From positions 1 to 64,000 of the forward strand of contig DF237347.1 in assembly GCA_000708835.1 (NCBI GenBank): a stretch of 64,000 nt of DNA. Reading direction: 5' to 3'. The notes under the pieces were generated by a model. The model ran no database searches, was not told the origin of the DNA, and was given only the letters and a program-made list of their open reading frames with translations. The position numbers were made by a program, and so were the translations under genes. Origin of the DNA: Klebsormidium nitens (Eukaryota > Plantae > Klebsormidiophyceae). Positions 1 through 64,000 of this stretch are shown one piece after another. The first letter of the stretch is position 1, and each line of letters starts with the position of its first letter.

Positions 1-1
1 A

Positions 2-703
2 GCTCTGAATGAATCAGAGAGCAGGCACCTTGAGCTTCGAAGCCAGTGTGCTCAACACATTGCCACACATTGGGACCGCCACTCTACCCAAGCCAACTAT
101 ATATATAGACTGCCTGACGAGCCCCCGAAAAAAGTCACCGGCCAGGAAGGCAAACACCAACACCAGCACCCAAGCAAAAGAAGAAAGACCAACACGCCCC
201 GCCGCTTTGCCTCGGCGGCTGAGTATCTTCACTGGATGCAGACCCCAGACCTGGTATGGGGTTCTGACTTGGAAGCACTCGCGGCTGCCAAACTACGAGA
301 CAGACCTCTCCTCATCTGGACAAACACAACTAGAAAACATGGCGAGCTCTTAAATTTCACCGCTCAATCAGTCAAGCAGGGAGCAATTCACCTCCTTTTC
401 TCAGGCAATCACTATGATGCACTCCGCAGTGACCCGGAATTAAACATCTGGAACTCACCACCACTCTCTTCACTCACCAGCCAAGCCGCCAACAGCAGCC
501 AATTCTACTGTCCCAAGATGAGGGAACTGCACCGGCCACTACTCCTCATGTTGCCCAGGCCATCGAGCCTCCTCCCCAAACCCTCCGGCACCCCAGTCAC
601 CACAATCCTGACTTGCCGCCGCCCCCAGCAGCGGGTAGACCAGATCTGCCTGGGCATACAAACCACAGGTCAAAGAAACGATGCCGTGATCTCCCCGCGG
701 TGA
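2..703 (+). CDS. OTU-like cysteine protease domain, 5'-truncated by the window edge; probably part of a mobile element ORF
   Basis: The frame of track ORF 236..703 stays open back to position 2 in my translation: ALNESESRHLELRSQCAQHIATHW...RRFASAAEYLHWMQTPDLVWGSDLEALAAAKLRDRPLLIWTN...IHLLFSGNHYDALRS. This matches the OTU pattern (H.ELR; Y...M....WG..LE..A; IHL.Y/F..HYD.L). The catalytic Cys motif would lie upstream of the window. No introns; strongly C/A-rich strand. Confidence 0.75.
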   Translation, partial: ALNESESRHLELRSQCAQHIATHWDRHSTQANYIYRLPDEPPKKVTGQEGKHQHQHPSKRRKTNTPRRFASAAEYLHWMQTPDLVWGSDLEALAAAKLRDRPLLIWTNTTRKHGELLNFTAQSVKQGAIHLLFSGNHYDALRSDPELNIWNSPPLSSLTSQAANSSQFYCPKMRELHRPLLLMLPRPSSLLPKPSGTPVTTILTCRRPQQRVDQICLGIQTTGQRNDAVISPR

Positions 704-1334
704 TCCAGCACAGCCATTGCAATGCCAAACCCCAAACTCAACCGAAGAAAGAGGAGGTCACTGCTAACACCACGGCTGACATGTGCACCTGCCACCTGAA
801 GCGGAAGCGAGACAACCTACCACTACTTTTTGAAGACTGTACATGTCAAAGACCAACCAATAAGCTTAAAAGAGCAGCCACCCAACATCCCTTTGATGGA
901 GGAACTAGTTGCAAGCCCAAACGCCCCAGGCGCCCACCAGCGCATTTGATCTCAGACTTCTTTCTCCCCAGCAATGTGGGCTTTGATCCAGGAGGATCTC
1001 AGCCAAGAGCAAGCCTCACCCACCTGATCCGCCCTCCCGCCCCTTTTTCTGTCACCACCCAGCTGTCTGCACAGGACCCAATGCTGCGCCCTGTGCGCTC
1101 TGAGCAAGCAAAGCTCACTAAAGATTACACTGACACTGACAGTGACAGTGCTCTGCCAGTGCCAATGCCAGCTCAGGCAGGAGGAAGCCGAGGCCTCAGC
1201 TGGTCGCATAAACGGCCACGCTCAAGAAATACACTTATACCCCCACGCTTGAGACCGATCTAACTGACCATACACTCTACCGGAAATGAAGCGACAAAAG
1301 CTCTCCAATTCGCGGTTTACGCGTATAGCAGTCC

Positions 1335-1425
1335 CGATGCTCCACCTGATGAGCTCGGTGTGCTCAGAATATACCACAAAAAAAAAAAAAAATTGAGAAA
1401 CCGCGGAACGCGGTTTTGGAGCTCG
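1335..1425 (+). ncRNA. Type I hammerhead-ribozyme-like motif, possibly degenerate
   Basis: CTGATGA core at 1346-1352 and GAAA at 1397-1400. Stem III is CCGCG-gaa-CGCGG (1401-1413), followed by T1414/T1415 (U16.1/H17). Stem I pairs GCTCCA (1339-1344) with TGGAGC (1417-1422), extended by CGA/TCG. Stem II is poorly formed (G10.1 opposite A) and its loop holds an A15 run (1378-1392). Confidence 0.55.
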
Positions 1426-2059
1426 TTTATAGGTATACATAGTGCAATATATGCAATTTAGGGACCCTATATGCGGGTAGAGATTAAAATTATGAATAGC
1501 TACCTGGAAGGTCGTAAACTTACAGGGTTTACCGTTCTGTAGATTCATGGCAAGTCGATTTCAAGGTACCCGGCCGCTTATAGTAGAAGCTATTAATAGA
1601 TTAAAATAATTTGTTAGTGCCCATGCAACTGGGGGGCTGTTTTCCCGCGCCGGGCAGAATTACCCCCTGGCACTTAGCGCCTGCAGAATTCGGGCAGAAT
1701 TCTTGATTGTCGGCGGTCGCTATGGCCGCCCCCCAAGCCGTCGATGGAAAGCAGCTACAAATCTGACGGCGAATCACATTTCCTGCTTTCAATCGGCAGG
1801 TCCCGTCCGATGGCCCCAACCATTCCTGGCCTTCCACTGATCTTAGGTGTATTTTGCGCGCGCGCGTGAAACCCCGACCACAGCCTGAATTATGCGGGCT
1901 GAAATTGCCCCCTAAAGTTAAAAACGTGACCGGGAGTCCATACATGAACGTGCGTTCTTGGCCGCAATATCAGGGACCTACCGATCACTCTTTCTGCATG
2001 GGAAAAGAAATACGGTCTAAAAGTACGGGCCCAGATTGCCCGACATGCACACAGCATAC

Positions 2060-2390
2060 AGCATTTTCAGGGCAGGCTTCCCGGTTGCGATCGATAGATA
2101 GGGTCTATTTAGATACTAAATTTTAGCTAAACTTTAGCTATTGCTTTGACGTCATCGAACATCTTTCCGCAGTAGCAGCCGCCAAGATAGAGCAGGGGTG
2201 ATCATCGAGCCGTAGAACCACCGGACAGGTTCCATCGGACGCGCTAGATTCTTCCACGTGTCACAGCCACTCTCTTAGATGACGTCAATTAATCTGGTGA
2301 CGTGACTAAACTTACACTAAACTTACCTAATTTTAGGCTAAATACACCCTATCTATCGAACGCAACCGGGAAGCATGCCCTGAAAATGCT
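2060..2390. mobile_element. MITE-like fold-back element with 53-bp terminal inverted repeats
   Basis: 2060-2112 versus the reverse complement of 2338-2390 gives 50/53 identity by manual alignment. Internal TGACGTCA motifs lie near both arms. TSD not clearly resolved (AGCATA occurs at 2053-2058 and 2391-2396). Confidence 0.7.
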
Positions 2391-2945
2391 AGCATAATGT
2401 TCAACCTGGAAAGCGTTTTGTCGTCCAACTGGCCAGAAAAAAAAGGTTTGGCGGCACTAAACGACAAAAAAAAATTGCCCCATCGAACAGAGACGCGTAA
2501 AAATTTGATACCCCAGCTCACGGCTCCTGTGAAGACGACGGATAAAACTTTTTTTTGCCCCATCTGCAAGTCCGGTGGTCAATCCGACAGCTTCGTTATA
2601 GCTAAAGCTATAAACTCGCTAAAAAAGCGTCCTTCACGCATGCTCTGCTATTCTCAAAATCGGGCGATCTGCCTGATACTACTGGTACCAATTGCGTTAC
2701 AAGCCACCGTCTCGAGAAACGGCTAGGGATCAGGCAGATAAATTGAGCGGTCAACAAGGTGAGCTTGCAGTCGTAGCTGAGCTGCCACGACATGCAAGAT
2801 CATTCGTCTGAGAGCCATGCTTTGCTTCCTTCCATTGGGGCATGCGCCTTTCGTCCTCTCTTGGGCCAACCGTTGAATGTTTTCCCTCCACAGTACCAAT
2901 TAGGATCACTGGCCATAGTGCTGGTGGCATTGTCATGCGGAAAAT

Positions 2946-5900
2946 ATGATGGCGTCCAAAGAAGAACAAGTCGAGCTGTTGCCTCATTTGAGCAGACAAG
3001 ATGATGAAGCGGAGCCACCGGGCAGCTGGAACACCAGCCATGAAAAAGCTCCAGCGAACCGTATTGATCCTTCACTGGTCGGAAGCGAACCTGAAGATGG
3101 GGAGCTGGAGGAAAGGACTATATGGCTGGTGGCACGCCATATGTACTGCAGCCACTTTTTGTCAAGATGGGGCGACAGGTAAGCGCTCTCCCTGTTTGGG
3201 ATGGTGACATCGAAGTCGTTTGCTGTCCTCAGCATTTAATAGCATCATATCACCCGGCTTCTACCTAAGCTCATCTCACATCAAGAGTGTACAATGCAGT
3301 AACGGACTCAACGGCTGCGCTCATTTCTTCCTTCACTTGATAGGCCTTAGACATGTCGTCTGCATCATGCTATCTTCCCTGCCACTTCGATTATGTGCTT
3401 GACTGTTTCTCTGTCCTGGCAATAATCAATTCTGGAAAGCATCTTTCCTAAAACTTCTGACGTTCAAATACACTCAGTAAAGTGCATCCTGCTCAAGTGT
3501 CCTATCCTCCATGCAGGATGTGGGAGTTTGCGGTTGCCCTCTTCATGATCAGAATATGGAAGGACTCCCTAATCCTGACGGCCCTGTATGGCCTCGTGGA
3601 AGCAAGCTCCGTGGCTGTCTTTGGGGTCTTTGTTGGCAAGTGGGTTGACCGCAATCCACGCATGAAGGTACTTACATCACTTGGATTCATGAAAGCCTCA
3701 TTCCGCCCTGCTTTTCTCCTTTAATCACAACTTATCTGCGGCTTTTTCATAAAGTTGTGAGTTTGTGACATGGGAACTGTGACTTGGAGAATCAGTTCAT
3801 GTGTTTTCGGCAGATCTGCAGTGCATGAGAGTATTTGATTGAGCGAATCTTCCCGCCATATGGAGATCATTGGGCCGAGGAAGTAACTGACGACTGATGA
3901 CGACATACTAGAGTCTGGTGGGTTCTGGGAGACTTTATACACAACACCTTTCCCTTGCAGGTGGTGCGGCTCTCTATTGCTATCCAGAACGCATCCATGA
4001 TAGGTGCAGCAGTTGGCGTCATCTTGCTCTTGCTGGAATCTGCACCGCAGGGCCCTGCTTTTATCTCTCTAGTGTTCCTGGTCAATCTTCTGGGAGGGGT
4101 GCAGGCCCTTGCAGGGCTCGCAAACAACATCGCAGTCGAGCGGGACTGGTAAGTGATACAGCTTTTCTCAATCTGCTAACCCCACTCATTCAGCTCGGGT
4201 GCCATTTTGTGACTCAGTTCATCTTCTGCTGAACGTTGACGCCTACTGTGGCCAATTCTATGTTCAGACAGAGAACTTGATGTGTACTCTGCTCAAGGAC
4301 TTGTCTAAATCCTGAGTCGTCCTGAGTCGCAGAGGTTTGCGTTGAAGTGCCACTCATTGCTTGCTGCACAAAGTCATCAGCCACAACCTGACGCTTGCAT
4401 CTTCTGAACAAGCTTCTAATATACTTGAGACTAGCCTTTGGATAGTGCCGCGGCAATCTGCCCTGCATAGAAGAAAGGAAGCGTTTCAGAGAAATCAAGC
4501 CGAGGAACATGCATGAGAGATAGCCAATGTATGTTAATCTCTAAGCAATCCTGTCCCGGCTCCTCTCAGGGTAGTGGTGGTGAGCAGCCAAGCGGTCCCT
4601 TCCATGCGGGGCACCGTCCTCTCCTCTCTCAACTCGACTATGCGCCGCATCGATCTCAGCTGCAAGTTGCTGGCTCCCGTCGCGGCCGGTCTCCTCATGA
4701 GCCTCAAGTCCACCATCTCGGCAGCCGTGTTCATCGCCGTTTGGAATGCTCTCTCAACGTTTGGAGAGTACTACTTCTTGCACATTGTCTACCAAAAGGT
4801 GCCGGCACTGTCAGAGAAAGCGGTCCTGAGTTCCGAGCGAACTTCTTCTGCCCTAGAGCCCGATTCTGAAGCAGGGGATCTCGAAGAGGAAGCGCCGGAT
4901 AGTGAAGCGGGTCTTTCGAGACTGAGGGGGGAGTCACGGGCACGGTGGTTAGAGGTGGTTAGAAGCGGACTAAGTGACATATTGACGCCGCTGCGGAGCT
5001 TTGCGAGCGGATGGCGCCTGTACGCAAAGCAGGAGACAGCGCTGGCAGGGGTCGCGCTGGCGCTGCTCTACTTCACCGTTCTTAGGTGAGGAGACACCCA
5101 AGATACGGTCAGAAACCACTGCTTGCCTTTATATGGTGTACAAGCTTTCTTACTTTACAGGCGTGGATTGTGTTCGCAGAGATTGTGACTGCTTCTTTGA
5201 GGCCCCCGAATCTACCCGTCAGAGTTTTCTTCTTGCAAGTCGAGACACCATCCTTAAGGGGTATGTGAAATTTTAAAGCTGTTCTGCTCACGCCTTATCG
5301 TGCTGAACTGATTGAAGAATCTATTATATCAGCTGTTTTCCGGACAACAAGCAAAGTTAGCGTTGAAGCTCTCAACCTGGGGCCACTCAGCCGGGGTGCT
5401 CGACTTTTCGTCACTTAGCGTCAGATAGCCGACGATACTGTACCTAGCAATACAGGAAGCACGGGCTCTTCCGACCCACTCCAGACACCGACGCACAAAC
5501 ATCGTCAATACTCCTGAAAGAGAATGGCAGACGTACTGTTTGAAGGCCCCTCTCTTCGTAATGTTCCAATGTCCCCAAGATTGGAAACCGGTTCGTCCTT
5601 CTCTCATCTCTCCACCTTTCGTCGCCTCCCAATCCTGTGAATTTACTCGTCGTAACGTCAGCTTTCTGTCATACCTATATCAGTTTTCCGTGCCCCGCAG
5701 CTTCGGCTCCATGATGACGGCGGTGCTGAGCTGGCGCGGCATCTCTCCCTTCACGCTGGGCCTTGCTCGCGCCGTGGCGGCCCTGGTTGGGATAGTAGCA
5801 ACAGTGTGCTACCCAGTGTGGCATCGGCGGGTACAGGGCCTCCGGACCGGGCTGCGCGCTATCTGGTTGCAGGTGGGTTCGACGGCTTTTGCGTCCTTCG

Positions 5901-7820
5901 ATTCGTTCTTTTTAAAGTCCGTGTAAGAGAGGTTAGATGCTGCAGGATGATGGTTGTTGGACGCAAGACACCGATTTGATGGCAAGAGAAGGGCGGAACC
6001 GTTTTGCGTCAACTGTGTGGATTTTGTTGGAGAGAGGCGAGTAGGATTCGTGAAAACGGAAAGTCGAGGACGTAAGACCATCAACGTAGCTTTGACAAGA
6101 AAGCTGCTATAGCTCTCAAGGGTGCAGATGAGGCAGCACGTCACCTCCTGAGACGGCTTCAAAACACCGCAGCATGAATGTTGTTTCATCGATAATCAAA
6201 CTACTGAGCGACAAAACCGTCATCGTCATTCTACCGAGAGGAGTCAACTTCCACGGAGGCATTTCAGGCTTTCTTGTCGTCACCTGGTGAGGAGAAGACA
6301 CCACGCCTGATTGGGTAGCAGAAAAACCTGCCGAACCACGGTTTACCTAGCTCTGTCCGTCTGCAGTGGACGTTCCTTCTGCCTTGCCTGGTCGCGATTT
6401 GGGTTGCGAACCAGACGCTCTCGTCCTGGCTGCTCATCGCTGGCGTCACATGCTCCCGCCTCGGGCTGTGGCTCTTCGACCTTTCCGTCACGCAGCTCAT
6501 GCAGGTACGGGACGTCGTTCCGTTGCGATTCCCTAGGCTCGAAACGTGAGAGAAGTGACATTAATCCGGAAGACGGTCCGGGGTCTGTTCGATCGGTGTG
6601 CATGACCAAGCATGCAGCGTCCAAGCGCAAAGAGTTTTTGTCTCATTCGCGTCCGAAGGCCCTCGGCAGCCAGTCAGATCGACGAAAAAGCTCAAGTCGT
6701 CGCCTAGACATTGCAAGGAGACATTCAACGGAAGAAGTTGACGACATAACCCGTCGGTTTGTGAGTGAACTTAGTTGTCAATTGAGCTCTTGTCGTGGTG
6801 CCTGCTTGTGAGAGCCTAGTCTGGGGGATCTCGTTCAAAGGAGCAAGGTTGTGATCAGCCGAGTTACCAGCCGTTGACCGCGAATTACGCGCAAACCAAT
6901 ACTTAAGGGTTTGTCCCAAACGGCGGTGTTCAAAGACCGTCCTCGATAGAACTTGTACTCATATGCAACCATTTTTACCGTTTGATCCGGCCTGTAATGG
7001 CTTCCGCGCCTGTCACGCTTGGCGCCGCTTTGACGGATCTTACATGATCGGAGTCCAGATTGCTTTTCCAATCCGGCGTGCCATCTCACGAGGCAGCCTC
7101 TTCGAATTCCAATCATTTCGAAGGATCCCACCAGGTCGAGGCCTGACTTTCGAGAGCGTACGCTTTCCGTCACTCCCGCTTATCTGCGCTGCCACCCCTG
7201 CAGGAGTCGATCCCCGAGTGTGACCGGGGAGTCGTGGGCGGCGTCCAGAGCTCCCTGCAAGAGATCATGAGCACTGCCTCCTACCTGGCCGGGATCCTGA
7301 TCAGCCACCCCCGAGTAAGAAAGAACGTCGACTGGCTACCGAAATCGTGCCTCCTGCCGTTTATCATTTGTGTCTTGCGGTCTCAGTTGTATCGAGTCCC
7401 GTTATGGGCCCCCCTTACTCAGCATACGGCCTCTTCATCTGCTGCGCAGCGCTCGTGCCCTGGCTGTCGTCTTGTTGTGCTTTTTGTGCGCGAAGTTGAC
7501 GGTACGAGCGTGCCTCTGCTTCCCGCGAAGTCGTCCTCCTTCTGGGGTCAAAGCTCTCCAACCTGTGCACAGCTCTGACTTCTAAAATCCCTGTTGTCCA
7601 GGATTTTGGCATCCTGATCGCCGTCTCCTTCTTCATGGTGTCCTCCGCCGCCGTTTTGTACACTGTCTTCTGCCGGCGCACCCGGGGCCACCTTTTCCAC
7701 CTAGAAAAGCTCAAGATACCCCTGCCCATCTTCCACGGGGACTCGCAGTCAGAGACGCCTGTTGGGGGCGAGATGCTGAGGCTGCGCACAAGTAGTAGCT
7801 TATCTTCGCCAGCGGCTTAG
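2946..7820 (+). CDS. FPN: Ferroportin / IREG iron exporter (SLC40A1 family), 8 exons
   Basis: Exons 2946-3178, 3517-3667, 3961-4148, 4570-5085, 5701-5872, 6367-6504, 7204-7314, 7602-7820 with GT-AG borders and consistent phase. Family motifs: HFLSRWGDRMWEFAVALFM, VERDWV, LNSTMRRIDLSCKLLAP, ALLYFTVLSFG, SRLGLWLFDLSVTQLMQE, GVVGGVQSSLQ, HLFHLEK. Confidence 0.95.
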
Positions 7821-8173
7821 AACAACAGAGTGAGAAGAGTTTAAGAGGACGATTAGTCGAGTCTGGTGGGGTCCCACCCGGGAACTTAGAACGGCAGGTC
7901 CAGCCTGTTGCAAGCGGCAGCTTATGCTGGATCCGGTTAATTAAGATACCCCTGCCCATCTTCCACGGGGACTCGCAGTCAGAGACGCCTGTTGGGGGCG
8001 AGATGCTGAGGCTGCGCACAAGTAGTAGCTTAACTTCACCAGCGGCTTAGGTTTTAACAGCGGGACGCAATTAAGAGGACAAATAGTCGAGTCTGGTGGG
8101 GTCCAACCGAGAACTTAGAACGGCAGGTCCAGCCTGTTGCAAGCGGCAGCTTATGCTGGATCCGGTCATTTAA
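7713..8173 (+). repeat. Tandem duplication (~230 bp x2) of the FPN C-terminal coding sequence and 3' UTR
   Basis: 7713-7942 is repeated at 7943-8173. The first ~87 nt (aagatacccctg...gtagtagctta) are identical and scattered differences follow the stop codon. Confidence 0.9.
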
Positions 8174-9052
8174 GAGGCACAGGCGCGAGATGATTACCTG
8201 TAGAGAGTACTAGCCGCTCGCTGTTGCATATAAAGCTGTTGGGTGATATGCAATGCATTGTTGGAGACATTAAGGCTGGCTGGGCCCACATTCACTGAAG
8301 CGGATCGTAATTGTCATATCCCAACTGAGGCGTCTCAATGCAGAACTGGCCTTCCGCTATTACGGCGTTTTCAACCTTGTCCGCACGTTGTGCGTCCGGA
8401 CACTCAGGTGCTTTTCGGAATTAAGGGTATGATGCAACGTGTCGGACTCACTGGCTATGAGTAACTGCCCTGGCAGGAAATAATGGGATTATGCAGCACA
8501 TGCAGAATCGGGGTAAGCTAGACGTACATATCTCAGCGACGGGCCATTGAAAGCGCCACGCTTCTTAGATCGAAGCATATGTTACCGCGGCTGGCCGGTC
8601 CATTATGATGTTATGAGTCACATAATCGATTGCTGCACGTCGTTGCATGCCATATGCCAATAAAGTCGCCGAAAAACTTTCTAACCTATTGCATCTAGAC
8701 TCCTGCACTTACGTTGGTGAGATCGCGGGTCTGCGGCCGATGCATGATCAATTATAGAGCTTGTGTCCGATGCGTTGCAAGATTGTCCCAACCAAGTTGA
8801 CAGATATACAGGCTAGCTGCGCTGTATGTGGCGCGCGTTGCGAATTGGTATACAGTGCTATCCAAAAGCTTTGACTGAATCCCTTGGAGTCTTTCTCTTG
8901 AATTAAGCAGAATGAAGAGGCTGTATGCAGATGCATTCCCGGCGCCGATCGGACGCGAAACGCAGTTGATTGCACGAACAGCTGGCACGCTTCCAGAGTC
9001 TCAGCAACCTCATTGCTGTAAATGGACGCTCTGTGGCAACACTTTGTCAGCT

Positions 9053-10949
9053 TCATGCCGGCTTCAGCTTCTTTGCGACCTCCTCGAGGCTCTGCAGCTG
9101 CTCTACGGTCAAGCCATCCCACAAGTCGTCCGTCCGGAACCTCTTCTTGACTGCCTGCTTGACCTTCTCACGGATTTTGCTGACGTCGTATCCATGCTCC
9201 TGTGACAGCCACTCGAGCCACGAGGACGCGGATGGCGCCGTCACGAGCAACTGTTCTGAGATGGCTGAGCACAGGGTAGGCAAGCCGCAAGCTTCACCCA
9301 GAGAGAACAGGTCCTGACGAGGACAATGAGAGAGGAGTTGATACAAAATTCTGGGTTTCTCTTTCCCGGAAGCCCTCTCTCATCTCGTAATAATGACGTC
9401 TCGATGTTTGCATCTCATAAAATATCGTGCCCTGCTTTGTGGGCCCATTGATGTTGTCGAGTGCAAATGTAGCGCATGTGACGGAACAAAGAATTGTGCG
9501 TATGCAGACAGAGACATTTCAAGTACTTGGATCAAAATGTCATGTTGACTTCTTCACGAGACTTTGAACCGAACTCTTCCCAAACGCCAGCTTGCGAATG
9601 GAGAACAGAGGCTTTGAACGTGAGGAATGTTCCTGATTGACCCTTTTTCTAGGATCTCTTAACAGATGAAACAAAGACTAATCGTGGAAGTAGGAAATAC
9701 TGAGTCCAACGTTTGGTGGATAAGAAAAATTTCCGGCCTCAGACTGGCTCTAGCCTGCAGTAACCTTCGTTTTGCAAACACGTCTAGCAGAGAGTACTAG
9801 ACCCAAATATAGAAATTAGACAGTACAGGACTTTTTTTTGGCAACCCCTTCTGACCTGTGAAAGGTCTGCCTACCTGTAGTATCGTGGCGTCAGATGACT
9901 CGAGCTGCGTCAAAGACCAGACGTCTCCAAATGCATATTTGAGGAAAGCCTGAATTACTTCTTTGTTCACCGCGCAGGGAAGATGGAGGTCCAGCTTCTT
10001 GTTGAGGTTCCAACCGGGTCCTGACCAGTCTTCTTTCAGCTTTGCTTCGAAGTAGGGAAAGCTGGCCAGAACGGCAGAATGCGCCGGGACTTTTGCACCT
10101 TCCTGCCAAAGAACGCAGATTGCCTGAAAAGTGGAATCTTGGAAGCTCAACCAACCCCTGCGCTGATCGGCACAAAATGAGCTGTAGTTTCGTCACAAGT
10201 CAAGTCACGCTCACGCCATTGCTCTACATGAAGCACTTTCACCAAGCCGTTGACCAATGCCGGACTGCAGTGCTCCAAAGAACCCCAAAAGGGACCCCAA
10301 AAGGGGGGCCAAGCTTCTTCTCCTGCCGCGACCTTACGAGGACCTTACCTTGCAGATTAGATTCAGGTCGCCAGTTATCTCTGCATTCTCAAGTAAGGAA
10401 GTTTTCAATGCCTGACTCTCATTGAAAGCTTGCCAAACTGCTGAGCGATGTCTACCGTCAGGGAACCCGTGAACTTGATTCCCACTTCCAAGATGCAAGA
10501 TATCAGACAGCAGACTTTCCAGCCACCATGACGACCAACCGCCACCTTTCCTTGACGACTCTGTGCAGAAACCGAGTCCAAGGTGCTCTCGATGTTTGCG
10601 CAATTTTCGTAAGTCACCCAGAACCCCTGATCGTTGTCCCGGCAAGTTAAGATCCCCAAAATTGCCGCTAATTCATGCGGCGCAGGCCTTGGAGAGGAGA
10701 GCTTAAATTTCCGAAACAGTCCTCTGGACCCAGGCAGCGCCACTTGTAGAAAGAGGTGAAAGCATGCTCTGGTGCGTGGCCATCGTTATTGCCGACTCCA
10801 ACAGCGCTTGTTCCTGGACCTGTGGCGAGTTTAAGCTCCATGGAAACGTCCAGTTTGTAAGCCTCCAATTCTAGGCTCTCTGCCATTGCCACCGCAGCCT
10901 GCTCCAGCTCCGCCATCTTCGAGACCTTCCGGCCAAGCCTCGGACGCAC
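9053..10949 (-). pseudogene. BTB/POZ-domain gene copy 1, with apparent frameshifts in the 5' exon
   Basis: Exons 10123-9875 (VLWQEGAKVPAHSAVLASFPYFEAKLKEDW, BTB) and 9313-9053 are clean and homologous to the 41.9-39.9 kb copy. The 5' exon ends at donor 10349, but its plausible coding signal is spread over three frames (track ORFs ending 10668, 10405, 10334), and the frame reaching the donor has no ATG. Confidence 0.65.
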
Positions 10950-11937
10950 TCTGTTCCCAGCTCCGGCCGAACTCCTGCGGGGCGTAGGCGGCCGCGCCTT
11001 CCACTGAGCAGGCGTACGAAGGGTTAAGTGCTGGCGCGGTTTGGCGGGTCACGGCCGGGGCCCGGCGCGCGCGCGGGCTTAGCTGCTGCACACGGAAGTT
11101 CTGACTGGATATTCAGATTATAGCATAATTCTTTCCGAAAAAATTATGCTTCTTCTTGAAGAATGCGGCGGAGCAACCGTTTATAGGGCTGAATCGTCTT
11201 CAGCACGCTTTTCCGGCCTCTGGTACCAAAACACGGCCGCAGTCGCACGCACGCAAGCACGGTGCATAACCCGTGCATAAAGTCGGCAATGAGGAGTGAC
11301 CACTGGCAACTTGAAATTACGAGGTAATCCGCTAAAGCATACCAGATGGTGAAAAATGTCTCGGTTTTGCGGTTCGATTTCCTTTAAAACGACTGCAAGT
11401 TGCAGAACGACGGGAAGGAGATAAAGACTCGTAGCAAATGTCACGGCAGATCATGGTGACTGCATCCCGGCCACGCTGGAAAGAATAATATATGAACCGT
11501 GTTGGGGGATGATGATAATACTGCGTCGCAAGAAGGCGGAGGCTGTTTAGTCGTGTACTCGTCTTGAGCTGCTCGTCATTCTGAAATTTCGTTGCACCAT
11601 GAAATCATAGCCCCGCGCTTTTGGCGGGCACGCGCCTGGTACGGTCACTTAAGGAAAGAGGGCCGCCTCAGCTTTCCGGAGTCGTGCATGCCTTATCTGA
11701 GGTGGCTCAACAGTCCTTGACATTCATATGTATAAGTAAGGCCTTGTCTTTTCTAGCCATGTATCGGCCGCAATTTAACCTCACGTCTCGATGTTCTCGA
11801 TAGGATATGACAAGTAGGGCTGCCAATATTAGGTCCCTAATTCGCGATGTCCTGATCCCATTTGGCAGGCCATTGGGTGCTCTAGCTATGAGTTCGGTTA
11901 AGCTCGTAAATCCAAAAAGGTGATCATCCTCACAGGG

Positions 11938-12038
11938 TGTCGGCGGCCAGTTTCGAACCCGCGACCAAGTACCCCAGTCGCGATTTGCGTTCGACGACCA
12001 GCATGCTGAGTCATGAGGGGGTTTGTTGCTACACCGAC
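11938..12038 (-). ncRNA. tRNA-like element copy 1 (acceptor stem and T-arm intact; atypical D/anticodon region)
   Basis: 5' GTCGGTG-TA-GC...; 3' GGTC-GCGGG-TTCGAAA-CTGGC-CGCCGAC-A; T5 run downstream at 11914-11918. Confidence 0.6.
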
Positions 12039-12513
12039 AACTGAGAAGGCTGCTTAGAAATACATGTAGCAACCAGCTTGCTGTGGTAACGTCACCTTGA
12101 CGTCATCTTCAAATCCTTCTATAACCAACTCTGAAAGGCTGTGCCCAAGACTGATTCGATGATCCTTTTGGAGAGGGCATCGCGTGCCACTGCTCCAAAA
12201 GCGGTTTTTAATCCGTCGACTTGTGTATTCACGCGACAGAAAAGGGATTACGACCAGCCATACTAAGACTTACTGCGCAGCATCTCGGAAGCTTTTGTCC
12301 AGTTCTTCGGCCTTGGGGGATTTTGTCTGCAGCTTCGTCACGCTTCGAGACGGGCTGGCTGGTTTTTTCCCCATTTGTTCCATCACGATGACCTCACGTT
12401 CTTGCCCATCAAAGCGCAGCAGGGTCGACTCTCTGCCGATCTTCGAAGATGACGTCCAGGTGACGTTACCACAACAAGAGTGCTACATGTAATGTTGAGT
12501 AGCCTTTTCAGCT

Positions 12514-12605
12514 GTCGGTGTAGCAACAAACCCCCTCGTGAATAAGCATGCTGGTCGTCGGACACAAAGCGCGCTTGGTCGCCGGTTCAATACTGGCCGC
12601 CGACA
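12514..12605 (+). ncRNA. tRNA-like element copy 2
   Basis: GTCGGTG/CGCCGAC 7-bp acceptor stem; fully paired T-stem GCCGG/CTGGC with loop TTCAATA; T4 at 12622-12625. Confidence 0.6.
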
Positions 12606-12981
12606 CCCTATGACGAAAACCTTTTGGATCTTTGAAGCTTAGTCGCCGCAGCTAGAGCGTAAGTCATCGTAAATCAGTGTCTGTTTTCAGAACAGCTTCG
12701 AAAGCATGTGATGATGTGATGATCTTTCTGGAGAGGACTCACAGACAGCGTCTCCTTCGTCAACTTGTATGCTTCACGAGGTTTTCCAGATGCTTTTGTT
12801 CACCGTATCCAGTTTTTCTAGCGTTGATCTCCAGCTTCGTCTAGACGGGATGCCTTTGTTGCTTTGCGGTGGCAATATTGGCAGAAAGTCGACTTGTTCA
12901 GTCCACGTGTTCGAATTGACGTTGAGGTGACGTTACCGCAGGAAGATAAGCTACATGTATCTTTAAGCAGCCTTCTCGGTT

Positions 12982-13082
12982 GTCGGTGTAGCAACACACC
13001 CCCTCGTAAACTAGCATGCTGGTCGTCGAACGCAAACCGCGACCCGGGTCCTTGGTCGCGGGTTCGAAACTGGCCGCCGACA
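12982..13082 (+). ncRNA. tRNA-like element copy 3
   Basis: Same acceptor stem and B-box-like GGTTCGAAAC; T5 at 13100-13104. Confidence 0.6.
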
Positions 13083-14340
13083 CCCCGTGAGAATCTTTCT
13101 TTTTCTCAAACCTACCAAGGCCTTCACTCCTTCTTTCGAGGCAATACCAATCTACTACTGTCTGTGGAGAGGGCTTCGCATGCACATGCTTCAGAAATGC
13201 GTCTCCTTCGTCGACTTGTGCTTCATGAGTCACAAGGGTTTTGACGTACCACAAATCGTGACGAAGCAGCAACTTGGAATCTTCTGTTCAGGCCTAGCCA
13301 GTCATTCAGACGCTTAGAATGTTAGGTTGCAGCTTCACAAACTAACAATCCCAGCACTATTGTCTGGACACATAGTTTAGGTTACACGTCAATAGGGGCT
13401 GGCTTCATTTTCTTTACGGTGTCCTGATCCCCAACATCTGATACTATGATAAGCCCGCACGAGTCTGCAGTGACAGTAGCTGTTATGTACATGCAGTGCA
13501 TGACGGCGGATCCTTCGGGGCGAGGGAACTTCATTGAATTGGATCATTTCGCGTGCATCATTTAAGGTGACGGTATGATGACGGCGAATGATAACCCGAA
13601 AGTGACCATGCACTCAAATAGAGTCGGTCCCGTACGTTCGAAGACGCGTATACTGGCTGTAACATCGTGGTGCATTCTGTACAACCAAACAAGGATATGA
13701 TTTGATCTTGAAGTGGATCAATGTGCATGCAGCTCGATTGCATGCTGGTCACATCGAAGCAATTCTATAAACCAGCATGCTCACTGCAAGCTCATGTGAG
13801 CTGCGATAAATGTTCAGGTTCATTGCTTTACGCGGCACTGGCATGCGTAGCTGGCATGACCCATCATACCTGCGCCGCACCGTCATCAGACGTCGCGGGC
13901 CGCCGCCGCATAGATCCGGAACGTGGCCAAGTTGTCCATTGGGCCGAGGCGGCTGGGGCATTCGACATGCCCGGCCGGCCATATACGTTCTCCCACACAT
14001 ATCGTCGACCACCATGGGGAGGTCCGTCACCTTCACGTCGACACATCAACTACATGCAGTGGAACTTACTATCTGGCATAATCGACCTTACAACAATAAT
14101 TATTATTGAGCAGTGAGTCAATACACACCCATCAAGCTGCTACTGGTCGAGTGCTCGAGTTTCACGAAGTTGGAAACCTGGACCAAGGTCAATCACGTCA
14201 AAATTTGAACAGGTCGCAGTGGGCTGCAAATCGCACGCGTCGGCTCAGTGTGAGTTCTTAAAAAATACAACACGAACACAAGTCTAGTTTACTTTTTGAT
14301 TTTCTACTCAACACGGGAGGGACTGCCCACAAAACACGTC

Positions 14341-17300
14341 TCAACTCTTGGCTTGTCCAACTCGTTCGGCCCCTGAAAAGAGAGCGGCCCATCGTTCCGA
14401 ATCCGTGCCGGGGCCGTCACCCTGCAAAGAGTATCAATGGTGTCTTCAGACTTATTTCGGTCCTCGCCTTCACTCGGGAAGTATGGTTAGGGGTAGGGGT
14501 CGTACGCAATCTTTTGAATCTTTTGTGTCTCCTGGTCGGTCAGAAGCCCGAAATTCTAATAGGCAATTATGTGTCAAACAGAGGAGCAGCTGGGCCAGCA
14601 GAAACTACATTCTCCCCGAGGTACCACGTCCCTTTTCTGCCTTCAATCGGGTCTTACGAAGCATCCCTCCGCATGCAGAGCGACACCGAGCTGCAGAATA
14701 CTTCGAGGCCCTCTGCTGTTCGACAAACTCCCACAACCGGCCTCCAAAACCATGTCAAGACCTCTCGCAAGCTGACTTTGAAGCTGGAAGCGCAGAGACA
14801 AAGAACAACGCTTTGCAAGATAGCGGAGCTTTGGACCATGCTCGCTTACCTCAGCGCTGTTGATCTCGTAGATGTGCCCGTTGGTCGACTCCAGCTGCAG
14901 TGCTTGCAGGCAGGCCTCGGCTACGCTCAGCCGGCTGGCCTCCCCACGGAGCTTGTCCCCTGCACTCAGACGCAAAATCAGGCAATGAAGAAAGTCATTT
15001 TCCAGCTTTACGTTCGTCCCTGGCGTCTGCGTCGTACTTTCACTCAATAGGATCCGCAGTCGATCCGCGAACCCTTGGGCATCCGCCATCCCGTGCACCG
15101 GAGAAACGCATTGGCTTCTTTTGTCCGCAGAATGACCGCTTACCTTTGCTTAGAATGACCGCTCGTCTTGTGCCGCTGGCTGTCTTGAGGAGCGTGTTCA
15201 AGTCGTACGACGTGTATGGACCGTCCATTAGCCGACCCGCCCTGCACGAGTCGCAGTCGTCGAAGTTAGCGTGAGGATAACTCGCCGTCAACGAATAAGA
15301 GTGACGATGTTTCAAACTGACGAGAAATTGGGGCAGTGCATCACTTGACTTACCTTCGAGTCGAGCAAAGGTAGCAAACTCGCTCTCGAGTTGCTGACCG
15401 GACATTCAATACACTACGGAGAAGATGTGCGGAAGGTCGGAGCTGGACATACCGGAAGGCTTGCAAAGTGCTTCCACAAACGAGTCGAAGCCATCGGATC
15501 GCCTTTGAATGGCAAGGCGAGCAGTGGCGTTATCTGCTTGACGAAGTCCTCACCTGATGATCGTGAACGGGTGTCCCGACTTCTCCAGCATCTCCTCGCC
15601 GAGCTTCTTCCACTTAAGCACGCCGAATAGGTTAAGAATGCTGCAAGCAAGGGCGAAAGCGATTTGTTGACCGGCCCCGATCCAGAGCCGAACAACAAGC
15701 GACGACCGGCCATGGATGCTGAGCAAGAGGCGTCAGATTACGTCCAAGCACCGATTTCGGGTTTGAGACGGAACTCAGAAAGACTTTTCTCTATTGCAGT
15801 TTACGCATTCCCTTTGAAATATCGCATCTTAGAAGATACTCCCTGCCATCGGCAATGATTGCGTCCCAAAGAAGATCGATGCAGGAATTCATTCTAACTG
15901 GAATGTCCCCCCTTCCCAGGAAGACACCTAGAGAATCGAGCTTCTTCAGAAGGTCGTAGAGAAGCAGTCGCTTTCCACTAGCCTGAGAGGGCCAACGACT
16001 TACTTGTAAGGGAACGAATTGTAGCTCTCCACTCCAACGGACGAGACCAGCACAAACTTCTTGATCGACTTCGGGGTCTTCTCTAGCAGGTTCTTAAAGC
16101 CGTGGTAATCTGCAGAGGGCCAGAGATCCGGTTCGAAAGTCAGTGGTTGGTTCAGATTGACCACGCCGTACTCACTCACACGAGAGATCTCATCTCTCAA
16201 CGTCCCAAGAAACCCCTTTCTAAGAGGTTCAAAGCATTTACGCAAGACCCAGTGGTCCAGTTTGGAGCTTCACACAATCGGCCTCCATCTGGCAAGAACC
16301 ACTGAAAGCGTGAGGCAGAACACAGCACCAGAGAGCCACCTCTTGAATCCTTCGACTGCTTTCTCTAAGTCGCTTGAACACATTCTTAGTTTCACAAGCA
16401 ACTCACCTGTCTCCTCTGGTTTGCCTCCATCCCATCGTTTCGACGGGAAGGCTGTGGTCCCAGTACAGCAAATCACAGAGCCCACACCCTGCAAAAACAG
16501 CAATCTCTGTGAGAGCACTATTTGCCTTTCAAGAATTAAAAGCAGACATGAATCAGACTTCGAAGTCTGATACTTGCAACATGCCTGCAGGATCTACATT
16601 GAGATCCTAGCAAAAGACTCCTGGTAAGCCGGGGCCTCACCTCAAAGATCTCCGGTCGAAGTGTGTCTGGATGTCTTGTGTCAGCGACAAACATCTGCAA
16701 ATGAATGATATATCTCTTAAAGCTGCAGGTCCCACACGCGAGTTTCAGAAAGGTGGATAGAACAGGAGAAGCAAGGGCGTTTCCATTTTCAGCTGCACTC
16801 GAAACAAAACATGGTGACAACACGCCACCAACACGGAATTGCGGCAGATTGCAGTGGTTGTATCAGAGCCTCACTTGTATTGGGTCAGTACTCGGCAAGG
16901 TAAACACAAATACGGTTCTTGCGTAAGACTCCTGACCATTTCCTTTGAAGGCTGGACTCTGTTGGACTCCGCTGAACTCTATCGAATGTCCTGGTCACCC
17001 AAAAATGGATTGGCAGTGCCCCAAGCCTAGCCTTCACTTGTGACATCCTCCCTTGGGCAATCTTCCCAAGACAGTGGCCTGCCTCACCTCCAGCTGATCA
17101 TCGTGTTCGTGGCCAAAGATCTGCTCCGCTTTCTCCTTATTGCGCAGGACTGCCCTGACCTGGTGTCCGCGGTCCAGGAGATATGACACAACAATCTGAC
17201 CTGTTGTTCACAGAAGAGAAAGACATTTGAGCGCACAAGAAAGTGAGTGACAGCAGACAATCAACCCACTGCAGCGCCGATACTCCTTCAACAGATTATA

Positions 17301-17981
17301 CTTTTGAAGAAAGCGCTCTTGATTGCCCCTTGCACCATTTCAGCAAAACAAATGCAGGGTCGCTCAAACCCTCTGTTAGTGACCAGATACTGGTCTGGGC
17401 ACACTATGCTTTCCCACGACATCTCTGGAAACACATTTGGCACACATGACTGGTGAATCTGGACCTCAAAGCACTTCCTACGTTGCTGCTGTGTATAAAG
17501 AACAAAGTAAAACTTATTGTGACAGAAAAATAGCACAAGAACACAATAGCACCTTCTCAAAGAAATACAAAAAAAACAGGCCCAGATGAGGGCAAAACAA
17601 GTATCAGAAGAAGCTTGAAGTACACCGATTGTTCAAGGACTCACCCACGCCCCCTGTAGCGCCAACAACAAGTACAGGCTCGTCAATTTCCTTTGCTTTT
17701 GAAGGCCCGTCCGCCGCTGCCTGAGCAAGCACTTTTCCCCGCTCATTGCGTGCATAAGTTCTCTGGGGTAAGCTAAGCTTCGCAGCTTGGAAAGTTGAGG
17801 AAAACGCAGCTCCTTCTAGAAAAGTTTTCTTTCTTACAAGGTTTGCAGGTTTCTTAGGAGCACACAGTAGAGGAGATGTTGCAATTGCGGCTGCCCCGCA
17901 ACACTGTCTCCGGTTCAAACTTTCTTCCCCAAGGCTATTCACTATAAGCGCCGGAGCTCTGACGTTTGCAGTGGCTGCCAT
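14341..17981 (-). CDS. ROQH1: Chloroplast atypical short-chain dehydrogenase/reductase, ROQH1-like (At4g31530-like), 9 exons
   Basis: Exons 17981-17645, 17200-17088, 16694-16641, 16488-16407, 16109-16004, 15640-15554, 15241-15144, 14959-14850, 14421-14341. Motifs VLVVGATGGVGQ, VICCTGTTAFPSKRW, FVLVSSVGV, NLFGVLKWK, GRLMDGPYTSYDLNTLLK, SRLSVAEAC, GDGPG. N-terminal transit-peptide-like extension. Confidence 0.9.
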
Positions 17982-18184
17982 GTTGCTTTTCAAATCTACA
18001 AATGACAAACAGTGCAACAATGCAGGACCTTGAGCGCCGCATGAAGCTTTCTAGATTCTTTGTGTGCTCTCTTTACTCCTTAACCACCTTCAACCTTGCT
18101 CCCACCAATTTGCCTTGAGCAGATGCGGCTACAGCCTGAGCTCAGAGTCTCGGCCGGAGTCTAGCTGAGTCTAGCCTCTACTAC

Positions 18185-18405
18185 TAGAGCGGGGTCAAGG
18201 AGAATCAGGACCGGGGCCGGGGACGCTGTTGGAAGGGCTGACGTGGCGAGGTTTAGGGGCGAAACCCTGGGCGCTATAGGCTCTATTCGGCCAATCATGA
18301 GTAGGAAGGCCCCGGTCAAAACCCTAAAACCTCGCCACGTCAGCCCTTCCAACAATGTCCCCGGCCCCGGTCCTGAAATTACTGATTCTCCTTGACCCCG
18401 CTCTA
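18185..18405. mobile_element. Fold-back / MITE-like inverted repeat in the ROQH1-PUR7 divergent promoter
   Basis: Arms 18185-18258 and 18322-18405 are reverse complements apart from a 9-nt insertion, a 1-nt indel and a 2-nt mismatch. TA lies at both outer ends. Each arm carries TGACGTGGC and a TTTAGGG/CCCTAAAA motif. Confidence 0.75.
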
Positions 18406-18903
18406 CTGGTACTACCTAGTGTCTAGGTACTTGTGATGCAATGTTTAGCTAATCAGGGTGGTGATGTTTCCAAAAGATCATCTAACGGTTCTCAATCTTC
18501 CACGGATTTGTACTGCCATCTGGACGCCACCTAGGCTTTCTTTCACCAAAACCGTCCGATTGGATGCAGACACGAGTGGAGCCAACAAACTTTTGTTCCC
18601 CCGACTGCCGCTGTACATCACCCCTAATTGTGCATGCATGCAGCGAGACAGGCACCCCTAAAAACTCGTGGAACCCTAAATCTAGACAATGCCCTGCTGC
18701 AGCCTCAGGCACCTTGCAAAATTTCAAGGACAAGGTTTCGCCCAAAAAATCTGCGACTCAGTGCGAGGCGTTGCTGCATTTTTCCGTTCTCCTTGGCTGC
18801 CAGGCGGCAGCTGAAACAGAAAGGTTTCTCTTCAATGTGCACAGTCAAAGATCGACATTCTTCCGCGCCACTCCTCTATTGAAACAGTCCAAGTGACAAC
18901 AAT

Positions 18904-21900
18904 ATGGAGGCAGCATTGCGTGCCATACGATCTGAAACTTTTGCATTTCAATCTGCATTGTCGCACACCCTTCCTTACTCAAAGAGAACAGCAGCTGGCT
19001 TCTGCATAGAGCTCCCTAAACCTTCCTTTGGTGGTCCTTTCGCAAAGAGAACCTTATCAAGCGAAGGGAGGAAAAGCAAGGGTACGAGGAGTTTCACACT
19101 CAAGCAGGGTGGTGCAGTGGCGACCATGCAATCAGGTACATCTTTGGCATCATTTCATTGGTTGCAAGACGTCAGAGCCCTGGTGCAAGAAATCTCTGCA
19201 AAATTCTTTCAAATATTGCATTTTGGAGATGGAAGATACGTCGCAACACGTTACGAGCACGACCGGTATTCTAGGATAAGCCTTGATGAAGCTGCTTGAT
19301 GGCTGCTCAAGAGATTGCCCCATTAATTGTATCATTCACATATCCGCCTGATTGACCTGGATGCGGCATCCATTTTAAACAAATCTTTGCAGACAATTGG
19401 TTTCAACCACTTTGTCTTCATTGGTGTCATGACCTTTTGTACCAACTGATGTTTTTGCTGCAGAAAGGTCTTTGCCAGATCTTAGCCTTCGGCAGCCAGA
19501 GGTCGAAAAAGCGATCCAGGCTGCTTTGAGCAACTGCTTAGATAAGACGTGGCTCGAGAAGGAGATTCCCGTCCTGCAATCAAAGAAGGAAGGGAAGGTA
19601 ACCACCCACTCTTTTCCAGAAAGGCATACAGTGGACCAATTGAGGCTTGGGGCCTTATTGATCATTTGCAGGACTCAAGCCCCGGACACATCAATCTTTC
19701 AGGAAACAGATTTAGATTGTAGTGATGGATGTCTTCGACTGGATCGACTGGGATCGGTTTTATCAACTCATTGATAACTAATGCGTTCACGAAGTCCGAC
19801 GCACTTACTGGTGGTTAGGCTACTGTCAAGGTGCAATGGTTGGCCTTGTCGGAGTCACGTAATTCATTATTGAACTGTTGGTCTCAACTGTAGGTGCGAG
19901 ACACTTATGACGCAGGCGACAGGCTGGTGATTGTGACCACCGATCGTCAGAGCGCTTTTGACAGGATTTTAGCCGCAGTCCCGTTCAAAGGTCAGGTATG
20001 CTGCAGTCTCCTTGTGATAGCCTACCTGTCACCAATCCTAAGAGCAACAATCTGTTTGCTAGCGTCGGCATCAAAAAACGGAAACTGACTATCCATGTCC
20101 CGTGTTGCCGCAGTCTCTTGTGGCCTCCAAGAAATGCAAATCTGTATTGCACATAAGCTTCATTGCCTTCATTGAACAGTACGAGACCTGAAATAGGAGA
20201 ACTTTCTGGTGCAACTGAACACTCTAACTCGTTTTTGCAACAGGTTCTGAACCAGACCAGCGTGTGGTGGTTCGAGCAGACCCGGGATCTCGTCCCAAAC
20301 GCCTTCCTCTCGTCTCCAGACCCAAACGTCACCGTCTTTCAGAAGTGCAAAGTCTTCCCAGTGGAGTTTGTAGGTAATTGGCACAGAATTTCCTTCGTCT
20401 ATTGTACTGGAAGTTGACAGAGCAAGGCCCTGGTCCAATTAGCACAGATTTGAAAAGTAGGATCCGGTGATTCCCGATCAATTTGGAGATGGTTTAGAAC
20501 CTGATTGCCCACAGACTCGACCTCGTTCTTTCTTTCACGAGGCACTCGCTTGCCACCTCTCCAAGCGAGGTGGAGAGGTGGAGAGGTGCAAGATTTGTCT
20601 GTCAGACGAGCCAAACAGGGGGCAAGGTATTAGTCAGATGCAGGTCTCTTGATAAGTCGTCTTACCTTCTGCAGTACGCGGCTTCATCACGGGTACCACG
20701 AGCACGTCCTTGTGGACCGTCTACAACAAGGGCATCAGGAACTACTGCGGGAATGAGCTGGACGAAGGTGAGCATGCTCGATTAAAACGAAGCTGATTAC
20801 GATTCGGATGAAAGCAAAGAGCGGCTCTTCTGTTTCGTCCTGGGGACCAACAAACAAAATCGCTTCTCGAAGTGCGGAGGTTCGAGTGTAATGGTTTTCG
20901 AGCGGTGCTTTTCTCTTAATTCGAGGTCGATCCTGATCTTAGTCAAGTACAAAGGCCGCTTGCACATTTAGTAGATTCACCAGTCTCGCAGGTCTTTCAT
21001 ACCGCCCTGCTGTTGGAAACCGCATAATATCCTCTTTCGAGACTCACGTCTAGCCGTTTGGTCGAGATTCAGAGATAGATTCCAGCAGTCGCAACTGAGA
21101 AGCCCTCTGCACCATGCTTGGCATGGTTCAATTCGAAAACGCTCCCCGGTCTGTCCGTGCAGGAATGGTGAAGAATCAACGGTTGCCTGAGAACATCCTC
21201 ACTCCCACGACCAAGGCCGAAGACCACGACGCCCCCGTTTCACCCCAGGAGGTGAGATGAACTTTGGCCACCATCACTGTTCGTAAGACCGGATTGCTTG
21301 ATTTTGAGTTCAGTATCTCCTCGCAGTCTCCTCGCACGGAAATCTCGTAGATTGTATCCAAGGTAAGATTGTCTTGTTCGAGTCGGATTCATGTGGTCGT
21401 GCGTCCACATATGTTGAACTCCTTATCCCAGCTCTGCTGCAAGTACCAGAACCTTTTACCTTCTCAGATTGACCCTCAATGACGCTATTATCTCTTTTGC
21501 CAGTCATGAAGCTGTCTTTATCTGCTCATCAGCATTTTAGGCCCCCTCATTCCGTGGGAAAGGATATGCTCTCGTCTCGTCCTCAAACCCGTTCCTGAAC
21601 TCCGACGTTCTTCTTCTCAATAGATCGTGGAGCAAGGCCTAATGTCGAAGGAGGATTACGGATTCGTGGCGGAGAGGGCATTGGCGCTGTTTGCTTACGG
21701 CCAGGTGAGCACCTCAGCTCCCTGCAGGGTTGTTCAGCAGTGCAAGAACTTGCGTGAACGGTAGCAGTATTCCGTGTTTCTCCGAATTCCCTGGAAATGG
21801 GAGCAAGATTGGGAAGATGTTTCGGTGAGGTCGCACACTGAGTCGAATCCGCTCTGAGGCTGACGTGGCCTGTCAGGAACAGATCGAGCGTGCTCGAGTC

Positions 21901-24440
21901 TCATTTAAGTTGCCTGATGAAATCGCCAAACTTGCAAGGCTTTTTGCATGGTCTGAGTGACTTTTGGTGAGCATCCGCACTGCCCGAGCTGGGACGCGAC
22001 GCCTTTCGCTTTCACAGGCACGATTGAGTAGAGCTGTCCATAATGTGCGCGAAAGAATACTTTCGAGAAGGGCGGCCAGCGAGTGGTTTTCAGCAGCCGA
22101 CGCGCCTTATCCAAAAGCATTAATTTTGGAAAGAGTGGCCACAGTGCTCCCCACCCGAGGTCAAGAATCCACAAAGCGTTTGCAGCGCCCCAAACCAACG
22201 CCCGAGACCCTGCCGTATTAATAACATTCCCTTCTTTGATATGGCCCGCTTCATGCACCCGCAAAACCATTAAGGTGCTCCCGACACCCGCTTCTAAGAG
22301 CCCATATTCACGTCCGGAACGCCTGCTTCATCGAAAGTGGCGGCGGAGCGCGGCCTGCTCCTGGGCCCATAGATCCAGAAAGGCCCTCGGGTAAATGGGC
22401 GAAAAGACTTATCAGATTGCCCGTACTTACAACCAGACTGTCTGCCTACAGAAAGTGGCGGCGGAGCGGGGCCTGCTGCTGGTGGACACCAAGTACGAGT
22501 TCGGGAAAGCGGCGGACGGTTCGATTTTGCTGATCGACGAGGTGCACACTCCGGACTCAAGCCGCTATTGGCTCGCCTCCAGCTACGAGGAGCGGCACGC
22601 GTCTGGGCAAGAGCCGGAGAACATCGACAAGGTCGGCGAGCTTCACTTCCATCCGTTCTGCTGTTTTGTTCAGTTTGCTCCTGAACCTCTTGAGGAAATC
22701 TGTCCCTGTCTTTTTAGCTTGGGATATTCCTGCTCGCGCCTGGTGGGCCCAGTAGCGGTGCGATGCCGGCTTTTCAGTTGATTCAACGGCTGAGATTTCG
22801 AAGAACGAGAACCGAAGACTGGCCTCCAGTCAATTGTATCCGCGACTTGTTGAATGTGAGCCGTCCCCGGAGAACTGTACTTTCAATATATGGTCAATGC
22901 TCTGGAATATGCTCAAGAGGACAGTTGCCTTCCTGCTTGTGATCAGTAATACACAAGCTCACTGTGGGTCACCTTCTGCTAACCAGTTATTTGCGGTGCA
23001 GTCAAGCAGGCAGGTCGCTGAACGGCTGTTCTCACGTATGTGCAGGAGTTTCTGCGGCTCTGGTTCCGAGACAACTGCGACCCGTACAATGACGAGGTGA
23101 GACGCCTCACCAATCCACTGCGGCTTGCAACGTCATCATAAGGTCTCCGTGAGTGATCTGGGGGCCTTCTTCCGCATGACATGCTCCTGCGACATATGTA
23201 GCCGCACCTGCGACAAGTTTGCCCGGACACACCGGATAGACTGTCAAAGACGTGTAGCGCTCACAGCTCCTGGACCAAAGCCAAGAGGCTGAACAGTTGC
23301 TCTGCAACAAGAAGCTGCACCTCATTTCACCCGTCTGCAGTTCTCCCTTTCCATTTGACTGGACAATTATTACCATTGCGGCTTCTTAGGACTCGTGAAC
23401 CGAAGGATAGGCTCTTGGACTGGCTCAGCAAATGGTGCTCTATCGCTCCAGCCCAGTATCTTCGGCAGCGGCCAATTCACCTTGGACCCTGAAACAATCT
23501 CTAAGACAGAGACCCGAACTTGGTTTCCGTAGAATGGACACGGGCCCCACCTACGTTTTCTAAAACAACCTTTCCGCCGAGTCTTGTTGTTCGAAAAGCT
23601 GACTTTGTGGTCGTCTTCGCGCTTGTCCAGGTCCTACCAGAAGCTCCCAAAGAATTGGTGGCCGAGCTTTCGAGAAGGTAGCGCTCTCACTCTGTGCACA
23701 TTCAGACGCTATCTCAGCAAGGCAACAGTCTCAGGGAGCCACCTCGCAGCAAAGATTTGAGTCTGAGCTGCGTCGGCCAGATTAGAATCATCAGCGTCTT
23801 GCAGCTTGAACACTTGAGCTTCGCGAGAGATACGTCGTTCAAGGGTGTTTCATGGTGCAGATTCCATATCTACGGAATACGGATTCTCTTTATTTCACTA
23901 TTTTGCACTTCGCCGAGAGTCTTTTCCATTGCGCAATCCGGAGGACAATCCAGCAGATTCTCCCTTTGCAGACTCTTCGCTTTTTTGCAGGTATATTCTT
24001 TTGTACGAGACGATAACGGGGCAGAGTATACAGCTGCCAAACCTTCAGGTGAGATAGGGAAGGTTGCGGTCTCACTGCTGCTCATTGTGATTGACTTAGC
24101 AGAACAGGGACCATGTATGCGCGTTGCTTGGCAACCGAGTTTCATCACTTCTTCTTTGTTTCCCCTTAATTGCCCTCGTTAAACCTCCTCCTTCAAGTTT
24201 CGCATGTTCTCTCAGTATCTTGGTTCGATTCTAGTGTCACTGCTAGGAGCCGACGCAAAATTTGATGCATAGTCCAGCTCTCATATGCCGGTGTCGTTCG
24301 TGAAAGCCCTTACTAGAGAGATAGGTTCGAAGTTCGCAATTATCAATGGACCTGCGGATTGATGCGTCGCTGCTTTCTTGCAGGATCGCATACACGATCG
24401 GATCGTTCGGAACGTGAGGTCAAGTCTAGGGACCCAATGA
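18904..24440 (+). CDS. PUR7: SAICAR synthetase (phosphoribosylaminoimidazole-succinocarboxamide synthase), 12 exons, with transit peptide
   Basis: Exons 18904-19135, ~19464-19597, 19894-19995, 20244-20373, 20675-20767, 21163-21251, 21624-21704, 22452-22631, 23046-23096, 23631-23677, 23991-24048, 24384-24440. Motifs [73 protein letters not shown]. Confidence 0.95.
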
Positions 24441-25535
24441 GTGGCGGAGTATGCTTCTAACGCATCAGATGACGGATGACCATTCTTGCTGGTCTTCTTT
24501 GGCAGGATTGCAACTTGCAAAGCTCTTGCCTCGGATGTCGAGGAATGTGCTTAAGTGCGGACTGTGGCATAATGTACGTGTTCTCTCAGCGCTCTCTCAC
24601 CTGACAAGGCCTTCATCTCTATTAAAAAGGACATTGACATGCGTGTGATGCGGCCATCACTAAGAATATGTACTGGCAGTGACCGCACTTGAAGGACCAG
24701 AATAGAGGTGCAGAGCTCTCGGTCACGAGTTCCGCTAAGGCGGACGATCACAGCCGCGTGTGAGTCATTTACTGTGTCTCACCTCAGCGAATTTACCGCA
24801 TGGGCTACAGACTGCATCTGTTGCTTGTTGGTACGGTGGCCGGACTCCGACGCCACATGAGATCTGATCGAACGCATGGATTGTGAAATATCAAAGCGTG
24901 GCATGTACTGATCATACTGCATGTGTTCATTGTGATCTTGACCTAGCTCCTATAAGCTGTGCATCCGGCCTGTCTTATAGAATGATACGCATCAAAATCA
25001 AGACTCTGCGTCCGTTCAATTCCGGCCACGCTCATATGACAATATGTGGGCGGTAATTAAGTGATAGATGTGCAGGCTGCCGCGGCAACCAACGAAAATT
25101 CGATATTAAGATATCGGATGAGCTCAATATAATGGAAGGAGTTGGATTCCAACCTCAGCGCGTAATCCTTTCCAAGCTGGCCCCGGAGTGGCCATGCAGA
25201 TCATGTGCAGACCTCACAAGTGCACATGTCATTGGTTCCACTGACAGCCGGACATGAACTTTGGTATACGCAGCGGCATGTATAGTCTTGAAGATCCACC
25301 AAATCTATGTTTAAAGGTCAATATGTGAATGTTTAGATCATCTCTGTACAACTAACTTGCGCGTCTTCAAAATCCTCTTTGTAACTATGAAAAAAGCCTA
25401 CTCCTGGGATGACCAATTATCCTGTCGCATCAAATCTAACAGCTCTAAGCCTGTGTTACGTCCTGCCTGCATGTTCTCTGTCCTTAAACTGGACATACCT
25501 TTTGAAAGAGCAAACGACGAAAAACGATGTACAAT

Positions 25536-27245
25536 CTATCTGCCATACCCAAAGGCCGAATTATACCTCTGTTGAACTCCACCTGTTGCTACCTCCTTAG
25601 AAGTCAGCGACTGAGCTCCTGGTGTGCTTCTTCCAAGCATCAACCGCCTCTGACGTTCTTTTTCCGCATTCTCCCGTTGCACCCGCTCTGCCCGAAGCTG
25701 TTCAATGGTTTTCTTGCCGCTCTTGGCTGGAGGTCTTTCAGCATCTGCATCCACGGATATTTAAGTAAGAACTCCACCCTACTTCAACCATTGACACTTT
25801 AGCTGCAGAAAGCTGCTTTTATCATTGCTGTAAGTTCCTCGATTTTGAAGAGCAGAAAGTCCCAGAGACGCAGTAACCGAAAAACATTCAAGCCCAGGAT
25901 GTTCTGAACCTCGGGGTGTTATTTCCGAAAAGTCGCGAGAGCGACAGGCCTCTTTTACCCAGTACATGCTCTTTGCTTTGATTGATATGCTCAACACAGG
26001 ACGACACAGACAGAAGCAAGTATGCAGTGCCTACCTTTTCGTGGTTTCTCTACTGACTTCTCTTCCCGCTTCTCTGGTGTATCTTGTTCCAGCCCTGACT
26101 TCTTCAGATACCAGGGCTTTGCCACTCCGTCAACCCCGGACACGCAGCCATACCCCAGGCGGTGCTTCGCATCTTCTGCAGCCCCTTCCGCCTCTGCCTT
26201 CAAGCTCCCCACCGCCGTCCTGCTGCCCTTCTTCACCGGCTCAGGCGGAGTCACCCCCTCAAAAAGGTTGATATGCTCTTGAGGTTGCGCTGTCTGCAGC
26301 GCATTGCTTTGGGGGGCCGCAGGTTCGGAGTTGGCGGCCAAACGGGCAGGCTCTCCCGTCAGGTTGTCCTCGTTTCGATGCCTCTTTTTCGCTTTGTCAA
26401 GCAGCTTCCTTCGACGCAGCTCTCCTTCAACCTGCCAAGGATGGCGGTGGTAAGCTTCTTAGATTAGGTGGAGAAACAATTTATGCAGATGATTGCACAG
26501 ATTTATCAGCGGTTGACTTGATCAAGGTTGGTTGACCAGATTCCGCCAAAGAAGATGGGACGTGTGCCCAAGACATCGAGCCTCTACTTTCAACTTCTCA
26601 GAAGAAGCACGCAAGGTGCTGTTGGCACTGCCAAACCTTGCGCAAACATCAGCTCTGTTCCTGCGCTGAACGTTCTTCCACTGAGGGCTATGGATGACTT
26701 GAGACGAGCCAAGTCACATGTTCTGCAACCATGCTGCGACACATGTAGCTGTCTATCAACCAGATTGCAGGTTGGCCTGAAACCAGATTAGATAGATAGG
26801 GTGTTAGCGTAGCTTCTCATACAAAAAACCCTGGTGCAATGAGATTGGAATCCTCCAAGCTTCGACTTAAATTGCCCCAATTAAACTTCTGCATGAAAAC
26901 CCTCAAGTGCCCAACATTGAAATGAGAAAGTGCAGCTGATGGGTCCTTGTCTTGAATACTTGCTACTCCACCAGATGCATATTCTCTTTGAAAAGTACAA
27001 CCTTTTCAAGAAGCCAAAAGCCTTGACTCCAGGGCTATACCAGAGAGAAGGAATACATGGCAACAGCAAATCAGATCAGACTTTTTCCGAGACCCTGTTG
27101 CATGTACCTGCAGTTGCCGGTCCCGTTGATTCTGCTCCTCTGCAGCATGCGCTTCCTCGTCACGCCTGACCTTCTCCCTCGCTTCATAGTTGTACACATG
27201 CCAACTCTTTTGAGGCAAGATGTTAAGGCCGCCGTGTCCTCCCAT
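25536..27245 (-). CDS. CIR N-terminal domain protein, LENG1-like, 3 exons
   Basis: Exons 27245-27108, 26431-26035, 25744-25536 are in phase. N-terminus MGGHGGLNILPQKSWHVYNYEAREKVRRDE; later HINLF, PWY, TIEQLRAERVQRE, RYNSAFG. Confidence 0.85.
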
Positions 27246-30108
27246 GACTTATAGGCTGTAGAACATGTCACCTTTTATGTCATTGATCCGTCTCTGCTTT
27301 CTTGTCGACCTTGTTTAGGATGAGGCACGCTTTCTCCTTTGTGCTCCAGCTTAAGAATACGAGCTGATATTGGCTCGAGCGGTGCTTGAATGAGCGCACA
27401 ACATGTGAAAGTTGTGCCAGCCGGCAGTCCAAGACTGGGGACGACGTGTTGAGTGACATTGGGAGGCGCTTTGTGCCAAGGGAAGGTTCTGAATTAGATC
27501 AGCAGCAATCAGAGGAATCTCTGGTCCTGCTTTCTCCTTTCGTCTACCCCTTCGTTGGCTCGTGCGCCCTCCTCAGGCCCGCGCCTTTCACGATGTGTAC
27601 CTGGCTAGCTAGCTCTTTCTGCGGGCCGCCTCCTGGTGCCAGCACCAACGCTATGGCTTCAGCTGGCTTCCATATCAGCGCGTCTTCCCCGACTCCACGC
27701 TGTTCAAGTGGTTGCGGAGTGGGTCTTTCAAAGTCACTGTACTCCGTCGGACGCAGCCAGGTTCTCAAATTGCCCGGCCTCTGCCATACTATCGTACAGT
27801 GTTTTCAACAAAGCTTGCTTTGGAAGGAGGCTCGAGTCAGCAGCATTGAGGGAAGTTACATGGGGCTCGGTAAGTTCGGTAACTCGAAAATCGGGCCTGC
27901 CGAGCCTGCCGAAGTTACATCGAGGCTCGGTAAGTCCGGTAAGTGCCGAAATTCGCTTGCCGAGCCTGCCGAGCGTAGCACAACCAAATCGATGTGCTTG
28001 GCTCGGTAAGTTCGGTAAGTTCAGCGGTGCGGAGGCGCTGCGCCGCGGTCGGCCGAACTGCTGGTCTGTCATCCGCACCTAGTTGCTAGCTCGTTCAGCA
28101 CAAGGCTCGGAAATGGCCCGGAAATGGATGGTAAGAAGTGGGCGACTTGGGGAGATATTTTCAAGAGAACTCTGAAGAAGGTGGCCCGTAGAAGCCTCTA
28201 GATCTGCCTTCTGGGTAGCTTCATCTTGTCTGCAAAGTGTGCACAGATGCACAGAAGCTAAGTTGGCATTGATATCACAAGCCTCAGTCGCAACTCTCTG
28301 GCCGCCATCGTAGCTAGCCAAAGGCTTTTCATTTCAGCATCAAGGACAGCAGCGGATGTAGCTTGCTGCTTGTGCATGAGCAGTCATGGGTTCACCTAAC
28401 GCTGATTTGTCAGAATGTCTGAAAGACACGCCTGACCAAGCAAAAGGTGTTGAAGGACGGAGATCTGGAGCACTTTCTGACCTCAGATCTGACCACTCAA
28501 AGAAAAGAAAGTCGCATCGGAGCTCTTCAAAGAGAGGCAAGAAGAAGAGCAGGCACAGTGACTCCAGCTACAAATACAAGAAGAGGTCTTCTGATCCGTC
28601 CAGGAAAGGAAAGAGCAAAAGAGGAAAAAGGCAGAAAAGAGAGCGTGATGCTAGCTCCAGCAGCGATGGCTCCGGTAGAGGTGCTATAAGTGACTCAGAA
28701 AGTGGGTCGGATAGTTTCACATCTTCAGATACGAGTGGTGACAGCTCAGACAGCGATCCAGAAGGTAAGTTCAAAGATCCTATTCCTTTGAGATTCTTAC
28801 AAAGATTTTTCTGCCTAGTGGGGCTGCAATGTCCCTGCAATGCTGTGGAAGGTCAAAGGACATATTGTCGTGTTGCAGACTTTGACAATTGACATGCCAA
28901 AGGCAAATCTTCTTGACACTTTATGAATCTTCTTTCCCCCTTCTTTCTGACCTGCTCACATGAGTGTAGTGAAGCAATATAATAAAGCAAGCGTTCAATC
29001 TCAGACCTATATCGAAACTGAAGCAAATCTTCATAGTAGAACTATTTAGTAGCACTATTCCTAAACCAGACTGCCTGTCACCTTTCTGCAGTGAACAGCC
29101 CACTCCAGAAGCGGCTCTTCAAAAAGGACAGCTCTAGAGCCGCTCTGTCGTCAGCTGCAGCAGCCAGCACGGTGGCAGCGCCAGCTGCTGAACCACCTGA
29201 AACAAACCAGGCTTTGAAGGAATCAAAAGGCAAAGCTGATAAGAAACTGAAGGATGATTCGAAGAAGGATCGCTTCGTTTGGACAATCGAGGAAGATAAG
29301 GTGTACTCGCAGTATCTCCACGAGCAGATTCGGCAGAACAATACCTCTCTCCCATATACGGCATCTTCTCCCTTCTTTGAACGAGCTGTGGTAGATCTCC
29401 TCCAGGATAGTGTCCTGGCAGCAAAGCTCAAGGCTTATGAGGAAGCGTGCCCACATGGCAAAGATAGAGTGAAGTGGGTGGCCCAAAAGCTCGGAGACAA
29501 ATACAAGTCGTATGAGAGAAGGTTCAAGGTAGGTCATCTGTTTGCTGTATCTTCAGGGGCTGGACTTCATGAGCTGTTTGCTTGATGGCCTCAGTTTTAT
29601 CAGGAAAAACTCGCACTACATGCTGTTAGCGAAGCAAATCACTTGCGGACAGCATTCAGCAGAATTTAGTGGGGTTAAAAACACCTGTTTGCCCAATTCG
29701 TTGAAGTCTGCAAGATTGCTTCGGCTTGGAATAATCTTCTAGCTTTGCGTGATGGTACAGAGCTCAGATCAGGCTTGCTGATAACTCTATTTACATGCGC
29801 AGGCATTGGAGGCCAAATTGAACAAGTCAGGGAACGGTGTCGGATTTGAGGACGAAGACGACTTGTGTGAAAAAGAGGGACCAGAGGTGAGCGCTTTGCT
29901 TGCTTTCTAGTGTCTTGTGTGGTACAACCAAGTTCTTGATGCAAGGTCTTGATGAGAGGAGGCTCACAGGTTGATGTTTGAGCATGAAACGGGAGGTTGA
30001 ATCGAAGTTGATTCAATTTTCAGCTGACCAACTTCTCAGAAGGAAAGGAGAGGGCTCTGTACATAATTGCCCACGTCTAGAATCTGCTTTTCGTATGCGG
30101 CCATGTCA

Positions 30109-31090
30109 CACTACATTGACCATCCCGTTGTCAAAAAGCGCACTTTAACTAGGTACATTTCGGGGTCCCGAACTTTCCGCTGGCTGGGGCTGGCACCGTC
30201 CGATGAGTGCCACGTATAGGGACCGAGTCCAAGTCTGTCAGAATTGCACTTNNNNNNNNNNNNNNNNNNNNNNNNNNNNNNNNNNNNNNNNNNNNNNNNN
30301 NNNNNNNNNNNNNNNNNNNNNNNNNNNNNNNNNNNNNNNNNNNNNNNNNNNNNNNNNNNNNNNNNNNNNNNNNNNNNNNNNNNNNNNNNNNNNNNNNNNN
30401 NNNNNNNNNNNNNNNNNNNNNNNNNNNNNNNNNNNNNNNNNNNNNNNNNNNNNNNNNNNNNNNNNNNNNNNNNNNNNNNNNNNNNNNNNNNNNNNNNNNN
30501 NNNNNNNNNNNNNNNNNNNNNNNNNNNNNNNNNNNNNNNNNNNNNNNNNNNNNNNNNNNNNNNNNNNNNNNNNNNNNNNNNNNNNNNNNNNNNNNNNNNN
30601 NNNNNNNNNNNNNNNNNNNNNNNNNNNNNNNNNNNNNNNNNNNNNNNNNNNNNNNNNNNNNNNNNNNNNNNNNNNNNNNNNNNNNNNNNNNNNNNNNNNN
30701 NNNNNNNNNNNNNNNNNNNNNNNNNNNNNNNNNNNNNNNNNNNNNNNNNNNNNNNNNNNNNNNNNNNNNNNNNNNNNNNNNNNNNNNNNNNNNNNNNNNN
30801 NNNNNNNNNNNNNNNNNNNNTACCTAGGCTAGTAGTACCATAAAAGTCACCGGGCAGCTGAATTGGCTGTGTCTGCAGGCGATGTTACGCTGAATTAGTG
30901 ACCGGGGACTCACAGCCTGACGGGACCGGCGGTCCTATGCCAACCCACGTGGTATATGTACCACCCCTGTTTCATTGGCCAGTTCAATTCCGTACATTTG
31001 ACGTGGCCCCGCTGGATGAACAGCCCCGTATCTTGCGGGCCCCGGGCAAATCGTAGTGCGCTTTTTGACAACCGGCCGGACAATGTAGTG
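30109..31090. mobile_element. Non-autonomous CACTA/EnSpm element nested in the Harbinger
   Basis: Starts CACTACA and ends TGTAGTG; 36-bp TIRs (30109-30144, 31055-31090) with 32/36 identity; 3-bp TSD TCA at 30106-30108 and 31091-31093. The interior includes the N gap. Confidence 0.9.
30252..30820. other. Assembly gap (569 N)
   Basis: Run of N; track ORFs spanning it are artefacts. Confidence 1.
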
Positions 31091-32903
31091 TCATGCTCGA
31101 CCTGCAACCCCTTGCGCGCGCGCCTGCCAGTTATTCCTTCTTCGTCATCGTGAGTCTTTTTGGAGCCAAGACTCATTGGCAGAATCTGTTCTGGACATGT
31201 AGCTTTGCTGACCGGTCTTGGTTCGTTTTGCAGCTCGATAACCAGAGCACCCCGGCCTCTGCAACGGAAGGAACTGCAGAAGCCCTTGAAGCTGAGCCGT
31301 CCGCCTCTGCCAAACCCAAACCCCGGAACAAGTCCACGAACTGGCCTTTCAAAAGTGCTGAAGAGAGAAGATTGTACGAAGAGTACTGGCTTGATCTCTG
31401 GGGTGCTACGGCCGCCGTCATTCAGCCCAACCGGAAGAACGCGCGAGCTGAAGCGAGCAGTGCGAAAGGCAAAGCTGCGGCTGCGGGAGGCACTGCAGAG
31501 GGGTCTGCAGATGTGTCCGGGGCAGAGCGAACGACAAGAGACACCGATGATGCTAGAGGGATCAAGAAAGCGGGCAAGGCAGCGGGGGGCCGTTGGAGGA
31601 ACTCGAAGGAAGAAGAGGAGGACAGCGGGGACGACGAGGACGGCCCTGGGCTGTTCTCATTCATGCGTTGGCAAAAGAACTTCCAAGAAGAAGGTACGTA
31701 TGTCTGAAGTTCAATCGGACTCAGGTCGTCCTTCAAAGCAGGTCCTCAATCTCCGTTCTCTAGCTCCAGGGACTCGAAGCAGGATTGCTGAGCTTGACAT
31801 GCGGATTGATTGCTTCACGTCCTCCTTGTCGAGCTTGACATGCAGGTTAGCTTACTTCGCATCCTCTTTGTCTGCTTGGCCATTGAAGCGTGACTTGCCT
31901 TTTGCGAAGTTCCGACGGCTGCATTCCGAGGGCCTTGTGGCTTCTCAACGTGGTTTTGATGTCATCCGGTTGTCCTCTTATCAGGCCTTCGACGAAGAGC
32001 GGAAGCGGAAGGAGCGAGCGCTCGACTTCTTGAGAAGGCCGTGAGCGCAACCCAGGATCTCGGCCACACGATCAAGACGGCAACGGCTCAAGGGAACGCG
32101 CTGCAAATCATGACGCTCGCAAGTTTGACAGGCCGTTCGCCGCAAGAGATGGCACTTAGCATGTCCGATCTGTCCTCTTTATTTATGGGACAGTTTAATC
32201 ATCAGGATCCGACGAGAGGTGCTCCCTCTGCTCAACAACCCCAGGGGCCCGCAAATGATACGAATTAGGAGAAATGGACGCTCGGACTTCATCAAATTTC
32301 GTCAATAACGTTATTCCTCGATGCATGCCATATAGCTTTGTGAACTTGAAGCAACATCTAAATGCCATTAGACCTTTGATTCGTGAGCCTGAAAGCTTGT
32401 TTTGTTGCTTCAAAATTCGGGATCGACAGCATGTTCGCCTTTCTATTCGCGGGTGCAAGAAGATGCATGCCGCATGGCATCATGGCCGGCCGGCCGGGCA
32501 AAACCATTCGAGGCCATGTCGAACTTCGGAACCGTGCCACATGAAAGCTCATGGTTCTAGTATTTAGTTTGCAGGCATGGATTATGTAAATCAACGAGAT
32601 AATCGCTCTCGGTCATGGATGGCCAATGAATATAGCTTTGCACTACGTTTCATTGCAGCCAATCGTATTTGATGACAGGTACTAGTCTACAAATCATGAG
32701 CGATTTTGAATGATGTCTTCTTTTATACGCCGTAGATGATGCATGATCGAATCCGGTAGATGGCGGCGCTTTTGGTGACAACGGTTTCCATGTGCATGGC
32801 GGCGCTTTTGGCGGCAACAATTCACGAATCACGATGCTATACAATCTATCTTGGATATCTTATTGTAAACAAGAAATTTCATACACTCGGTTGGGTTCCT
32901 GAT

Positions 32904-34917
32904 TCATACAACTTCGTTGGTTGCTAAGGCGGCTTCCCAAGCATCCCTTTCTAGTTTCAAACGTGGCAGATCTGCAGCTAGACGGTCTCTATTTGCCTTG
33001 AGGGCCTCTGAGAAGTTTATCGGACAGTAGTAGGCTTCTCCTTGATAGTAAACCCGATTAGCGAGGCGCTCAAGCGCTTCTCGGTCACTGCGGCTTTCCC
33101 TATACGATTCGCCTTGCTTCTCGCAGATGTTGTGTAATAGACAGCAAGCTAGAGTTACAGTAACAACGTTGTCTCGATTGCGCATAGGAACTTTGTCAAG
33201 CAAAATCCGCCATCTTCCCTTCAAACGCCCAAAAGCCCTCTCAATAACAACTCGCATTCGGGACAGCTCCTTGTTAAATACCTCTTGTGTCCTAGACAGT
33301 CTCCCTTTATAAGGTGAAAGCATCCACTGCTTCAGGCCGTAGGCAGGATCGCCCAGAATAAAGTAGTTGGCCATATGCTTTGCTGCAAAAGAAACATGGA
33401 AGAAACACGTCAGATCTAAGTTTCGTGAACTCAACAATCATATTGCTGTCGACAAAACACACGTACAGTGAGCTACACACTTAGACTCATGAAAAGCCTG
33501 AAACGCACTCGCAATTCAGGGACAGTACAGCTCGGAGAGAAGTCGCTACAAGAGGTCGTGAGAAAGGCTGTATAAGAAGACGTGGTCAACATCGACAGGT
33601 TTTGAACTTCACAATCTCTTTCTAAGAGAAAACTTTTGTTGCATGGTTGACGGAGGATGGTACTACATCTGGATAGGATCTCGAATCAAACACGAAAGCC
33701 TGGATAGCAAAACCAATGGCAAGGCCGCATCACCTTCAGCCCAATGATGAAGATCACTTGAATGCAGGATCGCCGAGTCGTGAGTTCGAGAAGGTGTCCC
33801 CATGTCCAAGTCCCAAAATATCATGTGTGCATCACACACAGCCTGCAACGTCATAGCATGCCTCTTCTTCCGGTTGTAGAACCACCTGCAGCGACGCCGG
33901 AGTTTATGAGACGCTACAAGAACAGTAGAACTCACAGCCGCCCCCGCAAGAGTGAAACTTTTTAGTTGCCAGCTCTGATTGTTCTTGTCAACACGTAAAG
34001 AGAGTGTGATCTGTGCCGCTTTGAGCAGCGTGCTAACCACTGTAATCCAGTCCCCAGTTCTGTGCAAGGTAGCAACTGATTAGCTTCCACGTTTGAACAC
34101 TGTCTTGAATTACACTATGATTCTGCTTCGAGAAGAGTCTTTGAAGAAAACCTTACCTTTCATCTCCATCACTTGGCTTGGTTATGTAGATGTAGCTTCC
34201 GTCCACTGCACCAACTACACCAGGCAACGCTCCCTTAAACCTGAAACCTCTGGCCATCTCTTCGAGTTTCTCTACGCCTGGCCATTGGAGAAAGTCGTCG
34301 CCAAACTGTCTGATAATTGCTTTACAGACGGGCAGGACCGACTTTGTGATGTAGGCTGTTGAAAGACTGAATTGCGAAGCGAGGGTAATGAAAGCCTCTC
34401 CTCGCGCCAACCTCCAGATAACAGCAAGAACTTTGTATTGAAAAGGGATAGGCTGATTAGGTCCTGGATTGAGTTCAAAAGCCTGGCTGTAGAGTTGTGG
34501 TTTGATTCTATCGAGGATAATCTGAAAGGTTGCTTTAGATATTCTGTAATGCCGCTGGAAGCGGTGGTCAGACATGCTGTACATGGTCTTGTACCAAACT
34601 GCTGCACTCCAGTGTCCTGTTTCTGGATCCCTCCAGGGACGGCCGCGCTTGCCACCTGTGAAGTTGTAGTTACGCCTTCCGCGGCTTCTCTGTTGTCGTC
34701 TTTCAGCTTCCATCAGCATACACAGCTCTAAGGCTGCTTGTTCGCATTCAAATTCTTCCTGTCTCCTTTCACGTTCTAGCATTGTTTGATGGAGCAGAAC
34801 TTGCAAGTTCTGCGCCTGTACAATGGCAGCGCAAAGCTGGACATTTTGATTCAACAGGGCAAATGAGAGCGTAAGGAAAGCGAGCAGCCACTGCTGGACG
34901 CCAGGCGGTTGCGCCAT
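32904..34917 (-). CDS. Harbinger/HARBI1-type DDE transposase, 3 exons, 463 aa
   Basis: Exons 34917-34157, 33885-33734, 33382-32904 (1392 nt, in frame). Motifs FQRHYRISKATF, PGVVGAVDGSYI, FYNRK..H...LQAVCD, RTHDS, FILGDPAY, RVVIERAFGRLKGRWRIL, ACCLLHN. The second donor (GTGATG) is the least certain boundary. Confidence 0.88.
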
Positions 34918-36046
34918 GCTGCAATACTCAATCTGATGTATGGAAATGCTGGCCGAGACTCTCTGCGTTGAAGCCCCTGGCCCTGGGCTCTGCGGCTCTG
35001 CCAAGTAGGGATCAGATCTGAGATCTGAGATCTGCGTGGCCGGCCGGGCGCCGCGCTGCGTGGCCGGGCTCCAGGTTCAGGCTTTCTAGGGTTTGGCCCG
35101 GCCCGGCCGCGAACATCGCCGCGCCCCTCGATTGCCGAGCTCCATGTAACTTATAGCCTATTTTCGGTAAGTTCGGTACGCTCGGCAAGTCCGGTAGACT
35201 CCCGGTAAAGTTGCCCCAGGCGGTACTTACCGGACTTACCGAAACCTTCATGTAACTTCTCTCATTGCACCAACGATTGAGGCAAGCAAAGCTGGTGCCA
35301 GCAGAAGGCCTGTAGCCTTAGGAGGCGCTCAAGAGAGAAGTCACTCAGGTAAATTTCTTGTCTCATTGGAATAACACAACACGTTTGGAGGGGTTGCAAG
35401 CCGTCTGATTAGACGAAGTGCTGGCTCGCTAATCTAGAAGGTTGTGTTCTAAAATCCGATCTGTGAAGGAAACGCTGCGAAGCTTGTTGGCAACCCGCCG
35501 CTGTGCAAAATCAGTCCACACTTGGTCATATCGCCTCTCAAAATGTGGAGGCTTCTTGTGAAACACTCGGCTGAGGCTGTGACAAGAGTCGCCACCTCGC
35601 CGGCGCAGCTTCCGTGCAACCGCACCTTGTCGTCTCTGGTCCCCATCGTCCAGGACCGCATTGTGACAGCAATAAGCGCAGCATCCCCGTACCACTCTGA
35701 TGGGGTGAGTTTGCAAATTGTGTTTACAATGAAGCAAAGCATATGACCGTTCGTCATACCAAAAGAATCATGGCTTGCGCCTAAAGCCTCTGTAATCTGG
35801 ATCAGAAGGTGTTGTTGTCCTTGTATTAATGTGAGCCAAGATCAATACCTTGATATTCATCAGGTTGTGCAGGATGTATGACATATGCCCTACTGGATTG
35901 ACTGGTCAGCTTCCATGATCAAAGCATTTTCCAGTCGGATCCATCTATGAGGGAAAAAGAGCTTGTGCACCTTTGGTTCTGTCGGGCATCGTGCTGCACA
36001 AATTTGCCGCCTGGTTACTGCCTTTTCACCAACTTGATCATGGCAG

Positions 36047-38647
<2,601 letters not shown>

Positions 38648-39894
38648 TACTGTTGTTCTCGTTTCTATATTCAACGTGAGCGCCAGGCACAAGCAGGCCG
38701 TTGAAGTCCAAACGAAGCTCGACGTTTCTCGAAAGCGGGCTCCTGGTCAATCCAGATTGCTGAGCGCTAGTCCTCGCAGAGTGGACTCCACTGAGTCGTG
38801 ACCGACAATGAAACAAAAGATGTACCGCAGAAGCGATGGTCGCCGCTCACCCTCTTCAAGTCCTTGCTTGTCGTTCAGAATGCACTGCAGAACCTGATGA
38901 TGGCGGCACGCGACCTAGGTGCAGTCAATTGCGTGACCGGCTAATCTACATATTCGAGCTGCACATGCATGAGCGCCTCTATATAAACAAGAATCTTTGG
39001 TGAGATTGGGATGGTGAGATCTACTATATCTTCAAATTCTCGCATGCACCCCGGGGCTTTGATATGCAGTATATACAGCACGAACGATAATGTTATAGAT
39101 TTGCGTATGCATCCTCGCATGGAGCTCGAATCACTGTCATCAGTCCCTTGATTACCACGTCGGCTGCTCTAGGGGCCCTAGGTGGGCCGTCATGCATGTA
39201 AAATGCACTTGCGGTATGGATCGACATGCAAAGAAATGAAAACACAGACCACCATGGGACTATAGAATGATCTATTCTATCTAGGCATCAAGTGGCATGT
39301 TTTCAGTTTTACATGAAGTTCCACGAGCTCCGGCTAGCCAGTAACAACGTAAAACGAAACATGCAGTGTTGGCCAAATTCGAGCAACTGTATACATTCCC
39401 GATCGATCAACAATCGATATCTTCATTCTTAGTTTGAACAGGCTCGAAGCCAAATCCATGCGTGTGGAACTATAGCATCTCGACTCTAATTCAAAAGCAT
39501 CATGACGGCACGTTCTAGCATGCCAGCAATTTTTAAGACAAGTTGCACCATTTATTAGTTAGCCACCATGCATGGCATTGCGTAAGCCCTCGCTAACAAT
39601 AAGACTGAGCTTTTGGCCGCAAGCTTTATTGTGTATAATTCCATGTATAGCAATCAGAGCTATGCTATTGCAAGCTTGTGTTTGCATCGAGGAATATCCA
39701 TCTCCACAGTTTTTCGAAATGTGGCTGCACATGATACGTTATGCAGATTCACTATACCAAGCGTGTGAGACCAATTGTCCCAGCGAGACTGGGTGCTTCG
39801 CAAACAGGCTTCTCCAGAGCCTACCACCAAATCTTGTTTGTAGGCAGGTTTGTTTCATCACTCTCTTGAGCTCTCGCTTCCTAGATTATCAAAA

Positions 39895-41892
39895 TTACGG
39901 GGTCAGCTCGACATTGGTAAGATCCATCGAGCTCTTTGGTTGTGAATCCTCCCAACTCATGTTCGTCTTTGCGACTTCTTCGAATAGTGCAAGCTGCTCC
40001 ACTGTTAAGCTCTCCCATAGCTCGGGTCCAGTGAACCTATCCCTCACGATTTTCCTTACCTTTTCACGAATTTTCGGGATGACTGAAGCGTGTTCCTTTT
40101 TCAGCAGCTCAAGCCAGGACGACGCTGCTGATTTGTCCGTTGGAGACAATAACAATATCATCGATGGCCGAGCAGAGATCAGGAACACCGCAAGCCTCAG
40201 CCAAGGAGAACAGGTCCTGCAATCCGCAAGGGCTTCGAATTTTAGAAGTGCCGATTGAGGCCCTGAGGCCGTCTGAGGTGGTGCCAAACGGAGGACTGAA
40301 GCAGGCAAACGATATTCAGGCGTCTACGTAACAGTGTCAATTGTATGCTGCCGCTGTCATCAAGGAGCTCTCTCGGAGCTCTTATACAGGGTAGTTGAAA
40401 GGAAGAGGTGGCCCTTGCTTTATATAGCTTATGGTGCACTTCCCATCCCTCTTCCGACTGTTCTTGCTCAGGAAACCTAAAAACTAGGTCAGAAAAGCTC
40501 AGCAAAAGCAAGGTAGCATTAGGCACCAGGTCATAGCAGGCCCTAATATCCATGAACATGTTTAAAACAAACACAATCATCCGATGTCCAGCACTCGATG
40601 TTTAGGAAGGCACCAAAAATGCAGCCTTCCACACCTGCTGTCCAAGCAAGTGGCTTCTAAGACTTCAGTTCGTCTTCAGCCACTCCAAGTGACTTTGAGC
40701 CATATAGCAGGATGAATGAAGAGTGTGTCCAACACAAAGAAGCCTTAGACGAGCAAAGTCGAGCACAAGCAAGTTTATGGCATGTCGACAGGAGCTTTGA
40801 CCTGCTTAGCATAGGGAAACCTCCCGTGCTTAGTGCAAAAGACCGAGTTGCGATACTGGGTTCTCGGGAGAAGTATTTACCTGCATCATTGACGCGTCCG
40901 ACGGGTCGAGCTCTCCCAGCGACCAGACATCTCCATAGATATACCGCAGAAATGCTTGGATGACAGTTGCATCTACCGGGCAGGGCAGCTCCAAGTCCAG
41001 TTTCTTGTTCAAGTTCCAAGTAGTCCCTGACCAATCCTCTTTGAACTTTGTTGCAAAATAGGGGATGCTCACAAGGACAGCAGAGTGAGCAGGGACCTTC
41101 GAACCATCCTGCACCATGCGTGAGTCCTAAGTGAGCAAAGATGGAGAACTCCTCAAGACTCCCCTCAACAAGAATACACACGCTCCCTTGAGCATCAAAC
41201 AAGAGGATAAGATCACCACAGATTGCATATGTACCACCTGCACTTTACGAGCAACGTTGGCAATCAAGGATTCATTTCATTCTTACCTTGCAGATTAGTT
41301 TCAGATCCCCTGTGTGGAAAGCATTCTCGAGCAGAGACTTCCTAAGGACCATGTCTTTCACAGGAGACGCGAAAAAGTACTTGGTAGCGACAGAGTTCAC
41401 TACGACCGAGATACTTAGGTTGGTGTACGGCCAGTAGTCAAAAGCTAGGCTCCAGGCAAAAGCAGACGATGCCTGCGGCGAAACCACAACAGCCTGGCTA
41501 TTTGCTTGCACTGTCTTCAGAATCACCGATGCGACTTGACAGCCCTTAGCAAGAACTGTTTCTTGTCCTCCAGCCACAGTTGTGCTCCTGAAGACAATGC
41601 AAATAGTACTGCTAGGTCGGGATGAATAAGTACTCGCCCGGTCACAACTGACGTTCAAAGTTCCAAGATTCGTTGAATCAAGCCCTCCAACTAGTGCAAC
41701 ATGCGGCCCACGAATTAGTGTGTAGTGCTCAACTTGTCCGACAGCGTATTGCTTGGCAAATGGAATTGTATATACCAAGCTGCAGCTAGCATGTTCTGAC
41801 TTCGACTGATCACTCGCTTCCTCTGGAAGCTCTGCAGAAAGCTCAACCCTGGAAGGCTTCAGGATTGTTCTCTTTTCCTCCATGTCTGACAT
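39895..41892 (-). pseudogene. BTB/POZ-domain gene copy 2, with a frameshift in the last exon
   Basis: Exons 41892-41287, 41126-40881 (KVPAHSAVLVSIPYFATKFKEDW), 40216-39895. The last exon starts DLFSLAEACGVPDLCSAI like copy 1, has 7 extra nt relative to copy 1 and reaches TGA at 40111-40109, while the homologous SSWLE...KIREKV tail continues in another frame. Confidence 0.7.
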
Positions 41893-42533
41893 TGCTGAAA
41901 CTTAACCTAGTCTCGAGATTATGTTTGTCTTTCTGGCGCGGGTGTCTTTTTCGGAATCTCCTTTTGCACGCCCACTCCTCGATCTGGGACTCCCTCAGAT
42001 ATATGCAATGCCGTGCCGCACAGGCAATCTGAAGACGCCTCTTCTGCGGCCTATGTTCGCAAGCTCCCGCAAGCGCTCCTTGAAGTTCGAGTTTGAACCT
42101 CGATTCTGAACGACTGCATCTCGAGACGCACTGTTCGAGCAAGCTGGGAACTGGATGATCCCTCCAAGAGCGACGAGTCGGTGCGCGGTAATGGTTAATA
42201 GCTACCTGTCCTAACTAGGTACTAGGACTAGTGCCATACTACCGACGCCGTATCTAGTTCCAGGACTGTTCCTGATTTACTTGGGCTGGCAAGAGGGATG
42301 CGCATCATCTAGGTAGGTACCGCGTAGCTAGTAGTCATCAGATTCATTGTCATGCGGCATGGCGTGCCCTCACGCCCTCATCATACCGGACTAGACGAGC
42401 TGAACGAGCAAGGCATCAAAGACAGGAAACTGCTGTAGAAAGTTGAGCTCTTTTGAGCTACAAGGTGCACTTTGTACGAGGCAGGGGAAGCTCACATCCT
42501 CTGAGTCTCTTCGCCACTTTTACTTTTGGGAAA

Positions 42534-45500
42534 ATGATGAGCCAAATGCAAGATCAGAGGTCATCCAATGGGCCACGGAAGAGGCAGTTTGACGGACCTG
42601 ACAGAGGCCAGGCAAAGCGGCCAGCAGGAGTTCCAGAGACCCTCTTCAGGCTTCTTGTTCCAGGCAAGCGGGTAGGGAGCTTGATTGGGAAAGGAGGTTC
42701 AATCATCAAGCAGATGAGGGAGGAAACAGGGGCACGAATCACCGTAGCAGATGCCCCTCCGGTGAGTTGAGGAGCACACTGGTTTGAGATTGGATGCAGG
42801 TGGAGGACTTGCTTTTTGGAAACCTGGCAACTCTTGAGAATGATAGGATGGGAGTCCGCTTTGATGTATCTGAATTTCACGGCTTGTTCCTTGCCAGACC
42901 CAATTATCATCATTTGTCAAGTTCGATGCTCTCTGATCCTTGCTGCATGTTCCTTGCAGTCTTCAGAAGAGCGGATGGTCATCATCCAGGCACAGGAGGT
43001 CGTTCAAAATGTGCAATTTGGACCCGCGCAGCTGGCGCTCTTCAGGGTGCACAACCGGTTACTAGAAGTAAGTTGGTTGGATTGCCAAGCTACAACCTTG
43101 ATGGAATACTCACAGTGTAATATATCTGCGTGCCTTCAAAGTACTGAGCTTTTTTGCTCACCAGACGCAGCGGCTGACGGTCGATGCAGACTGTTGAGCA
43201 GTTACTCTTGGGATTGTGTACGGGTTTACTTGCACCGCCTGCTCATGCTCCCCTAGATTGAAATTGGTTTCTGCAATCAAAGGTGGTTGCATGTCGCCTA
43301 CATGAGGAGGCTTCCTTGTCATCATGATGTCTCGTCTCTGGTTTGCAGGCCATAGCACAAGAAGCAGAAAAGACTGGGGCCGTTCCTGATGGTGGCAGGG
43401 TCACGACGCGCCTTCTCATCGCGGACACGCAGGCAGGGTCGGTGATCGGCAGGAAGGGGGACATCATCAAGCAGATCCGGGAGAACTCAAAGGCCTTCAT
43501 CAAAGTCCTGACGCAGGAAGAGAACCCGTCCACAGCAACGCAGGAGGATAGGGTGGTGCAGGTGAGAGTCTGGGGCAGGCGATGTTTTTTGTCTATTAGA
43601 AGACCTTGTTAGCCTTGATTCATCCATAACATTATGATTGGTTGGCAAAGGTCGCACCTTGCATTTTACGGTTTGAATAAAACTGAACGCCACCTGCCGT
43701 GTTAGTTGCAGCATGATGGCCAGAGCATGTTCTGGTCCTCTTTTGAAACAATTTTGGATTGAGCTCCTAACCTCTAGCGCTGCTGCCTGTTGCCTCACGC
43801 TTGAGTTGGGAGCGGCATTGACTGGACGACCTGCAGGAACGGGGCGTTGCATTCAAACCACCAGCTTGCAGTTTGTCCAACTACTGCAGTTGATGCTTTG
43901 ACTTACGCTGTTGCAGTTGCTTCCTTTTGCACCACTTGCATGCTGAAGCATCTCTCTAACATTGACCAGATTGTTGGCGAACCTGCACAAGTCCAACTTG
44001 CCCTTGAAATTGTCTCAAAGCAGCTAAGGTGAGCAGGGTGCTCATCGCTTTACAATTTATCCAAAAAACTTGACTTCCAGAAGAGTTGGAGTGGAGTATG
44101 TTCCTTCAGGTTCTGCTTTTAATGTTTGTGCTTTTGGGCTTGTTGTGCTCTCTCATAAGAGCTGTCACGTTTGCATTATCTCCTACAGTTCTGATGGACC
44201 TACAGACTTCAAGTAGCTGTGCTGAATTTGCCTTCTGGCTTGCACTGGATTATCACCAAGATAGGTTTCTGCTGTTTTTCTGGTCTGCTCTTTGCATGAA
44301 GCAGAGGATACAATGTCTGGTATTGTGCCCCATGATGTCACCCAAATTGGTCCTAGCCTTTCTTCCAAGAAGAGAGACTGCGGACAAACTCAACCGCTGA
44401 TTTTTATCTGAGGGCATAATCCAGAGAGGTTTTGGACAGTGATTGACAAGTTATTGTTTGCGTTGCTGTATATTCTGGTGTTTGTACCTTTCCAGCCTAC
44501 GCTTATTTCTTTCTTGTTTCTTCAAATGTGGTTTGATGTATGCTCGTGCCTGTGCGCTTTCACATTCGCTACCTGCAAGATGCCATGACATTTTCCTTCT
44601 AATGCATCATCATTTCAGGCCCCTGGCTTCTTTTCAGTTTCACGTTCTCTGTCGACACAGAACTCATCAGTGCCTTCAGGGTCCTCCTTACTTACTGGCG
44701 GTCTTGACTTTAGAGCGCAGTCTTTTCACCAACAAAACTCTCGCTTGCATAAGTTATGAAGTCGCTTCTTTTGACTCTTATTTCTGTTTGTTTTGGGCTT
44801 AATTGCACCATACCAAAATTTGTGCAGAGAGAACCCTCCAAAGGGTCAGGGCGCAGCAGAACACCGTCTCCCAAGCGGCCCCCAGCAGCAAGTCTTCGCT
44901 CCCCCGCAGCCCTTCATACCCTCCTCGACTCCCCTCAGCTTCGGCACCGCTTACCAGATCGAACCCAGCACTGGGGCCCTCGTTCCTGTGCCCATCTCGC
45001 GAGGGCCTGCTTCTGCGCCCCCCCCCTTGCGCTTCGAAGAGCATCGGGGGGACAGAATGTTCGCTCAAGAGCAGTTCAACCGCTCCCAGGGGGAGCCAAA
45101 CAACCTGGGCGCAGTCTACGGTGCACGGGGGGACGCTCTGCTACCAAGGCGAGACGTTGGCCCCAGTGGTTTGGTTAACGGGGGGAGCTTCCCATTGGAC
45201 GAAGGAATCATCAACCGGACAGTGGACTACAGCCGAATAGCAATGAGCCGGCCTCAGGGCGAGTTCGATCAGCACGGAGGGCAGCAACCGAGGGGCCAAG
45301 ACGCTGCTTTTGAGCGGAGAGCCACTCCTCCTTGGGCTAGGGGTACAAACCCGGACCAAGCAGGGGGGCATGGTCAGGGGGGCCTTGGTATTGGGGTTTT
45401 GGGCGCAGGGGGGGAACTTCCCGGAGGTCCAAGTAGCGGGGTCCTGGGTACGGGAGGGTTCGGCGGAGGGTCTGGTGCGGGTCCCAGCATTGGGTCGACT

Positions 45501-46126
45501 GTGAAGATGAGCGTGAAGATGACGATCGCGCGATCCATGCTGGGCGCGGTGATCGGGCGGAAGGGCGCGAACGTGCAGCAGATTCGGCAGGTTTCGGGGG
45601 CCTTGGTCAAGGTACGGGAACTACGTCCTTGCCGTGCTGCTCTTGTTACCTCTGTTGTTGATGGCCTTGATTTGTTTAGGACGTCTGCTCCCCCGTTTAT
45701 TCCTGCGCATCCGGTGCTTTGTGTGCCTTCGGTCGCAAAATTGCTCTGCTTGAAAACCTGCCCTACTCAGCCGTCAAGTGTCTTGCTCGGACTGTAGCAC
45801 TGCGGACCTTCGTCTACTTTTCGAAATGTCTGATTAAAACAATATGTCCCTTTCATCTCCCTTTTACAACTTTCCAGGTACACGACAAGGAGGAGCAGCC
45901 CGTGGTGGAGATTGAAGGCTCGATGGAGGCCGTCACAGCAGCCCAGAATCTGATCCAGCAGTCCGTGATGCAAGCGGAGCAGGACAGGGCTCGCGGAGAT
46001 CGACCGCCCCCCAGGTATAACGCGCCGCAAGCGCCTGCGCTTGGGGGCCAGTTCGGGGGGGCGGGGTTCCAGAATCAGGGAGGAGGCGCAAGGGCTCCCG
46101 GCTTTGGGGGGCCGCAGCGGCGATGA
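42534..46126 (+). CDS. Triple KH-domain RNA-binding protein (FLK/PEPPER/HEN4-like), 6 exons
   Basis: Exons 42534-42761, 42960-43067, 43349-43561, 43970-44028, 44828-45611, 45878-46126. Three KH GxxG loops: LIGKGGSIIK, VIGRKGDIIK, VIGRKGANVQ. Confidence 0.9.
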
Positions 46127-48162
46127 TTTGTGAGCAGTAGATGCGGAAGATTGGAAGATGACGGGGGAGATCGAATTTTCGATGAACTCGATTTCCAAGT
46201 GACGTTTGGTTGGGAGGCAAACGCGGGTTATTGAGAGGGGAGAGCATTTGTGAGGGGTGGTGTGGAGCCGCGGGGCCTCAGCATGATTGGCATGCTACGG
46301 CTTGTCCCAGATGGGTGAGGAACCGGATGGCTGAGCTACAAGCAGATTTCGTTGCAGCGGAAGCAGGTAAGTTTGGTGAACGCGCTTTGATTGACTCTGG
46401 TGCAAAAGCAACTGACCAGATCACCAAGGCCGTCTTGACCAAAGCCGTCTTGACCACCCCCCAAACGTGGAACAGACAGCGCCACTAAGTTCGACTCCTG
46501 CAGCCAAAGAGTCCGAAACCCAATAGCCAACCCCCTCTCTAACAGTTGTAGTTATCCCTCTTCTACCCGGGCATCTTTCACACGATGATTCCAAAACCCA
46601 AGCCTTTTAGCGCAGCAGGCTGCTATCTCAAGTAACCCCGTGTCGGACCTGACCCGGAACCCCTCCACATTGGTGCCTAGATCAAGCTTGCAAACCAGAC
46701 GAGGGTAGAATTGACGGTGCACGGAGGTTCCTTTCATGTCCTGTAGTAAACAATACACGGCCCTTTCGCCATTCGAATCACTCTCTGAGGCCATCTACAT
46801 TTGTTGGTACAAGTACTTTTGCAGGACCTTGTAAACCTTTGCTTCGTAAACGTGAGTAGACCCGTGCTATTTGACTATGAATTGCAATTCTCAACCGCTG
46901 AATCCCCACAGACTTCCTGCTTCTCCAGAGTAGATTGCGTGCTGCTTTTCTAAAACAAAGTTGTGTGCCGCATCTCATCACGCCGCGATAGCTATCTCTT
47001 GTGGCTCTGGAGGAATATCTCCGTTCCAAAACTGCTTTCATTGGGAATCTCTCCTATATCATCCCAAACCAGGGTTTTACTTCACTCCCACGAAATCATT
47101 TCGTGGGAACCCTTCCCTACTACGAACGTAGTCGCATCCATGCTCTCGTGTCTTTCCCATAGTCACTCATCATCCACTCCGAGCGATGGTTCTCCTCTCG
47201 TAGCCAAACATCAACATTTCACCACTCTTCCCCTCTAGCCCCAAAATGTGTCGAAAAGATATTGTTTCAGTCGCGCTAAGGAAGCCAACGGACAAGTTGG
47301 GGGATTGGAGACAAGTTTTGAATGTCATGCACAAGGCGAATCAGGAGCTTGACAATATGGAACCCAAGCAGATCATTACCTACCCATCTAGCTGGGCTGC
47401 AACTCGAGCTTGTTATGCCAGACCAGTAACAACAACAAAAGCCAAAAATATAGAGAGAACCGTTGCGCCCAAGTGCATAGGACTGCACGAACATGATATT
47501 ACTGCATTGCAGACAATGCTGAAAGCTTTAATCGTCATTAGAGGTAGGTGATGAAGAAGGGCTTACATTGCATGCAACAAGCATCTGGTGGGTCGTAAGA
47601 CAGTCGTTTGGTGACAATTAGGATGCCCACTGCTCGCGAGCTGCTTTGTCATGCAGGCCCGACGCACGTCTGCATGTATGTCGCTCGCATACAGTTACCT
47701 GCCTGCACTTCCCGGCACATTCATGTCAGTAAATGTTGATGCATAATTATCTGCAGCCTCATGCCGTAATGTGGAAGGAGCTAGCCTACAGGTACCAAGT
47801 GACCGTGCGTGGCCAGATGCGGATTCGAACATATAATGCATGATGTGTCAGAAGACAGCTGGATTAAGAAGCATGTAGGGTGTCAGAAGTTACAACTCAG
47901 CTCTACAAACTTCGTCGACAGATCGTTTATTGATGAAGCCCCGCAGTGACTCCGAAGTTGCTTGTTTCAGCGCCATGGCAGCCTAGGTGGCAATAGACAC
48001 GTATGAAAAGAACCAACCATCAGCACATGTCGGCATCATTGTGCCGTTCCTACAACTCGAGCGCCATTCGCCGATCGTTGACTACAGCTCCATCATACAT
48101 TCGTGCCAAGGTTGAAAGATACAAAACGGTAGTTGACCCCCAAGGAGAATGTATTGGATGCT

Positions 48163-53825
<5,663 letters not shown>

Positions 53826-54302
53826 TACAGCGTCTCTTACCTATGCTTCTTTCGAGATTCAATCTCAAGAATGAAGAGATTTGTGAGTTGGTCGCACGCA
53901 CTCACTCTGCCGAAAGTAGTAAAATCAAAAGGTGGTCGAGTTGTTGGTTAAATGCAAAATCTGACCAGCTGATGTCTCAGATACGAAAGTTCTTTTTAGA
54001 ATTGAGCTCATTGAAAACGACCTGTCCTGGAAGATTCTAAATACTGTCTTGTCTGTTACCGACGTATGGTTCTGAACCTCAAATCCGTTTAGGGTGAGAA
54101 ATCCATATTTTATCGAGTCCCCTCTCTGTGCTCTTGTCAGGCTCCCGAGACCCCTCTGCCTCTGGAATGAGGGAACTCCAATTTGGCAATGCAACTGGGG
54201 GTTTGGGTAAACTCTGGACACGCATACTCACGTTGGGCGCCCCTCTGGCTTGGGAGCAATGTTTACTTGAGCATGGTAATCTTGCATCGTTGAGCGGTTC
54301 AG

Positions 54303-57300
54303 ATGGCGTCTCACGGAAATATGGCAGGGGACGCCTTTGGCTCGTTCAAGCCCACCACGGCCCCTGCCGTTGTGAACGAAATTCTGGACTGGGCCAAAAA
54401 GGTGATGGTCGTCCAATTGCTCAAGGAGAACGAACGCGTCTGCGACCTCTATTGTGGGAGGGGGGGCGACATCCGCATCTTTGCAAGCGGCAAAGTGGGG
54501 GGGTACTTGGGCATTGATTCGTCCGCCTCAGCTGTAGAAGCGGCGCGGGAGAATTGGCTTAAGCATGGGAAGCCGTTCGAGGCCGACTTTCACGAGGTTG
54601 ATCCTTGCTTATCGAAACTGATTGGGCGGCTGGGGTTAGCGAGCGGGGATTTTGATGTGGTCAGCTGTCAGGGCCATCTGCAGGACTCTTTCCTGACGGA
54701 GATCACAATGCGGAGCTTCTTGACAAACGTGGCTGCGCTTCTGAGGCCCGGGGGGTACTTCTTTGGAACGTGTCCGGACTCCAGCACAATCTGGTGAGCT
54801 TTCCTGGTGCCTTGGAAGAAAGCACAAGTCCCTCTTACAGTAGTAGTAGTGATTTGACAGAGCTCGGTGCACCGTCTTTCTTCAGCACTTGTTGGGAAAA
54901 ACGGCGGTGCAATCAAGTTATAGACGTGAATGCTGTGAGAGAAGTTTGTTGCGCCCCTGAGCAGTATCATGATCTGAGCTGGCTCAGCGATACTATTCTG
55001 ATGATATTGTGTTCGCTAGCTTCTAAATGGATGACAAAGGGGTGGTTATGCTCTGCGATGGCTGAACGATCAGAACAAGATTTGTTTAAGATGGTTCAGC
55101 GTGCTGCCAGTGTCAGTGGGCCCTCTTGTCCTTATCCTTCTTTCTAGAAAGGTTTTCCGTCCACAAAAAGTTCCCACTAACAGTTATGACTGTTCCTTCA
55201 CAGCCCACTGTTTCTTTCAAAGTCTCTTGTTTAAAAGCCTGCCACCTCTTGAAAGAAGTGGTGCTGGGGAGGGAGGAGCAGGGGGTATTTGAGAGGGAGC
55301 CCTTTAAAAAACGCCCTTCCTCAAGAGCCAATTCAGTCGCTTCTTTTTTAAGACTGCCCCAGTGCCTGAGGGGCTCTGACCATAGTCCTCAAATCAGTCA
55401 CAATGATGTAACGGCATCTCTCCAGGGATCTGATCAGTTCTACTGCTGCAAGGCATGCCCCGATACATTGCCTGCAGAAGAATGAGGTATAACTTTTTGT
55501 TGCAGGGTGAAGGCCCAGAAGGCGTTACAGCAAGCGCTGCAGCACGGGCAGACGGGGCCCATCCCCAAGGTGGCCTCAAAATCGTTCCAGATCACCTTTG
55601 AGAACGACAAGTGAGTACGCAGGGGGACCTGGGGCCTGCAGATTTGCCTCGAAGAGTGGATACATGCTAGTGGTGCTTGCTTTCTGAATTCTGCTCGCAT
55701 TTGTCTGAAAGGTGTGTTGAGATCCGCAGCGAGTGCCTAAGAAGGTTGTCGTTTCTCGTTTTGCTCCGACGATCCGTCCGCACTGCACTGCGAGGAATTT
55801 GTTCTGCGGAAATGCGACCTGCGATACTGAATGCCCATTGTGTTCTACGAGTGAATCAGGAGGATTCGTCAATCCAAGCGAAGCTTTTCATCAAAGTAAT
55901 TGTCGCCGCTTGCAGGTTCTCCACCTTTGGTTGTGAGTACTTCTTCTCGCTGATCGATGGCATGCCCCCTCAGAAGCAGCTATTGGTCCATTTCCCTTCG
56001 CTTATAAGGTTAGCCACCTGACATCCTCTTGGAAGAAAAAGATGGGCACGTTTTATGTCATCTCCGTCGTCCACTCCCAGTCGTTGGAAAGTTCTTATTC
56101 TGTAAGTGATAACACATACAGACTTCTCGCTTTATCAACTCGTGATAGAAACAGAGAAACAGAAATGATAGAAGCTTGGAACAATCTCGGAGGACAGGAA
56201 AATCCAATGAACACCAAAATCTACATATTGTTTGAACTTTACGAACCCCTCAGCCATCTCTGACAGAGGAAAAAGATTCTCAAGAGGAAACTCATCTGAG
56301 GCTATGCGCTTCCCAAGCCCACCTCGTACTGGCCCCGTGCTCCAGGTTTGCCGCTGAGGTGGGGCTGGATATGGTCGAGATCAGCAATCTGGAGGACTTC
56401 TACGAGTACAACAAGTGAGGCATCGCATTCACTTTTCAGACCTTGGATGCTTTTACAGTTCACCTTGAAGCCCCACGTTCATTTCTCTTCCCTTGATACT
56501 AGACCTAACGTCCCTATATCGTCCTCCCTTCAAGTTTACTCTCTTGTGTCCATTCCCTGCGTAAGCTCTTCACCCCGTCATTCATAGCTACGCAAAAGCG
56601 CTACTTACTCGAGATAGTCAGTCGGAGCTTTGATCTTCATTTTTCCATCGGTTTCGATCAACATCGCGGTCATTGTCTTTACAAACTTGTCACCGAGCAT
56701 ATAGCAGTTGCTGCTCTTGCATTTCCATCTTTGTGAAAGTCACGTGTGCGTCGTCGACAAGAGACCCTGCTCCCTCTCTCCAGTTGGAGCGCAGAATTTG
56801 GAAACGGCTGGGGGACGTGTCGCCCCGGTCTATCTTTTGACGTTGAAGGTTAGGCGCTCCAGCTCCGTCAATGTTGAAAGGTTACGACCTATTTGGCGCA
56901 AGCCCTCGGCGCATCCCTGCTCTGAAGTTTGGGCTGCCGATGGCCAGATCATGCACATTGAAAATTGACACATTTTCGTCATCTTGTAGTTTTTGCAATC
57001 GGCCTTTTGAGCTCATCGCCACTGCGTTTCGCAGGGCCCCTTTTGGCGACTTGCTCCACCTGCCCACGTCCACCGACGGCAAGAAGCGCATTCCCGGCTA
57101 CGCCAAAGAGCTCATGTCCATCCACGCCACGTTCGTCTTCCGCAAGTCCGAGCGCGCGCTCCCCGCGCCCCTCCCGCACATGAGCCCGCTCCCGACGGTG
57201 CTGACGTCAGCACCGGACACCGGACTTTCGGACGTTTCGGACGGGGAGGCTGCGCCGGGAGCTGCGGACGATGCGTTTGCCGTGGATGGGGGGTCGCCCA

Positions 57301-60296
57301 TGCTGCACATTTCCAGCCCCCCGAAAATTGTTGCCGCCCCCACGGAAGAGGAGGCTGCCCCAGGGGATCCCCCTGCGAAGGCTGAGGTGAAGAGGCGGCG
57401 GCTGCGGAAAGTGCAGAAAGAAGCGGAGGTTCCGGTACCGGGGGGTGTGGAAAAGCCCGTTGTACAGAAGACGCCGGCGGAAGCGGTGGGAATTGCTGCT
57501 GGGAAGACGCGGCTTGGGCGGCTGAGAAAGGCGGGCGAGGGACCCCGGGGCGCAGGGGCAGAGGAAGGGGTAACTAGAGCGGCAGAGGAACTCAAGGCGG
57601 GAGCTGCGAGTGCAGCGACGAAGAGGATTGAGAAGGTGGCCAGGGTCAAAGCAACTGGCGATGCCGAAAAGGTGGGGACGGGCCAGGCAGCGGGAGTGTC
57701 GAAAGACGCAGCGAAACCGGACGACGCTGCCAGGGGCGCAGTGCCCAAGGGCGCAGTGCAACCCCTGAAAAAGGGCGTGCTGAAGAAGGTGGGGAAAAAG
57801 GGCGGTATTGCGGTGTTTGTAGCACGGGGGGCCGGAGAGAAGACGAGCGATTCCCCTCGGATGCGTGCAGAGGGGATGGCGATACTTGCGCTGGCTGCAT
57901 TTGCACCCGGGGCCGACGTGCCAAAAGTCGAAAAGAAACGGGGGGTGAAGGCTGACCCGGGCAACGCGGGGTCCGTTCCGGTTCCGGTGAAGGATGAGCG
58001 CGGAGCAAGCGAGGGCGTTAGAACGGTTGCCGCAGCGCCCGGAAAGAAGGGCGGGAGGCTGCGGAAAAGGCAGGGCGGAATTGTTGAAGCGGCGACGGCG
58101 ACGGCGAGCGAAGAGGAAGTGGTTGCGAAGGTGGAGGTACCGGAACCGGAACCCGAAGCGGCTCCTCCGGAGCTACCCGCAGAGGAACCGAAGCCAGCGG
58201 CAGAGGAAACAAACATCTCCGTCGAGAAAGCAGGCAGTACGGCGAGAGGGGTGAAGAAGGGGGCTGCGAAGGCTGGGGGTTTGCCAGGGAGGCCACCCCC
58301 CCGCCGGTCGTCGCGCTTCGAGAAGTTCGACTTTGGGGCGGCATTCCAGGGATCCCCGACGGAGTTCTCGTTACCCGAGGAGTGGCTTTCAGAGGCGGGG
58401 GGCAGGAAGAACCGGAGGATGAGCATCCGGGTGCCGTCCTCGGAAGAGGGAGCGCCGGACCAAGTGCTCGAGGCGCAGATTGACGAGGTGGGGGTAAGAA
58501 GGGCACGCGCGGCGAGCATTGAGCGCGAGATCGAGGCCGCGCAAATAGAGGCGGTTGCGGAGGGGAAGAGCGAGTTTGTGCGGGGAGAGGGAGGTGAGGC
58601 AGGCTGGGCAGCGGAGAAAGGAAAAGGGGGCCAAGAGAGGGGAGATGGGTTGGTAGCGAAAACAGAAGCCCGGGGAGGAGCTGTCCAAGAAGGCGGAAGA
58701 GAGGGAGACAAAGGTGCTACAGCTGCGGAGGCGGGTGCGGTGCTGCGGGCTCCCGGGAAAGGGGGGAAGAAAGGGAAGGGAAAGAAACAGAAGCGCGGGG
58801 GTGGTGAGGTGGAGAGTACCGCGGCGCTTGCCCGAGAAGCAGGCCCTGGAGTCGAAGCGTCGGCTGGAGTGGCGGGTGACGCGTCGGCGGGGCTTACGGA
58901 CGACCCGGCCGCGCAGCCGCCGTCCGCTGGTGACGCCTTGGCAGGAGAGGAGAGTCAGGGCAGATTGGATCCGCTGACGGAAGCAGGAGAAGCGGAAGGC
59001 GTGGGACGAGACACGCGGAGCCAAGCGCCCGCGCCCGACTCGCTCCAACTAGGGTGGGCTTATGACGAGGCGCAACCCTTCGTCGGAGCCGTGTACACAA
59101 GAGCGGGAAAGAGGAAGGGCGGGAAAGCGCAGGGGGGGGGGAGCGGCGCGGCGAAGGAAGGGGAGAAGACCGCAGTAACGGGTGACGGGGAGCCAAGCCC
59201 GAGCGTTACGCCGGGTAAGAAGCGGCCTGGCAAGGGGGGCAGAAAGAGCGGGGCGGTGGAAGAGGCCGCGAGCGAGCGAGGCGGGGCGGGAGTAGCAGAC
59301 GGTGGGGATTCACGGACACCAACTAGTGTGGCGACTTCGGCGCTGGAGTCGAGTCCGAGGCTCGTGCGGCGCGTTAGCACGCGGAGGGGGGGCGAGCAGA
59401 GCCAGTTTCTGGAGTTGAACATGGACTTGCCGAGTCCGGAGTACAAAAGAAAGAAGGGCGGAAAAGGCGAAGGCGGGGGAGGGAAGAAGAACGAGGGTGG
59501 GGAGGAAAAGCAGGGCGGGGGGCTTGAGGAGGGCGGTAGTCAGGGGACGGAGCCGGGAGCAACGGGTGGGGCGCGAGAGCATTCAGTGGTTGGCGAACTT
59601 CCAGGCACAGAAGCGGCATTTAATCAAGAGGGAGATGGGGATGGTCACACGAAGGAGGAAACGGATGAGGCTGGGGATAGGCCAGCTTCCGACAAGCCTC
59701 ACGGGTTGAGTACCGCAGGTACTCAGGGTCAGGGGGGTCAATATACGGAAGAGAATACGGAAGAACGGCCATCAGGCGAGGGCAGCGATTTGGCGCAGTC
59801 CGCGGCTAAAGAAGCTCAAGGTGTGGAGCCGAGAGGAACGGGAGACGCATCAGACGATTCAAGGCAACAAGAAGCGACCGTGGCACCAGTAGCGGAGGCA
59901 AGAGTTGGGTTAGAGGAACCCGGGGTTTCTGCAAAGCTGGAGGTAGGCAAAGTAGAGCCAAAGAGCGGCAATGAAAAATCAGAAAGGGAGCACCCAGAAG
60001 CGACTGGCGGGCTGGGACGGTCTGGGTTGAGTGTCGATTGCCAGTCCGAGGCAGCGGTTGGAGAAGGCGATCAGCAGACGGGCAGCAGACCTCCGGAAGC
60101 GGGGCCGGCAGGAGAGGCGGGCGAGGACGGGCCGCCTGGGAACAGTGCTCACCAGAAAACGGAGAGGGATGACGTAATGGAGCAGCTGGAAAGCCGCGTT
60201 CAGGACGTCACGGCCAATGAAGCGGAACGGATGGAGGGCGGAGGAGAGTTACCGAGGAAAGAGTCCGGTCAGAAGAGTCGACAGGAAAGGGGCTGA
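54303..60296 (+). CDS. mRNA cap guanine-N7 methyltransferase 2-like protein with a very long low-complexity C-terminal extension (~1340 codons), 5 exons
   Basis: Exons 54303-54793, 55506-55610, 55916-56008, 56346-56414, 57035-60296 (4020 nt, in frame). Motifs VCDLYCGRGGD (SAM-binding), LLRPGGYFFGTCPDSSTIW, LVHFPSLIR, ATFVFRK. The remainder is G/A/E/K-rich. Confidence 0.85.
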
Positions 60297-63074
60297 ACGA
60301 AGAGACTAATCCGAGGGCGGTACCCCTCGACAGCCGGGTTCAGACTGGAGAAGGCAGAAGCAATCATGCGGGTGCTGAGCCCGGTGCCAGACGATGTGAA
60401 GCTGCGCCGGGAGGATGCAGACGTTGCGCAGCAGACTGTCGTGGCGAGGAAGATGCCAGCAGAAATAAGTGGCGGAGTGCTCGTTGCGGCACCGACTGGA
60501 GACCAAGAGGCCCAACCGACGGGCAAGGCTAAAGCATGGACTAACACGTTTGACATGTGGTGGGTTTGTACTGAACGTCCCCAGTTACTCTGATGGTTAA
60601 TGGAAGGACGACTACGGATCTCGAATTCCGGCCGTTTTGACCATGGCAATGATGGACATGGTGTGACTCAAGTTCGCCTCGTTGGTGAGGTTGAGTCATC
60701 CAACATGCCATTCACCAATGTCATGCGGTACTCTATCGCTGCGATGGCAGCGCCTCGGCACTATCATCTCTTTCGCCTCATCTACGCATTGCATCATGCT
60801 AATCATTCCAACAACAACAAATCAGCTGGCACCCCCCTCATGCTTTGAGAGAGAGAGAAGTCGCGTTATGGCGGGCGGCATAGTGAGGTCTTTGGTTGCA
60901 ACTTCTCTTCATGGGTGTCAAAGCAGAAGTTCCCCGAGCGCATGTGGCTTGCCTTGTGCTCTTGTATGACGTGCGGTGTGCACCTTGGCGGTGTGCCAAG
61001 CGGATCGGTGGGTCCATCATAAGCGGAATGCTTATACCTAGGTACAAAAAGTTGCATCAGCAACTTTCGGGTCCAGCTTATAGGGCTGGCCGCAGTCACT
61101 CGGCATTCGAGTCTACACACAATAGACTAGAAACTACAGCAACCTACAGCCGTCCGATCGAGTCAAACCCTAGTATCAACGGCTCACAACCGGCGCGTGC
61201 GCGTAGCTCCGATGAGCTACAGCAATGAGCCTCTACAGCGTGACACCAATCAAGCACAGACCGACATGAGCTCAGCATGGATCAATGGATGCACTTCGTC
61301 TCCGTGTTTCCACTCTCGAGCGTATGCAGACGCATATAGCTTGAAGAACTTGAAGCTGAGGATCGGTCATGCGAGAGTGCATGTTTGGTGCCTGATTCGC
61401 CAGCGCTGGTTTTGGAGTTGCAAAAGAAGCGGGTACTGTCTCTATTTGCTGATCATGGTCCTTGACTCCATGCCTTGAGCTCAAAACGCTGCCCGGCTCA
61501 AAAAGGGCTTTTTTGCGGCCCTAGTATATGCACAGTATACGTTCAGTTATTCCAACAACAATGAACGCGCCCGGCCACATCGGACCTTCGACGACACAAA
61601 TTTTTGTCAGTGTCAACAGTGTGATGACTCTGCACCATTGGTATGATTTTTCCTTTCTCGCTGTTAGGCACGTACCTAGGCTTGTTTAGATTTGTCTGAC
61701 AAGCAAATACTAGTATGATCGAAAACTGTGAGCGGTGCAATCCTCCAGCCTCCAGTGGGTATTATCGTAGGTACGTTTACGAACCGGCTACTGTAGTCCA
61801 ACAACTGTACTACTGTAGTGTTTAACCAGTGGGTGTGGACCGTTACCGGTACCATTGGGGATACCCGGTGAGTCGTGACCACTCACCATTGGCTGTTAGG
61901 TACCAGTGATACCAGTAGGTAGTCTGGTAAATTGGTGGTATCATACGCTACCAGGTATGGGTAGTTTGGGTTTAGCCCCGTTTATAGTCAGGTCTGGTCG
62001 CAGGCTCGCAGCACGGTTGATCCGATGCCCGGGCTCTGGATTCCTGGATACAACTACGGGCATTCACCAAGGTTACGTGGTAGACGCACATTCCATCGGG
62101 GTTTGATCGGACGACTGGAATTGTGTGCGCTTCTCAGAGCCTTGCATGCACGACATCGGTGCATGCTACTGATGCCGCGTGTGGTGGTCAAGCTCGTTGC
62201 TCGACCGTCGATGCTCGCTTGACGTCATTGTCGGAAGCCCGTTGGTACCTAACCTATTTTACCGGTACTCCCAAAGATGACGTCACGAGTAGAGCCAAAT
62301 TTGGAATCCATTATTGCCAGCTGTCAACGTGAATTGTTTGAAAGCGACCAGCGTAGTCCTTAAACTAGGTGCAAGGTCGCCGGGCAGTCAATCAATTCGG
62401 TGCCAGCGGTTGACACGTACTGGGCATTACACCGTCAACCGAGTCAAAAGGAGCCGTTGGATATGCGCTTTTGGTCATTGCAATCGTTGAAACGCTAGGC
62501 TTGGCCTAATACTGTTGACGTTACCGCTGCATAGTACAACCGGGTCATGAACGTGCATGAGGACTCTGGACTCTGGATCTGAAAAGGGGTCAAGCTATGG
62601 CTCATTGTCAGGAATTATCAGGACTTGAATCTGGGCGTAGAGGAAGGGGACGGTCAAATCGTTCAGGGCGAGGAAAGAGGAGCAGAGTTGTCGCTGCGCA
62701 GGCCCTTTTGAATGCTTGCTGACTGCAGGGCTTGCGGAATATTGAGCAGATTCTGGGCTTTAGGTGTTTCGGATGTGTTTGTCTGTACTTTCCGGAAGCT
62801 CTGCTATGGTGCTTGGAGGAGCAGTTTGTTGCAACGTCAGATGATTCTTGTGTACGTCAGGAAATCAATGTTCAAGGCCTTGGTATGACAATCTGGAGCC
62901 AATGTGGTGTGTGTGACGAGGATTCTGTCCTACCACAACAGTGATAAAGCAGATAGAGGAGATCGAAGCGATAGTCACACGAAGGACTGAAAGGAAGCTG
63001 GGTTTCTCTAGGAGCATGAGAAAAGCCGCTGAGGGCCAAGAGCGGTAGCTGTTGTGTTCACATCGGCTATAGAG

Positions 63075-63330
63075 ATGCCGAACAAGCTCTTTACAGGGTT
63101 TGCTGCCCTGTTTTGTTTTTGTTTCTTCCTGCTAGGATCGATCATTCAAAGAAGTTCGCTCTTTGTTCTCGATGTGGAGAATAAGGCAACAGTCCAGGCG
63201 GCAGAACGGGAGTTAACAGAGCGGACATGGGATGTGCAAGAAGGCACAACAGGGGTTGTGGCTCGGAGAGCCTTGCTAGACAGGCTTATGCTTGAAGAAG
63301 AAGTGCCTGAAGATGATGAAGAAGACAAAG
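63075..63330 (+). CDS. Probable exon of an unidentified membrane-anchored protein
   Basis: MPNKLFTGFAALFCFCFFLLGSIIQ (hydrophobic stretch) followed by an acidic tract ending at a GTAAAG donor at 63331. Downstream exons not resolved. Confidence 0.35.
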
Positions 63331-64000
63331 GTAAAGCTGTCTGCATTGCACCTTTTCTGACTGGATGTTCAAGTCAGCACCTTCGGCATGTCGCTCTTGC
63401 ACTGTGGTTGCATCCTTTTCCCATTGAGTTGCTGAATGGTAGAGATCCAACTTTGGGGCTGGGATCTGTGCGAGCTCAAAGTCTCATTGTTTTGAAGTAG
63501 ATGGAGCTCGCAGATTAAGGAACTCAAGATGGTGATGCACCACTTGAGGGGTGATATGTAAGCAGGACTCTCCTGCTGATGAGGATGTAGGATCCTGAGC
63601 CTTTTGGTGATGCACTTCCAAATTTCCTGGTGACCTGGTGACCAATCAGCTCTCTGGTTTTGCAACCATTATTTTCAACAGTTGACTCAAGTGTCGCGCC
63701 AGAATGCAAGGTCCGGGTCTTTGAAGAGTTGAATGTCTGAGATGGATTTGTTGGATCAACATCATTGGACATCACCGACATTCTATCTTTGAAACACTTC
63801 CAAGTAGGGACCTCTGCATTCAGCAAGCGGCAGTCTGCTGCCCTTTTGGTCAATAGAGGGGACTGCCCCAGAGCTACTTCATCAAGCAGTTGATGTGACT
63901 TGGTGATCGTAGCCAGAGGCTTACTTGGTTACATGCATGCCAGAATGAGCGTATCCGGTTGATTGATGGGACAACTGCTAGCTTTTCGTCAAAATGTAGA

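Follow-up and report, generated by a model that had tools for sequence, protein, structure and literature searches.

A hammerhead look-alike in Klebsormidium nitens probably lies within the structured 3' end of a decayed OTU-carrying LINE

Among non-LTR retrotransposons, reverse transcriptases (RTs) of the 'stringent' type recognise structured 3' untranslated regions (3' UTRs), as exemplified by the 3' UTR of R2 and by the stem-loops of eel UnaL2 and zebrafish ZfL2. Hammerhead ribozymes have been described from Penelope-like elements and from retrozymes (PMC4209133, PMC7229834). In addition, the 3' UTRs of Naiad and Chlamys elements contain matches termed 'HHR_core' and 'HHR_half_core', which do not rank as canonical hammerhead motifs (PMC8557442).

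The locus considered here lies close to the start of a 64,000-nt stretch of Klebsormidium nitens DNA (assembly GCA_000708835.1, contig DF237347.1, positions 1 to 64,000 of the forward strand), which is referred to as the window. Within it, the initial annotation had read positions 1335-1425 as a type I hammerhead-like fold. The following elements can be assigned to this fold:

1335-1425, plus strand: claimed type I hammerhead-like fold; its elements are present, its ribozyme identity is unsupported
1346-1352, plus strand: core box CUGAUGA (C3 to A9), read directly in the window
1397-1400, plus strand: GAAA, of which GAA at 1397-1399 (G12-A13-A14) stands directly 5' of stem III
1400-1405 with 1409-1414, plus strand: claimed stem III, CCGCG/CGCGG and a closing A-U pair around the loop GAA
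U1415, plus strand: putative H17, directly after claimed stem III in the window
1335-1337 and 1339-1344 with 1417-1425, plus strand: claimed stem I, 9 bp

As the annotation had described, CUGAUGA, GAAA and U follow one another in the order of a hammerhead, stem III is a perfect 5-bp hairpin, to which a closing pair of the A15.1-U16.1 type and a U at position 17 can be added, and stem I comprises 9 bp with U1338 bulged and C1345 and U1416 mismatched. The run of 15 A at 1378-1392 and the small hairpin GGUGUG/UAUACC (1357-1362/1370-1375) were likewise recovered, the latter forming only with G-U wobbles. Taken as a whole, the 91-nt stretch folds at -27 kcal/mol (z = -3.9) and is more stable than shuffled sequences. 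The G10.1-C11.1 pair is indeed lacking, since G1353 lies opposite A1396, and stem II is missing from the window: with GAAA fixed at 1397-1400, C1354-G1395 constitutes the sole possible stem II pair. The proposal that the sequence might instead fold as a dimer offers no rescue and was dismissed, because the missing piece is stem II rather than stem III.

Covariance models of Rfam 15, applied at the gathering score to the whole 64 kb window, returned no match. At E<=10, positions 1200-1560 of the window gave no hammerhead match but only noise, and no hammerhead match was obtained in the homologous regions of two related elements, L002 and L005, so that the check by Rfam hammerhead models suggested along with the annotation went against it in all three sequences. 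Moreover, a loose descriptor was applied that left out stem II and demanded the two core boxes, a hairpin closed by an A-U pair, H17 and a stem I of at least 6 bp. The window contains one match to it, and 200 dinucleotide-preserving shuffles of the 64 kb contain two in total. This corresponds to a chance rate of about 0.01 per 64 kb window, and many chance matches are therefore to be expected across a genome of some 1,900 such windows. A second succession of CUGAUGA and GAAA at 44632-44670 on the minus strand offers a good hairpin where stem II would lie, but has two extra bases before GAAA; with neither stem I nor stem III and no Rfam hit, it was rejected as a hammerhead and taken for a chance match. 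In summary, the stretch 1335-1425 is not supported as a hammerhead ribozyme and is not filed as one because it lacks both the defining stem II and a model score. Judging from its sequence, self-cleavage of the window copy would not be expected.

The nature of the host element follows from the coding sequences upstream of the fold and from their relatives:

2-703, plus strand: C-terminal half of an OTU-like cysteine-protease domain (domain about 2-480), from the frame-2 translation and its homologues
613-1263, plus strand: low-complexity tail ORF following the OTU part, frame 1, with its stop codon at 1261-1263

The window begins inside the OTU-like domain, and the frame of the tail can be reached from the OTU frame only via a frameshift. 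Hence, at least one frameshift separates the two and the window copy is decayed. The original placement of the fold directly downstream of an OTU-encoding ORF holds in that an OTU-like part does lie upstream, but the different frame 613-1263 intervenes, and the last stop codon is found 72 nt upstream of 1335. The OTU domain PF02338 is carried by the homologues P0001, P0005, P0006 and P0010, and the window's own OTU fragment scored below threshold in Pfam. In the relatives P0003, P0005 and P0006, a single ORF comprises the OTU domain and a tail of 180-240 aa; a protein search with the window's post-OTU tail (613-1260) retrieved no homologues.

Five related contigs (L001, L009, L012, L015 and L017) encode, in the same direction, the Pfam domains RVT_1, RNase_H, zf-RVT and OTU in this order. 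When solved structures are compared, the L009 RT comes nearest to R2 retrotransposon proteins rather than to L1, and an endonuclease domain upstream of the RT was not found in L009 and L001 by Pfam or by a PDB sequence search. As far as can be judged from sequence, the host is a non-LTR (LINE) retrotransposon and not a Penelope-like element or a retrozyme, an assignment that was made on the RT part of the relatives, the window itself being devoid of this part. The Penelope-like or retrozyme host suggested at the outset is thus contradicted by the domain content of the relatives and by an RT close to that of R2. Of the view that positions 1-1425 form the end of a self-cleaving retroelement, the retroelement 3' end is retained, reaching to about 1428, while the hammerhead is not. 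A second copy of the region is absent from the 64-kb window. On the contig of the relative L006, an ORF of the Peptidase_C48 (Ulp1) type at 18655-19044 on the minus strand is situated about 7 kb from the OTU-LINE remnant; it may represent another transposon-borne cysteine protease in the neighbourhood of this remnant.

Six further lineages, represented by metagenome and read-archive contigs, possess a homologous 3' UTR behind their OTU ORF, and seven lineages were compared, namely the window, L005, L012, L017/L018, L010/L011, L002 and L006/L007. Two of the homologous regions are delimited as follows:

L005, 11118-11241: homologous 3' UTR, about 80% identical to the window and its closest relative
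L012, 4564-4626: homologous 3' UTR, where the homology breaks off

The 3' regions of the OTU-LINE relatives L003/L004, L009, L014 and L015 contain no recognisable module of this kind. A pattern of 21 bases derived from the conserved block yielded one chance match to a candidate-phyla-radiation bacterium each in metagenome and genome contigs (L008, L019) and none in viral contigs. Furthermore, the covariance model R1, which encompasses the two 5'-most helical parts described below, recovered from 179 kb only the seven known lineages and two matches at noise level. A role of the tandem UGA-UGA as the end of the ORF was rejected, since in every lineage the ORFs terminate before the module is reached.

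The comparison of these lineages bears directly on the claimed ribozyme. CUGAUGA is exact in five of the seven; L006 has UUUAUGA and L010 CUGAGAA at this place. GAAA is replaced by AUAU in L005, and L002 keeps a GAA core. In both L005 and L002, the base after the downstream hairpin is a G where a cleavable H17 would be expected, and the register of stem I leaves no free position 17. Stem II is absent in all lineages compared. Considering the aligned sequences, the core boxes and H17 of the hammerhead appear not to be conserved among the homologous 3' UTRs. In alignment A1, pairing of the hammerhead stems amounts to 69%, which 51 of 500 shuffles attain as well, and the helices of stem I alone reach 53% and 69%; the covariation that was to be sought among homologues thus leaves the hammerhead structure no better than shuffled sequences.

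A different fold emerges from the 5' part of the same alignments:

1311-1323, plus strand: hairpin H1, CGCG at 1311-1314 with CGCG at 1320-1323 around a 5-nt loop
1327-1364, plus strand: domain 1, a long irregular hairpin with covariation across seven lineages
1327-1330/1361-1364, 1334-1337/1355-1358 and 1339-1342/1351-1354, plus strand: helices of domain 1
1343-1350, plus strand: apical loop of domain 1, CACCUGAU, which displays CUGAU

The module starts about 45 nt past the stop codon at 1261-1263. H1 is paired in 100% of cells in the seven lineages, yet it is nearly invariant. Together, H1 and domain 1 account for 16 scored pairs in alignment A3 with 92.9% of cells paired, and 8 of the 16 pairs have changed on both sides, all of them within domain 1. 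Neither the observed covariation score nor the percentage of paired cells is reached by any of 500 shuffles, and pairing drops to 17-43% in partner-sliding controls. Compensation is exemplified by CCGA/UCGG in the branch of the window versus AGCAG/CUGCU in the branch of L002. RNAalifold predicts the same helices of H1 and domain 1 unaided, and those of domain 1 are part of the single-sequence minimum free energy (MFE) folds of L005, L002 and L017. In domain 1, the claimed 5' strand of stem I pairs with the claimed 5' strand of stem II, and most of the CUGAUGA box is contained in the same hairpin. Since it thereby occupies both 5' strands and places CUGAU in a loop, domain 1 is incompatible with a hammerhead junction.

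In the window copy, the MFE of 1305-1432 amounts to -35.9 kcal/mol and is attained via a third pairing of 1350-1356 with 1419-1425, while enforcing the hammerhead stems or domain 1 on this segment gives -33.4 and -32.0 kcal/mol, respectively. The three folds are close in energy and thermodynamics alone is not decisive; for the window copy on its own, the conserved fold gains no preference from the energies. The helix 1350-1356/1419-1425 shows an apparent swap from C-G to U-A in L005 but was rejected as the conserved fold, as it cannot form together with domain 1, whose covariation extends over seven lineages. Being local, domain 1 would be expected to form first in the course of transcription.

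The remainder of the module consists of an A-rich stretch and a second structured part, followed by the probable end of the element:

1378-1392, plus strand: run of 15 A, an expanded A-rich linker (alignments A1 and A3)
1394-1425, plus strand: 3' domain, UGAG at 1394-1397 with CUCG at 1422-1425 around the hairpin 1398-1405/1409-1416
1426-1430, plus strand: probable 3' boundary of the retroelement; BLAST similarity to L005 ends near 1428

When folded in isolation, the 3' domain adopts the same MFE architecture in the window, in L005 and in L002, consisting of a (U/C)GAG/CUCG helix and a hairpin, the CUCG belonging to a conserved AGCUCG block and the hairpin arms differing by lineage (CCGCG/CGCGG versus CGGC/GCCG); this comparison covers only three sequences with an ambiguous alignment, from the three lineages in which the module past the A-run can be recognised. 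From the shared (U/C)GAG/CUCG helix it follows that the claimed 3' strand of stem I has another conserved partner, too.

The A-run differs in length between copies, with about 4-10 A at the same place in the relatives. It could accordingly be taken for a true poly(A) tail, in which case 1393-1425 would be flanking or unrelated DNA and the look-alike would straddle the boundary of the element. In favour of this reading, the run has a different length in every copy, the similarity of L017, L010 and, largely, L006 to their nearest relatives stops within it, and the window has diverged from L005 to a much greater extent past the run than ahead of it. It is nonetheless considered unlikely, because the module past the A-run is common to L005 and L002, which belong to different sub-lineages and differ there about as much as elsewhere, and because the window retains the architecture of this module, including the spacing between hairpin and AGCTCG block. 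Given that L005 and L002 share the module beyond the run, the latter is an expanded internal linker rather than their poly(A) tail, and copies that end within it could derive from internal priming on the A-tract.

As to the boundary itself, similarity between L005 and L002 is lost immediately past their shared AGCTCGGTTTTGC. MAFFT instead aligns CGCGGTTTTGG of the window with the terminal CTCGGTTTTGC of the relatives, which would place the boundary near 1420 and turn part of stem I into flanking DNA. A boundary at about 1428, as obtained by aligning hairpin to hairpin and AGCTCG to AGCTCG, is tentatively preferred because it keeps the shared fold. Convincing target-site duplications were not found in L002, L005, L006, L012 and L017. 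On the minus strand of L005, at about position 3956 of the reverse complement, AGCTCGGTTT joins telomere-like repeats of the TTTAGGG and CCCTAA types. It resembles the terminal AGCTCGGTTTTGC block of the LINE, which may be a coincidence.

Further along the window, at a distance of about 630 nt past the end of the LINE, an inverted repeat pair at 2060-2112/2338-2390 comprises arms of 53 nt that are 94% complementary and 225 nt apart, and a second pair (2146-2159/2275-2288) is nested inside; the segment 2060-2390 looks like a small foldback or MITE-type element. Towards the other end of the window, an ORF of 1141 aa on the plus strand (56871-60296) overlaps the segment from 58 to 60 kb, which exhibits an unusually high GC content (0.64) and a strong GC and AT skew.

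The structural and comparative evidence leaves little room for a genuine, if unusual, type I hammerhead that would trim read-through LINE transcripts with stem II either absent or supplied in trans or by a dimer. Such a ribozyme would agree with the core boxes, the A15.1-U16.1 pair, U17 and the 9-bp stem I in their right order, with an enforced fold only 2.5 kcal/mol above the MFE, and with the retention of CUGAUGA in most lineages. It is nevertheless highly improbable in view of the missing covariance-model score at E<=10, the lack of stem II throughout, the loss of GAAA in L005, the G at position 17 in L005 and L002, and a stem I that is without covariation support and has both of its strands engaged in other conserved helices. 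In addition, if the end of a LINE formed a type I hammerhead, cleavage would remove the 3' strand of stem I before reverse transcription sets in at the 3' end of the RNA, and this segment would consequently be lost from daughter copies. The terminal segment is nevertheless inherited by both L005 and L002, which would argue against a ribozyme.

Somewhat less improbable, though still hardly to be expected, is a descent from an ancestral hammerhead, now an inactive relic, which the LINE subsequently exapted as its 3' UTR. The five features in correct order in the window, most of which recur in L002 at a divergence of about 35% between the two lineages, would be compatible with such an origin. On the other side, a stem II or an entire core is lacking in each of the lineages, the helices that covary are at odds with the hammerhead junction, and a descriptor as loose as the one fitting the window arises by chance about once per 100 windows. 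Moreover, the known occurrences of hammerheads are in Penelope-like elements and in retrozymes, not at LINE 3' ends (PMC4209133, PMC7229834).

Positions from about 1305 to 1428 are therefore best explained, and with good probability, as the structured 3' UTR at the terminus of a decayed LINE with a C-terminal OTU domain in its polyprotein. It would be composed of four parts, i.e. the hairpin 1311-1323, the long hairpin 1327-1364, the A-rich linker and the 3' domain. The RT of the element may recognise this module on its own RNA, and recognition would position the 3' end of the RNA for target-primed reverse transcription, as in 'stringent' LINEs. By analogy with the latter, the chances that the module serves as an RT recognition and priming element appear roughly even, with RNA 3'-end formation or stability as a fallback role. 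The resemblance to a hammerhead most likely arose by chance within a genuine, conserved folded RNA, in which the loop motif, the GAAA of the linker, the 3' hairpin and the partly palindromic GAGCUC would happen to fall in hammerhead order. That the module switches between the covarying fold and a hammerhead-like junction, with some copies cleaving after U1415, is a very faint prospect; if true, it would represent a minimal, stem-II-less hammerhead variant and the first to be tied to a LINE 3' end.

With the structured 3' UTR as the preferred reading, a false positive is removed, as a hammerhead in a LINE of a streptophyte alga would have been notable. What takes its place is a module of about 120 nt with a covarying fold at the 3' terminus of the RNA of an OTU-carrying LINE lineage. 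Covariation of this module agrees with a LINE in which RNA structure, and not only a poly(A) tail, serves to recognise the element's own RNA, and by analogy the module constitutes a concrete candidate for RT binding. Beyond this locus, the case illustrates a general trap, in that hammerhead descriptors which dispense with stem II also catch real structured RNAs of other kinds.

Compared with the systems described so far, the locus resembles type I hammerheads (Rfam Hammerhead_1) by CUGAUGA, GAAA, an A-U-closed hairpin, a U and an open stem I in this order, and the hammerheads of Penelope-like elements and retrozymes by its location in the 3' region of a retroelement. Unlike type I hammerheads, the fold of the window is devoid of stem II, of a model score and of a conserved core, and both strands of its stem I are engaged in other conserved helices. 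In contrast to the Penelope-like and retrozyme hosts, the element is a LINE with RNase H and OTU domains and shows neither a pseudo-LTR nor a tandem arrangement. With Naiad and Chlamys it shares core strings in a retroelement 3' UTR that leave stem descriptors unsatisfied, whereas these are Penelope-like elements and the alternative fold found here is backed by covariation. A further resemblance is to the 3' structures of R2, UnaL2 and ZfL2, which likewise occupy the extreme 3' end of a LINE, display compensatory changes across diverged subfamilies and conserve loop and junction sequences. The present module differs from them by the lack of sequence similarity, by an internal A-rich linker of variable length and by its OTU-carrying host. 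Taken together, it adds another example to an established kind of element, the structured LINE 3' UTR.
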